IMG/VR virus record: IMGVR_UViG_3300045738_001741
Location: 1-54,386 of that record
Reading direction: 5' to 3' (one strand)
Length of the DNA: 54,386 bases
Origin: a virus
Lineage: Duplodnaviria > Caudoviricetes
Each line of letters opens with the position of its first letter. Position 1 is the first letter of the stretch. A program made the position numbers and the translations under genes. Under the pieces are notes generated by a model, which ran no database searches, had not been told where the DNA came from, and saw only the letters and a program-made list of their open reading frames with translations. Below are positions 1-54,386 of the stretch, piece by piece.

Positions 1-2
1 AT

Positions 3-542
3 ATGCTAGACACCTCTACTGATTTTGTATCTACGCTATCACATCCTGCCTGGGGATCAACATCACCATCGTCTGACGGGGGAAGTGGCCAGGGACCGAA
101 CTGCTCTATCCCCTGTGACGAAGCAGGCGTTGCCATTCGTTTTAATGGCTGCTGCTTCTTGGTATCATCAGAATGTGATATCACCATTGTGGGGGACGGT
201 ACGATCACCGGCCCTACCGGCACAGGCGGCCCGCCAGAGTGTGGCCCCATGCAAGTCATTGTCACCACTTCGGAATCCGGCCAGGGCGAATACCTGCCTA
301 TAGATGTTTCTGATGGAGATATAATTAGAATCGAAGTCAGATCCTCTGAACCCTGTTGTAATTGCCATCTTGCAGAAATCACATGCCCAGGTACTTTAAG
401 ATTATCAGGGGCTATTTGGTCTCTCAGTAACGGAAAACTCCGCCTGAATAAAAGAAAGTATCTGGCGCAAAGGAATCATATAATTCGATATCGTGTATCT
501 CAGAAACTAAAAAAAATGAGAAAAAATAGAAATACTAATTAA
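3..542 (+). CDS. hypothetical Cys/Gly-rich protein with basic C-terminus (true start may lie upstream of window)
   Basis: 179 aa ORF converging on the helicase gene; no recognised motif. Confidence 0.6.
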   Translation: MLDTSTDFVSTLSHPAWGSTSPSSDGGSGQGPNCSIPCDEAGVAIRFNGCCFLVSSECDITIVGDGTITGPTGTGGPPECGPMQVIVTTSESGQGEYLPIDVSDGDIIRIEVRSSEPCCNCHLAEITCPGTLRLSGAIWSLSNGKLRLNKRKYLAQRNHIIRYRVSQKLKKMRKNRNTN

Positions 543-2593
543 GAAGAAATTAGTGATTCCACCACAAGCTTTTCTTTTGCAGCATTGCAAATCTTATCAA
601 TACTGTCCTTCTTCATATTCAACACAGACTGCACTTTACTTTGATTGCGTGCAACATCTCCTATTGACCGAACCCCAGCATTCCACAACCGCTCTGCTCT
701 TACTTTGCCAATATCAGGAATGGTACATAAGGGGATTAGATGAGGCTTAACGCCATAAGTCATACGCATGTTAAGAATATTAAACCAATCTTTCTTTCCC
801 CACTTACAATTCATCTGATCTAAGGCATGCAAGACTTGGACCAACCGTGGGAAATCCCACTGTAATGTGCGAGACGCACCAACCGCATTGCCCGCATTCA
901 AACCATTCATCAAACAGAAATAAGCAAACCCACCTTTGATCTCTGGGTCTTCATATTCCCACTTGCCACTTGCTTTATGAACCTTCGATTTAAAGGCAGC
1001 CATATCTTCTCGCTCCCCTTTGCTGACAATGCCCATGCGAAGATTTTCCACATTGGCCAACGCCATTGACACTTGAAGATCATTATCTTCAAGACCGGTA
1101 TCAAATAACCTCTTGAAATTTCTTCTCAAATCGGCAACATCAAAAGGACTATAATAAAACAAAGAAGATATCGTGCCAATCACGGTCACCTTATAATTTC
1201 CATCCTCTTCTTTAATCGCCCTACATTTAAGCAAAAGATCAATTGTGGAATCTATAATGTGATCATCCAAATCATTGGCCTGAAAAGCAGCCAAACTCCT
1301 TTCATACCACTTATGAACATCATCCTTCGTCTTAATTTGCCCGTGATGAATCTCGCTTACCAAATGAAATGCCAACGTTTTATACCGGGCTTCGTCACCA
1401 GAACCAATGTGATCCAACAATCTGGATTCTATATCCTGATGTTCTTTTAATCTACTACGATGCCTTTCTTCATGATTGTCTGGCAATAAAATATAAGCAT
1501 CTCCACGAGGATCATATCCCGGTCTTCCTGCCCGTCCCACCATCTGCCAGATATCATATGTATCGACCTCATTGAGGCCCCTGTGGACGCCCAGGACAAT
1601 GACTCGTCGAGCAGGTAGGTTCAACCCCCAAGCAAGCGTAGAAGTCGCCACAATGACCTGTAAACCGCCCTCACGAAACTTCTTTTCAACCATATGCCTC
1701 TTGGATTTTTCTAAATCAGCATTGTGAAACTCAGTTTCATACCCAGCCCCTTCCAAAGCCTTCTTCATCATATGGCCAGTGCGTTTAGTATGCACGAATA
1801 CAAGAAACTTATCATCTTCATAATCAGCAATGATGTTCATCGCCGCATCAATTTTCTGCTCCTCAGTTGCCTCATATGTACGGGCAGGAAAATACGTCTC
1901 GAAATGTATCCCCAAGGGGCATGGGCGAAAGTCTGATTCTATCAAGTAAGTATCCCTGCCGGTCAACTGGTAGCTGACCCAATTGGCTATCTCATCCACG
2001 TTGGGCATCGTAGCAGAGAGGAAAACAATCCTAGCATTGGGGGCCACTTTTGTGAGTTTCATCAAACCAACTTCTAAATGATCTCCTCGACCTGGAACCG
2101 TAAGTAAATGTGATTCATCAACCACAAGAGTTCCAATTTCTTTTAGCCAATCATTCTGTTCTGACTTATTATTTCTACACCGACTATTCAACATCTCTGA
2201 TGTCATCAAGATGATATCAGAGTTTTCAAGCTCTTTCTTCCTCGCAGGCGTAAGCCTATAATCACCAGTGCATATAGAAAGTTTGCAATTTGAAAAGTGA
2301 TGACCTGGGTCTGTCCAATCATCTATCTTCTCTTTTGCTAAAGCTTTCAATGGCGCTAAAAACATAGCTTTACCACCACGCTTTCGCACTTCATGCGACA
2401 TCATCATTTCAGCACAGACTGTTTTCCCTGCCGAGGTTTGAGCGGCAATGATTACATTACAGTCCTGGTCATATATCTCAAAGATGCGGCTCTGAACAGG
2501 ATTGAACTCATCAAAAGGAAATTCAGCATACGACGGAAAGTCACTGGTAGGAACCAGCACATTTTGATCGTCTAATGGTTTTACAGGTGGCAT
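539..2593 (-). CDS. Ski2/Hel308-like SF2 DExH helicase with C-terminal HhH
   Basis: FNPVQ Q-motif, AQTSAGKT, APLKALA, DESH, LSAT, TSTLAWGLNLPA, QMVGRAGRPG, C-terminal IPDIGKVRAERL. Confidence 0.92.
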   Translation of the reverse strand: MPPVKPLDDQNVLVPTSDFPSYAEFPFDEFNPVQSRIFEIYDQDCNVIIAAQTSAGKTVCAEMMMSHEVRKRGGKAMFLAPLKALAKEKIDDWTDPGHHFSNCKLSICTGDYRLTPARKKELENSDIILMTSEMLNSRCRNNKSEQNDWLKEIGTLVVDESHLLTVPGRGDHLEVGLMKLTKVAPNARIVFLSATMPNVDEIANWVSYQLTGRDTYLIESDFRPCPLGIHFETYFPARTYEATEEQKIDAAMNIIADYEDDKFLVFVHTKRTGHMMKKALEGAGYETEFHNADLEKSKRHMVEKKFREGGLQVIVATSTLAWGLNLPARRVIVLGVHRGLNEVDTYDIWQMVGRAGRPGYDPRGDAYILLPDNHEERHRSRLKEHQDIESRLLDHIGSGDEARYKTLAFHLVSEIHHGQIKTKDDVHKWYERSLAAFQANDLDDHIIDSTIDLLLKCRAIKEEDGNYKVTVIGTISSLFYYSPFDVADLRRNFKRLFDTGLEDNDLQVSMALANVENLRMGIVSKGEREDMAAFKSKVHKASGKWEYEDPEIKGGFAYFCLMNGLNAGNAVGASRTLQWDFPRLVQVLHALDQMNCKWGKKDWFNILNMRMTYGVKPHLIPLCTIPDIGKVRAERLWNAGVRSIGDVARNQSKVQSVLNMKKDSIDKICNAAKEKLVVESLISS

Positions 2594-2622
2594 ATTTCAC
2601 TCCTTGTGATGCCATATTTATA

Positions 2623-2934
2623 CTAACTATTTTCAGACTTTTCAGAAGCCTTTTCAGAAGCCTTTTCGGCGGCCTTTCTAGACTTCCTATCACCATGTCT
2701 TCTTGCAACCTCCTTCTTAACGAATTCGCCAACTAAAGCGACCATATCAAACCACTCTTTTGACCCATCGGCAGAAGTAAGCCAGTTGTCTATACTTCTT
2801 TCTTTAGAAAGTAAATCTGCTAATTCTGCCTTATCACCACCTAAAGATTGGGAAAAAAGAGAACCTAAATGACGCACATCTTCCTCTGGAAGACGGCGCA
2901 CGTACTCTCTTAAAACGTTCTCAATATTTTTCAT
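2623..2934 (-). CDS. hypothetical protein
   Basis: 103 aa ORF; C-terminal EKAS repeat from a 12-nt tandem duplication (cttttcagaagc). Confidence 0.65.
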   Translation of the reverse strand: MKNIENVLREYVRRLPEEDVRHLGSLFSQSLGGDKAELADLLSKERSIDNWLTSADGSKEWFDMVALVGEFVKKEVARRHGDRKSRKAAEKASEKASEKSENS

Positions 2935-2948
2935 AAGTCCGCATCCTC

Positions 2949-3239
2949 ATGTTCAAACCTGAAAAATTGGAAAAAGTATTACTCGCAAATTGGACAGAGT
3001 TTCTAGACAAGCGAGAACTTCTCGCCTTAACAAAGCGTTGCGCCGTGGAATACATGGGTATTGAACCCCCTTGTCAGGTTGTAACCCTAACATTATCCCG
3101 ATTTGAAATACAAGATACAGGATTCCTAATTTGGATAGAATTTACTGTTGTGAAATCTAAAAACAAGATTTTAGGCACATGTGAACTTCATCTATCTAAT
3201 ACAGGAAATCTGCGCCACCTACAAACAATTCAAAATTAG
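2949..3239 (+). CDS. hypothetical protein
   Basis: 96 aa ORF filling the gap between neighbours. Confidence 0.6.
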   Translation: MFKPEKLEKVLLANWTEFLDKRELLALTKRCAVEYMGIEPPCQVVTLTLSRFEIQDTGFLIWIEFTVVKSKNKILGTCELHLSNTGNLRHLQTIQN

Positions 3240-3538
3240 ATAACCGAAAGGATACACTGCCCTTCTCCATTGCGATCTAAAGTTTGATCTTCAAAAACTA
3301 TCTTATCGTCATCTTCTGAAAATCTCAAGCCCAAATTATATGAATCCATAGAAATGGTTCTATCACGCTGAGAAGCAATAACCCAGCAATAGTCATCTTG
3401 TTTTAATAAGCTACCATTATTACCCTCTTGAACTATCCCAAGCTCTAAAGTCATTCCATCTGGAAGCAACAATTCAATGTGGCCCTCACTTAAAAGATGG
3501 GAAACTAGAAGATGTTGAATTTTGTTTTTTCTACTCAT
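3236..3538 (-). CDS. hypothetical protein
   Basis: 100 aa ORF with AAGGAG SD upstream. Confidence 0.7.
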   Translation of the reverse strand: MSRKNKIQHLLVSHLLSEGHIELLLPDGMTLELGIVQEGNNGSLLKQDDYCWVIASQRDRTISMDSYNLGLRFSEDDDKIVFEDQTLDRNGEGQCILSVI

Positions 3539-3603
3539 TAAATTCTCTCCTTATTTGGGTCTTCTATGAAATATATACCCGTAATAAGAAAGGAAATAAG
3601 TTA

Positions 3604-4065
3604 TTAGTAAAAATTGACAGTCGATGGATCAAGATAACTGTACTCAAAACCTTCATATACACAAGTTTCAGATTCCACTTCATGTATTGCAGGAAGTGGG
3701 CGACCTCTGCGGTCAACTGTAAGAGTCCAGCAATATATTTTACGATTGCCTTTTAACAACTCTACCAATGATAAGTTATGACCACCAAGAAATTTTCTTG
3801 CCAATTTGACAATTAAACAAAATGGCAAAAATGGAATATCCTTACCTAAAACCTGAAGTGTTTCTAGATAATGGGAATTATAATCTGCTTTACTGAAATG
3901 CAAGCAAATACTATACCCATCCACTATGCAATCAACGGTCTTGAGTACGTTAAGATCATTTTCCAAACGAGGATCAGCTTTGGGGAAATTGTAAGGCACT
4001 AACAATTCCCCCATGTTTCTCATTTGGTCTATAATTTCATCTATTTGTTTAGGTTCGTAAATCAT
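3604..4065 (-). CDS. hypothetical protein
   Basis: 153 aa ORF; TATATA 8 nt upstream. Confidence 0.7.
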   Translation of the reverse strand: MIYEPKQIDEIIDQMRNMGELLVPYNFPKADPRLENDLNVLKTVDCIVDGYSICLHFSKADYNSHYLETLQVLGKDIPFLPFCLIVKLARKFLGGHNLSLVELLKGNRKIYCWTLTVDRRGRPLPAIHEVESETCVYEGFEYSYLDPSTVNFY

Positions 4066-4092
4066 AACATATCTATATATTCTGATAAATGA

Positions 4093-5133
4093 CTAAAATT
4101 TGTATGCCGGGGAATAAAGAGCATCAGGATTTTGCAAACAATGCTTCATTGCAGCATCATCAAAGCCTAACGATTTTATAATATTGTCCACTTGATCCTT
4201 CGCTACCTTACGAGCCACATTTGACCAAATCCCTGGCAACCCAGTATCGAATGTATTTTTATGCAATCTAGCCAAAAACCAATCCCTAGTTTGCGTCATC
4301 CCCTTAGACAATTCATAATCATCATTGATAAAACCAAGAAATTCCATAACTTGATTCGGGTCCAACCATAAAAAAGATGACCACGGGTCACCGGGATAAT
4401 ATTGCCTTGGCCTGGGCTGGGCTTTCGCCATTTCAACAAAGTGGATCAAAAGCCTGATCCAATTTTTAACCAAGTAAGCGTCAGTGCAACCTTCGGATTC
4501 AATAATTCTAAATTCTATTGTATCTCTATTCCCTTTGCATTGATGAAATGTATTAAGAGTATAATATTTCATCATGCCTAACCGACGAATAACCTCTTCT
4601 GAATTCACCTGAGTATCATGCTCAAACAAATCTGATAAACCGATACATTGACAAAATCTATTACGCTTTCTATTAGCCGGAACTGAATCTAGAAAAACAC
4701 TCTCACACTTTATCCAATAAGTCAATATAGAAGCAAGCTGATCCTGGGTACAATCCGCCACCTCTACGTGACAATGAAATGAACATCTATCATCTATCTT
4801 TATCCTATCGTCTTGACCCAGAGCTTCCACCACCTTGCATATTTCTTTCAACCCCGGCCAACCCTTCACCACTGGGGAGCAAAGCTCTATACCACAACTA
4901 GAATCCGGCTTCACCCGCCAAGTTAGATTATTGTGAGTATGATGCCACTTCATGATGTCTACAGGGGTTGTCACCACTTTCTGACACACCTCTGCTACAT
5001 ATTCTATACCTTCGGGGAGTTCTCCCCGACCAAGCGGATATTTTTTGAAATCCCTTTGATCGAACGAATTTATTTCTATTTCCGCACCAAAACGGCGATT
5101 ATAGTTAAAACTCAAAAATGTTGGTGAGTCCAT
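4093..5133 (-). CDS. putative amidoligase (COOH-NH2 ligase, glutamine synthetase-like fold)
   Basis: FGAEIE, KPDSS.GIELCSP, SFHCHV, TIEFR motifs typical of phage amidoligase enzymes. Confidence 0.85.
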   Translation of the reverse strand: MDSPTFLSFNYNRRFGAEIEINSFDQRDFKKYPLGRGELPEGIEYVAEVCQKVVTTPVDIMKWHHTHNNLTWRVKPDSSCGIELCSPVVKGWPGLKEICKVVEALGQDDRIKIDDRCSFHCHVEVADCTQDQLASILTYWIKCESVFLDSVPANRKRNRFCQCIGLSDLFEHDTQVNSEEVIRRLGMMKYYTLNTFHQCKGNRDTIEFRIIESEGCTDAYLVKNWIRLLIHFVEMAKAQPRPRQYYPGDPWSSFLWLDPNQVMEFLGFINDDYELSKGMTQTRDWFLARLHKNTFDTGLPGIWSNVARKVAKDQVDNIIKSLGFDDAAMKHCLQNPDALYSPAYKF

Positions 5134-5243
5134 TTATCCTATCCTATATCCCGCATTATACATTACTTGCTAATTGACACAATAACAACCTTGATTTTAA
5201 TGTTGCCAGATGCCATAATCAAAAAAAAGGAGCTACACAACAT

Positions 5244-5723
5244 ATGGTCAAAAAACGTAATTATCAATGTCTCATGGTGGAAACTCGTGACAAGCGAAAA
5301 TTCTTCACCTATGAAAAAAACTATCCTTTGCTAATAGAGTTTGCCAATGCCTTTAACGCAGAAGTATCTACGGTACAAATCAAAGAAGGTGAAATTCTAG
5401 ATTTGGCCCCACTCGCATCAGCAATCTCTAACCCAGATTATATAGCAAAACCTAAATTTGAAAAAATAGAAACCAAAATTCCCAAACTGAAAAAAAGACC
5501 TAGAAAACGTGCGATGGAAATTGCACAAATTATCAGAAACCACATCCGAGAAAAACTTATGTCAGAGGAAGTGGTTGGACTCAGGGAAATTAAGAATCGA
5601 TACAAAAGATATAATCTCACGTCCTCTTGTTTTTGCGCACACCTGAGTAAGGTTCGTGACGAACTCGAAAGAGAGGGACATGTTATCGAAAAAATGGGCG
5701 GCGGAAAGTATATGTTGAAATAA
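5244..5723 (+). CDS. hypothetical protein, possible C-terminal winged-helix DNA-binding domain
   Basis: AAGGAG SD; C-terminal HLSKVRDELEREGHVIEKMGGGKY resembles recognition helix plus wing. Confidence 0.65.
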   Translation: MVKKRNYQCLMVETRDKRKFFTYEKNYPLLIEFANAFNAEVSTVQIKEGEILDLAPLASAISNPDYIAKPKFEKIETKIPKLKKRPRKRAMEIAQIIRNHIREKLMSEEVVGLREIKNRYKRYNLTSSCFCAHLSKVRDELEREGHVIEKMGGGKYMLK

Positions 5724-5749
5724 AAAACCGTCCCTTACGGGGCGGGTTC
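5724..5749. terminator. hairpin between convergent genes, likely intrinsic terminator
   Basis: aaaaaaccgtcccttacggggcgggtt; GTAA loop and T-run on the minus strand. Confidence 0.6.
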
Positions 5750-5789
5750 GTGTGCCGCCTTCAATCAGGTAAGCTCGCCACCGGCACCA

Positions 5790-7067
5790 TCAATCGGATT
5801 TTGTCTCCTCTGGGCTATACGTCGAATCATCAAACTCAGATTCTAAGCCAAGCTCAGCAATGATGTCGGTCTGCTTAATGGCATCCACGTTCTCATCCTT
5901 GACAGCTTCTACAGCCATCTTTTCTTCAGATAGATCAATGGCCCCTCGCCATGTATCCAGATACTCCTTGACCTCTCTTTCATCCTTGGCATCTATCAAG
6001 GATGGGCATCTTAGAAGTATCTCCTCTGGCATATCAGCTTCTAAAGCGGCCTTAAACTTTACAGTCTCGCCATTCGCCCAAGGCTCTTGAACTGTCCAGT
6101 TACTTGGACCCACGATCCTTTCGGCATATCGCAGACTAGTCAATAATCCTCCAAGTGGGTTGATACCCTTATCGAAGAACAGGTCAACTTTTTCAACCTT
6201 TCCAAAAGGCTTCCAGCTACGATTCTTCTTATTTTCAAAATTCAACTGTACTCCACAAGGAACTTTGAACTTGTCCTTAATGAATCCAGATGCACTGGTG
6301 CGAATTCTGCATGAAGCATAGAACGGCAATGCCTTACCGCCACCACCTGTAGTTTCTGGGCTTCCCCATAACACACCAATTTTCTGTCGTGTTTGGTTGA
6401 TGACATACAAACTAGCATTGGCATCATTGAGCAGAGGGTTAAGACGACGTAGCATGTCACCAGCCGCTCTAGCACGCTCGCCGGGCCGTTCATTACCGCC
6501 TGCGGCCTTGATTGCTTCCTTCGTCGCATTCTCTGGAAGCTCAGCGACTTTCCACTCTCGCTCTGTTGGGACTACAGAGATCGAGTCCCATACGAATAGC
6601 TTGGGAATTTCAATGCCGTAATGCTCATTGATCTTCTCGACCGCTACTCTAATCTTTCTCTCGCATTCCTCGATAGAAATTGGCTCATAAGATATAAGCT
6701 TTTCAATATCTACATGGCCTGCGTTCTTGGCAAAATCTGGATTGCCAGCACGTTCGCAGTCTAGATAAACAGCAATGCCACCCATCCTTTGAACGGCACC
6801 CAGAACACAGTTGCCAAGCAACGACTTGGCAGATGCAGGTGGACCATATACTTCTGTGATCTGTCCACCAGGAAGTCCACCACCAATATACTTTCCTGAC
6901 AGGATTCTATTCAGAGCCAAGTTGCCGGTATCAATGAAATACCTCGACTGACCCATGTCGCACATCATTTGTCCGCCCGTATCGGCAGCTAGTCCTTTGA
7001 GGAAGTCTTGGTCACCAACCTTTTTATTTCGAGTGGTAGTTTTGGGTTCTGCTTTCTTACGTGGCAT
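5790..7067 (-). CDS. recA: RecA/UvsX-like recombinase
   Basis: DTGNLALN, GGLPGGQITEVYGPPASAKS, WDS, INQTRQKIG, TTGGGGKALPFYASCRI. Confidence 0.92.
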   Translation of the reverse strand: MPRKKAEPKTTTRNKKVGDQDFLKGLAADTGGQMMCDMGQSRYFIDTGNLALNRILSGKYIGGGLPGGQITEVYGPPASAKSLLGNCVLGAVQRMGGIAVYLDCERAGNPDFAKNAGHVDIEKLISYEPISIEECERKIRVAVEKINEHYGIEIPKLFVWDSISVVPTEREWKVAELPENATKEAIKAAGGNERPGERARAAGDMLRRLNPLLNDANASLYVINQTRQKIGVLWGSPETTGGGGKALPFYASCRIRTSASGFIKDKFKVPCGVQLNFENKKNRSWKPFGKVEKVDLFFDKGINPLGGLLTSLRYAERIVGPSNWTVQEPWANGETVKFKAALEADMPEEILLRCPSLIDAKDEREVKEYLDTWRGAIDLSEEKMAVEAVKDENVDAIKQTDIIAELGLESEFDDSTYSPEETKSD

Positions 7068-7143
7068 GTGTACTTTCTCCTCTGTTTAATCAAGGTTGTT
7101 CTTGCTTGTAATTTTAGTTTTTTCATCATGGTAACTCCAAAAG

Positions 7144-7175
7144 AAAAAGCCCCACCCCTTACGGGCGGGGCTTTT
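7144..7175. terminator. intrinsic terminator after SSB gene
   Basis: aaaaagcccaccccttacgggcggggctttt; GC stem with A/T runs on both sides. Confidence 0.7.
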
Positions 7176-7200
7176 AACTTCATAGGAGATCATCCATCCT

Positions 7201-8244
7201 CTATGTAGATAGATTGCGTAACGTATTCAGAAAATCATCATCCGCCATCGACTCACTTGAATCATCGGTAGGCAACTTGACCGTTTTTGAAGATTCCTCA
7301 ACAGATTCTTCGGTTGCCACAACCTCTGGCGTGGTTGTTTCTGTTTCAGTTTCTGTTTCCACGGGCACATCCTCGGTCACCGAAACGGAAACTTTAGAGT
7401 CCGTCTGCTCTTGTGGAACTTGAAACTCGGTTGGGTCAAAACCAGTCGTAGAATCCTGAATCAATCCAAGGTGAACTTTAAGTTCATGCTTGAGTTCATC
7501 TTCGGATTTTAAATTTCTCAACGAACCGATGTCATGGAAGTTAGCGAACCACTTCTCAACTTCATCAGGATCACCCAACGGGCCAGGATCGAGAAATTTC
7601 GAATCACTATAATTGGGGAATGATTCCCGACCACTTTGACGCATGGTTTTAATGAGCTTGAAATCACGACCTGTCTTCGGATCGGTCACATCGCCCAATG
7701 GTGCTTCATCAAGACCCTTGTCGCCCACAATAGCACGAATAATCATCTTGTGAAGAGTTTTACCGATAGAAAGAATCTTCGGTCCAACATTCTTCTCCAT
7801 CTCTTGGGTGCCTTCGTTAAAGACAGAGCGAACAATTACATTGTAATAGTATCGTTCGATGGGCTTAATCTTTCTCGCATTTGCCTGCATCTGATTGGCT
7901 TCGTCTGGAGACTTTTTGTCCGATTCTTGCCACAGCCAGTTGTAATATTTGCAAATTGGGCACGCAATACCATCGGGATTGTCCTTCCATCTGCCGCCAT
8001 CTAATTCTTTCGGGCAGTGAAGGCTCTTGTTGTTTACTCGGTGAATTCTAGTGCTGCAATAAAAAGCATTTTTCTCCCGATCAAACATGCCTGCGGGTGC
8101 GGGTGGCAGCAATCTCAGCACCAATGCCCCATTACCTTCTGGCATCTTAACAAAATTAGCGAGAAAATCGCCACCAGTAGAGTCTTTTGATAACCGCTCA
8201 TTCTCATTTTGAAGAGCAGCAATATCTAAACCTAAATCAGTCAT
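7201..8244 (-). CDS. T4 gp32-like single-stranded DNA-binding protein
   Basis: LRLLPP, H..C..CPIC Zn site, RYYYNVI, GRDFKL, PNYSDSKF, acidic tail DDDFL; adjacent to recA. Confidence 0.85.
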   Translation of the reverse strand: MTDLGLDIAALQNENERLSKDSTGGDFLANFVKMPEGNGALVLRLLPPAPAGMFDREKNAFYCSTRIHRVNNKSLHCPKELDGGRWKDNPDGIACPICKYYNWLWQESDKKSPDEANQMQANARKIKPIERYYYNVIVRSVFNEGTQEMEKNVGPKILSIGKTLHKMIIRAIVGDKGLDEAPLGDVTDPKTGRDFKLIKTMRQSGRESFPNYSDSKFLDPGPLGDPDEVEKWFANFHDIGSLRNLKSEDELKHELKVHLGLIQDSTTGFDPTEFQVPQEQTDSKVSVSVTEDVPVETETETETTTPEVVATEESVEESSKTVKLPTDDSSESMADDDFLNTLRNLST

Positions 8245-8307
8245 TTCGTTCTCCTTAGTTTTTAGTTTCTATAGTTAGCAACGTTATACATTTCGTTGCT
8301 GGTTGGT

Positions 8308-8336
8308 GTTATACGTTAGATCGTCAGTAAGGTCAA
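8308..8336 (-). promoter_or_regulatory. sigma70-like promoter for SSB-recA
   Basis: minus strand TTGACC-N17-TATAAC. Confidence 0.55.
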
Positions 8337-8358
8337 TAGACTTTAGTTTATTTTTTAT

Positions 8359-8835
8359 TTAAGCTTCTGTTTCGTCCTCATCGGGCAAAATAACTCTATA
8401 TTCTGCACCACCGGCTATGCCACCGATACTTTTACCCTTCATCTTTTTATACATTTTTTCTACCGCCCCAACCTTAATTGCTTCTACTTTTTCTGCGGCG
8501 GTAACAGCACCGGTCTCCTCCAACTCTGTATTAAGCCTTCGTCTCTCTTCCTGCTCGACATCATATTCTTTTTCAAGTGCCTTCAAAATCTCTAAATTAT
8601 GTTCTAGCTGTTGCAACACCTTTTCATCATTCTCTTCCGAACTTAAATCCTTATTGCGAATTGTGGTAGAGCGTTCAAATTTAGCCTCGGCTCTACGAGC
8701 TTTCTCCTGAGCATCTCGTTGTAAACGATCCTCTTTATCAATTTTTCGCTTCTCCACTCTACGACGAAGCACTCTGGATTTTCCTTGTCGTTCTCTAGCC
8801 TTCTTCTTAGCTTGCTTTTTTCTAGAATTACTCAT
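8359..8835 (-). CDS. hypothetical basic coiled-coil protein
   Basis: 158 aa, K/R-rich N-terminus. Confidence 0.7.
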   Translation of the reverse strand: MSNSRKKQAKKKARERQGKSRVLRRRVEKRKIDKEDRLQRDAQEKARRAEAKFERSTTIRNKDLSSEENDEKVLQQLEHNLEILKALEKEYDVEQEERRRLNTELEETGAVTAAEKVEAIKVGAVEKMYKKMKGKSIGGIAGGAEYRVILPDEDETEA

Positions 8836-8846
8836 TTCATTTCTTT

Positions 8847-9725
8847 CTAACGTACTTCAGGCATTTCTACATCTGCGGGTGGTCCCCAATCTAATCGAGG
8901 GTCACCCCCTTGACCGGTAGCAGGCGTAAATGTTTCCGATTCAAAATCTCTAGAAAGGTTGGCAACCTCTGGAGTAAAGAATTTATCACTCATTACTCGC
9001 TTAATGCCATCATCATCTATAGTGGTATATAACATACCGGCTTGGGCCGTAGGTGCCAGTTTCTCGTCATAAATGGGATACTTCTTACCCATCGTGAATT
9101 TCCATCCTCTACTCGAAGCATCATGAGCCAAACCAGGGATGACTGGATTGAATAACTCATATCTAGACACAGGCTTATTAGGCGTAAACGAAGGCGGTGC
9201 CAAATTAGTCTGTTCAACAGGTTGATCTAGATCACCCGTTACCTGTGCGGCATCACCCGTTACCTGTGCGGCATCACCCGTTACCTGTGCGGCATCACCC
9301 GATGCCTGCAAAGTAGGGGCATCATTTTGCTGCATTTCATGCGGCTGTTGAATAGGCATATTTAAACTAGACGCCAACTCTGGATTGGCAGCCAACAATG
9401 CCTTCAATTGCTCCATCGGATCATCTAAAAGGTCTTCGCCTTTAAGCCTCGTTCCATCATCAAACTTGAATTTTCGATTCTTGATGACTATACCATCATT
9501 AGACTCCTTAAAACTAATCTTCTTTCGTCGAAATTCAAAAATTTCTACATTAACCACAAGGATATTCCGACGTGCCAGCAGAGCCATAACCTTACCTGCC
9601 AATACATCAAGCGAAACATCATCATAAGGACTTCCAACGTCTACTGTCTTAGACTTTGTTTCGTCCTTATTATATTCCCCTTTCTCGATTTCCTCATGGT
9701 AATAATATACTACTTCATACCCCAT
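8847..9725 (-). CDS. hypothetical protein with internal GDAAQVT repeats
   Basis: 292 aa ORF. Confidence 0.75.
   Translation of the reverse strand: MGYEVVYYYHEEIEKGEYNKDETKSKTVDVGSPYDDVSLDVLAGKVMALLARRNILVVNVEIFEFRRKKISFKESNDGIVIKNRKFKFDDGTRLKGEDLLDDPMEQLKALLAANPELASSLNMPIQQPHEMQQNDAPTLQASGDAAQVTGDAAQVTGDAAQVTGDLDQPVEQTNLAPPSFTPNKPVSRYELFNPVIPGLAHDASSRGWKFTMGKKYPIYDEKLAPTAQAGMLYTTIDDDGIKRVMSDKFFTPEVANLSRDFESETFTPATGQGGDPRLDWGPPADVEMPEVR
9231..9301. repeat. 21-nt tandem repeat x3.4 (atcacccgttacctgtgcggc)
   Basis: three perfect copies plus a partial; in frame, encodes GDAAQVT. Confidence 0.95.
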
Positions 9726-9819
9726 AAGAAATGATCCTTTCCGTCCATCTGAACTAAAACTTTATCTCTAATTCATTACTGAAATCTCTTCAAATACTTA
9801 TTAAAATAGTTACAACTTT

Positions 9820-10443
9820 CTATTTTCGAACCATCCCTGTGCCGTATCTAGTTTCTAAAATAACTGGCTTTCTATTCCTTACCTTGCAAAAGGTAGAAAA
9901 CGCTTCTGCGGCTGGCTCATGTGAAACAACATATTCCATCACGATGGTTCCACCCAAGCTCATTTGAGGCCATAATATTTCTAGATAAGAAAGAAGTGTA
10001 TCGTAATCTAACTGCTCATTCACAAAAGCAATATCCCACTCGAATTTAGAAAACCTATTTTCAAAGTTTACATCAGAAACATTCCCATAATATAAATCAA
10101 TATCACCTTTATAGTATCTTTTTATATTATTTAGAGCTATGCGTGATGAATAGAAGTTATCTTGGTCAGCCTGCTGAAATCCTAAAAAATGTTTAATAGT
10201 CTTGCAGCTATTAAAGAAACAAGAAGCAAGGAGGCCCAATCTAAAGCCAAGCTGCACACACGTTTTTGGATAAACATGTTTTCCAAGATAGTAATAGAAA
10301 GGAACATACCTCGGATCAACGTAAGCACTTGTCTTTCTAGATGCCTCGTTTATAAAGCTAAGTGAATCCAAGAGTATTCTTGAACTCACTATCTCCATAC
10401 TCAATTCATCCCCCACCTGGGCAGCAAGTTCTTGTAATTCCAA
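9820..10443 (-). CDS. class I SAM-dependent methyltransferase-like (Methyltransf_24-like), degenerate
   Basis: CVQLGFRLG motif I-like, WDIAFVN, WPQMSLGGTIVME, TRYGTG; TTG start. Confidence 0.6.
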   Translation of the reverse strand: MELQELAAQVGDELSMEIVSSRILLDSLSFINEASRKTSAYVDPRYVPFYYYLGKHVYPKTCVQLGFRLGLLASCFFNSCKTIKHFLGFQQADQDNFYSSRIALNNIKRYYKGDIDLYYGNVSDVNFENRFSKFEWDIAFVNEQLDYDTLLSYLEILWPQMSLGGTIVMEYVVSHEPAAEAFSTFCKVRNRKPVILETRYGTGMVRK

Positions 10444-10602
10444 AATATTGACCTCACCTATCTAAAAAAGCGACCACCCCCTATCGCCCCAATTGTTTAC
10501 AAGACTTGAGAGTGGCCGCTCGTATAATAGATAATATATAATAATAAGAGTATGTACAAAAAAAAAAGGGAGATTACTTAGAAACAACCAAGTATCTCCC
10601 TC

Positions 10603-10763
10603 CCTTGGCTGGTTAGTGGGACTTTACGCCCCATTTGGGAGCTACTTAGGCCGTGCCTCAAAGCATCCGCCCTCTGTGCAAGTAGGTTCATCCCCTTTTT
10701 ACGTTGCACCATCCGCACAGGCAGGTTCAACATATTTTTTGAAGACTAAAGACCACGCCAAGG
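10603..10763 (-). ncRNA. putative structured ncRNA (~160 nt)
   Basis: ends pair (ccttggc-tgg-ttagt / actaa-cca-gccaagg); internal ctgtgc/gcacag and gggac-ttta-cgccc stems; TATATA just upstream on the minus strand. Confidence 0.5.
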
Positions 10764-10826
10764 ATAGTTATATAGAATATATTAACACAAATATTGATGC
10801 AAAGAACAGGCTCAGTCTTAAAAGAC

Positions 10827-11648
10827 CTAACCTGTTCTTTTAAGTCTTTCTTCTGAAACTTCTATGTTTTCATCTAAAAGATCAATGCCAACATATTTTC
10901 GTTGCATTCTCTTAGCCACAACTGCTGTAGTCCCTGAACCTAAAAAAGGGTCAAGAACAACATCGCCTTCCTTTGTAAACAATTTAATGAACCATTCAGG
11001 CAAACTTTCAGGAAAAGCTGCGCTATGCTTCCTATTGGAACATTCTGTAGCTAGATGAAGCACATTTGTGGGGTAAACCATGTCACGCCCAACCCAATTA
11101 GAGACATTCTTTCCAAAACCTGACTGAACCTTCGATGGATCACGTTTTTTGTCTGTTTCACTTAGATTCTTCAGACGAGATTTAGACCAATCTCCCACTG
11201 GAACCATCACTTCCTCCTGATACATGTCAAACTTCTTTTCCTTGTTAAATTGAAGCGCTCTTTCCCAAGAATCCCTGAATCTATTCGGCCATTTGCCAGG
11301 AAAACAATTCTTTTTGCACCAAATATACTCTTCCGTCCACAACCAACCTTGAGATCGCATATTTTGGATTAAATCTAAAACATAAGTGTGCCTTTCACCA
11401 GAAACCACCTTCTCCTTGATGTTTATAATGAAAGTCCCCTTGGGCTTCAAAACTCGTTGAAGCTCCTCCGAAATTGGCAGAAACCACTCAACATACTTAT
11501 CAGGGCTTACACCACCATAAGTATTCTTGCGATTATCGGCATACGGGGGCGATGTGACTATAAGCTGAAAAAAATCATTATCATAATTATGCAATACATC
11601 CTTGCAGTTCCCCTTAATAATCGCATCTATCGGATTTCTAATTGTCAA
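10827..11648 (-). CDS. DNA amino-methyltransferase, beta class (probably N4-cytosine)
   Basis: TSPPY catalytic motif before HSAAFP and DPFLGSGTT. Confidence 0.92.
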   Translation of the reverse strand: MTIRNPIDAIIKGNCKDVLHNYDNDFFQLIVTSPPYADNRKNTYGGVSPDKYVEWFLPISEELQRVLKPKGTFIINIKEKVVSGERHTYVLDLIQNMRSQGWLWTEEYIWCKKNCFPGKWPNRFRDSWERALQFNKEKKFDMYQEEVMVPVGDWSKSRLKNLSETDKKRDPSKVQSGFGKNVSNWVGRDMVYPTNVLHLATECSNRKHSAAFPESLPEWFIKLFTKEGDVVLDPFLGSGTTAVVAKRMQRKYVGIDLLDENIEVSEERLKRTG

Positions 11649-12511
11649 TTATTAATCAACTTTATAATATCCATAAGACGACTCCCCACCACCTTACATG
11701 CTGTAGAACATTTATTGTCTCTACGAAATGGGCGACTCAACCTTCCTAAATTGTCAGGCAAGATGATCGTTAATTGCCTTGTAGCACTAATTCGATCCAA
11801 CTCAGCACACACAGCTTCAACGGAGTACCTATTGAGAACATAGTTTTTTTCATGAGTAGGCATAACGCCATCTTCTCTATACTTTTTATATAGTTCGCCC
11901 GTGCGTGGGGGGCGTGTATGTTTCACACGCACCGCATCGATAATACCGCACCTTTTATGCCCCACTAATTTAGGCCAAGCCCAATCAAACCCCCAACCAC
12001 TAAAAGTTTCTTTGAAGGTGCGACGAACAATTTGAAAAGTCGATTGATTGAAAATTGGAGCCATAACTTCGACTACATTTGTATATCGAAGTACATTTTT
12101 TGGATCATTCATAGTGATGGACAAAGAATGAAAACTATCTTTTGTCAAAGATGGTTGAGCTACATTTAAATTGTATGCTATAAAAATATCAAACATCTTG
12201 TTTAATTCACTAGTATCAGCCAGCAAATCATCATCTGGACACCAAATGGCGTCATACTCTTTTATTTCTTCTTCATGCTCAGCAACAGCATCATAAATTA
12301 GATGGTATTTATATCCTGTCTTTTCAATGTAATAAAGAGCGTCTTTCTCATAACGACCTGGAGTATCCCCATAGTAGATCAACATCAAATCAAAATTCTG
12401 AATTTTGGGGTTATCAATCCAATACGTATGTAAAGAATCATCTCCAACCGCAGCAATTATCAGATTACGATTCTTTACAGGCTTGAATAAACTTTTTAAC
12501 AACTCAATCAT
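11645..12511 (-). CDS. DUF707-like putative glycosyltransferase
   Basis: YDAIWCPDDD, AQPSL, VEVMAPIF, SGWGFDWAW, GIIDA..VKH. Confidence 0.75.
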   Translation of the reverse strand: MIELLKSLFKPVKNRNLIIAAVGDDSLHTYWIDNPKIQNFDLMLIYYGDTPGRYEKDALYYIEKTGYKYHLIYDAVAEHEEEIKEYDAIWCPDDDLLADTSELNKMFDIFIAYNLNVAQPSLTKDSFHSLSITMNDPKNVLRYTNVVEVMAPIFNQSTFQIVRRTFKETFSGWGFDWAWPKLVGHKRCGIIDAVRVKHTRPPRTGELYKKYREDGVMPTHEKNYVLNRYSVEAVCAELDRISATRQLTIILPDNLGRLSRPFRRDNKCSTACKVVGSRLMDIIKLINN

Positions 12512-13049
12512 CCGCCTTACCTATGATGTTATCTATCTTGCCTTCCATATCGGCATCCTGCTTCACCTTAAGAGTAGATTCGAAAAACTGTCTTTCCATC
12601 TCTTTGCGAAGAGTGTTTCCTCGATTCTGAGCAGAATCGTGTGCTTTGTCCCATGCTCGTAGATGCTGCTGTAAATTCTTAACAGTGTGTTTCGCACGAG
12701 CAATACGGTTCTTACACTCCTCGATTTCTGGATCGGATTTAGCATTCGCATCAGCTAACTTGTCAGAGCAACCGTTTTCCTTGTGACCTGAAAATAAAGA
12801 AGAATATTTAGTTTCATATATGGCATCACAGGAATCTTTGATATATTCGGCATCGGCCAGTTGGCGAGCAAAATAAGCATACCATGCGCCAGCCTCTTCA
12901 AGCCATCTGCCAACGGTGGCCTCATTGAATATCAATCTCTTGGGATCAAGAGTTACTATTTGCGTACCCACCTTAACGCTAGGGCAGGTATCTAAAATTT
13001 CTTCCAAAGTTTCTATGGTTACATCGGTTACGTCGGTTACGTCGGTCAT
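12504..13049 (-). CDS. UvsY-like recombination mediator
   Basis: long helical protein with SDKLADANAKSDPE; next to helicase; N-terminal TDV x3 from a 9-nt repeat. Confidence 0.55.
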   Translation of the reverse strand: MTDVTDVTDVTIETLEEILDTCPSVKVGTQIVTLDPKRLIFNEATVGRWLEEAGAWYAYFARQLADAEYIKDSCDAIYETKYSSLFSGHKENGCSDKLADANAKSDPEIEECKNRIARAKHTVKNLQQHLRAWDKAHDSAQNRGNTLRKEMERQFFESTLKVKQDADMEGKIDNIIGKADD

Positions 13050-13088
13050 TTTATTTCTCCTGTTATTATCAGAGTATTTATAGTCAAT

Positions 13089-14765
13089 TTATAGTTCTGG
13101 GGCTGGCCCCTTGACTTCTAAATCGTCATCGTCATCGTCATTTTCTTGAGAGAAATTTGCCTTACGAACCTCTAGTGCCTGCAAGTGGTCATCGGCATTA
13201 CCCACAATGTCAGCAACCTGTTTCTCTTCCTTAGATAACTCACGTCCAATCTGCCCGGTACTGTGCCCCTCAAGATTCGATTGAAACTCTTTAAGTATAC
13301 GGTTGTAAGTGTCCTTAGAAATCTGTCGCATACAAAGTGTAATACGATTGATTTCTATATGGAAAGTATATTTCCCCTCACCATTTCTATTCTTAGAAAC
13401 ATGAACCCTCGCCAACCGAATAGGACGACAGTCATTCTCGTCTTTAAATTGATTGATTGTCCACAAAGCATCAAGAGGCTTCACCTGATCGAAAGAATCT
13501 CCAATGTTGTCATCATCGATTACATCGCCCTGCTTCACCAATTCTTTAGCACTACGATTAGCCTGCATAGCAGTGAGAACGCACACTTGTTCGGATACTG
13601 CCCAGCCACGTAGATCACGAACTATTCGATAGCGAGACTCATAGGTTTTCATTCCAGAAAAGTCTTTCATCTCACCAATATAATCCACGATAATCAAATC
13701 GGGAACAAACCCTTGCAACTTCAGTTGATTGTGATAAGCCAACAAATCATTTGGCGACATCGTACCACCTGGAAACTGTTTGATGACCAAGAGTCTCTTA
13801 TCTTCTTTGTCCTCTACATAATCACCCAAAGCTTTTATTACCAGTTCTGGATGGTTCTTCTCCATTAGCGTATTAATGCCCGGTAGATCATCTAGCCCCT
13901 CTGGATTGGCCAACTGACAATCAAATCTATCGGCAGTTAAATCTTGAGAGTTCTCTAACGTGACGTAGAGAACCTTTTTACCATTGTTTAGATTCGATAT
14001 TGCCGCTCGAACCAATGCCAGAGATTTACCAGTACCCGACAACCCCATCCAAGCGGCAATCTCTCCTCGGCTTAATCCGCCACCAATCATGTGATCGTCA
14101 ATGGCCTTGAAACCACTCGTGAATATATCCCCCTCTTCGGCAGATTTTTTCTTGCGAGCATAGCGTTCTTCTACGCTTTCAAAATAGTTCTCACCCATAT
14201 CAATATCACGATCCACCACCAAGGCGTCACGCAACATCCCCTTAATTTTTTCCCAATCTCGACTACCTTTGAACTCCTGAATACAAAGATGAAAGCTAAT
14301 CTTTAATTCGGCTTCCTTAGCGAAATCAGTAATTTTGTCGCTGTAGTATCGGCGAGCCTCCAAGCCGGGGGCATAAAACTGTAGTACGGTGCTGAATTCT
14401 TTAAGATAGTGAACTCGGACATCGGCATCTTTAGTTTTCGTAGCATCCCGAATTTCCTGCCCCATCTGGATGCGAGTGGGCAAACTCCCATACTCTTCGT
14501 AATGTTTGAAAAGTATGCGGCAAATTCTTTGATGAACATCGTTGGTAAAATAGGTGTGCTTGACCAACGCCATGTTCTGCCTACAAAACGATTCATCCTG
14601 CAAGAATAACCCCAATATTTCCCGTTGGAATTCTTCATCCCATTGATAGGCATCATCAGAGACAGCATCAGGATCACCTGAGATCAAATTCTCAAGCTCC
14701 TGCTGTTCCTCTAATGTCAACTCTTCCTCGGTAGGCGTAACGTCCACTTCTTCTTGCTGCATCAA
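13089..14765 (-). CDS. replicative DnaB/gp41-like helicase
   Basis: TSGF..ID...GGGL, GLSGTGKS, YVTLE, IIVDY, TAMQANR, KNRNG. Confidence 0.92.
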   Translation of the reverse strand: MMQQEEVDVTPTEEELTLEEQQELENLISGDPDAVSDDAYQWDEEFQREILGLFLQDESFCRQNMALVKHTYFTNDVHQRICRILFKHYEEYGSLPTRIQMGQEIRDATKTKDADVRVHYLKEFSTVLQFYAPGLEARRYYSDKITDFAKEAELKISFHLCIQEFKGSRDWEKIKGMLRDALVVDRDIDMGENYFESVEERYARKKKSAEEGDIFTSGFKAIDDHMIGGGLSRGEIAAWMGLSGTGKSLALVRAAISNLNNGKKVLYVTLENSQDLTADRFDCQLANPEGLDDLPGINTLMEKNHPELVIKALGDYVEDKEDKRLLVIKQFPGGTMSPNDLLAYHNQLKLQGFVPDLIIVDYIGEMKDFSGMKTYESRYRIVRDLRGWAVSEQVCVLTAMQANRSAKELVKQGDVIDDDNIGDSFDQVKPLDALWTINQFKDENDCRPIRLARVHVSKNRNGEGKYTFHIEINRITLCMRQISKDTYNRILKEFQSNLEGHSTGQIGRELSKEEKQVADIVGNADDHLQALEVRKANFSQENDDDDDDLEVKGPAPEL

Positions 14766-15253
14766 TTCCCCTCCGGCATATCTAACGTCACTGCTATCGT
14801 ATGACTTTTACTTCCCCAACTTGGACCCTCGTCGGCAATAAGCCAGCCGGTCATGCCTGCCTTCATCATAGGAACGATGACCCTTAAATTTGGCATAAGA
14901 AGTGTAGAGTTTTTAATTTTGCACCAAGATGCCCAAAATACTTTTTCTATCTCACCGGGACTAGGCTTAGGTTCTTTATACCATACAGGAATTTTTACAC
15001 AATATACAAATCCCCAACTCCCAACAATCGTGCCCATGTGTTCACAACAATCTACATGAGGACACATGCCAGCTTCTTCCTGTAGCTCTCTGATTGCAGC
15101 TTGGATCGGGGATTCGCCCGGCTCTACCTTGCCGCCAACCAAGTTGTATTTTCCTTTTTGCCAAGCTGGCTTCATTTTTTCTACAATCAATATATCGTTA
15201 CTATTGTTACGCTCTCCCACTAATCGAGCATAAACCAACACGTATTCTTGCAT
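14762..15253 (-). CDS. NUDIX hydrolase
   Basis: Nudix box GGKVEPGESPIQAAIRELQEEAG. Confidence 0.92.
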   Translation of the reverse strand: MQEYVLVYARLVGERNNSNDILIVEKMKPAWQKGKYNLVGGKVEPGESPIQAAIRELQEEAGMCPHVDCCEHMGTIVGSWGFVYCVKIPVWYKEPKPSPGEIEKVFWASWCKIKNSTLLMPNLRVIVPMMKAGMTGWLIADEGPSWGSKSHTIAVTLDMPEGN

Positions 15254-15282
15254 CTAATCATTCCTGATATGAAATGAAAAAA

Positions 15283-15345
15283 ATGTCCGCCGCACTTCGC
15301 AAGTCATACTTGGGCTTCATACCTTGTTTGGCTATGCGGCGGACA
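15283..15345. repeat. inverted repeat with long loop
   Basis: atgtccgccgca ... tgcggcggacat. Confidence 0.7.
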
Positions 15346-15347
15346 TA

Positions 15348-15381
15348 TAAAAAACGGCAGTGGCAAAAAAGCCACTGCCGT
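15348..15381 (-). terminator. intrinsic terminator downstream of sigma-like gene
   Basis: acggcagtggc-aaaaaa-gccactgccgt perfect 11-bp stem with T-run on the minus strand. Confidence 0.75.
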
Positions 15382-15394
15382 CTAGTCTAACAAA

Positions 15395-15955
15395 TCACCC
15401 TGTGACAAGGTAGTCATATTCACTCAAACTAACCTGCCCACTACGAATGACTTTCTCTCTCGTAATTTTCTTGCCCATAGATTTCTGGGCATTCCATGTA
15501 ATAGACTTACAGTAAGTACAGAATTTAGCATCAATTCGCAATGCTGCGGTTTTTGATGGTCGTTCTGACTTAGGCACCAACAGTCTAGACAATTTATCTA
15601 GCAATTTCTCCTGATGCGGACCAAACTTTTGTCTATTGGCCCCGTGTCTAGTTTTGTTTTTCCACAGTTCACATAGTTCTCCAACAAGGCACTTCATAAA
15701 CCGGTCTTTTGCATATTTTGTACAAAGTTCAAGATTGGCTACAACGTAGACTTGCCTCTTATAGTAAGAGCCTGCCCTTATCAGAGCTATTCGTAGTTCT
15801 TGTGCAATATCTGTTTGTTCGTCGGTATGGTTGTTTCTAGAGTTCTTTTTAATTAGTTGCCATGCTGCATATTCACAAAGGTCTCCGAACTTCTCATCGA
15901 GAAGCATGTATTCCTCTGTTGTTACTGGAAATGCACTGAATATCGATTTCATCAC
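15395..15955 (-). CDS. sigma70 region-2-like protein (candidate phage sigma factor)
   Basis: DIAQELRIALIRA resembles region 2.2; AKFCTYCKSITWNA resembles region 2.3/2.4; no region 4. Confidence 0.5.
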   Translation of the reverse strand: MMKSIFSAFPVTTEEYMLLDEKFGDLCEYAAWQLIKKNSRNNHTDEQTDIAQELRIALIRAGSYYKRQVYVVANLELCTKYAKDRFMKCLVGELCELWKNKTRHGANRQKFGPHQEKLLDKLSRLLVPKSERPSKTAALRIDAKFCTYCKSITWNAQKSMGKKITREKVIRSGQVSLSEYDYLVTG

Positions 15956-15962
15956 GTCCTTT

Positions 15963-17234
15963 CTAAGCTGCCACCGGCTTAAGTCGATTCAAATTAAGAC
16001 CGGTATGACATGAAACTTTCAATTGAAGTCTTGGGTATAAATCACTCTTTGCTTCCAATACATTCTTCGCCAAATTGTACACCTTTTGACAATCGTTAGG
16101 ATTCACATAAAGAATATAACCATCATGGATGTGAAATCCTATTTTAGACTCCTTCAAAGCGGCGTGTAGTTGAACCAACTTATCCAAACAAATTAGAGAC
16201 GCTGGAGATTGAACAACAAAGTTCCTAATTCGATGGTCAACTGTTTCAAACTTACGTCGTTTACCAAATACATCCACTGCAAAACCATCATCGCCAATTG
16301 ATTGCTTGCTTATCCAATCCATCGCCACGGAATACTTGGAATAGATTTTATCTACAAACTTCTTTGCGGTTTCAATGGGTAGGTTCCCCACTTTTGCAAC
16401 AGACTCAACTCCCTGACCGAAAACGATAGGGAGAAACATTGATTTGCATCTTTTTCTAAAATCATCACTGGCGTCGAGAGTGGTAAGGTCTTTCCAAATT
16501 GCATTGTAAAGATCATCCCCCGACTCCAAAATTCTACCCAGCACGGGATCGCCGGATAACCACTGTAGTACCGATACTTCCATATGTCTAAAATCGAAAT
16601 ACATGAAAATATCATCGAAACTAGACGGTCGTAAAACCTCCCGCTCAGCTTCGGACAGAGAATGCGGATTAAAGCTATCTTGAGATATTTTAGAACACTT
16701 CATTCGGCCATTAACCTGTCCTGCGACCTCGTAAAATGACCAAAGCTTTTTCCTTAGCTCTGTGTTGATGACGCCATTGCACTCCATCTGTGGGACTACC
16801 CTGGCAATCAAGGGAAGGTATATAGAACGGTAAAGTCGTTTTATCTTTGGCCAAGATGAAGTTTCCACGATACTAGAAAGCCGGGTTTGGGCAGCACGAA
16901 AGCTCTGGGGCATCTTCTCATTAATCCCCAAATATGCCTCCAATACCCGCAAATCTAACAAGCTGCTTTCTATATCGTAAACTATCCCCGTGTATTTCAG
17001 CAAATGCGAAAATAGGTTTTTTATGTTCCACCCAATCACAACCGTAGAGGGATTGTTTATATAGAAATCTATCTCCCCGACCTGCTCCGCAAGCTGGCGT
17101 CGAGTGGTGGCCAATTCCATCTCCAGACGTTTATTTCCTCCGATGAGGATTAGCTTTTTTATAGAAGTACCCTCTACGCCTACAAAAACGTTTTGCTCAG
17201 TCATCTCTTCCAGTGCTTCTGCTAAGTCGCTCAT
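15963..17234 (-). CDS. family A DNA polymerase, minimised (thumb largely deleted, vestigial exonuclease)
   Basis: NGRM, motif A DFRHME, motif B RKRCKSMFLPIVFG, FGKRR, NFVVQS, motif C HIHDG; 423 aa. Confidence 0.85.
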   Translation of the reverse strand: MSDLAEALEEMTEQNVFVGVEGTSIKKLILIGGNKRLEMELATTRRQLAEQVGEIDFYINNPSTVVIGWNIKNLFSHLLKYTGIVYDIESSLLDLRVLEAYLGINEKMPQSFRAAQTRLSSIVETSSWPKIKRLYRSIYLPLIARVVPQMECNGVINTELRKKLWSFYEVAGQVNGRMKCSKISQDSFNPHSLSEAEREVLRPSSFDDIFMYFDFRHMEVSVLQWLSGDPVLGRILESGDDLYNAIWKDLTTLDASDDFRKRCKSMFLPIVFGQGVESVAKVGNLPIETAKKFVDKIYSKYSVAMDWISKQSIGDDGFAVDVFGKRRKFETVDHRIRNFVVQSPASLICLDKLVQLHAALKESKIGFHIHDGYILYVNPNDCQKVYNLAKNVLEAKSDLYPRLQLKVSCHTGLNLNRLKPVAA

Positions 17235-17289
17235 AACCCTAACTATAGCAAAAAAAACTTATTAAAACAAGATAGAAAAAATGATATTA

Positions 17290-17800
17290 TAAGGGCAGTA
17301 TGAGCGCATACCCTGCACCAATTTTGTACTGGTTCAAAGTGTTCAATCAATATCAATAATTAGTTAATTGATAGAGATAGAGCAATTTGCAGTGCAAAAG
17401 TGTTATGTATCCTTGAGTTTGTACTCCAAGGCATACAATGTACGATATTGAAATCCAGTATAGAGAAAATAGCTTCTTCCACTATTTGATTCTCCATTTT
17501 ATGAGTGTCCTAACCAAAGCAAAGGAAAAGATTAATCTTCTTTCAAAAATTACTTTTCACCCCTAAAGTTCCACAACATCTTTGGAATGTTGCATCAACT
17601 TCACCAGATAATGGGGATGGTTGCAAATACCTTGGCATACCTCCACTCTTTGAGTGATGTAGACGTGCAGTTACGTCCGATTAACGACCAGGGTTACGTC
17701 GTACTCAGGTTTTCGACATCAGGCTGCGGAAAGGGATTTCATCGTTCCATTCCTGATGGGGCCAATTGATGCCCAGCATGAATTTGTTTTTTATAGGTTT
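17290..17800 (-). ncRNA. putative large structured RNA or origin element
   Basis: ORF-poor, many local hairpins and long-range pairings, downstream of a strong minus-strand promoter. Confidence 0.5.
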
Positions 17801-17805
17801 GCTCT

Positions 17806-17864
17806 AGTATAGAAGGTTCGAAAACAAAGTCAACCTTGACTTACAATTTTCTTTTCATTATTAT
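17806..17864. promoter_or_regulatory. back-to-back divergent sigma70-like promoters
   Basis: minus: TTGACT-N16-TATACT (17833-17806); plus: TTGACT-N17-TATTAT (17836-17864); the -35 boxes form agtcaa-cc-ttgact. Confidence 0.7.
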
Positions 17865-17987
17865 TGGAAAACATAAAATTCATAGAAAGGTGTTTGGAAA
17901 TGAGTGAAAAATTAAGTAACATTAAAGAACCTAATCAACTAAAAGATTGTGCGGCATTACATCACGATGATTAAAGGAAATTTGTAA

Positions 17988-18473
17988 ATGAGAATAGACC
18001 ACATAGCATACGGGGTCAAAAACATAAATGAAACGGTTGAGTTTTTTCAAGAAGCTTTTGGTTACAAGATAGCTGACGAATTTCAAATTAGTTTCGGTGA
18101 CAATTCTACTGCTAAATGTATTACATTAAACCCTCCAGAAAAAATTAGGTGTATGCCATATAAATTTGTTCATGTTGGAGTTTGGGATTTACATTTGGCA
18201 CCTGAAATTTATGTGATAGATGGTAGTTCTGATTCCGTAGTGGGCAAATGGGTGGCTGAGAGAAATGGTATAGGTGGAATACATCATGTGGCTTATCAGG
18301 TAACATCTGTTAAAGATACTATGGCAGAATGGAAAGAAAAAGGGTATGCTGAATTTACCACTGATGATCCTCTAATGCATCCTGGTATAAGTCGATGTTA
18401 TACCAAGCCATGTAAATTAACTGGGATTGTCTATGAATTTATTGAACGAGATAAAAATTTACATTTGAGATAA
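17988..18473 (+). CDS. VOC (glyoxalase/epimerase-like) family metalloenzyme
   Basis: RIDHIAYGV, GGIHHVAYQV, YEFIER. Confidence 0.85.
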   Translation: MRIDHIAYGVKNINETVEFFQEAFGYKIADEFQISFGDNSTAKCITLNPPEKIRCMPYKFVHVGVWDLHLAPEIYVIDGSSDSVVGKWVAERNGIGGIHHVAYQVTSVKDTMAEWKEKGYAEFTTDDPLMHPGISRCYTKPCKLTGIVYEFIERDKNLHLR

Positions 18474-18498
18474 AACAACACTTGATGATAGGTAAAGC

Positions 18499-19197
18499 AT
18501 GGACCCTCTTGAACTGATTTTGAAATATCAAATGGATGAATTGCAGGCGAAAGCCTACAAAATTTCATTGATGTGGATCGATCTTTCTAGAAAAGAATTT
18601 CCAAACTATCAACATGTTAGATTTAGAAAAACTGGCGATCCTAGGAAATCGCTTCTTTTCAAACATTGTTACAAACTTGCTCGTGAAACAAATGGACTAC
18701 TGCCGGATAAAGAATATCGCTTATATATTTTGTCGCAATTGCACATTTTGAGGGGTATTACAGATGGCGAGATTCACGCTCTGATTGATCCGCAATGTTT
18801 GCATGGTGAAAAAGCGTGGAGAAGATGGCAAGTTTGGAAAAAAAGGTATGATGCCCATCGTAGGCAAACCCAAACAGTAGAAAGTCTAGAAGTAGATCAG
18901 TTTTCTCGTACAAAAGCGGAACTCGAAAAGACAAAGTTGTTTTTAGATTCGCATGAGTGCCTACTTTTTAAGCAGTACAAAGAAAAGGTTTTAGATCGAA
19001 CAATTATTAAATGGGTTACATTTGGCTGGGTTAGCCCAATTTATGCAATTCTAAGTCCTTGGATGAAAAAAGTCATCGGGGATATTGAGGAAAATTACTC
19101 CTTCGATCTATCGATCTATAAACCAGGGATTACTGAAGAGGTCGAAGAGGAGTTTGCTAGATTATTCGAACATGAATATAGGTTAGAAAATGAATGA
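18499..19197 (+). CDS. hypothetical protein
   Basis: 232 aa ORF. Confidence 0.75.
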   Translation: MDPLELILKYQMDELQAKAYKISLMWIDLSRKEFPNYQHVRFRKTGDPRKSLLFKHCYKLARETNGLLPDKEYRLYILSQLHILRGITDGEIHALIDPQCLHGEKAWRRWQVWKKRYDAHRRQTQTVESLEVDQFSRTKAELEKTKLFLDSHECLLFKQYKEKVLDRTIIKWVTFGWVSPIYAILSPWMKKVIGDIEENYSFDLSIYKPGITEEVEEEFARLFEHEYRLENE

Positions 19198-19477
19198 AAT
19201 TAGAACCATAATGGAAGAGGCTCTCAAAGAGGAAAATCCAGAAGCCTTGTTCGCTGATGGTTTTGATGATGCCATTATAGGAATTTGTAGAAAAGCTGGA
19301 GAATCTCCTGTTGTAGCTTACAGTTACGATAGATGTGTGGAAGTATTAACTAATTCCAGTGAAATGTTCCTCGAACCCTTGTCTTATGAGTCTGCTTTGG
19401 AATGGATGGAATTCAATGTTGTTTCTGCCTATATGGGGAAACATACTCCAGTTTTTATAGATTCTGAAAATATGTGA
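19190..19477 (+). CDS. phage-type hypothetical protein
   Basis: ADGFDDAIIG...EWMEFNV.SAYMG..TP pattern familiar from phage hypotheticals. Confidence 0.75.
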   Translation: MNEIRTIMEEALKEENPEALFADGFDDAIIGICRKAGESPVVAYSYDRCVEVLTNSSEMFLEPLSYESALEWMEFNVVSAYMGKHTPVFIDSENM

Positions 19478-19550
19478 ATTAGGACGGCGTATCGCTGGCG
19501 ACATCTTAAATAAAATCTTCTATAAATTTAATAACATCCCCTGTTATCTT

Positions 19551-20222
19551 TCAAGCGTTATTTCCATCCCAATCTCCCGGATATTTCGCCGCCGACGTGC
19601 TAAAAGGACTGGCGTAAACGGGTTCACCGTATGGATCTTCTTTTTCAATGCGGGCTACTACTTCTTCAGCAGCCTCTTTTGATGGAAACTTAACAGCATC
19701 TTTATAAGTGCCGAATGAATTTCGAACTCGGCTTTTCCATCCAATAAAGTATCTCTCATCCCATAGCCATCCGCTACGCTCAACAATGTGTGTCTGCTCG
19801 CCCGCTTTGGCGGGTCGCTGGTATTGCCTCTTGTCCATCCACAGCGCCTCGGCGGCGTGCTTGGCTTGTTCGAGATCATCGTAGCGATCTTTTAGTTCTT
19901 TCCGCTGAGAATCAGTTATATCGTCATACTCGTCGTAATCGAGTTCACGTATTCTTCGCAGCGCCCGGTCTGCTCGCTGATCAGGGTTTACTATCCAATC
20001 GTCTTCTTCGTTAATATCGATCCACTCTCTGAAACTCAACCTCTGAAATGTGTTGAGACTGCGGTTAGGTGTGACAATTAGCTTTTTGACTTCTTTATCT
20101 CCTCGGTCGGAAGTGATGGCACGCCAAGCTTTACGCCGGGTTTGGATGGATAGCCCTTTGAATACATCTCGTATGGATCGTGCCAATTCTAATGTGGCTT
20201 GTCTAGGGTTATTTTTTGCCAT
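19551..20222 (-). CDS. hypothetical protein with internal LSFREWIDINEE motif
   Basis: 223 aa ORF; GGAG SD. Confidence 0.7.
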   Translation of the reverse strand: MAKNNPRQATLELARSIRDVFKGLSIQTRRKAWRAITSDRGDKEVKKLIVTPNRSLNTFQRLSFREWIDINEEDDWIVNPDQRADRALRRIRELDYDEYDDITDSQRKELKDRYDDLEQAKHAAEALWMDKRQYQRPAKAGEQTHIVERSGWLWDERYFIGWKSRVRNSFGTYKDAVKFPSKEAAEEVVARIEKEDPYGEPVYASPFSTSAAKYPGDWDGNNA

Positions 20223-20433
20223 TCATTATCTCCTGATGTAGCTTCCAATGTCTGTAATAGAATCTACCATCTTCTCCGATTAACCTTTCAGCGAGTCCTA
20301 AGTCAACCATCTTTCCGAATGTTTTTGAAACAACATCAGTAAGTTCTTCTTCACTTAGCTTATCCCAGCCAATTTTTTTGGCCATCGATCTGAGCTTGTC
20401 ATATTTATTTTTTGGGTTGTTATTTGCTTCCAT
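20209..20433 (-). CDS. hypothetical protein
   Basis: 74 aa ORF overlapping the next start. Confidence 0.6.
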   Translation of the reverse strand: MEANNNPKNKYDKLRSMAKKIGWDKLSEEELTDVVSKTFGKMVDLGLAERLIGEDGRFYYRHWKLHQEIMNGKK

Positions 20434-20510
20434 TTTGTTTATATTCTCTTAGTCCGTCGCCGAACCAACGATGCACTGAAACCCATAGTACCAGTGAGGC
20501 GACGGGCTTT

Positions 20511-21293
20511 TTAATACCAATGCATCGTATTTGCTATAGTTTCTATAATCTCTGCTCTAGGTTGGGTTGGGCAAAAATACAAATCGGTATCATTTGCCAT
20601 AATTCCCCAGTCGTGTCCTCGACCCACCCCCGACTCAATATTGTAATTCATTAGTCTAATCATGCCGGTATTCTTGTCGAAACTTAATACTGTTTGATTT
20701 TCTTCTACACGCTTGTGATCTTGAGCCTCCACACCGTGTCCTCGCACGCTTAATCGAATGATGTAATGATTATCGGACATCTTTTTAACGCCCTCGAATA
20801 TGAATATGTCCCTGGCTACTTTTCGTAAGGAATCAGCCATTTGACTAGTCAGACTCTCTAGTTCTTTGTAATCTTTTTTTGGAGAATCTGGTGGGATTTT
20901 GTCGATTCGATCAAGCTCGTCTAAAACTTCATTGGCAACAACCTCCTCATAACCACCAAATCCAGCTTGATTTATTTGAAAAATTCTTTTGGTGTACCAA
21001 ACTTCTTTTCCAGTTAGATCATTTCCAAGCTTGTCAATCATTAAGTTAAGTCCGGTGCCGCACCAACATCGCACTGCACCAGGGCCTTTACCCCAATGAA
21101 TCTCGTTGAGGAATTTATCACGACCTTCTTTAACGCCTAGATCATGTTTTTCTATATAACGAAAAAATTTCTCGATACTAAATCTCTTGACTGGCATTTC
21201 ATCTTGTTTGGCACTATCGGGCGTATTGGGACTATTTTCAAATCCGAAAATGTCTTTGAATTCTAGCCAAGTTTTGAATTTACTAATCGACAT
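20511..21293 (-). CDS. hypothetical protein (N-terminal KFKTWLE motif)
   Basis: 260 aa ORF. Confidence 0.75.
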   Translation of the reverse strand: MSISKFKTWLEFKDIFGFENSPNTPDSAKQDEMPVKRFSIEKFFRYIEKHDLGVKEGRDKFLNEIHWGKGPGAVRCWCGTGLNLMIDKLGNDLTGKEVWYTKRIFQINQAGFGGYEEVVANEVLDELDRIDKIPPDSPKKDYKELESLTSQMADSLRKVARDIFIFEGVKKMSDNHYIIRLSVRGHGVEAQDHKRVEENQTVLSFDKNTGMIRLMNYNIESGVGRGHDWGIMANDTDLYFCPTQPRAEIIETIANTMHWY

Positions 21294-21460
21294 AATGTTT
21301 CCGTGTTATATTATGCATGTCCACTAAGGCGTGCTGTTGTCTATATCTAGTGCCTTTTGATCCAATAAATACTATGTCGTCATTTACGGTTATGTGTAAC
21401 TGGTAAATTGGAAAAAATGTAGTAGATAGAAGTAAGAGTTAATTGTAGAAGGCAATAAAA

Positions 21461-21682
21461 ATGAACTTTGATTTTGAAGAACTTGATTATAGTATTCTTA
21501 ATGAAAACAAAATAACTTCAAAAGAAGTAAAGTCTTGGGTTCATTGTTTTATTACGAATACTGCCCCTAGCTTTGAACAAGCAAAAGAGTTTTTTGAACG
21601 CAAGGACATTAAAATAACAAAACCAATGTATGAAAAGATTTGCAAAGAAAGGGCGCAAAAGCCTGCTGGTAAGGGATCATGA
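21461..21682 (+). CDS. hypothetical protein
   Basis: 73 aa ORF coupled by ATGA to the protease gene. Confidence 0.6.
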   Translation: MNFDFEELDYSILNENKITSKEVKSWVHCFITNTAPSFEQAKEFFERKDIKITKPMYEKICKERAQKPAGKGS

Positions 21683-22326
21683 CTATTTTCAAATGTTTCA
21701 ACACATCAGTTAAGTTACATTGGTCATGGTTGGCTTTGATATTGATTTTATCATTTGCTTCTCCTAAGTTCATCCCTATTTTTCTTTTAGTTCACTTTTT
21801 TGTTCTTTTGCACGAATTTGGTCATATTATTATGGCCCAATATTTAGGAGCGGCTACAGGGGATATTACTTTATATCCTATTGGTGGAATAGCTAAAGTT
21901 ACTATTCCTAGAAGTGCAAAAAAAGAGATGTTGATTGTTTTTGCTGGACCGGCGGTTAATTTAGTTTTAGCTTTAGTGTTTTTTGTATTGTTATTTTTGC
22001 TGCCTGAATTGCCTACTGTATTATCATTTCTTAATTTTTGCTGTATTTCCAATATTGTGTTGTTTGTTTTTAATCTATTACCAATATTCCCCACCGATGG
22101 TGGAAGATTGCTCAGAGCCGCTCTTTTCTTCTTTGTAAAAGATTATTATAAGTCTACTCTTGTATCGGTTAGAACAGGTCAAATATTGGAGGTAAGCATG
22201 GCTGTATTGGGACTTTATTTTGGATACTTTATGATTTCTTTTATTGCTGTGTTTTTGTTTATTGCGGCTGAAGCTGAGCTTAACGTAGTGCGCCAGTTAG
22301 AAACTTGGAGACAACCAAAAACCTAG
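21679..22326 (+). CDS. site-2 protease (M50 intramembrane Zn metalloprotease)
   Basis: LHEFGH, AGPAVN, FNLLPIFPTDGGR, several TM segments. Confidence 0.93.
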   Translation: MTIFKCFNTSVKLHWSWLALILILSFASPKFIPIFLLVHFFVLLHEFGHIIMAQYLGAATGDITLYPIGGIAKVTIPRSAKKEMLIVFAGPAVNLVLALVFFVLLFLLPELPTVLSFLNFCCISNIVLFVFNLLPIFPTDGGRLLRAALFFFVKDYYKSTLVSVRTGQILEVSMAVLGLYFGYFMISFIAVFLFIAAEAELNVVRQLETWRQPKT

Positions 22327-22394
22327 CTTTTAGGTTGAATAGCAAGTAACGATTATGTTAAATTGTGTTGTCTATTTTAGTACAGGGCGGGTAT

Positions 22395-23312
22395 ATGAAA
22401 CAAATCACTCCACAGCATATTTTATCTGTAGATCAATTTTGTAAAGATGATATAGAAGAGTTATTTGATTTGGCTTCAAATATTTCAAAGTGGTTTGAAG
22501 ACAAGCCAAAATATTGCTCATCTTCAACTTCTGAATCATATAATCTAGATGGCAATCCGGGATACGATTTATCAGGTGCTTCATTTGATTTCCTGATGGC
22601 TACAGTATTTTTTGAACCATCAACTAGAACAAGGTTATCATTTGAAGCAGCGTGTCTTAAACTGGGTGGTGATATTATTAGTGTTGAAAACGCTGTAATT
22701 AGCTCTTCTGACAAAAAGGGAGAAAGTTTAGAAGACACAATTAAAACTATTTCTCAATACGCAGATGTCATTGTTCTAAGACATCCAGAAACCGGTTCGG
22801 CCCAGAGGGCGGCAGAGAATTCAGATGTCCCGGTAATCAATGCTGGAGATGGCGATGGGGAACACCCAACACAAGCCCTACTTGATCTTTATACGATATG
22901 GAAAGAAAAAGGCACCATTGATGGTTTGAATATTTTGTTTCATGCTGACATTGAACACGCACGCACAGTTAATTCTCTAAAAAAGCTCCTAGGACTGTAT
23001 GATGTAGAAATTAAAGAGGAGGGTTTGTTTGACTCTGGAGTATCCCCACAATGGGAAGAAGCGGATGTGGTTTATGTAACACGAATTCAGTCTGAACGGC
23101 ATAGTTTAAGGATGAATGATGCAATTACCCAGGTTAACAAAAACCTTATGGGAAAAATGAAGAATGATGCAATTCTTCTTCATCCGCTCCCTCGCTGTGG
23201 CGAGGTCTCTAGAGATGTAGATTCTGATCATCGATCAGCCTTTTGGCGTCAGGTCAAAAACGGCATGTATGTTAGGATGGCTTTGCTTAAAATGGTTCTA
23301 GGTCATATATAA
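22395..23312 (+). CDS. pyrB: aspartate carbamoyltransferase catalytic subunit
   Basis: FFEPSTRT, KGESLEDT, INAGDG..EHPTQALLD, TRIQSER, HPLPR; ATG at 22395 preferred. Confidence 0.93.
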   Translation: MKQITPQHILSVDQFCKDDIEELFDLASNISKWFEDKPKYCSSSTSESYNLDGNPGYDLSGASFDFLMATVFFEPSTRTRLSFEAACLKLGGDIISVENAVISSSDKKGESLEDTIKTISQYADVIVLRHPETGSAQRAAENSDVPVINAGDGDGEHPTQALLDLYTIWKEKGTIDGLNILFHADIEHARTVNSLKKLLGLYDVEIKEEGLFDSGVSPQWEEADVVYVTRIQSERHSLRMNDAITQVNKNLMGKMKNDAILLHPLPRCGEVSRDVDSDHRSAFWRQVKNGMYVRMALLKMVLGHI

Positions 23313-23318
23313 TGTGAT

Positions 23319-23627
23319 ATGGAATTTCGATTTTGGATAGAAGCATTAGAATCTAAAAGATTGGCTGCTAAGGATGTGATCCTGAATTTTTTGCAGGATA
23401 AGCTTAGCATCCATGATGCGGATACTATTTTATTGATGAGGACGGATGATTTAGATGCTGATGTAATATCTGATCTTGTAGAGCGAGGGTTGGTCTCATC
23501 AGAAGACGATGACCTTATGCAGGCAATCAAAAATGGTATTACGATTAAAGACTTGATTGATAGACTTGCTGATATAAAAAAACCTAAAGACTTGCCGCCT
23601 CACCATAATTCTTCTTTAGGGGCGTAA
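23319..23627 (+). CDS. hypothetical protein (N-terminal FRFWIE motif)
   Basis: 102 aa ORF. Confidence 0.7.
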   Translation: MEFRFWIEALESKRLAAKDVILNFLQDKLSIHDADTILLMRTDDLDADVISDLVERGLVSSEDDDLMQAIKNGITIKDLIDRLADIKKPKDLPPHHNSSLGA

Positions 23628-23630
23628 TTC

Positions 23631-24425
23631 ATGTTCAGCCACAAGGTGTTGATGTGTAGACCTTCTCACTACAACATTTGTTATACAATCAACCCTTGGA
23701 TGGATATAACCAATGAGGCTGAATATCTGCCATCCCAGAATGAGTGGCAAACATTACATCACACTATAATTCGTTTAGGCGGTTGGGTTGAATATGTCGA
23801 TCCCCAGCCCGGTTTTCCAGATATGGTGTTTACCGCTAATGCCGGTCTTATCTACAAAAACAAATGTGTAGTGTCTAATTTCAAGTTTTTAGAAAGACAG
23901 GGAGAGGAAGCACATTATCAACATCGTTTAGATCAATTTTACGAAACACTACGACTTTCCAAGGAGCTACATTTTGAAGGTGCTGGTGATGCACTTTTTG
24001 CAGGAGATGTATTATTCGCAGGATATGGTTTCAGAAGTGACATAGAAGCCATTGATGAAGTGGCGGATATGTTGGATGTGAATGAGGTTGTGAAATGTCA
24101 ATTAATTGATTCTAGATTCTATCATCTGGATACTTGTTTCTGCCCTCTTAACGATAAGCAAGCGATATACTTTCCAGGCGCATTCCCCAATGAAACTATA
24201 GAAATTATGAAGGATCATCTGGAGATGATAGAAGTTTTAGAGGAAGATGCTGTAAAATTTGCTTGTAATGCAGTTGTCTTGGGAGAAAATATAATCATTC
24301 CAGAAGGTTGCGAAAACACTAAAAGATTATTACAAGACTTGGGTTTTGATGTTTATTCATGTAGAATGAATGAGTATATCAAGGCAGGCGGTGCCTGCAA
24401 GTGCCTTACTTTGCAATTGGTGTAA
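23631..24425 (+). CDS. amidinotransferase/DDAH-family guanidino-modifying enzyme
   Basis: INPWM, PDMVFTAN, FEGAGD, FYHLDTCF, KAGGACKCL. Confidence 0.9.
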   Translation: MFSHKVLMCRPSHYNICYTINPWMDITNEAEYLPSQNEWQTLHHTIIRLGGWVEYVDPQPGFPDMVFTANAGLIYKNKCVVSNFKFLERQGEEAHYQHRLDQFYETLRLSKELHFEGAGDALFAGDVLFAGYGFRSDIEAIDEVADMLDVNEVVKCQLIDSRFYHLDTCFCPLNDKQAIYFPGAFPNETIEIMKDHLEMIEVLEEDAVKFACNAVVLGENIIIPEGCENTKRLLQDLGFDVYSCRMNEYIKAGGACKCLTLQLV

Positions 24426-24427
24426 TT

Positions 24428-25123
24428 ATGGAATTTATAATTGTTCGTCACGCACAGAGTGAAAATAACGTAAATCAGAGTGAGAGTCTTGATAGTTCTC
24501 TTACAAAGATAGGGCAAAATCAAATTGCTCAAACAGCGAACTGGTTTCGTGATAATTTTGATCTCGATGGCTATGTGGGACTCACTAGTCCATATTTGAG
24601 GACTTTACAAACTTCAGAAGCGATTCATCTTGCTAATCCTCAAGTTTCGTTTACTGTACATGACGGGTCAAGAGAATACCACATTGACAAAGAAGAAGCC
24701 GATCTTGCTGAGGGTAGGATGAAAATTGTCAATAGAAAAGAGCTTTTTCCAAATTTTCACTGGCCCCAAGAACACTGGCAGGAGGAGGCGTGTTTGTACT
24801 GGAATGAGACTCTTGATGAATTCGTTGAACGAGTGGGGGTTTTTGTAAAGAGTTTGCGTAGTTCTGATAAATACATTATTGTAGGGCACGCTGCATCTTG
24901 CCGTGTTTTGCATGATACTATCACCAAAAAAGATATGACGTATCTTTTTAAGCGATACAAGCCAGTGGGTGTCAATCGACCTACTAGTATGAATTATGAG
25001 TCTTACAAGGATGATGGAATTCAAAATGCAAGTTTAACCTGGATTGTTGATGGCGAATGCCGTTGGTTTTCTAAAGTGGTATACGAGGACTGCGATGAAG
25101 AAATTCAGCAAATGGTGCGTTGA
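24428..25123 (+). CDS. histidine phosphatase family protein
   Basis: IVRHAQS, TSPYLRTLQT, IVGH, NASLT. Confidence 0.88.
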   Translation: MEFIIVRHAQSENNVNQSESLDSSLTKIGQNQIAQTANWFRDNFDLDGYVGLTSPYLRTLQTSEAIHLANPQVSFTVHDGSREYHIDKEEADLAEGRMKIVNRKELFPNFHWPQEHWQEEACLYWNETLDEFVERVGVFVKSLRSSDKYIIVGHAASCRVLHDTITKKDMTYLFKRYKPVGVNRPTSMNYESYKDDGIQNASLTWIVDGECRWFSKVVYEDCDEEIQQMVR

Positions 25124-25754
25124 AGCAAAAGAAACGGCTCCTCCAGATCGAGTTGTGATTATCATGCGTGGGTTGTCTGGTTCTGGCAAGAGCCACACCG
25201 CAAAAAAGATGCTGGAAATATATGGTGGAGGTGATCCTGCTGACAATATTTTTTCTAATGACAATTATTGGATCAAAGATTTGCTTGCCGACCGTCGTCG
25301 TCGAGAGAATCTTGGTGTGCCCATCGATCAAGAGGCCGAAGATCAAATAGAACTTGCTACTTATCGACAAAATTGGACAGGTAAAAAACTTGGCGATGCA
25401 CAAAAATGGAGTTTTGACAAGTTCAAAAAAGCTGTAGATCAGTGGATGACGCCACTTGTGGTGGACAACCAAAATGTATTAGCTAGATATATGAAGAACT
25501 ATGTTGAATATGCAGAGAAGGCCGGATATAGAGTTGTCATCAAAGAACCAGAGTCAGATTGGTGGCGTGATAATCGGCATTTGTTAGCGGCGAATCCCCC
25601 GCATCAAAGAGATAAGGATAAATTGGGTAAGTTTGCTGAATTTTTGGCAAGCAACAATGCTCACGGTGTGCCCAAAGATGTCATTTTTAGAAACTTGCAA
25701 AAATGGCAGCATGATCTTTCAGCAGATGATATTATGGGGCGCAAGACTAGTTAA
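25095..25754 (+). CDS. P-loop kinase (AAA_33/N4BP2-like polynucleotide kinase type)
   Basis: IIMRGLSGSGKS, VVDNQN, NAHGVP; ATG 25095 gives MKKFSKWCVE. Confidence 0.8.
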   Translation: MKKFSKWCVEAKETAPPDRVVIIMRGLSGSGKSHTAKKMLEIYGGGDPADNIFSNDNYWIKDLLADRRRRENLGVPIDQEAEDQIELATYRQNWTGKKLGDAQKWSFDKFKKAVDQWMTPLVVDNQNVLARYMKNYVEYAEKAGYRVVIKEPESDWWRDNRHLLAANPPHQRDKDKLGKFAEFLASNNAHGVPKDVIFRNLQKWQHDLSADDIMGRKTS

Positions 25755-25756
25755 GA

Positions 25757-26101
25757 TTATTCATCCCAAAGACGGCACCAACCTTCTGATTTGATTTCGC
25801 CTCTCATCATACTGCAAATTAGCTTCCCGGTTGCCACTTGTTTATAGGCATACTCACAATTTCCACACGTTTGTGACCCATTTGTTTTATCTACGTAGTT
25901 CGCATCCTCTTTGGACATTTTATATGGCTGTGTGCTAGGCCCGATTAGGAACTCTAACAAGGGTTTATCCTGCTTGTCTTCGGGTGGCATCTTGTTGAAG
26001 TTTTCTATTTCCTTCTTTACGCCCGGAGCGGCCCCTTCTCCAGCATTAGGATATTCATAGACTGTTTTTTGCTCTAGGAGCCATTCGTTGTAAGATTTCA
26101 T
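25757..26101 (-). CDS. HiPIP-like [4Fe-4S] domain protein
   Basis: YVDKTNGSQTCGNC...C.MMRGEIKSEGWCRLW matches the small-HiPIP Cys pattern. Confidence 0.7.
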   Translation of the reverse strand: MKSYNEWLLEQKTVYEYPNAGEGAAPGVKKEIENFNKMPPEDKQDKPLLEFLIGPSTQPYKMSKEDANYVDKTNGSQTCGNCEYAYKQVATGKLICSMMRGEIKSEGWCRLWDE

Positions 26102-27279
26102 TGTGTTGGAAAACTCGTTGCAGATTGAACCGGGGTGCCTCCAGTGAGATTCTGTAATTGAGATAGACTCATGTTTGCAGCCATGCGGTGACTCACCCGA
26201 CCTGTATCTACTGCCTGCTGACGGAGTGCAGCGTGTTGACTTTGAAAATCCTGAGTATGTTGTGCTGCCGTAGCTTGAGCTTCCGGTCCCATACCAATAT
26301 CTTCTGGATTGCCGATTACTCCACCACTACGAGGTGCTACACTACCATCAATAGTTTGTGTCGTTCCATCAGCGGCAGCGGCCTGCCGATAGTCTTCGGG
26401 AGTCTGGCCGGGCTGAAGATCAGCCGAGTCAACGGGATATTCCCCAGTAGGTATGGGCGGCATTCCGCCCCCATGAGGTGGCGGTACTGGATAGCCTGCG
26501 GAATCGGCAGGAACAGGATCAACACTACCAACATCAGCACCAGGATCAACGCTAGCACCAGCCATACCAGCCATGCCACCTAACACTGAGCCTGCCGCTA
26601 TGGCACCACCAGCCTGTAGGCCCTTAGCAAGAACTGGATGCTTCTTTCCCCAAGCTGACAGTTTGTCTCCTACACCAGCAATTGCTCCTCGCACACCACC
26701 TTTTCTACTAAGCATGTCTGATTTGCCTAAAACATCACCTGCTCCTCTTGTCATTTTTCCAAGAATCCCTTTACCTTCTACGCCTTGTAATTTCTGAGCA
26801 ATACCACCGGCTTGTTTGGTTTCTGTGTCATGCATTTGAGCCAGGGATTGATCTACACCAGCTATTTGAGGTTCAACTTGCTGTAAAGATTGATTCATAG
26901 CTTGAGCATTTTGTAATAAAGCCTGAGCTTCAGGAACTTTTTCACTTGCTCCTGTAAGAGCAGCGATTAATTTGTTTGTAGCGTCTTTTGCTTGTTGGAA
27001 GGCAGGTGAAATCTTATCGGCTTGTCCACCTCCCAGCCAACCGCCAACAGCTTGACCAGCTTTTTGACCTGCAATGGCACCGCCAATGGCACCGGCAGGA
27101 CCAGCTACCATTGATCCACCTATGCCGCCAGCAAGAGCTAAAGGATTGAATTCAAGATAGATATCAGCCAATTCGTTAAGACTTTTAGGATCAATCTCTT
27201 TGTCTAAGATAATTTGGGCGCAATCATTGAGTATGATTTCGTAATTATCGCTAACTTGAATAAATTCTGCAAAATTCAT
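26098..27279 (-). CDS. Gly/Ala-rich glycine-zipper protein, candidate internal virion protein
   Basis: GxxxG runs, Pro-rich linker, MNFAEF start. Confidence 0.7.
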   Translation of the reverse strand: MNFAEFIQVSDNYEIILNDCAQIILDKEIDPKSLNELADIYLEFNPLALAGGIGGSMVAGPAGAIGGAIAGQKAGQAVGGWLGGGQADKISPAFQQAKDATNKLIAALTGASEKVPEAQALLQNAQAMNQSLQQVEPQIAGVDQSLAQMHDTETKQAGGIAQKLQGVEGKGILGKMTRGAGDVLGKSDMLSRKGGVRGAIAGVGDKLSAWGKKHPVLAKGLQAGGAIAAGSVLGGMAGMAGASVDPGADVGSVDPVPADSAGYPVPPPHGGGMPPIPTGEYPVDSADLQPGQTPEDYRQAAAADGTTQTIDGSVAPRSGGVIGNPEDIGMGPEAQATAAQHTQDFQSQHAALRQQAVDTGRVSHRMAANMSLSQLQNLTGGTPVQSATSFPTQ

Positions 27280-27287
27280 GATGTATC

Positions 27288-28073
27288 TCAAAACAACCGC
27301 TTGGGTTCTTGGTAGGTGCGTTCAGGTGCTTCTTTACTTTTCTTCAATTTAATCCAGTTTTGCTTATTTATATCACGTCCAGCACCGTCGCCGAGACCAC
27401 GAAAAGTATCTGGCAAAATATCCTTAAACCCACTTGCCAGAAGAGAATCCAAATCATCATCAAACTTACCGCTCATTATTGCATCTCTCATTTCTTCTGA
27501 CATTTCCTTTTCTCTTGCAACAATGGCTTTTCTAATAGTTCTTTGAACATTTCTGCGACGACGGGCATCACCTACAATCGTATCACCGTGAAACCTTAAT
27601 GTCTTAAGCATTTCTGCAAGAAAAGCGGTTGGAAAAAACTTTGAAACAAGAAAAACAGCAGGACCATAAACGGGATACATCAAAACAGTGATAACTTTTT
27701 TAATTCCCGACAAAACCTTATTGCTCGGCTCTTTTGCAGCAGTGTCCGGGAAAGGATCGAGTTCAAAATTAGGACTTGTTCGATCTTCTTTATCACGAGG
27801 CATTATTTGATCGCCAATATCGTCTGGAATTTTATCTAAATTAATTTTATCCAAATATGACAACTTTTTAAGCGTAGTAAGTTTGCCATCATCACCATCA
27901 TCATCACCATCAGAGTCAAGTTCGTCATCTGGATAACGATAAACAGGTTTGGCTTCAGGAAGTCTACTTGTACGGGCGATTGTAGAATTATCCCGCCGAG
28001 GCAATCTTTTAGACTGCATTATTTCTTCAGCTTCTCTGACAACTACTTCTTCAAAAAATTCTGCAAAATTCAT
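27288..28073 (-). CDS. hypothetical protein (MNFAEFFEE start, one hydrophobic segment)
   Basis: 261 aa ORF. Confidence 0.7.
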   Translation of the reverse strand: MNFAEFFEEVVVREAEEIMQSKRLPRRDNSTIARTSRLPEAKPVYRYPDDELDSDGDDDGDDGKLTTLKKLSYLDKINLDKIPDDIGDQIMPRDKEDRTSPNFELDPFPDTAAKEPSNKVLSGIKKVITVLMYPVYGPAVFLVSKFFPTAFLAEMLKTLRFHGDTIVGDARRRRNVQRTIRKAIVAREKEMSEEMRDAIMSGKFDDDLDSLLASGFKDILPDTFRGLGDGAGRDINKQNWIKLKKSKEAPERTYQEPKRLF

Positions 28074-28225
28074 GATTATTCCTAAGTCAATGTCTAAATT
28101 ATTTAGGCAAGTTGTGCAAAAAGTAAAATATCATTATTTCATTAGCACTTATGTCGAACTGGACTTCAAGTTCAAAATTTGTTATCATATATAAGACTAG
28201 ATGTATGTAGAAAGGATAGGGTAAT

Positions 28226-28600
28226 ATGCGAATTAGAAAGGCAAACACATTTGAAGCCAGACTGTACATTGGGTCGGTCCAGGGCTATCATGGGACACCG
28301 TTTACATTTGAAGAATTAAAGGAAGAAGTAGGGAATTTACAAAGCGAATCTCCAAAGGAAGAGATGATCCCCGTGCGAATTGCCCCCACTAATTTCGTAT
28401 GTGGCAATTATTCAGAAGCCGGATGGGAGGTAGCAGCTATCAACTATCCAAGGTTCCCGAAAGCGGAAGCCCTTATTACTTTATTCATGATGGAGTTGGC
28501 TAAGCGACTGTTGGTTTGTTTTAACCAAAATAGGATTAGTATCATTTTTCCAAATGAAACTATCATGTTCGAGTCAGAAGAAGCAGAACAAATACATTGA
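28226..28600 (+). CDS. hypothetical protein
   Basis: 124 aa ORF. Confidence 0.7.
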   Translation: MRIRKANTFEARLYIGSVQGYHGTPFTFEELKEEVGNLQSESPKEEMIPVRIAPTNFVCGNYSEAGWEVAAINYPRFPKAEALITLFMMELAKRLLVCFNQNRISIIFPNETIMFESEEAEQIH

Positions 28601-30051
28601 AAAAAGCAGCCATAAAAATTCAGAATTGCTATTCTTGGTTGACCACAAATTGTGATGATATCATGCTAGACCTTTGGCGAGCACTTCGTCATCGAGAAAA
28701 AGGATATTTTCATAGCCGTTTGTATAAACAAAGATTGTGGGATGGCTATACTGAATTTTTCAAAAAAGAGAGCGGACGGTTTCTAACTGGGCTTTTGCCA
28801 GAAGTTACAGCGGCACTCGATCACTGGAAGGTGCCCTACAAGCTCCATGACGAGCGTGCTGAGTCAAAATTCCTCTACTCCCAGATAGGTGATGATTTTC
28901 TAGATCAATGGCTTCATCACTTGCCAAAAGAAGATCAGGATCGATGGGAAGGTTTGCGTGATTACCAAGTTGATTTAGCAAATCAGGTAATCAAATATAA
29001 ACGAGGGGTTGTCTTTGCACCAACTTCCGCTGGCAAAACGGCGATCATGGTGGCGATATTAAAGACGGTGCCTAAAAATATGCCCACCTTAATTCTCGCC
29101 AACAAGAAAAGTCTTTGTGACCAGAATTATGATGCGTTAAAATCGTGGGGTTTTGAAGATGTTGGTCGGCTGTATGACAAGTATAAAGACCCCAACATAT
29201 TTACATGTGCTACGGTTCAATCGCTACACAAGATAGAGACGCTTTTGCCTAAAATTCGTGTCATGATTGTAGATGAAATCCACGACATGATGTCCAAAGT
29301 ACCAAAGAAGTTCTATTTAAAGATGAAAGATTGCTCTGTGCGGGTTGCTGTTAGTGCGACTCCATTTAAGTTCGGTGGTAAAGACAAGACTCAAAAGTTT
29401 TCTGTGAAGGGTCATTTTGGCCCGGTACTAAAAACAAAATCTGCCGATAATGAGAAGGGTATTTTGACAACTAAAACACTTCAAGATCGAGGGATTTTAT
29501 CTGCTTGCAATTGTACTTTTTATCCAATTAATGAACCTCAAATTCCTTGGGATATTTATTTAGATGCAGTTACCAATGGCATTGCTGAAAGTTGGCACTT
29601 CCACGAAGTTGTCACCAATTTGGCCAAATCTCTCAAGGGACGAACGTTAATTCTTGTGGAAAGATTGGCTCATGGTGATGCGTTGGAAAACATGATTCCA
29701 GGTGCGATTTGGGTACGGGGTAAGGACAATCTAAAAACTAGAAAAGAAGTTATTTCCAAGTTGCAGCGGGCCAAGAAAGATACAGTAGCGATTGCCACGC
29801 AGGGTATATTCAATGCAGGCATTAATGTATTTGTCCACAATTTGATAAACGCCGCAGGTGGGCAGGCAGATCATCAGATCATTCAAAGGCTTGGCCGTGG
29901 TTTACGAACTGCCTCTGATAAGGAGATTCTAGAATACTACGATTTCGTCTTCGATATTAATGAATACCTTCTGGATCACTCTCGAAAAAGGATCAAAATC
30001 TTAGAGAAAGAGGGGCATTCTGTGACGGTTAAAGATGGGATTGACTTTTAG
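28597..30051 (+). CDS. UvsW-like SF2 DNA helicase
   Basis: WDG, LRDYQ, APTSAGKT, DEIH, SATP, QRLGRGLR; TTG start. Confidence 0.9.
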   Translation: MKKAAIKIQNCYSWLTTNCDDIMLDLWRALRHREKGYFHSRLYKQRLWDGYTEFFKKESGRFLTGLLPEVTAALDHWKVPYKLHDERAESKFLYSQIGDDFLDQWLHHLPKEDQDRWEGLRDYQVDLANQVIKYKRGVVFAPTSAGKTAIMVAILKTVPKNMPTLILANKKSLCDQNYDALKSWGFEDVGRLYDKYKDPNIFTCATVQSLHKIETLLPKIRVMIVDEIHDMMSKVPKKFYLKMKDCSVRVAVSATPFKFGGKDKTQKFSVKGHFGPVLKTKSADNEKGILTTKTLQDRGILSACNCTFYPINEPQIPWDIYLDAVTNGIAESWHFHEVVTNLAKSLKGRTLILVERLAHGDALENMIPGAIWVRGKDNLKTRKEVISKLQRAKKDTVAIATQGIFNAGINVFVHNLINAAGGQADHQIIQRLGRGLRTASDKEILEYYDFVFDINEYLLDHSRKRIKILEKEGHSVTVKDGIDF

Positions 30052-30069
30052 AATGAGTCATGATCCTGC

Positions 30070-30097
30070 TTTACAAGGATAAGAATCGTAGTATAAT
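30070..30097 (+). promoter_or_regulatory. phage promoter TTTACA-N16-TATAAT with AATCGTAG element
   Basis: same architecture recurs at 52697-52724 and 53018-53045. Confidence 0.7.
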
Positions 30098-30114
30098 TAT
30101 GATGGAGAAAAGAC

Positions 30115-30798
30115 ATGAAATTCAATGAATTCATTGACGGAAGAGATGACCCAATAAGGCGTTACGTCACTTGGTTGGCAGATCGATACGACGAAACCCT
30201 AGAAGAAGCGGCACGTCGCTCGCTGGGGCGGGTTATGAAATTGGTCAAAGAAGCCGTAGACCCACAGGCGTTGATAACAGCCTTCCGGGGGGATACACTT
30301 TTTGAGAACCGTAGGAAGAACAAGGAACTTGAAGCCGACATACGTGGCAATCATTGGGGATTCATTCCTGTTCTGGGTGGTTATATCGAAAAGGTCAAGG
30401 ATGATGAAGGAGAAGAAACTGGAGAACACAGACAAGTCGAAGATGAGGAATCTTTCTTCGTTGTTGGCAAGGGAGAAGGGCCAGAATTTCGCAATAAGGT
30501 TCTAGAATTGGTCGTCAAGTACGACCAAGAATCTGCGGCCATCAAATACCCAGGCGACAACAGAGGTTTCTTACTTGAGGCCAATGGCAATGAGTTTCCA
30601 TTGGGGGTATGGAGCCAGAATAAAATGGCCCAATACTACACCAAGATGAAGATGGGCGCAAAAGATCGGCAATTTGCATTTGAGCAGGAATCTGACGGGT
30701 CGGAATCTGACGGCCCACAGTTTGAATTCTTTGCAGCAGGCGATTCCAGTCGATCAACTCGGATGGCTGTTGATCGATTTGTAGAAACTGGAGAATGA
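30115..30798 (+). CDS. phage-type hypothetical protein (MKFNEF start)
   Basis: ITAFRG, GGYIE, EESFFV, YDQES. Confidence 0.75.
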   Translation: MKFNEFIDGRDDPIRRYVTWLADRYDETLEEAARRSLGRVMKLVKEAVDPQALITAFRGDTLFENRRKNKELEADIRGNHWGFIPVLGGYIEKVKDDEGEETGEHRQVEDEESFFVVGKGEGPEFRNKVLELVVKYDQESAAIKYPGDNRGFLLEANGNEFPLGVWSQNKMAQYYTKMKMGAKDRQFAFEQESDGSESDGPQFEFFAAGDSSRSTRMAVDRFVETGE

Positions 30799-30806
30799 TT
30801 CTAGAG

Positions 30807-30888
30807 TGCCCTTGAGAGGACTCGAACCTCCACGCCTCTCGGCACAGGTTCCTAAAACCTGCGTGTCTGCCAATTCCACCACAAGGGC
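30807..30888 (-). tRNA. tRNA-Leu(TAG)
   Basis: GCCCTTG/CAAGGGC acceptor stem, D-loop TGGCAGA, anticodon loop TTTAGGA, long variable arm, GGTTCGAGTCC T-arm; CCA not encoded. Confidence 0.95.
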
Positions 30889-30963
30889 ATTTGAGTGAGT
30901 AAGCCATGCGTGTCTTGGGTTTCAATGATTTAGTGGGCCTCACTCAATCTCTAGAATGTAAGC

Positions 30964-31347
30964 TTATCCTTCTCCACCCATGTCCAATCGGAATGGATTT
31001 TCTGGGTCATGGTGAGCCATCAATTCGTCATCGATTCCTTCTTGGAAATGTATCTTAGAATCGGATACCATTTCTTTTAGATTTTCCAATCTGCAAATAT
31101 TCAAACAAATCATACATCCGTGGATGTATCCAATCCATCGCATTATTTTTGTGGTCGGCCAATTTGTGCTGTCTTCACATCTCTGTATCATGTAAAGAAG
31201 ACGACTTGGCAGAGCTTCATCGGGCACATTGAGTTCACTTTCTTTTATTTTGAAAGTTTTCATCCAATGAAGTATAGATTCTTTTGATAAGTGCAGAATC
31301 TCTCTTGCGAGTAATTCCGTATGATCCATGTAAACCTCCTTTAACAT
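30964..31347 (-). CDS. hypothetical protein
   Basis: KIMRWIGYIHG; true start may be MDHTE after AAGGAGG. Confidence 0.7.
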   Translation of the reverse strand: MLKEVYMDHTELLAREILHLSKESILHWMKTFKIKESELNVPDEALPSRLLYMIQRCEDSTNWPTTKIMRWIGYIHGCMICLNICRLENLKEMVSDSKIHFQEGIDDELMAHHDPENPFRLDMGGEG

Positions 31348-31382
31348 GGGTAGTCTTTACTTTCGACTTACCCTAAAATTCT

Positions 31383-31859
31383 TTACTTACCATAGTCCGC
31401 TGATTCTATTTGTATGAATAGTCTTTGTGGCGGTACTTCGTAGTGCGTTCTCAAGTCAGGGCATAGCCACGCTTGTTGTCCTGATAGCAACTGAAATGCA
31501 CACGGTTCTCCAAATGGGATTACGTTGTATATGTCTCCAGTATATCTTTGCTCAACCCACTGGAATTCTACATCCGCTTCTGGGAAAGGCTCCTCTGAGA
31601 AGAAAAGTAGAAATCCCTTTTCGGGTTCTGATATTTCTTTTTGTCTGGCTGCTTCCGATATCAAGCGGTCTGCACCTATGACAATGGGTGATAGGCCCAT
31701 TGATACAGAACCAGCCGGTGCGAAATTGCGTCGGTTACCTGCATCGTCATCCCAGACCCAAGCGCCATTGTGTTTATATGGCTTAATGAATGACAAACCG
31801 CCGACAGTTGTTTCAAATTCAAAATCGTTTTGTGGTTTTTCTTGTTCAAATAACGACAC
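31383..31859 (-). CDS. DUF6717-like protein
   Basis: IKPYKHNGAWVWDD, GAD, FS..PFP, WLCP. Confidence 0.6.
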   Translation of the reverse strand: MSLFEQEKPQNDFEFETTVGGLSFIKPYKHNGAWVWDDDAGNRRNFAPAGSVSMGLSPIVIGADRLISEAARQKEISEPEKGFLLFFSEEPFPEADVEFQWVEQRYTGDIYNVIPFGEPCAFQLLSGQQAWLCPDLRTHYEVPPQRLFIQIESADYGK

Positions 31860-31870
31860 GATTTTGACCT

Positions 31871-32167
31871 TTATGTTCTTTTAATTTTAACAGAATCAAC
31901 CGTGATTCGTTTTCCTATTTCTAAGATTGGACGAGGCAACTCGATTGAAGCACGTTTGTTGTTTTCGCCCATGTACTTAACCATTAGTAATGCCTTTGGT
32001 GGGGCATGATCGGCAGTGTTAAGCATGGTCTTGGGGACTAAGATTTGATAATTAGTTGTAATTTCTTCATCTCTACTGCTATTTGGATCGTGGAGGTTGA
32101 TCTGTATCTTACACTCTGATTCGAATTCTTCGATGAGTTCTACTAAAAGCCAAGCTTGTTCGTTCAT
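31871..32167 (-). CDS. hypothetical protein
   Basis: 98 aa ORF. Confidence 0.65.
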   Translation of the reverse strand: MNEQAWLLVELIEEFESECKIQINLHDPNSSRDEEITTNYQILVPKTMLNTADHAPPKALLMVKYMGENNKRASIELPRPILEIGKRITVDSVKIKRT

Positions 32168-32222
32168 TTATATTTATCCCTTCTATTTGTGTGGTAATTA
32201 AATAGAGTAGATTTTATACAAT

Positions 32223-32447
32223 TTACTCATCATCGATTTTACTGTATTTCATAGCTCCTTGCACTAGTAGTTCAAGGGCTTTTTCATAACCTGCTCCACT
32301 CTGCTTGGCCACCACATCCATTAATCGCTCACAGGCTCCCATCCAGCACTCAAATGGTGGGTTATCGTGGTTGATAATGACTTTAATTTTGTCAGACTGA
32401 TCGTCTTTAGAAATTTTTATTGTGAATTCACTGAATGTTTTCGTCAT
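32223..32447 (-). CDS. hypothetical protein
   Basis: 74 aa ORF; GGAG SD. Confidence 0.6.
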   Translation of the reverse strand: MTKTFSEFTIKISKDDQSDKIKVIINHDNPPFECWMGACERLMDVVAKQSGAGYEKALELLVQGAMKYSKIDDE

Positions 32448-32503
32448 TCTCCACGTCTTCCTTGTAGGGAGAAAAAACTTTCAATTCACGCTCGTTGGAA
32501 GGT

Positions 32504-33061
32504 TCAAGGGGCCATTAGCGGACAATTTGTTACTTCTCGAATAGCATTTTCCATTTTCCTCAAGCTATTCCGAGCAGAAATAGCTGATATGCGACGAATA
32601 AAAAATGATTCATTTTGCAGTGTAATCCATACTTTGGTTCGTATATGTGTTTTATTCCCCATTTTGGAGATTATAAGTTCTGATGAGAAAGTTTTGAATC
32701 TATCATTTCTGCCACTTAATTGGCTAATGACTTTCAACGTTTTTGTCGTGATTAAAACATTCTCTTTTGTACGTACTTCACGTTTTCTGACTAGGATTGT
32801 TTTATCACTTAAATAGTGCATTTCTAATTCTACTACTCCGTCTTTATTGATTTTTAGTTTTTGAGTAGAAGACCTTAATTTGCTCTTTATAACTGTGGTT
32901 CCACTGGCTTTAGAAATTTTTTTTCGATTAGCCATGAAGTCTGATATGACTTTAAAAAATGGCTTATCGAGCGTGAATTCTATTTCTGCGACAGGAGGTT
33001 TGTTTGCGTATGCTCCTGGCGATCCTACAATGATCGCTAGGGCGAATAATAAACTCCTCAT
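32504..33061 (-). CDS. secreted hypothetical protein
   Basis: signal peptide MRSLLFALAIIVGSPGAYA. Confidence 0.7.
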   Translation of the reverse strand: MRSLLFALAIIVGSPGAYANKPPVAEIEFTLDKPFFKVISDFMANRKKISKASGTTVIKSKLRSSTQKLKINKDGVVELEMHYLSDKTILVRKREVRTKENVLITTKTLKVISQLSGRNDRFKTFSSELIISKMGNKTHIRTKVWITLQNESFFIRRISAISARNSLRKMENAIREVTNCPLMAP

Positions 33062-33208
33062 ATTTTTTCACCTATATGGGCTGTAAGATTAGACACAATT
33101 GATGTGTATCAGATGTATCTAGGCCCAATTGGCGATTTTGAAAATATGTTTATCGAAAGAGTTGTTCAATGATAATCTTATCACATATCAGTTGTGTTTG
33201 TAAAGCCC

Positions 33209-33802
33209 TTAATGATTTTTGGAATCTGCTAATTCGTCGATTCGCAATTCCTCAATTGTTACCAATGGCGTCCACGGCACTCCTCGTTGGGCCAAGAGTG
33301 TCTCGGCACCTTCTTGACGATCCACTATTGTGATTGCCTTAATCACCTCGCAACCAAAGTCGGTAATGACATTGAAAGCATCAGCTAATGTTTGTCCACT
33401 TGATGCTACGTCATCCACTAAAATTACCTTATCTCCAGGTCGCACAGGACCAATAATTAAACCACTTTTGCCGTGGGGTTTTTCTTGTTTTCTAATGAGG
33501 AATCCTCGAACTCCATTTTGCACACGACCCTGATTATAACAGAATGCACCAACAATGGGATCGGCACCAATTGATGGGCCACCAATTGCATCGAATTCAG
33601 TACGAAACACACGTCCTACGTTCTCAACGTACAATACTCGCCACATGGATTTTATGATTTCAAAAAGTCCTTCGGATGATAGTGTGAGTTTTCGGCAATC
33701 CAAATAGTAATTGGATTTTTGGCCACTCTTAAGTGTGAAATCACCAAATTCTAATGCATGAGTAGTGATAGCCTTGATTAAGCTTTTTTTATCATCTGTC
33801 AT
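33209..33802 (-). CDS. pyrE: orotate phosphoribosyltransferase
   Basis: GDFTLKSGQKSNYYLDCR, IRKQEKPHG, LVDDVASSG, VDRQEG; ATG 33802 preferred. Confidence 0.94.
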   Translation of the reverse strand: MTDDKKSLIKAITTHALEFGDFTLKSGQKSNYYLDCRKLTLSSEGLFEIIKSMWRVLYVENVGRVFRTEFDAIGGPSIGADPIVGAFCYNQGRVQNGVRGFLIRKQEKPHGKSGLIIGPVRPGDKVILVDDVASSGQTLADAFNVITDFGCEVIKAITIVDRQEGAETLLAQRGVPWTPLVTIEELRIDELADSKNH

Positions 33803-34031
33803 ATTTTTCACATGCCCGCATAGCGGGGCCTTTCTTTCTATGCCGACTGATGATCGATTCCTGACCATCCTTCAAACTAATGGCGTAATACGTATCTGGT
33901 ATGCCGTTAGGCCCTCTACCATATCTTATTTGGGAAAAAATAACTTTGTATCTTCCACACTTCGTTTCCCAAATTCTCCTATCAGAAACAATTGTCACAT
34001 CGGTTTTGCATCTTTTTTTCCACTCTAGCAT
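33792..34031 (-). CDS. hypothetical protein
   Basis: 79 aa ORF overlapping the pyrE start. Confidence 0.6.
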   Translation of the reverse strand: MLEWKKRCKTDVTIVSDRRIWETKCGRYKVIFSQIRYGRGPNGIPDTYYAISLKDGQESIISRHRKKGPAMRACEKYDR

Positions 34032-34104
34032 ACAACAGCCCTAATTCATAATATCAATTTTGAGCAATAAAATCAAAAGAAATTAGTTTGATCGTATATA
34101 TTTC

Positions 34105-34467
34105 ATGGACTTCAGAGAATGGTTGCTTCAAGAAATGGCTCATATCAAAGCCCCAGAAGGGCTTGAGATAGATGGTAAAACCGTTGACATGATTGATATG
34201 CATTTTGAGCATTATCCTTCTGAGATGAAAGATATACTTGGTTTCCGAAGCGCACCATTTGTCGCATTGGTTCCTGGATCAAAAGATTTATTCATGATAT
34301 GGAACGGCGAAAAGGCTACTTTGCGTCAAGGTAGTTTTCCACTTCACAATGTTCATCTTCCTGATGATTGGTGGGAATATGCCGAAGTGGTGTTTGAAGA
34401 TGGCTCCCATAAAGCATCATCTAAATCTATGGATGCCGTATTGGGAGTAGCACCCGCTTACAAGTAA
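34105..34467 (+). CDS. hypothetical protein (MDFREWLLQE start)
   Basis: 120 aa ORF. Confidence 0.75.
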   Translation: MDFREWLLQEMAHIKAPEGLEIDGKTVDMIDMHFEHYPSEMKDILGFRSAPFVALVPGSKDLFMIWNGEKATLRQGSFPLHNVHLPDDWWEYAEVVFEDGSHKASSKSMDAVLGVAPAYK

Positions 34468-34529
34468 AGCAAATCTGCATGATGCAGATATAGATAATAT
34501 AGACACAAAACATCAAGGAGGATGATATC

Positions 34530-34694
34530 ATGGATGCACTTAGATTAATTTGTTCTATATTTATTCCACCGTTAGGCGTGTTTATGCAAGTAGGCTTCGG
34601 TCTACATTTTTGGATGAACATTCTGCTAACTTTGATGGGATATGTCCCAGGCGTAATTCACGCTGCATATATAATACTTAGAGAAGATGACTAA
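34530..34694 (+). CDS. YqaE/Pmp3-family small membrane protein (absent from ORF track)
   Basis: MDALRLICSIFIPPLGVFMQVGFGLHFWMNILLTLMGYVPGVIHAAYIILREDD; AAGGAGG SD. Confidence 0.92.
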   Translation: MDALRLICSIFIPPLGVFMQVGFGLHFWMNILLTLMGYVPGVIHAAYIILREDD

Positions 34695-34699
34695 CCAAT

Positions 34700-34731
34700 A
34701 AAAGCCCCGCCTATGTGGACGGGGCTTTCTT
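34700..34731. terminator. bidirectional intrinsic terminator
   Basis: aaagccccg-cctatgtgga-cggggcttt between convergent genes. Confidence 0.75.
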
Positions 34732-34775
34732 CATGGAAATAAGAAATGGGTGATAAAATTAGTAAGCTAAGGTTT

Positions 34776-35246
34776 TTATTTAGGAGGCGGTGGTAATTTT
34801 GGATTTTCTGGAACTACTAGAATTTCTGGTGGTTTCTTTTGTGGGATTTTGTCTGGTACTACCCCAACCGGCCAGTTACTTGATCGATCCGGTTTAGGCG
34901 TGCCTGGATCGCTCCATGATGTGGCGAACTGATCGATGGCGGCATGATAGCCATCGGCATAATTAGCCGAGCGATATAGCGTCGTGGCCGCTGCATAGCC
35001 ATCTGTATAAGTGCCTTTGGCTTCACCACCCATACGAATTAGAGCGTCACGATAACCTTCCTCATAGGTTTGGGCGGTCGATGCCGTGTGTTCCATTTGT
35101 CGCACTTCTCCTGCCAGCACCCGACACTCGGCTTCAGAGAGTACATTCTTCAGTTTTAGTTCTTGATTGTAATTGACATTTATAAATGCCCCAACGACAT
35201 TGGCCAAAGTCAATATCCCAATCCCAATCCATGCAACATTCTTCAT
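34776..35246 (-). CDS. membrane-anchored hypothetical protein
   Basis: N-terminal TM, repeated Y.(E/D)GY motifs, Pro-rich tail; TTGACG-N17-TACAAT promoter at 35319-35291. Confidence 0.75.
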   Translation of the reverse strand: MKNVAWIGIGILTLANVVGAFINVNYNQELKLKNVLSEAECRVLAGEVRQMEHTASTAQTYEEGYRDALIRMGGEAKGTYTDGYAAATTLYRSANYADGYHAAIDQFATSWSDPGTPKPDRSSNWPVGVVPDKIPQKKPPEILVVPENPKLPPPPK

Positions 35247-35392
35247 CTTATGCTCCTTCGAGAATCAACTCTGTATCCTGTAAGTTTTAAATTGTACTGT
35301 TGACTTTGGCAATCGTCAAGCACTTGAGAAATTTACTTGTTTTTTCTGTATATAAAGGCTGGTGGATATTTCAAATAAAAAAGGCAAGGTCA

Positions 35393-35659
35393 ATGGATAT
35401 AAGATACTACCCTAACGATCCAGCATTTGACGATCCCAGTAATGTCTATGCTGAACACGGCACTATTGGATATGCTGGTAGAGGGTGGTATTATTTCGTT
35501 CACAGCCATTTATATGGCCCGTTTGATAGTGAAGAAGCAGCAATCCTTGGAAAAGAAGAACAGCGACTTCGTGATGAGGGTGAGGGCTTACCGTTTTTGT
35601 GTTGGGCGCAAAGAAAACCCCCGGCCATTGCAGCCGGGGGGTTTCTACCACTGGTTTAA
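35393..35659 (+). CDS. hypothetical protein
   Basis: ATG 35393; GWYY..YGPFDSEEAA; 3' end runs through a terminator-like hairpin at ~35614-35645. Confidence 0.6.
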   Translation: MDIRYYPNDPAFDDPSNVYAEHGTIGYAGRGWYYFVHSHLYGPFDSEEAAILGKEEQRLRDEGEGLPFLCWAQRKPPAIAAGGFLPLV

Positions 35660-35665
35660 TCTCTA

Positions 35666-35788
35666 GGCGGGAAACGAGTATGTAGTTTTTACTCGTTTTG
35701 AGGTGTTGGGGCATTGACACCCTCAACGGCGGGAAACGAGTATGTAGTTTTACTCGTTTTGAGGTGTTGGGGCATTGACGCCCTCAAC
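35666..35788. repeat. tandem duplication of a ~61-62 nt two-hairpin unit
   Basis: 35666-35727 and 35728-35788 differ by one T indel and one substitution. Confidence 0.95.
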
Positions 35789-36100
35789 GGTGGGGTTGGT
35801 TCGTCTGAATCTGATGCGGGCAACACGACGAACTGCATTTGGGATCGCACGTAAAATATTCCGAACGGGATGTCTCTTGCGATTACGAACGGCACTCGCC
35901 CCTTTGCGAATTACGCTTACTCCACCACGCAGTACATTCGCTCCCCGACGCAGAATGTTTCTGACTGGCCTGTTGCGAATTACATTCGCTCCTGCACGCA
36001 AGACGTTCCGAACGGGCTGGCGATCAAGGTGAGCATACTGCACATCGATTTCGCCAGCGCCCGGTAGTGCAGATGCGATCAATAAAATGGCTGCGTTCAT
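35750..36100 (-). CDS. Arg-rich secreted protein with R.PVRN(V/I)LR repeats
   Basis: signal peptide, AAGGAG SD, TTGACA-N16-TACAAT promoter at 36195-36168. Confidence 0.75.
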   Translation of the reverse strand: MNAAILLIASALPGAGEIDVQYAHLDRQPVRNVLRAGANVIRNRPVRNILRRGANVLRGGVSVIRKGASAVRNRKRHPVRNILRAIPNAVRRVARIRFRRTNPTVEGVNAPTPQNE

Positions 36101-36374
36101 GTTTACTCCTTTTGTAAAAGTTGCAGCTTTTCTCTGTGTTCTTGGAGTCCAACTCCATGATTAAACAATTGTAGCCAAACTCTCAATCTTGTCAACCACA
36201 GTTTTAAGTAACAAATATTTGGATATATGGGCAGCATAGGGGGTTAGAAAATTACTATGGGCGTTCAGATTTTGGCGGGAAAATATGTTTTTTGTGCGAC
36301 TATTTTGTTTTTCGCATTGCAGTTTTGAGTCTACTTATGTCCTTTTTTCATGACAAGACTATATATTTAATGAC

Positions 36375-36803
36375 ATGATAAGTTTTAGCAATTTCGTCGA
36401 TCTATATGAACAAGCACCGCCACCACTACCTCCACCACCTGCTGGAGGAGCGCCACCGATGCCGCCAATGGGAGGCCCACCGATGGGAGGTCCACCGATG
36501 CCGCCGATGGGAGGAGCACCACCAATGGGAATGGGAGGCGCACCTGGCGCACCTGGCGCTCCTGGAGGATCGCAACCTCTAACGCAACTAAAAGTTACAT
36601 CTGTGTGGGATGTTATGGAAAAGCTTTTAGATGGCGAACCTATCGAAGATGAAAAACAAGCGGATAAGGCTGGACAGGATCAATCTAATATGGTAGCTTC
36701 TGATCAACCTCAACCGCCGCCTGCACAGGCGCTACCGGGAATGGCCCCCTCTGGCCAAATACCACCGGGACAGTCGCCCCTTTTGGGCGCACCGGGTTTC
36801 TAG
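36375..36803 (+). CDS. Pro/Gly/Met-rich low-complexity protein (MISFSNF start)
   Basis: PPMGG repeats. Confidence 0.75.
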   Translation: MISFSNFVDLYEQAPPPLPPPPAGGAPPMPPMGGPPMGGPPMPPMGGAPPMGMGGAPGAPGAPGGSQPLTQLKVTSVWDVMEKLLDGEPIEDEKQADKAGQDQSNMVASDQPQPPPAQALPGMAPSGQIPPGQSPLLGAPGF

Positions 36804-36845
36804 AGTTTTCCCGTAGCTATTATTTTCAACCACCGAGAGGGCGGT

Positions 36846-37904
36846 ATGTCGAAGGTACTTCTTTTTAGTGATTTGCACATCCACCCACACAAACGAAGAA
36901 CTGAAAGATTAGATGATTGTCTTGAAGTATTAGAGTGGGTTTTCGATACGGCAAAATCACGTAATATAGATCATATAATCTTTGCTGGCGATCTGTTTCA
37001 TGATCGGCAGAAGATTGATGTGCTAACTTATCAACGTACATTCGAGATATTCCAAAAGAAACTTGCTAGTAAAATATGGATTCTTTTAGGTAATCATGAT
37101 CTCTGGCATCTCAAGAAACTAGATGTCTCAAGCGTGTTTCCGCTAACCGCTATTCCTGGCGTAACGGTTGTTGCTCAACCTAGCACACTTGATATAGCTG
37201 AGCATCCCATCAGTTTTTTACCTTACACTCATGATCCCATTACAGATTTGGCAAAGATTAAAAATGAGTGCTCAACTAAAATTCTCATTGGGCACATTGC
37301 TATCGATAACGCTGTATGGAACCGTATGCATGGAATACGTTCAGAAGTTTCTATAGAGCATGATGGGGAAATGACAAAGGTGGGCACAGATATTTTCAAA
37401 GATTGGGGTCAGGTTTATCTTGGGCATTATCATGCTGAGCAAAAATTAGATCATAACGTTGAATACATTGGATCGCCTTTGCAATTGAGTTTTGGAGAAG
37501 CTTTTCAACACAAACACATAATTATACTTGATCTAGAAACTTATGATAAAGAATACATCCGAAACACATTTAGTCCTCAACATTTTATAATTCCTGAAGC
37601 TGATCTGGGGAAATACAAATTAGAAAACAACTTTATTCGTGTGATAGTGGACGATATTGCTGACTCTAAAACCATAGACATGCGGAATGACATTACTCAA
37701 AATAATAACGTTGGCAGTTTAGAAATTAAGCAGGTAGAAAAAAAGCAAGAAGAGTGTTTAATCGAGAATGCTAAGGCTATTTTGTTTGAAGAATCTAAAA
37801 TGCTTGGAAGGTATGTTGAAGAAATTGAAAAACATACTGGATTACAAGACCTAAACAAGGAACACTTGTTAGAAATTGGAAAAATGATTGCAGATGAAAG
37901 TTAA
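36846..37904 (+). CDS. SbcD/Mre11/gp47-like nuclease
   Basis: SDLH, AGDLFH, GNHD, GHYH, YIGSPLQ. Confidence 0.92.
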   Translation: MSKVLLFSDLHIHPHKRRTERLDDCLEVLEWVFDTAKSRNIDHIIFAGDLFHDRQKIDVLTYQRTFEIFQKKLASKIWILLGNHDLWHLKKLDVSSVFPLTAIPGVTVVAQPSTLDIAEHPISFLPYTHDPITDLAKIKNECSTKILIGHIAIDNAVWNRMHGIRSEVSIEHDGEMTKVGTDIFKDWGQVYLGHYHAEQKLDHNVEYIGSPLQLSFGEAFQHKHIIILDLETYDKEYIRNTFSPQHFIIPEADLGKYKLENNFIRVIVDDIADSKTIDMRNDITQNNNVGSLEIKQVEKKQEECLIENAKAILFEESKMLGRYVEEIEKHTGLQDLNKEHLLEIGKMIADES

Positions 37905-37919
37905 AGACGGTAAGAAGTT

Positions 37920-38783
37920 TTGATGGAAAGAAATCCGGTCGGTGAAACAGCAATTATCTCGTGGGCCAGTGGGCATGACTTTTGTCGGCTTCCAGAGTTT
38001 AATGTTTTTTTACAGTCTATAAGACGATGCGGATTCTTAGGGGATGTTATTTTATTTAGCCATGATTTGGACGCAAAAATGCGACATCGTTTCAAATCAA
38101 TGGGATATGATGTAATCGAAGTTAATCCAGATAGAATTCATGTAGTTGTTAGAGATCGGTTTTTAATACTCTACGAGTGGCTAGTGGATCATGGTTGGAA
38201 ATACAACAACATTATTATGACTGACTCGAAGGATGTTTTGTTTCAGCGAGACCCAGTAGAATATATTAATAAAGCCGCAACTGCTCGAAAGCTCACTCAA
38301 CCGACATGGATTACAGGCGATGCATATGTTATGCTTTGTAGTGAGGGCGAAGAACATTGTAAAAGTTCTTGGAATTCTATTAACCAAGTTAGGCTACAAC
38401 AAAATGTGGCTGAATTTGAACAGAATTTCGTCCATAGGCCGATTATCAACTCAGGATTTATTATTGGCACTCCAGAAGAGTTGAAGAATCTATCTATTTT
38501 GCTATGGACAAATAGTATCAGAACGTTAGATTCTTTAAGTGAGCAAGCAACATTAAATTATCTCTATTTTTACCTAGAGAAAGACGCCAGATATGAGTTA
38601 TATACGCCCCAAGATTGTCCGCTTTGCATCACTGGCGAAGGCATAAAAGAAGGATGGCTTGACTCTAAGCCTATTTTCAAAGATGGTCAATTATATTATC
38701 CAAAATCAGATGAGCCGTTTTACGTTTTTCATCAATGGGACAGAACGGAATATAGGGATGCTATTTTGGAGCAATTTGTATGA
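37920..38783 (+). CDS. putative glycosyltransferase (GT-A-like)
   Basis: RDRF, TDSKDVLFQRDP DxD-type motif, NSGFIIG, EQATLN, HQWDR. Confidence 0.65.
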   Translation: MMERNPVGETAIISWASGHDFCRLPEFNVFLQSIRRCGFLGDVILFSHDLDAKMRHRFKSMGYDVIEVNPDRIHVVVRDRFLILYEWLVDHGWKYNNIIMTDSKDVLFQRDPVEYINKAATARKLTQPTWITGDAYVMLCSEGEEHCKSSWNSINQVRLQQNVAEFEQNFVHRPIINSGFIIGTPEELKNLSILLWTNSIRTLDSLSEQATLNYLYFYLEKDARYELYTPQDCPLCITGEGIKEGWLDSKPIFKDGQLYYPKSDEPFYVFHQWDRTEYRDAILEQFV

Positions 38784-40798
38784 TTGATTTATGTTTTTCG
38801 TATATCGCTGCTGAAAACTTTCTCTGCTTTGGTCCAAAAGGTATAGAGATCGACTTAACTCAGTATGGCAATATAGTTCTCATTCGTGGCGAAAACATGG
38901 ATGTACAAGAAGAAGATAAGAGTGCATCTAATGGTGTTGGTAAATCTTCGATCCCAGAGATTATAGTTTATACCTTATTCGGGAAGAGTATCAAACAGCC
39001 CAAGAAGTTAACTCATAATAATGTTATCAACAACAAGATTGGCAAGAAACTTAGAACAGAAGTTCGTTGGGATAAATATCGTGTTGTTCGAACACGTAAA
39101 CCTGATTCTCTAAGGTTATGGGAAAGTTCAGATAGTGATTGGAGTCAATTGGGAGATGAAAAGTGGGAGGATGACCATGAGATTTCTCTAGGTGGTATGC
39201 CAGCCACGCAAAAAGAAATAGAAGATAAGATCGGTTTGAATTATCAGAATTTCGTCAATATAGTAGTATTCACTGATAATAATGCAGGATCATTTCTAGA
39301 ATGCGATCTACCTGCTAAAAGGCAGATCGTGGAGAACTTGTTATCGCTTGACAAGTATCGTCAGTATTCGGATTCAGCTAAAAAGGCTAGAAATGAATTC
39401 AAAGATAAGATCAAATTGATAGGGAATGGTTATGAACATCTATTAGTAGAATTACAGGCATCTAAGAATCGTGTTACTCAAGTTAACGAACAAAAAAGTG
39501 ATTGGATAACTGCAAAAAAACAAGAACTAGATACCCTCACAAAACAAATTGAAATAAAGAATACAGAACTACAATCAACAGATGTCGGTAACGCTATGAT
39601 TCGTTATCGAGAAGCTCAGGAAGAGATTGCTGCGATAGATGCCTCTATCGTCGAGCTAGATTCTGAATTGCCCAAAGTAAAGGGTCTGTTAGATAAAGCT
39701 CAAGCTAAGCTACAAGAAACAAATGAGGAGAAAAATAATGTAAATAATGGTATACAAAAGTACGAGATGGTTATTAACATGACCACTCAGGATATTGTCA
39801 AGAATGAGGCTACAATCAAGTCTTATGAAGATAATAAAGATACTACATGTCCCACATGTCTTGGCACAGTTGTGGAAGAAAACTATCGCATGGTAGTTGA
39901 TGAATGTATAAAAGTCATTGAAAACAAACAGAAGGATATTCAACCTCTTCTTAAAGTTATCGTTGATGAGAAAGCTAAAATTACCGAATGCGAAACTGTC
40001 ATTAAGAACCTCAAAGAAGGCATCAAATCGGGGGAACGTCACTATAAGGGAACCTCGAAAGAATTAGATGCACATCGGAAGAGGCGTGGAGAATTAGATA
40101 AAATAGAAAAACCAGAAGGAGACGTGTACGCAGCCGTTCTGACTAAGCAGATAGATGGATTGCTTGAGCAAAAAGTTAGTAAAGAGCAAGAGATCAATGG
40201 GCCTTCGCCATATGTGGCGATCCTAGAATCTACTGAGAAAGAGGTTGTGGACAAACAAAAAGAATGTGTCGATAAAAAAGCTGAGTTGTTAGAAGCTGAG
40301 AAGGAGTTGCCTTATTATGAATTTTGGGTTACTGCTTTTGGCGATACGGGTATTAGAAAGTTTGTTATTGATGGCATTATACCCGCTCTCAACTCACGCA
40401 TTTCTTATTGGCTTCAATTTCTAATTGATGGGAAGATTTCTCTATTGTTTGACAATCAACTTGAAGAAACCATAGAGCGAAATCCCTCAGATGGTGATCC
40501 TTTTGTTTATTATGCTATGTCTGGTGGCGAAAGACGAAGATTAAATTTGTCGGTGTCTCAAGCATTTGCTCACGTTATGATGCTCAATTCTGGAGCATCC
40601 CCTTCTCTTGTGTTTCTAGATGAGGTCACCACAAACATCGATCCCATTGGCGTTCAGGGAGTTTATAACATGATTGCAGAATTAGCCAATCATAAGCAGG
40701 TGTTTGTGACCACTCATGATCGTGATTTGTTGGATATTTTATCTGGTTGCGAGAGTATAAATCTCAAGAAGCTCAACGGATTCACGACGCTAGTTTGA
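38780..40798 (+). CDS. SbcC/Rad50/gp46-like ATPase
   Basis: SNGVGKSS, coiled coils, CPTC zinc hook, MSGGE, FLDE, TTH. Confidence 0.93.
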   Translation: MIDLCFSYIAAENFLCFGPKGIEIDLTQYGNIVLIRGENMDVQEEDKSASNGVGKSSIPEIIVYTLFGKSIKQPKKLTHNNVINNKIGKKLRTEVRWDKYRVVRTRKPDSLRLWESSDSDWSQLGDEKWEDDHEISLGGMPATQKEIEDKIGLNYQNFVNIVVFTDNNAGSFLECDLPAKRQIVENLLSLDKYRQYSDSAKKARNEFKDKIKLIGNGYEHLLVELQASKNRVTQVNEQKSDWITAKKQELDTLTKQIEIKNTELQSTDVGNAMIRYREAQEEIAAIDASIVELDSELPKVKGLLDKAQAKLQETNEEKNNVNNGIQKYEMVINMTTQDIVKNEATIKSYEDNKDTTCPTCLGTVVEENYRMVVDECIKVIENKQKDIQPLLKVIVDEKAKITECETVIKNLKEGIKSGERHYKGTSKELDAHRKRRGELDKIEKPEGDVYAAVLTKQIDGLLEQKVSKEQEINGPSPYVAILESTEKEVVDKQKECVDKKAELLEAEKELPYYEFWVTAFGDTGIRKFVIDGIIPALNSRISYWLQFLIDGKISLLFDNQLEETIERNPSDGDPFVYYAMSGGERRRLNLSVSQAFAHVMMLNSGASPSLVFLDEVTTNIDPIGVQGVYNMIAELANHKQVFVTTHDRDLLDILSGCESINLKKLNGFTTLV

Positions 40799-40947
40799 CC
40801 TTATTTTGATTACTAAACAAGTTGATTTCTTAATAGTAGGATTTTTCTATAAAAATGAAATCATAAGCTTTAGATATACTTCCCTGCTGAGAGAAAGTCA
40901 TAGAAATTAGAATTAGTATAGGAATTAGAAATTAGGAAGGAAGATTT

Positions 40948-43236
40948 ATGTCGATTCGTGCATTACAAGATTATACGTACTATTCCAAGTACGCACGATA
41001 CAATGAAAGTGAAAAGAGAAGAGAGACGTGGAATGAAGCATGTGATAGAGTTAAAGAAATGCATTTGAGGAGATATCCTCAAGTAAAAGATGAAATAGAA
41101 TGGGCGTTTAATCTTTCGAAAGACGTAAGAGTATTAGGGTCACAACGAGCTTTACAGTTTGGTGGCACGCCTATCGAAAAGAAGAATGCAAGAATCTACA
41201 ATTGCACTGTTTCTTTTTGCGATAGAATTCGATTTTTTCAAGAGTGCTTTTGGCTATTACTGTGTGGATGTGGCACGGGATTCAGTGTCCAGAATCATCA
41301 CATCGCTAAATTGCCAGATTTTTATCCTGATATGGTTAAGGCTTTTAAGACACCGCCTCTTGGTGATGTCCCCGTCGCAGAACATGCCAATCTCAAGAGA
41401 AGAATTTTTACAATTCCAGATACTATTGAGGGATGGGCAGATGCGTTGGGAGTTCTAATGGCCACCTATATGCCTAATCCAGAATTTCCAGATTGGGAAG
41501 GGTGCTTTGTAGAGTTTGATTTTTCTGCTATTCGTCCGAAAGGGTCATATTTATCTTCTGGTGTTGGCAAAGCTCCAGGATCAGGGCCTCTTCGAGAAGC
41601 TCTGCGTATTATTCAGAACATGTTAAATGAAAGAATAATTCAGGGCTTTGATCGCTTGCGGACTATTGATGCTTACGACATCGTTATGCACGCAAGTGAT
41701 GCGGTGTTATCTGGTGGTGTGCGAAGGTCTGCCACTATCTGTATTTTTTCACCAGATGATGAGGATATGGTTCTTGCTAAAACAGGAAATTGGTTTGTAG
41801 AAAATCCTCAACGTGGTCGTTCTAACAATTCTGCTCTTCTTTTGCGGGATAAAACCTCAAAAGAACAGTTTGTCAAATTAATGAGTGCTGTTAAGCAATT
41901 TGGAGAACCAGGATTTTATTGGAGTGATAGTACCGAGCAATTGCCTAATCCATGTGTTGAAATCGGAATGTGGCCGGTAGACGAAGTGACAGGTGAGTCC
42001 GGTTGGCAGTTTTGCAATCTTTGTGAAATCAATGGCAAGAAAATCAGATGTAAAGAAGATTTTGCCATAGCCGCTAGAGCCGCAGCAATTATTGGGACGC
42101 TACAAGCCGGATATTCTAGCTTTGACTACTTAGGACCAGTTACAGAGGCTATTGTGCGACGTGAGGCTCTTCTGGGAGTGAGCATGACAGGGATGCAGGA
42201 CAGCCCAGATATTACTTTTAACCCTTCTATTCAACGACAAATGGCCAAACTTGTTGTAGAAACAAATGAATGGATGGCAAAGAAAATTGGCATCAATCCT
42301 GCGGCACGTTGCACATGTATTAAACCCGCAGGAACCACAAGTTGCATGTTAGGAAGCGCTAGTGGTGTTCATCCACATCATGCTCGACGATACTTTCGCA
42401 GAGTACAAGCAAATGCTTTAGAGTCTGTTTATCAGTATTTTAAAGAGCATAATCCTGTTGCTATAGAATCAAGTGTTTATAGAGAAACTGATGGTGTAAT
42501 TACATTTTGTATAGAAGTGCCCGATGGTGCAAAAACTAAGAATGATATAGCAGCTATTGAGCTTCTAAAATGCGTTAAAACAACTTATCAGAATTGGGTA
42601 GAGTATGGAAAGCAAAAGGATTTGTGTACGCAAGAATGGCTTACCCATAACGTTTCAAATACTATTAATGTCCGACCAGATGAGTGGGACAAAGTAACTG
42701 ATTTCATCTATAAAAATCGCAATTTCTTTTCAGGTATCGCATTGTTGCCACAATCTGGTGATTTAGATTATCCTCAAGCCCCAATGTTAAATGTTCACAC
42801 ACCAAGAGAGATTTTTCAAAGGTATGGTGATGGTTCATTAATGGCGAGTGGGTTGATTGTTGATGGACTCCATGCGTTCGATGGTAATCTTTGGAATGCG
42901 TGTAATGCTGTATTAGGGCTTGGTGACCCCATAGAACTTCCAGAAGAACCGACTTCAAGCAATATTGATGATTTTAGGGCCTATGAATCAGAAGTTCAAA
43001 AGTGCAAAAAACAACTTGATTGGATTCGTCGAGTTGAACAATTTGCAGAAAGATATTGTGATAAAGACGTTCGTAAATGTTCTTATCTTCTAAAAGAAGT
43101 GAACAATTGGAAGCTTTGGCTTGATCTAAAACGTGAATACGTGGATGTAGATTATACCCAATTGATAGAAGAGGAGGATTTTACCAAGCCAATGGATACT
43201 ATTGCTTGCGCAGGCGGTGCGTGTGAAATAATGTAA
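40948..43236 (+). CDS. nrdJ: ribonucleotide reductase, class II (monomeric NrdJ)-like
   Basis: YNC, GGVRRSA, NPCVEI, CNLCEI, KPAGTTS, YPQAP, C-terminal CAGGAC; no C-terminal YY and no nrdB in window; class assignment less certain than RNR identity. Confidence 0.8.
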   Translation: MSIRALQDYTYYSKYARYNESEKRRETWNEACDRVKEMHLRRYPQVKDEIEWAFNLSKDVRVLGSQRALQFGGTPIEKKNARIYNCTVSFCDRIRFFQECFWLLLCGCGTGFSVQNHHIAKLPDFYPDMVKAFKTPPLGDVPVAEHANLKRRIFTIPDTIEGWADALGVLMATYMPNPEFPDWEGCFVEFDFSAIRPKGSYLSSGVGKAPGSGPLREALRIIQNMLNERIIQGFDRLRTIDAYDIVMHASDAVLSGGVRRSATICIFSPDDEDMVLAKTGNWFVENPQRGRSNNSALLLRDKTSKEQFVKLMSAVKQFGEPGFYWSDSTEQLPNPCVEIGMWPVDEVTGESGWQFCNLCEINGKKIRCKEDFAIAARAAAIIGTLQAGYSSFDYLGPVTEAIVRREALLGVSMTGMQDSPDITFNPSIQRQMAKLVVETNEWMAKKIGINPAARCTCIKPAGTTSCMLGSASGVHPHHARRYFRRVQANALESVYQYFKEHNPVAIESSVYRETDGVITFCIEVPDGAKTKNDIAAIELLKCVKTTYQNWVEYGKQKDLCTQEWLTHNVSNTINVRPDEWDKVTDFIYKNRNFFSGIALLPQSGDLDYPQAPMLNVHTPREIFQRYGDGSLMASGLIVDGLHAFDGNLWNACNAVLGLGDPIELPEEPTSSNIDDFRAYESEVQKCKKQLDWIRRVEQFAERYCDKDVRKCSYLLKEVNNWKLWLDLKREYVDVDYTQLIEEEDFTKPMDTIACAGGACEIM

Positions 43237-43336
43237 AAGGAGTATATGCCGCTCCTGTTTCTTTTATCTTATTGGTTCTCAAAAACTATAATACCTGTTA
43301 CTTAAAGCAAATAGAAGCAACAGAGGAGTTCTACCG

Positions 43337-44968
43337 TTGAGCAAGTTTATCATCGTGGCAGGAGGAGTTATTAGTGGCACTGGTAAAGGGGTTTCAGCGG
43401 CGTCTATTGGATTGTTGCTAAAATTACGAGGATTTTCGGTTGAGATAATTAAGTTTGATCCATATTTAAACGTTGGTGCTGGCACCCTGGCTCCTCGTGA
43501 GCATGGAGAATGCTTTCTTTGCGATGATGGCACTGAATGCGATCTTGATCTTGGGCACTATGAGAGGATTGCCGGAATCACGGTCACTAAAAACAACATC
43601 TGTACAGCGGGCACCGTTTATAAAGAATTAGTGCAAGAACAAGAAGATGGTAAATGGCTGGGACATACAATCCAAGTTGTTCCACATGTTGTCGATAAGA
43701 TTAGCGAACGTCTCATCAAGTTAGGGAATAAAGCAGATATTGTGATTGCCGAAATTGGCGGCACAGTAGGTGACGTAGAATCTGATCCTTTTTATAAATC
43801 GGCTGCATTCTTCAAACAAAAGTTCGGTGACAATTGCATGATTGTCATGGTCGCCCCTATACTTTGGGTGCCCACTATCAAAGAATTTAAAACCAAACCA
43901 TTGCAACGTGCTGTCATTGACTTGAAGTCTCACGGTCTTAATCCAGATATGCTTCTTTGTCGAGTGGACAGAGAAGTTCCTCTTTCGATTCTTAAAAAAG
44001 TTTCTGATATGACTGGCGTTCCAATGTCGGCTGTTTATGATGCTCCTGATGTGAGCACAATTTATAAGGTGCCAATAGAGTTTTACAATCGACAAATTGA
44101 TGATATGATTGTTGATAAATTCCGTCTCAAGAGAAGTGGATGCAGGATTCACAAATATCGAGAGACTGTTGAAAAATATGCTAACAATAAAATGCCGGTT
44201 GTCGAAATTGGTATTTTTGGGAAATACGGTAATTGTGATGAAGCATACATTAGTTTGAAAGAAGCTCTTTTACACGCAGGGTTGGCCAATGATGTTAAAG
44301 TCAAAATACGTTGGGTTGAAGCTGGAGAACTAGAAGCATACAAAGATATGCGAGGCGTGAACCGGTTATTTGAAGGACTGCATGGGATCATTGTTCCTGG
44401 TGGGTTTGACAGTCGTGGTGTTGAAGGTAAAATAAAAGCTATCAAATATGTTAGAGAAAAGAGGATGCCGTTTCTTGGGATTTGCCTTGGTCTCCAATGT
44501 TGCGTCATTGAGTTTGCTAGAAATGTGTGCAACCTAGATGCGAATAGCATAGAGTTCGATAAAGATTGTAAAGAACCGGTTATCTGTTTTGTAGATGGGC
44601 AAGAAGGACTTAAAAATAAATCAGGCACAATGAGGTTGGGTGCGTATGAGTGCGAATTGGCTAATGACTCCCTTGCTAAGGAGGCTTATGGCAAAAGAAG
44701 CATAAATGAAAGACATAGGCACCGATATGAAGTAAGCAATGATTATTTGGAGCAATTTGAAAATCAAGGACTCCTGGTTAGCGGTCGTAATCCAGAATCT
44801 AGCTTAGTGGAAATAATGGAGCTAGATCGAGAGATGCACCCATACTTTATTGCGACTCAGGCTCATCCTGAATTCAAAAGCAGGTTGCTAGAACCGGCAC
44901 CACTTTTTAATGGCCTTATCATCGCTGCACAGAACTACAAAAATGACGAAAACGATCAAGAAGTCTGA
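43337..44968 (+). CDS. pyrG: CTP synthase
   Basis: GGVISGTGKG, KFDPYLN, DLDLGHYER, GICLG, RHRHRYE, HPEF; TTG start with GAGGAG SD. Confidence 0.96.
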   Translation: MSKFIIVAGGVISGTGKGVSAASIGLLLKLRGFSVEIIKFDPYLNVGAGTLAPREHGECFLCDDGTECDLDLGHYERIAGITVTKNNICTAGTVYKELVQEQEDGKWLGHTIQVVPHVVDKISERLIKLGNKADIVIAEIGGTVGDVESDPFYKSAAFFKQKFGDNCMIVMVAPILWVPTIKEFKTKPLQRAVIDLKSHGLNPDMLLCRVDREVPLSILKKVSDMTGVPMSAVYDAPDVSTIYKVPIEFYNRQIDDMIVDKFRLKRSGCRIHKYRETVEKYANNKMPVVEIGIFGKYGNCDEAYISLKEALLHAGLANDVKVKIRWVEAGELEAYKDMRGVNRLFEGLHGIIVPGGFDSRGVEGKIKAIKYVREKRMPFLGICLGLQCCVIEFARNVCNLDANSIEFDKDCKEPVICFVDGQEGLKNKSGTMRLGAYECELANDSLAKEAYGKRSINERHRHRYEVSNDYLEQFENQGLLVSGRNPESSLVEIMELDREMHPYFIATQAHPEFKSRLLEPAPLFNGLIIAAQNYKNDENDQEV

Positions 44969-45326
44969 CATGTGCCCACTTTGTGGCGATTACATGGATT
45001 TAATCGTCAAGAGTTGTCGTCATAAACCATTCATTGATGGCAAAACATATCCAAAAATATGTTTTTCCTGTTGGCAAGTTCCAAAAGCGGAAGTGCAAAC
45101 ATATAATGATGATGATTCCATTAAGAATGTTATAGGTCCGTTTTACGACCATCTCCATCTGCACACGGCAAAAGAACTATATGAACAGGGTGCGGCCAAT
45201 ACGCTTAAGCAAGCTAGAAATTCCGTGCGAGCAGTTAAGGCCGCTTGTAGGGGGCTTAGAAAGCCAGTGGGGGTAAAGCGACCACGGCAAGAAATAGATT
45301 TAGCTGATGAGGGATGGAGCGGATAG
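44943..45326 (+). CDS. hypothetical Zn-finger-like protein
   Basis: CPLC and CFSC pairs. Confidence 0.6.
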   Translation: MTKTIKKSDMCPLCGDYMDLIVKSCRHKPFIDGKTYPKICFSCWQVPKAEVQTYNDDDSIKNVIGPFYDHLHLHTAKELYEQGAANTLKQARNSVRAVKAACRGLRKPVGVKRPRQEIDLADEGWSG

Positions 45327-45359
45327 AACAATGGACAGCTTATTTGTGATTCCTGTTCT

Positions 45360-46238
45360 TTATTTGAGATCATCTATCATATCATCTGTTGTTCCATATT
45401 CGAGACGTTCCAGCAGTTCGGAAAAACGACGTGATTTCATTTGGGAATACTCAGACTTACATTCTTCTACAAACTCCGTATCAGTGCGCCACACTTCATC
45501 AACAAAGACCTTTCCGAGTTTGCCATCATATTTCCCGTCAAGATATACACTGGCCTTGGTGGGACAAGCGAAGTTTTCACCTGATATCTGATGAATGATT
45601 GAAGGATTGCCACCGATGATATGTGTGGTAGTGTCAAAGCAATTGTCAATCAATCGCTTCTCTTCATATGGTTCTTCAATGTCGCCACAGAGTTTGGAGA
45701 TTGTTTGGAGTCGCCCCTTTGCTAGATCATGGTATTTAACATGGATGATGTCCTTCCTAAACCCTATGCCCCACAATGTATTCAGCATTATCGTATACTC
45801 GGCAATATAAGAATCAAAGGCAGAACGAACAGAAGTATGCGGCGATGTTGTATCCCACTTGTCCCACTTCTGATGTTGCATTAAGGAATAAGCTTCGGCG
45901 TGGGGAGTCTTCGATATCACTACCACAGAGTAATCATATTCTGGCTCAAAGATTTTGCGTGATAACAAACGCAGACCCTTGGAACTATCAACAATCACAT
46001 TGCATTCGTAATGGTCGAAGGTGTATCTGTAGAACGGTTCGCCCTTCCATTCACCATAGAGAGAACATTCCGCCACACTCCCTTTACACTTGGCACATGG
46101 CCCGCCTGCCAGTTGATTTGAATAGACTTGTGCGCCTTCACCTATTCCCCTGATTGTCGGTTGGGTATCGAGTAGCACATTCAGGAGAGACGATCCCGAA
46201 TAAGCCATGCCGATAATCCAGATTACTTTTCTTTCCAT
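45360..46238 (-). CDS. sulfotransferase-family protein
   Basis: IIGMAYSGSSLL PAPS-loop-like, IVDSSK, VKYHDL, HIIGGNP. Confidence 0.75.
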   Translation of the reverse strand: MERKVIWIIGMAYSGSSLLNVLLDTQPTIRGIGEGAQVYSNQLAGGPCAKCKGSVAECSLYGEWKGEPFYRYTFDHYECNVIVDSSKGLRLLSRKIFEPEYDYSVVVISKTPHAEAYSLMQHQKWDKWDTTSPHTSVRSAFDSYIAEYTIMLNTLWGIGFRKDIIHVKYHDLAKGRLQTISKLCGDIEEPYEEKRLIDNCFDTTTHIIGGNPSIIHQISGENFACPTKASVYLDGKYDGKLGKVFVDEVWRTDTEFVEECKSEYSQMKSRRFSELLERLEYGTTDDMIDDLK

Positions 46239-46395
46239 TGCTTGATTCTCTTCTTGCTTCCTTTATAATTACTTGCCATAATTACGCAAAGTATGAGAGA
46301 AAGCGTCTGGCATTCCGGGCATATAGTTTATTTCGTTAGTGATTGGGCAAATCTACTTTGTGTTACTAAATAATAATAGTAAGAAAGGGAATGCA

Positions 46396-46914
46396 ATGCA
46401 ATTTAGAGAATTTGTACTGAATGAAAATAAGGCATATCTAGGCCAGAGAATTGGCGATATATTGAATGCGCTGCAAGATATGGAAGAAAATAAAGAGGGC
46501 TTAGGAGCACGACAAATGGTTACAGATGCAGAACGCATTGTTAATCAAATACGTCGTATATTGCACACCAATTGGCCGCAAGATCAGCAGAAAAACCTAG
46601 AAGCTTTGCAAAAGTCAGGCGTAGGTATTATGAGAGCAATTGAGGATAAAGATGATCTTTCCAATGTCCTTCCTACAGTTACTCAGGAAATAGAAAAATT
46701 AATGGGGGACATGGGTACGCCAGTCCAGCAATTGGCGACTCCAGAGGGTGCGGAATCAGCCGAAGAGGCTCCTGAAACTATATCTCCTTCGGCAGGAGAA
46801 ACTCCTCCAGAAGCACCTCCAGAAGAACCCACGCCAGAGCCTACTGAGCCTCCACCAGGAACCACGCCTCCACCAGCCCCACCAGTAGAACCCACTCCGC
46901 AACCAATGGTTTAA
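46396..46914 (+). CDS. hypothetical protein (MQFREFVLNE start, Pro/Glu-rich tail)
   Basis: ATG 46396 after AAGGGA. Confidence 0.75.
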   Translation: MQFREFVLNENKAYLGQRIGDILNALQDMEENKEGLGARQMVTDAERIVNQIRRILHTNWPQDQQKNLEALQKSGVGIMRAIEDKDDLSNVLPTVTQEIEKLMGDMGTPVQQLATPEGAESAEEAPETISPSAGETPPEAPPEEPTPEPTEPPPGTTPPPAPPVEPTPQPMV

Positions 46915-46981
46915 TTCTCTTGTTGTTTCCTTGGGAAAAGCATATAATGCTGGGTCATTCTTAAAAAAAGGGGGGTGTGTC

Positions 46982-48235
46982 ATCTGCGGAATAGCAGGCT
47001 ATATCGGCGAGAGCAAAAAGCCGGATATCACGTATGCGATAATCACCAGTTTGTTCGCCCAAACAGAATCTAGAGGGAGAGATGCTGCTGGGTTTTGGGG
47101 CACTCAAAAAGACGATGGGAAAATTCTATATCACAAAGAACCCATTCCTTCTAGTGAATTTGTAAAAAAAGATATTTGGAAGAAGATATCTAAAATGGAC
47201 CCAAATATATTGTTGGTGCATTCTAGAGGAGCTTCGGCTGGTGTGGGCACGCCTTCTGTAAATGCAAACAATCATCCATTTGTATCTACAGATAAAAAAA
47301 TCGGCTTAATTCATAATGGTCGAATTCCAGACCTTGAATATAACATGCTAAAAAAGAAATATGAGGTTTCTTCTACTTGCGACTCTGAAATATTTCTTCG
47401 AATTTTTGAAGCTGCTGATGATTCCGAATACGCTTCTGGTTTATCTAAAATTTGGTCGCAAGTTCTGCGGGGCCATATGGCTATTGCCATTGGAGAAAGA
47501 CTTGATGAAGGACATCGCAGATTATGGTTATCGAGAAATAAATATAGAACTTTATGGCTAATAGACCTGCGAGAGCAACTTGGACAAATTTTCTTCTGTT
47601 CGACGCCAGATATTTGGACATTTGCGGCTAATGAATGTGCGGCCATTCAGCCCTTTATCAAGAAGAAGGTTAAGTTGGCGGAATTGCCTACCGAGGAAGT
47701 TTGGTCGCTCACTATTTCTCCTGAACAGCCAGTTGTTAAAACTAATATGATTCGCAAGTTCGAGGTAGAGCCAAATGGATATGAAGAGTGGGAGCATGAT
47801 GGTGATCCGTTGCCAATTATTCAGCGTAAAACCACAACAGGTATTTTCACAAAATTAGACGACCGAGAAAATGTCATTTGCAGTGGCAACAAAAACGGAA
47901 ATGGTAAAATCGTTGACAATCATAAAAGTAAAAGTCGTAAAAGACATGAAAATAATTGGCCTCGACAAAATGTCAATGGAGACCTTGCCCTCTTTCCAGA
48001 CGAACAACACGAAGAGACGTATGAATATATTGAAGACGCTACCGGTAAACAAGGTGTGAGGAAATTAAACGAACATGTTTCTAATATCAAGCAAATTGCT
48101 CAAGATATAGAAACATTAGCAGAAAACTTATGTATAGAAGGCTCGGTTGAAGAACGAGATATGGTTGATTTGCTAACATTTCTAGAAACTACGGAGAATG
48201 ATTTGGCAGGAACGTTGAAAATATTAGAACATTAA
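46982..48235 (+). CDS. class II (Ntn) glutamine amidotransferase-domain protein
   Basis: CGIAG, RGRDAAG, HSR.AS, NNHPF, HNG, DSE; start inferred at ATC 46982. Confidence 0.85.
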   Translation: MCGIAGYIGESKKPDITYAIITSLFAQTESRGRDAAGFWGTQKDDGKILYHKEPIPSSEFVKKDIWKKISKMDPNILLVHSRGASAGVGTPSVNANNHPFVSTDKKIGLIHNGRIPDLEYNMLKKKYEVSSTCDSEIFLRIFEAADDSEYASGLSKIWSQVLRGHMAIAIGERLDEGHRRLWLSRNKYRTLWLIDLREQLGQIFFCSTPDIWTFAANECAAIQPFIKKKVKLAELPTEEVWSLTISPEQPVVKTNMIRKFEVEPNGYEEWEHDGDPLPIIQRKTTTGIFTKLDDRENVICSGNKNGNGKIVDNHKSKSRKRHENNWPRQNVNGDLALFPDEQHEETYEYIEDATGKQGVRKLNEHVSNIKQIAQDIETLAENLCIEGSVEERDMVDLLTFLETTENDLAGTLKILEH

Positions 48236-48247
48236 CTCCGTTACTGT

Positions 48248-48805
48248 ATGAATGATGATTTTGAAGTAGAGCCAATTTGGGAGAAGAAGCCAAAAAAAGG
48301 TATCAAGACTGGTCAAAAAGGCAAACGAGTAGAGCGTGATCTTTGTAAGGAATTAAACAAACGATTTTCCAAACTTATAGCCAAGAACTCCTGGGGTCAT
48401 TTCTCACGTTCGGTGGGATCAGGTAATAGATGGGGGCAGGGAGTTCATTTGCCCAAACATGCTAAAGATACCTTCTATGGGGACATCACTTGTCCAGAGA
48501 ATTTTCTATTTGTTATTGAATCCAAGGGTGGTTACAACGATATTGATCTCAATTTTGCATTCGATAATGGACATAAAGAAATAGATAATTTCTTGAAACA
48601 AGTTTTAGATGATTCAAAACGATCCGGTAGAAAGCCCTTACTTGTTTGGAAAAAGGATCGCAAGCCAAGATTGGCGTTTATTCAAATGGAGTTCCAATCC
48701 TCCACACTCCTTCAATTTAAGTATTTCATGCGATACAATGATTGGGTCGCTGTATTGTTTGATGATCTAATTAAGTTAGATGATGACTTCTTTTTTAGTC
48801 TCTAG
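48248..48805 (+). CDS. PD-(D/E)xK nuclease, Hjc-like Holliday junction resolvase
   Basis: KGKRVER, SG, GDI, IESK, PLLVWK. Confidence 0.75.
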   Translation: MNDDFEVEPIWEKKPKKGIKTGQKGKRVERDLCKELNKRFSKLIAKNSWGHFSRSVGSGNRWGQGVHLPKHAKDTFYGDITCPENFLFVIESKGGYNDIDLNFAFDNGHKEIDNFLKQVLDDSKRSGRKPLLVWKKDRKPRLAFIQMEFQSSTLLQFKYFMRYNDWVAVLFDDLIKLDDDFFFSL

Positions 48806-49079
48806 GTTGGAATTTTTTAAGAAGGTCATTCATGGCATCTACCGCTGGCTGATCGTATCCTGCTACTCGTTTTAATGCCTTGGCCTTGAATTCAGATGGG
48901 CACACTTTCTCTGTCTTTGGTTTGAGATCGTCTAAATAGATTACGAGGTAATATGAACCCCATCGTTTGCCATCATGCACCCAGGACTTTCGTTTATTTT
49001 CATAGTGGCAGGGCCGACCTCGGAACTTATACGTTTGCAAAGTTTGGAGCCTCCCATTTGGGATTCCATGTAAACACAT
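48795..49079 (-). CDS. hypothetical protein (start uncertain)
   Basis: ORF fills the gap; 5' part overlaps the upstream gene. Confidence 0.4.
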   Translation of the reverse strand: MCLHGIPNGRLQTLQTYKFRGRPCHYENKRKSWVHDGKRWGSYYLVIYLDDLKPKTEKVCPSEFKAKALKRVAGYDQPAVDAMNDLLKKFQPRD

Positions 49080-49485
49080 CTGTCTCAGCCGGGCGCAGAT
49101 GAGTTAGAGTGCGGTCTTCACAATAGGCTCTACAAGCTGTTACTGTGAATTTGTAGACTTCCAGAGTATTCTTCCCAGATCGCAATAAGTAGTGCCAAAA
49201 TAGGATTGCGGGATCATTTTGGCCTTTGAAGTCTCCATCCTTTACGGCTGTGGCGAACTTTATTGCCTTTTCTTTTCCAAACCTGATGGCGCATTTGCAA
49301 ACAACAGCACCAACAGCCGCACTTGCCCTTGGCAAGTGCGGTATGATTTCTTCGATCAATTTTTGATGCTTGTGGCAAAACAACACTCTTGATGCAGGGG
49401 TAGAACCTTCGGCATAACGGCCATGCCGTGGCCCCTTCATCATCTGGTTGGAGATCATCTCCAACAGTCCCTTAGTTGTTGGCAT
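49027..49485 (-). CDS. hypothetical protein
   Basis: 152 aa ORF; GAGG SD. Confidence 0.7.
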   Translation of the reverse strand: MPTTKGLLEMISNQMMKGPRHGRYAEGSTPASRVLFCHKHQKLIEEIIPHLPRASAAVGAVVCKCAIRFGKEKAIKFATAVKDGDFKGQNDPAILFWHYLLRSGKNTLEVYKFTVTACRAYCEDRTLTHLRPAETDVFTWNPKWEAPNFANV

Positions 49486-49494
49486 TAGATTTCC

Positions 49495-49965
49495 TCACAT
49501 GGCTACAACGTCTTCCCAGTGCAGGGGAGGTTTGCGACAATCTTCACAGTATTTTTCGCCCAATAATGCAGGTTCTTGTTTGCATTCGTGGCACAATTCA
49601 TATGGTGGTAGACCTTTTCGTATTACACACAAGTGATTCCATGCGAAATCTAATTCATCTTGCAATTCTCGCAAGTCCCTTTTAATTTGTTCTCGCTCAT
49701 CTTCTGTGGTGTATTCTGGGTGCAAAGAAAGTTCTTTCAATTTTTCCTCAATGCTCTTGTTCCTAAATTGTTGATCTGTTACACATTTATTGCAGGATAA
49801 ATTTGAATTATATGGAACAAATCCATATTCATCTCTATGTTCTAGCTTGAGAAGACGGTCTGTATTTTTTACTGGGCCATTAAACACACGATACCATCCC
49901 TCTGGTATTTCTACCAAGATGTCCCCAACAACCTCTTCGTTTTGATACGTGATAATGAACTTCAT
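49495..49965 (-). CDS. hypothetical protein with C-terminal Cys cluster
   Basis: CHEC...CEDC. Confidence 0.7.
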   Translation of the reverse strand: MKFIITYQNEEVVGDILVEIPEGWYRVFNGPVKNTDRLLKLEHRDEYGFVPYNSNLSCNKCVTDQQFRNKSIEEKLKELSLHPEYTTEDEREQIKRDLRELQDELDFAWNHLCVIRKGLPPYELCHECKQEPALLGEKYCEDCRKPPLHWEDVVAM

Positions 49966-49978
49966 ACGTTAGCCCCTT

Positions 49979-51157
49979 TTATATCGACCACATTAATTGT
50001 TTACCGGCCTCGGTTGACAGAAGATTTGGATCAGGCGTGATCTTTACCCGTGGCAAATCTAGCCTATCGGCATCCCAACATGCCCCAATGGTTGGATCGT
50101 TTGATATTTGTCCATCGTTGTGAAACTTACATGCTTCGATTAGAAGATTGAGTTGGGCATCATTGATCTTCAAAACCCCACACGACTTTAATTGGTTCAC
50201 AAAATCGGCTGCTCTATGCCCGTGCTTAGGATCGTCATTTTCATTTTCTCGCTTGCAATCGTGGGTCAAAGCAAACAATTGGCAAACAGTAATGTCAGCG
50301 CCAGGGACTTTCTTGGCAAGTTTCAAGGCGTGTCGTTCAACTTGTTGCCAATGCCACCAACCGTGGTGTGAATTATGGCTGAGCTTGAATTCTTTCATGG
50401 CCAAAGCCTTAACATTTTTGATCCAGTCTGGCCGCTTGATGTCTCGTATGTTTTTGAATGTGAATCTATCTTCACAAAAATCTGGAACTATAATAATTTC
50501 GTACTCGCCTCGTCCCAAAAGCACACCATAGATGTCCTTTTTATCAACAATGCCTCTGGCCACCCAACCTTTGCCTTTGTGGGCAAATCTTTTGGCGAAC
50601 CAGCGGGCACGCCAATAATTCAAAGTCCAGGAGAAGCCAATTCGATTGTGTTGTTGGTGTCCTCGATAGACAGCAATTTTATCTGGTAGCGAATCCATAA
50701 AGGATCGTTCCTCTTCGTCCATTATAAACTCTCGGTGTGGCCGACCGCATTCTAGCAAGCTTATAGCTTCATCTTCGTATTGCCACATGTTCTCGGTATC
50801 GATCCAGCAATCACCCACTAATCCCCAGAATACTTTGTCGTCTTCAATTTCATCGACCCATTCCAATAGTTTGTCAATGCGGTAAGGTCGTTCATACATG
50901 AAGAGCGCTCCGGCATAATTGCCTGCGGTGAGTTTTTCTTCTACATACGCCTTCTTGTGAACGTATTGTTGGTTGTAAAAGGCATTCATATGTTCGAAGT
51001 ATGGCACGCCAAAAACCAAAGGATGTTTTAAGCACTCGCACTCTCCAAATAAGCCTCCTTCTCTTCCGGCATCGAGGTATAGTTGTAAGTCTTCATGCAG
51101 CGGCTCCTGCCGCTGCATGGTCTCTTCAAGCGAGGCTAACGATTCGGATTTGGTCAT
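49979..51157 (-). CDS. ADP-ribosyltransferase-fold-like domain fused to HD phosphohydrolase domain
   Basis: VYRG, FSWT, GEYE (R-S-E pattern); HHG..HW, THD, HG, CWDADRLDL. Confidence 0.7.
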   Translation of the reverse strand: MTKSESLASLEETMQRQEPLHEDLQLYLDAGREGGLFGECECLKHPLVFGVPYFEHMNAFYNQQYVHKKAYVEEKLTAGNYAGALFMYERPYRIDKLLEWVDEIEDDKVFWGLVGDCWIDTENMWQYEDEAISLLECGRPHREFIMDEEERSFMDSLPDKIAVYRGHQQHNRIGFSWTLNYWRARWFAKRFAHKGKGWVARGIVDKKDIYGVLLGRGEYEIIIVPDFCEDRFTFKNIRDIKRPDWIKNVKALAMKEFKLSHNSHHGWWHWQQVERHALKLAKKVPGADITVCQLFALTHDCKRENENDDPKHGHRAADFVNQLKSCGVLKINDAQLNLLIEACKFHNDGQISNDPTIGACWDADRLDLPRVKITPDPNLLSTEAGKQLMWSI

Positions 51158-52308
51158 ACTCGTTTCTTCCCTGTATAAGTGGCCGTGGTGTCGCCAAGCT
51201 CTCCTAAAAAGTTTTTAGCCATCACCAATACCGGGCGGATGAATATGCGTTTGGTTTCAGAAAGTCTTGGGCCACATCGTTGGATTTTCCAATATCCCAT
51301 TCTCCAGTGGGTTCGTGGAGACTTTCGTTTTTCTCGGTCTATACCTTCTTCTATTTGTAGCTGTTCTAGTTGCTCATCACTTTCTTTTATTTCATAGAAT
51401 TCGACATCTTGCTCAAACTCGACAAGGTATACGGCTTTTGAGAGGTAATCCTTTGCCTTGGCCTTTTTCTTAGGGTTGCCTTTTTTATTTTTTACCTGTC
51501 GGCGGCTTCTTTCAACCTTATTGGGTTCCAGCGGTCTTGGCTTTTTGATGCCATACATCACCATCATGGTTGAGAAGTTTATAGCGAGACGTTGACAAAT
51601 TTCGGCAACAATAAAGTCTGAATCTGATAGTTGGTAATTTGTGATACTTTGATAAGTATCCTCTTGAGTTTCTTTCCACCGATTAACGAATTCATCACCC
51701 ATTTTATGACGAAGGAAATCTAGGTCACTGGAATTGCCTCGGTTTTTTGTGAAGCCATCTTCAATATGCCGATATTTCTTGCGTGGCCCCATTATGTTGA
51801 CAATCTGGTTGTCCATATGGAAGAATGCCGTTGCGCATATGCAGTGTGAGCTATGTTTGAGCGCTATTACATAAGATGGGACGTTCTTAGCTCCGTACTG
51901 ATCTTTGAGTCGCTGTTGATAGTCGGGCGGTATTTCAAAAAAGATGACAGGGAACGGCTGCTGGTATTCCTCAAAAGTAATGTTGCATTTTGTCTTCTCA
52001 AATCCCAGGCACATGTCATACGTGGGACGAAACAGTTTGGGGCCGTAAACATGAGCTTTGGAAAGGGAGTAGACGAAGAAGCAACTGGAACTAGATAGAG
52101 TAGCGTATGTAGAAAGTAGGCGATGAGCCTTGTCTATCGTGGCCTTGCCATATTTTTCAATGTGGGAGTTCAGAATGGGGATCGATTGTATGATCTGAGC
52201 TTTTGTGCCCATTTCATCATCGCATTCGATTCGTAGCCACTCACTCTGCCCAAGCCAGTGTAACGCCTTTTCAAATTCTCTCGGAAAGAATTGGCTTAAC
52301 TTGAACAT
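51154..52308 (-). CDS. hypothetical protein
   Basis: 384 aa; C-terminal SPRTHWRMGYW...IFIRPVLV. Confidence 0.75.
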   Translation of the reverse strand: MFKLSQFFPREFEKALHWLGQSEWLRIECDDEMGTKAQIIQSIPILNSHIEKYGKATIDKAHRLLSTYATLSSSSCFFVYSLSKAHVYGPKLFRPTYDMCLGFEKTKCNITFEEYQQPFPVIFFEIPPDYQQRLKDQYGAKNVPSYVIALKHSSHCICATAFFHMDNQIVNIMGPRKKYRHIEDGFTKNRGNSSDLDFLRHKMGDEFVNRWKETQEDTYQSITNYQLSDSDFIVAEICQRLAINFSTMMVMYGIKKPRPLEPNKVERSRRQVKNKKGNPKKKAKAKDYLSKAVYLVEFEQDVEFYEIKESDEQLEQLQIEEGIDREKRKSPRTHWRMGYWKIQRCGPRLSETKRIFIRPVLVMAKNFLGELGDTTATYTGKKRV

Positions 52309-52312
52309 GATA

Positions 52313-52660
52313 TCAGTCTACGTCCTCTTGGGTCAGCCAAGGCAATAGTGAGGCATAATCAGAACTTTTCAAAAACTTCTTGCCATCTTCAACACCTCTG
52401 TCATAACCTTGGCATATTCTCTTAACGATCATGCCAAGGTTTAACTCGTTGTCGTCTGGCCATATAGTTACATTCTCGGTTTCCAGGCCATTTATTGTTC
52501 CCAAGAAGGATTGGGAATATTGCATGTAATTAGTCTGGCCCATTTTCATCAATTCAGGGTTGAATGTATGAAAATGCCACATCTTTCCATGACATTCGAA
52601 TATCACCCTGATGTCCTTGGCTCCATCCCCCAAGACATAACGGTCATTGTCTTCAGACAT
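52313..52660 (-). CDS. hypothetical protein
   Basis: 115 aa; AAGGA SD; promoter upstream. Confidence 0.7.
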   Translation of the reverse strand: MSEDNDRYVLGDGAKDIRVIFECHGKMWHFHTFNPELMKMGQTNYMQYSQSFLGTINGLETENVTIWPDDNELNLGMIVKRICQGYDRGVEDGKKFLKSSDYASLLPWLTQEDVD

Positions 52661-52671
52661 TTTTCATCCTT

Positions 52672-52740
52672 ATTATCCCCACGGGAATTATCATTCATTG
52701 TACTACGATTTTTGTGATTGTAAATCAGAAAGAAGCACCG
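52672..52740 (-). promoter_or_regulatory. promoter cassette copy 1 (TTTACA-N16-TACAAT plus CCCACGGGAA box)
   Basis: near duplicate of 52995-53061. Confidence 0.7.
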
Positions 52741-52763
52741 ACTAGTCCGACTAGTCGGTGCTC
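52727..52763 (-). terminator. intrinsic terminator
   Basis: agcaccgactagt-ccg-actagtcggtgct stem followed by TCTTTCT on the minus strand. Confidence 0.75.
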
Positions 52764-53012
52764 CCCTGTTGACTCCGTGGTTTGGGCGAATAAGGCCAAC
52801 GACTTATTCAGGAGCTTTCGGCATGATTTCAATACCGGCCATCCTTGACATCATTTGGATAAACTTCCCATGATACTCACGGTTTATCACCACATGCTCT
52901 GACGCTTTGGCCTGACTTTACCCCCGCCTCCCCAGTATGGGTTTCTGGGGCAGGAATGATGTGACCAGGAACAAGTGGGTGTTCCAGCAACCCGTTATTC
53001 CCACGGGAACCA
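52727..53012 (-). ncRNA. putative ~285 nt structured ncRNA
   Basis: own promoter and terminator, several stems, no convincing ORF. Confidence 0.5.
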
Positions 53013-53061
53013 TCGCCACTATACCACGATTTTTGTGGTTGTAAAGTGAGAAAAGACACCG
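52995..53061 (-). promoter_or_regulatory. promoter cassette copy 2 (TTTACA-N16-TATAGT plus TTCCCACGGGAA box)
   Basis: near duplicate of 52672-52740. Confidence 0.7.
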
Positions 53062-54303
53062 CTAACCAATAATTTCGCTAAGTTGCCTTTTGATTTCAGC
53101 AAGTCGATTGGTGGCTTCTGCGAGTCGCTGTTGACCGATCACCATCTCGTTCTTGTATCGCTCGAAATTGTTGTTCTCATCGGTCAAAGCCGTTTCAAAA
53201 AGTTCCAACATTTCCCTCGCCTCATCTACTTCTTTCGATTTAGCGGTAATGGAATCCCTGAAACCGGCGTTGTCGCTTTCCATCTGAGATTGCTCGTTGG
53301 AGAGAGTTTCAATTTTCGTAGTCAGTTTGTCATGTTCTTCAAGAAGGGGCTGGAGTTGTCCGAGACGTTGTTGAACCTTACCCAGTATTGCACCATTTTC
53401 CACTTGGTTGCTTTCCTGAATGGGTTTAAAAACTTTAGCCTGAATGGGATCGGGCATCAAATCTCGCATCCCACGCAGTCGATCTCGACCCGCAGGAGTG
53501 ATGAGATACCCTTTTGTTGTTGGTGAACTTCCATTTCGGCATGGGTACATCCAGCGAGATACCCAGCCCAGTTTTACGAGACCCCTGATGATAACAGCAG
53601 CCGCTTTGTTGGGCACATTGTACTGCGGATGTACCTCGCAAAAACCATTCAGATCGAGTTCATCGATGATGGTGCTAATTGCCAATTTACGGAGTACACC
53701 ACCATCAGGGTCAAGCACCGCAGATATCGCACAGAGGGCGTGAGTGAGGGCTGTGCCGTTATTGCCAAGCCCAATGACCCGCAGAGGCTCCAGGGCCAAA
53801 GAGGGCTTTACAGGGGCTTCTGGAAGCTCTGGCGTGATTTCGGAAACAGCTTTAATTGGTGGTTCTGGAGTGGTTTCTTCATTATTATCATCATCACCAT
53901 CATCACCATCGAATTCGTATGTTGGTGGTGCTGTAATGCGAATACCACCAGTATCCAGTGGTTCGTTCCGAATTACTGGAATGGTAATTAAATTTTGAGG
54001 GTGAACGCCTCGTAGGTCATCCATAACCGCCTGCACGGGATGTCCGGGTGGTGGTGTTAAAATGCAATCAAAAGCGGTATCATTTCCGCCGTATTTGATG
54101 CGAATGTGTATGCCACCGCCCTTGCGTTTAACGAGTTGGAACTTTATGTTGCCCTTTTTCCGAGTTTGGCGAATCATCGCCAAAGTCCAAACGCCAGAAT
54201 AACCAAGCCCAGTTAGGACTGACTTGAGCAATCCGTGAGTGGGCTTGACATGATTTTGACATTTGTTGGGAAAGCGGGCGATTTCGATTTCAAGTGTCGC
54301 CAT
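53062..54303 (-). CDS. hypothetical multidomain protein (possible winged helix, C-terminal coiled coil)
   Basis: RGLVKLGWV...YLITPAG wHTH-like; heptad-rich tail. Confidence 0.75.
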   Translation of the reverse strand: MATLEIEIARFPNKCQNHVKPTHGLLKSVLTGLGYSGVWTLAMIRQTRKKGNIKFQLVKRKGGGIHIRIKYGGNDTAFDCILTPPPGHPVQAVMDDLRGVHPQNLITIPVIRNEPLDTGGIRITAPPTYEFDGDDGDDDNNEETTPEPPIKAVSEITPELPEAPVKPSLALEPLRVIGLGNNGTALTHALCAISAVLDPDGGVLRKLAISTIIDELDLNGFCEVHPQYNVPNKAAAVIIRGLVKLGWVSRWMYPCRNGSSPTTKGYLITPAGRDRLRGMRDLMPDPIQAKVFKPIQESNQVENGAILGKVQQRLGQLQPLLEEHDKLTTKIETLSNEQSQMESDNAGFRDSITAKSKEVDEAREMLELFETALTDENNNFERYKNEMVIGQQRLAEATNRLAEIKRQLSEIIG

Positions 54304-54386
54304 TTTAGCTTACCCCCTTGGTGGAACAGACCAGCCTTCTCCCCATTCGAACACATCGGTCTCTCGATCATAAAGGGCACGCACTG

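Follow-up and report, generated by a model that had tools for sequence, protein, structure and literature searches.

A covarying structured RNA upstream of a short family A DNA polymerase gene in huge phages, at a candidate replication origin

RNA II of plasmid ColE1 starts at a promoter several hundred nucleotides upstream and runs in the leading-strand direction; its folded 5′ part matters, and it is extended by a family A polymerase. We know of no other R-loop origin with an elaborate RNA fold, and those of phages T4 (oriF and oriG) and T7 lack one. The gp43 operator of T4 and RB69 consists of one small hairpin over the ribosome-binding site and serves the autoregulation of a family B polymerase. 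To our knowledge, the origins and initiation mechanisms of huge (~500-kb) phages are essentially unknown.

Here we describe a structured RNA upstream of a short family A DNA polymerase (PolA) gene in a 54,386-bp phage contig (the window, meaning that whole stretch of DNA) and in related loci; the contigs that bear the RNA are pieces of phages of ~480 to 500 kb. The largest ORF-poor stretch of the window, 753 nt from 17235 to 17987, is bordered by PolA and by a plus-strand gene that begins at 17988, and the remaining intergenic gaps are of 308 nt or less. The locus has the following features.

13089 to 15955, minus strand: co-oriented replication block beyond PolA, holding the next three genes
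13089 to 14765, minus strand: DnaB-like helicase gene
14762 to 15253, minus strand: NUDIX gene
15395 to 15955, minus strand: ORF186, 81% identical to its counterpart in locus L003
15963 to 17234, minus strand: short family A DNA polymerase, 423 aa, with a vestigial exonuclease-like N-terminal domain and an apparently reduced thumb
17235 to 17502, minus strand: AT-rich stretch with no conserved ORF; GC 0.32, local hairpins
17242 to 17247, minus strand: -10-like hexamer TATAGT, with the PolA ATG 7 nt downstream; possible promoter of PolA itself
17503 to 17777, minus strand: structured RNA core, ~275 nt, GC 0.44, defined by covariation and model matches
17806 to 17864, both strands: divergent promoter-like region, two sites with 10 of 12 consensus matches each
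17833 to 17806, minus strand: promoter-like site TTGACT-N16-TATACT, 10 of 12 matches
17836 to 17864, plus strand: promoter-like site TTGACT-N17-TATTAT, back to back with the minus-strand site
17988 to 18473, plus strand: glyoxalase-like gene (Glyoxalase_4, 4.7e-10)
18499 to 19197, plus strand: conserved 232-aa protein of unassigned function, the divergent neighbor of the RNA in related lineages

By analogy, the locus would resemble that of ColE1 RNA II in its putative upstream promoter, folded 5′ part, and leading-strand direction, and a family A polymerase would extend the transcript. It differs in that the RNA has no sequence or Rfam similarity to RNA II, no antisense RNA I is evident, and the host replicon is a ~500-kb phage with its own polymerase, in which a hybrid and its processing by RNase H are hypothetical. 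At T4 oriF/oriG and the primary origin of T7, a promoter precedes an AT-rich region that is easily unwound; here, too, an AT-rich stretch comes after a promoter-like site, the locus heads a co-oriented arm, and the phage encodes T4-like UvsX, gp32, and gp46-like proteins; unlike those origins, which have no large conserved RNA fold, a covarying structure of ~250 nt here precedes the AT-rich part. With GOLLD, ROOL, OLE, and raiA the RNA shares a sizeable multihelix fold defined by covariation and the status of a phage-associated orphan, but, in the window region and six related loci, it matches no Rfam 15 model, and it has a fixed context beside PolA. Like the gp43 operator, it is a structured RNA ahead of a phage DNA polymerase gene and on the strand of that gene's mRNA; here, however, ~270 nt separate the fold from the start codon, and the polymerase belongs to family A. 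Noncoding transcripts linked to the origins of eukaryotic viruses regulate priming or recruit replication factors, according to the available part of one review (PMC6380287), and the likeness to these is conceptual only, the viruses and RNAs being unrelated.

The initial annotation had reported ~500 nt without a credible ORF, a strong minus-strand promoter pointing into them, and a strand switch of the gene blocks. The ORF-poor stretch and the switch, at 17 to 18 kb, are borne out. ORFs inside the gap are short and unconserved: a 60-aa antisense ORF (17587-17769) agrees with its L002 counterpart at only 13 of 25 residues and was rejected as a gene, there being only a 28-aa ORF at that place in L282, and an unconserved 45-aa ORF (17360-17497) was likewise rejected. 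Beyond short two-copy matches, the gap contains no repeats or iterons. A blastn search of the gap against phage GenBank sequences gave zero matches, a tRNA/tmRNA scan of the window found only a tRNA-Leu outside the gap, and no RNA run containing the window sequence was listed in a search of sequencing runs.

The TTGACT-N16-TATACT sequence is present, but its -10 box is kept in neither L002 nor L282, and promoter-like sites in the region, among them further plus-strand sites at 17262-17290 and 17333-17360, occur at chance level (10 observed versus 9.4 ± 3.1 in shuffles). Together the two -35 boxes make up a palindrome at 17842-17827, which L002 also has. We saw no conserved antisense unit over the RNA that would be comparable to RNA I. 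The sequence TGCGCATA, considered as a recurrent promoter motif, was discarded because the window holds 13 matches with at most one mismatch versus 35.8 expected.

A folded RNA with compensatory-change support is present on the PolA strand, in agreement with the initial description of this stretch as packed with stems. Comparing the window with L002 alone, 10 of 46 predicted pairs were compensatory and none was broken. A MAFFT alignment of three sequences, not fitted to the model, had double changes in 13 of 60 pairs, and 96.1% of its cells were paired, versus 36 to 52% with partners slid. Once a third lineage was added, 29 of 60 pairs covaried in an alignment fitted to the model; across 23 sequences, also aligned by fitting to the model, 60 of 67 pairs covaried, and 93.0% were paired versus 36 to 42% when slid. 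The paired positions include 19 G-U cells and no A-C cells, which assigns the RNA to the minus strand. Folding energy, which had been proposed as a check beside covariation, is by itself poor evidence for an RNA here (minus strand, z = -2.39; plus strand, z = -2.58). The elements of the core are listed below in transcript order.

17774-17770/17763-17759, minus strand: helix H1
17758-17752/17723-17717, minus strand: helix H2, enclosing H3
17747-17743/17733-17729, minus strand: helix H3, inside H2, with loop AAAUCCC
between H2 and helix 6, minus strand: joiner AAAACCUGA
17706-17703/17655-17652, minus strand: helix 6, enclosing two hairpins and covarying in three family-A lineages
17702-17698/17688-17684 and 17678-17673/17666-17661, minus strand: the hairpins in helix 6
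17648-17644/17507-17503, minus strand: outer helix, covarying in three family-A lineages
17637-17628/17521-17512, minus strand: helix H7
17616-17613/17563-17560, minus strand: CCCC/GGGG pairing inside H7
17592-17587/17579-17574 and 17558-17553/17530-17525, minus strand: hairpins inside H7

Four loops of the RNA are invariant (AAAUCCC, GUrrCCCUG, AACCAUCCCC, and UUAGGAC), and the strain variants that fall within the core, among 40 listed, are all in predicted loops or unpaired stretches. The models R1 and R2 match the window RNA at 17509-17777 with 256 and 246 bits, respectively. Several of the stems first picked out by eye in the window stand in this fold: catcagg/cctgatg, acgac/gtcgt, and gacgt/acgtc are supported by compensatory changes, as is the hairpin position of caacat/atgttg. 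The long-range stem gcatcaa/ttgatgc lacks conservation, and in place of a local cactc/gagtg hairpin two long-range helices, covarying in all three lineages, fit better.

We searched for the RNA in 99 related PolA loci, which were collected via PolA, and found it beside the short PolA gene in 28 of them, plus the window; in the other 71, many with upstream gaps shorter than 100 nt, no such RNA was detected. R3, the model of the second RNA subfamily, gave full-length matches to 25 of the 99 loci at E ≤ 0.0011, 6 of the 25 being its own training set. All full-length matches of R3 and of R2, the model of the window's subfamily, lie on the PolA strand, and in 25 sequences the RNA is ~190 to 410 nt upstream of PolA. 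R3 recognizes the window RNA at 17498-17771 (13.0 bits; E = 0.00017 over 701 nt), R2 recognizes L055 of the other subfamily (13.3 bits; E = 0.0038), and identical helices covary in both subfamilies. A superfamily profile found no match in the family A RNA subfamily with nhmmer, so the link between the subfamilies rests on the covariance models and common helices and not on primary sequence.

Since the superfamily loci were gathered through PolA, the linkage to PolA is partly built in; the checks independent of PolA were a stricter DNA pattern scan and five whole records. Each of the five whole records with a match has a single RNA, a count that covers G001 to G003, G005, and G007 (the R3 whole-record search missed the weaker matches in G004, G006, and G008). 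In viral contigs, a loose DNA pattern found at least 117 stretches, with the second RNA motif only in L097 and L143, and the stricter pattern found 10, with L282 among the new candidates; four others of these (L279, L280, L285, and L286) failed model R1. L097 and L143 are contigs of L002 and L013. From a scan of genome contigs that gave 108 stretches, none of the 80 listed passed R2 (best E = 0.39), and no bacterial or archaeal copy was seen among those 80. A search for the RNA motif in other PolA upstream regions returned nothing. The long, conserved PolA-upstream gaps of families B, D, and E gave crude alignments and ambiguous alifold results; R3 later recognized several members of families B and E and none of the family D gaps (L028, L034, L232, and L236).

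Across the whole window, only tRNA-Leu (30807-30888) reaches an Rfam 15 gathering threshold. The region 17100-18050 has five Rfam matches at E ≤ 10, the best with 21.1 bits versus a threshold of 49, and six superfamily loci have none at E ≤ 1; a literature search found no description of the RNA reported here. The initial annotation had suggested looking for covarying structure upstream of homologues and for a known family in Rfam; the former exists, and the latter was not found at the window region or the six related loci. These comparisons show that the window RNA belongs to a class of structured RNAs of ~230 to 275 nt that had not been described before.

In 25 of 25 sequences, the core gives way to an AT-rich stretch of 188 to 409 nt (GC 0.23 to 0.46) in which no ORF is conserved. 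It has conserved islands (UGG...CCAG and UGCGC) and carries 14 of the 22 listed noncoding strain variants; the further stems that had been noted toward PolA are located here and are less constrained. A stable fold of this part was rejected (MFE z of -2.1 in the window and -0.1 to +0.5 in L002 and L282). Downstream of the core, the RNA strand of the window, L002, and L282 has no predicted intrinsic terminator.

The polymerase matches Pfam DNA_pol_A (PF00476; 2.7e-21) over profile positions 101 to 378 only. Residues D214, R260, K264, H370, and D371, invariant in 27 sequences, probably belong to motifs A, B, and C. Its structure model (pLDDT 90.9) gave Foldseek TM scores of 0.70 to 0.79, normalized to the query, against Pol nu, Bst, KlenTaq, and the apicoplast polymerase, and its residues 172-413 aligned with residues 269-527 of the KlenTaq chain. 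On the N-terminal side of this alignment, PolA is ~97 residues shorter than KlenTaq, and at the position of the thumb the model has two helices only (112-123 and 128-153). The initial annotation called the enzyme thumbless; the shortened family A fold stands, and the model is consistent with a thumb that is missing or a stub. In the available part of PMC10201439, PolA sequences are sorted into 19 clusters and a supercluster termed "broken thumb" is described; a class of ~430-aa thumbless PolA does not appear in that part.

The TATAGT hexamer, which had also been read as a promoter for PolA itself, is present; a TANNNT box lies 6 to 7 nt ahead of the PolA start in 4 of 4 family-A sequences (the window's RNA subfamily) and within 5 to 8 nt of it in 35 of 111 PolA loci, versus 11% at background positions. 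It is possible, judging from the sequence, that the PolA mRNA is leaderless or nearly so. The box suggests that PolA need not rely on the upstream promoter, and it makes plausible the earlier proposal that the RNA is a transcript separate from the PolA mRNA.

In the window, the glyoxalase-like gene stands as an insertion between the divergent promoter-like region and the 232-aa gene; L002/L003 and L282 lack it at this place. The 232-aa protein is 70% identical to L003 2126-2815 and 46% identical to L282 6600-7313; it has no match in Pfam or PHROG, and an Atlas search was likewise uninformative. T4-like replication and recombination genes (UvsX-like, gp32-like SSB, SbcC-like, and helicases) lie nearby. 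The order of the neighboring genes is kept in related lineages, and the strand of the gene upstream of the RNA varies among loci.

The cumulative GC skew of the window, the calculation of which had been proposed, has its minimum at 17 to 18 kb. Each of the six contigs examined has a cumulative GC-skew minimum or inflection within ~10 kb of the RNA, and transcription of the RNA runs into the neighboring arm. G007 has a V-shaped minimum at kb 47 (RNA at 41,750, minus strand), a shape seen otherwise only in the window. Skew is flat on the far side in G004 (381 kb; flat to ~70 kb and then up to the contig end, RNA at 70,242, plus strand), in G006 (flat to kb 13 and then up, RNA at 9,898, plus strand), and in G001, where it drops to ~161 to 166 kb (RNA at 156.6 kb, minus strand). 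In G005 (minimum at kb 2; RNA at 5,933, plus strand), the RNA is too close to the contig end to show the skew beyond. The skew minimum is ~5 to 10 kb from the RNA in G001 and G007, and the absolute minimum of G001 is ~25 kb off. GC skew and gene orientation switch together, so the skew does not isolate replication. According to the available part of PMC7162821, ~30% of huge phages have bidirectional and ~30% unidirectional skew patterns.

We tentatively favor the reading that the RNA is an origin-associated transcript, acting as an R-loop preprimer or origin activator, and rate it as a serious prospect that falls somewhat short of probable. The locus would then be a replication origin or part of one. 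Transcription from the divergent promoter region would produce the folded RNA and continue into the AT-rich stretch, where the transcript might stay hybridized as an R-loop or open the duplex in another way. From the transcript's 3′ end, or a processed end, the phage polymerase would synthesize the leading strand, and the resulting fork would travel along the long co-oriented gene arm. The conserved fold could set whether and where the hybrid forms, or recruit replication proteins, in a manner similar to the control of primer formation by the folded 5′ part of ColE1 RNA II. From the RNA and its position, which the comparisons show, we infer that priming, hybrid formation, and protein contact may take place. 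A primer transcript of an R-loop origin was among the initial suggestions, and it gains indirect support from the skew position in 6 of 6 contigs, the direction of the arm, and the AT-rich stretch devoid of a conserved ORF. Origins often have replication genes close by, and the RNA could owe its place to this synteny, as a passenger.

Two other readings keep the RNA and assign it a different role, and we consider each of them possible though rather unlikely. One is a stand-alone noncoding RNA gene that acts with a protein, such as a replication or transcription factor, and adjoins PolA through inherited gene order. A large multihelix fold with invariant loops, present in a single copy per contig and parted from PolA by a long, ill-conserved AT-rich stretch, fits such a gene, as do the -10-like box by the PolA start and the conserved order of the neighboring genes; against it, the window, L002, and L282 lack a predicted terminator beyond the core, and the RNA is always in the PolA sense, ~190 to 410 nt off in 25 sequences, while the strand of its upstream neighbor varies. 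The other, drawn by analogy with the autoregulation of T4 gp43, is a long 5′ leader on the PolA operon mRNA, acting in cis, that would control read-through or translation via a ligand, the polymerase, or another protein. Its position upstream on the PolA strand with no predicted terminator between would suit this role, and in the window the leader segment 17533-17470 can pair with positions -25 to +32 around the PolA start, in a duplex of -46.8 kcal/mol that none of 30 shuffles equaled (-32.5 ± 2.9 kcal/mol); the MFE fold of the full transcript there hides the start codon (P[unpaired] = 0.17). This long-range pairing was rejected as a feature of the family: in L002, 12 of 30 shuffles were as good, the best duplex of L199 lies elsewhere, and in the MFE folds of L002, L199, and L282 the start region pairs locally. 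A conserved expression platform of the riboswitch type was not found, there being no terminator-like site from core to PolA and start-region pairing in the window only. The AT-rich, fast-evolving spacer of ~190 to 410 nt is unlike known riboswitch or operator layouts, the -10-like box at the PolA ATG suggests an internal promoter, and 71 of the 99 loci have PolA without such a leader.

That there is no RNA, and that the conservation reflects DNA (protein-binding sites or cruciforms) or a missed small protein gene, is already disfavored and seems to us very improbable. Candidate DNA sites are the TGCGC(A)TA motif and the palindrome of the two -35 boxes, and a short antisense ORF lies over the core in both the window and L002. 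The changes that preserve pairing are, however, strand specific (19 G-U and 0 A-C), which is unexpected for sites in duplex DNA; the antisense ORF is lost in L282, the AT-rich stretch has no conserved ORF, and TGCGCATA is not enriched in the window.

The initial annotation had also offered the RNA as a partner or template of the thumbless polymerase. A general partnership of this kind is unsupported, as the RNA is undetected in 71 of the 99 related loci. A narrower version, which we regard as unlikely, is that the RNA serves the thumb-reduced PolA as a cofactor dedicated to initiation: a structured preprimer that would define the origin of a ~500-kb genome, be recognized by PolA, the 232-aa protein, or ORF186, and substitute for the primer-template grip of the missing thumb. 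If true, this would be an RNA-specified replication origin in a DNA phage.

For huge phages, the locus offers an origin candidate defined by sequence, a single-copy covarying RNA at a skew inflection beside the replicative polymerase. It also adds a large family of structured RNAs (found in the window and at least 28 other loci, with covariation in 60 of 67 pairs, and absent from Rfam 15) that, whatever its function, can serve to mark phages of this group and is suited to structure determination.

The 54,386-bp window is an entire record without terminal repeats. It carries a block of large-phage genes for replication, recombination, and nucleotide metabolism. They encode helicases, ribonucleotide reductase, a UvsX-like recombinase, a gp32-like SSB, and an SbcC-like nuclease subunit, and further a NUDIX protein, a DnaB-like helicase, and a family A polymerase of 423 aa (PolA). 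Related contigs of 27 to 381 kb have CheckV completeness values of 5 to 79%, which implies genomes of about 480 to 500 kb, and near-identical sequence occurs in DNA runs from marine, seawater, and hydrothermal-vent metagenomes. The features around PolA are as follows.

15395-15955: ORF186, directly downstream of PolA
15963-17234, minus strand: PolA
17503-17777, minus strand: RNA core
17988-18473: glyoxalase/bleomycin-resistance-like gene, between the divergent promoter and the 232-aa gene
18499-19197: 232-aa protein gene (related contigs: L003, 2126-2815; L282, 6600-7313; L010, 7-708)

The ORF-poor stretch reported upstream of PolA in the initial annotation was confirmed: it spans 753 nt (17235 to 17987) from PolA to the first plus-strand gene and is the largest in the contig. 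The minus-strand promoter proposed there exists as a site (17833 to 17806, 10 of 12 matches), but such sites are no commoner than in shuffles; a plus-strand promoter-like site (17836 to 17864) lies back to back with it. Folding energy against shuffles was weak by itself, being unimpressive and alike on the two strands (z = -2.39 and -2.58). Rfam offered no family for the RNA region, and the sole Rfam or ARAGORN match in the contig is a tRNA-Leu (anticodon TAG; 30806 to 30888, minus strand). With chance-level promoter sites, modest folding scores, and an empty Rfam result, the window alone would have left the RNA undecided.

We found 100 PolA homologues of about 430 aa at E ≤ 0.001, the closest with 98%, 59%, and 58% identity; among GenBank phages, the sole near-full-length relative belongs to a 595-kb uncultured phage (38% identity). 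Loci were drawn from two sets of relatives, the best 80 of 207 in viral contigs and the best 80 of 112 in metagenome contigs, leaving 110 unique loci after removal of duplicates. The upstream gap is at least 560 nt in about 30 of these 110, and several groups of long gaps are conserved among themselves.

Comparison with relatives bore out the proposal of a structured RNA upstream of PolA on its strand. Locus L002 (with identical copies and a 95%-identical variant, L199), whose PolA is 56% identical, aligns to the entire window leader (nhmmer E = 6.6e-23), and in the pairwise alignment blocks of identity are broken up by compensatory exchanges. RNAalifold predicted 46 pairs for these two sequences, of which 10 were changed on both sides and none broken. 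R1, a covariance model of this RNA subfamily (here family A, distinct from the family A polymerases), matched a third lineage at full length (L216, the same phage as L282; PolA 41% identical) with E = 9.6e-08, a rough value, as for the other covariance-model matches, whose calibration was short. A MAFFT alignment of three sequences, unfitted to the model, had double changes in 13 of 60 pairs and 96.1% of cells paired (36 to 52% with partners slid). Four model-fitted sequences, an approach that favors the modeled structure, had double changes in 29 of 60 pairs, with 96.1% of cells paired (36 to 49% with partners slid). Paired cells include 19 G-U and no A-C combinations, an asymmetry that puts the RNA on the PolA-sense strand. 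Among the 40 strain variants listed, of 125 from four metagenome runs, 14 fall in the AT-rich part (17262 to 17489) and none within 17605 to 17799. Another 5, at 17531, 17545, 17581, 17585, and 17604, lie in the core's 3' half, where we place them in predicted loops or unpaired stretches.

A second group of loci (L036, L051, L253, and L256, later also L052 and L055) has a covarying fold with 21 of 86 pairs compensatory. Its elements follow the order of the window RNA: a nested hairpin whose loop is C rich, the joiner AAAACC(U)GA, a closing helix around two hairpins, AGGU(R)NGCC, then a long-range helix, UUAGGA/UUUGG, and an outer helix. R3, the model built from this group, was searched against 99 loci (11 unique loci with little or no upstream sequence, or near-duplicates, were omitted) and matched 25 at E ≤ 0.0011, 6 of them its training set; every full-length match lies on the PolA strand. 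The resulting 23-sequence alignment, again model fitted, had double changes in 60 of 67 pairs and 93.0% of cells paired, versus 36 to 42% with partners slid. R3 missed the window with default filters; with filters off, over 701 nt, it aligned at full length to 17498 to 17771 (13.0 bits, E = 0.00017). Reciprocally, R2, another family A model, matched L055 (13.3 bits, E = 0.0038 in 41.8 kb) and L051 (7 bits).

The R3 alignment located two helices that are complementary yet divergent in sequence in all three family A lineages: helix 6 (GAGU/ACUC in the window, CUCU/AGAG in L002, UAGCU/AGCUA in L282) and the outer helix (GAGUG/CACUC, GUAAAC/GUUUAC, and GUCUUUAA/UUAAAGAC, respectively). They replace the local cactc/gagtg hairpin suggested earlier, as well as the invariant ACCU/AGGU pairing proposed by RNAalifold. 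Given the shared helices and the reciprocal matches, we assign the window RNA, as a divergent member, to a single RNA class. Besides the window, 28 of the 99 loci searched carry an RNA of this class, and in the other 71 it is absent or undetected; loci of this superfamily were all collected through PolA. Six class loci had no Rfam match at E ≤ 1, and a literature search found no description of the class. The existence of the class has close to the strongest support that comparative analysis can give.

Four other loci (L028, L034, L232, and L236) share a conserved (87 to 98% identical) ORF-poor gap of about 780 nt upstream of PolA that is recognized by none of R1, R2, and R3. In the L010/L011 lineage (436-kb contig), 2.8 kb separates the 232-aa homologue from PolA (L010, 709 to 3485). 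The ORFs of this interval, which lie on both strands, are all short and overlap, and L010 has no match to the three models.

The 232-aa protein is the constant divergent neighbor of the RNA and PolA module (70%, 46%, and 53% identical to the window in L003, L282, and L010) and may act as a partner to the RNA or to an origin. ORF186 and its L003 counterpart share 81% identity, a conservation above that of PolA (56%). Neither has a Pfam or PHROG match. The glyoxalase-like gene is missing from this place in both related lineages and so looks like a recent accessory-gene insertion at the promoter.

In the window and L002, the core begins about 20 to 25 nt past the inferred start site. It is followed in 25 of 25 sequences by an AT-rich stretch of 188 to 409 nt (GC, 0.23 to 0.46) without a conserved ORF, although PolA start calls may be off by tens of nucleotides in some loci. 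The stability of this stretch is not exceptional in the window, L002, and L282 (z, -2.1 to +0.5); no terminator-like site was found on the RNA strand between core and PolA in the three lineages scanned. The suggestion that PolA has its own promoter gained support from a TANNNT box 6 to 7 nt before its start in all four family A sequences (window, 17242 to 17247). Such a box stands 5 to 8 nt before the start codon in 35 of 111 loci, versus 11% at background positions. Its placement hints that PolA mRNA may be leaderless or near-leaderless in these phages.

All six contigs examined have the RNA at or close to a minimum or inflection of cumulative GC skew, and in each its transcription runs into the long arm beside it.

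Cumulative GC skew and RNA position (strand in parentheses)
Window (54 kb): minimum at 17-18 kb; RNA 17.5-17.8 kb (-)
G004 (381 kb, 79% complete): flat to ~70 kb, then steady rise to the end; RNA 70,242 (+)
G007 (101 kb): V-shaped, minimum at kb 47; RNA 41,750 (-)
G005 (189 kb): minimum at kb 2; RNA 5,933 (+)
G006 (first 80 kb): flat to kb 13, then rising; RNA 9,898 (+)
G001 (245 kb): falling to ~161-166 kb, absolute minimum at kb 182; RNA 156.6 kb (-)

In the window, the strand switch noted in the initial annotation falls at the skew minimum. Because gene orientation switches where the skew does in these contigs, replication and transcription effects are inseparable in it, and the curve is V-shaped in only two contigs. 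Each whole record with a match has one RNA copy, adjoining PolA (G001 to G003 with R2; G005 and G007 with R3).

The modeled PolA (pLDDT 90.9) has a Klenow-like fold, with TM scores of 0.70 to 0.79, normalized to the query, against family A structures of 520 to 640 residues. Residues invariant in 27 PolA sequences include both catalytic aspartates. As for its description as thumbless, lengths and secondary structure suggest that about as many residues as make up a thumb are missing N-terminal of motif A. F267-L268-P269 is also invariant in the 27 sequences, and residue 268, which we take to be the motif B position that holds Phe or Tyr in Klenow and Taq, is Leu.

We infer the function of the RNA from this context. 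In most members of the same polymerase family (71 of 99) it is absent or undetected, so partnership with a thumbless polymerase is not supported as a general rule, and we assign that role a low probability. We hold a stand-alone noncoding RNA and a cis leader of PolA to be less likely than the origin reading below, and about equally so. For the leader reading, the 3' edge of the core (17470 to 17533) is complementary to the PolA start region (17203 to 17259) in a near-continuous duplex of about 58 nt (-46.8 kcal/mol; 0 of 30 shuffles as good), but this pairing is confined to the window and not conserved in relatives, and a long, variable AT-rich stretch separates core from gene.

The reading we favor, tentatively, is an origin-associated transcript, because of the promoter-proximal fold and the AT-rich stretch after it, where no ORF is conserved, the single copy at a skew inflection with transcription into the arm, the likely separate PolA promoter, and the T4-like replication and recombination gene set. 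ColE1 RNA II is a folded preprimer extended by a family A polymerase, and T4 and T7 origins combine a promoter with an AT-rich stretch. These are the closest precedents for this reading of the phage RNA and its locus.
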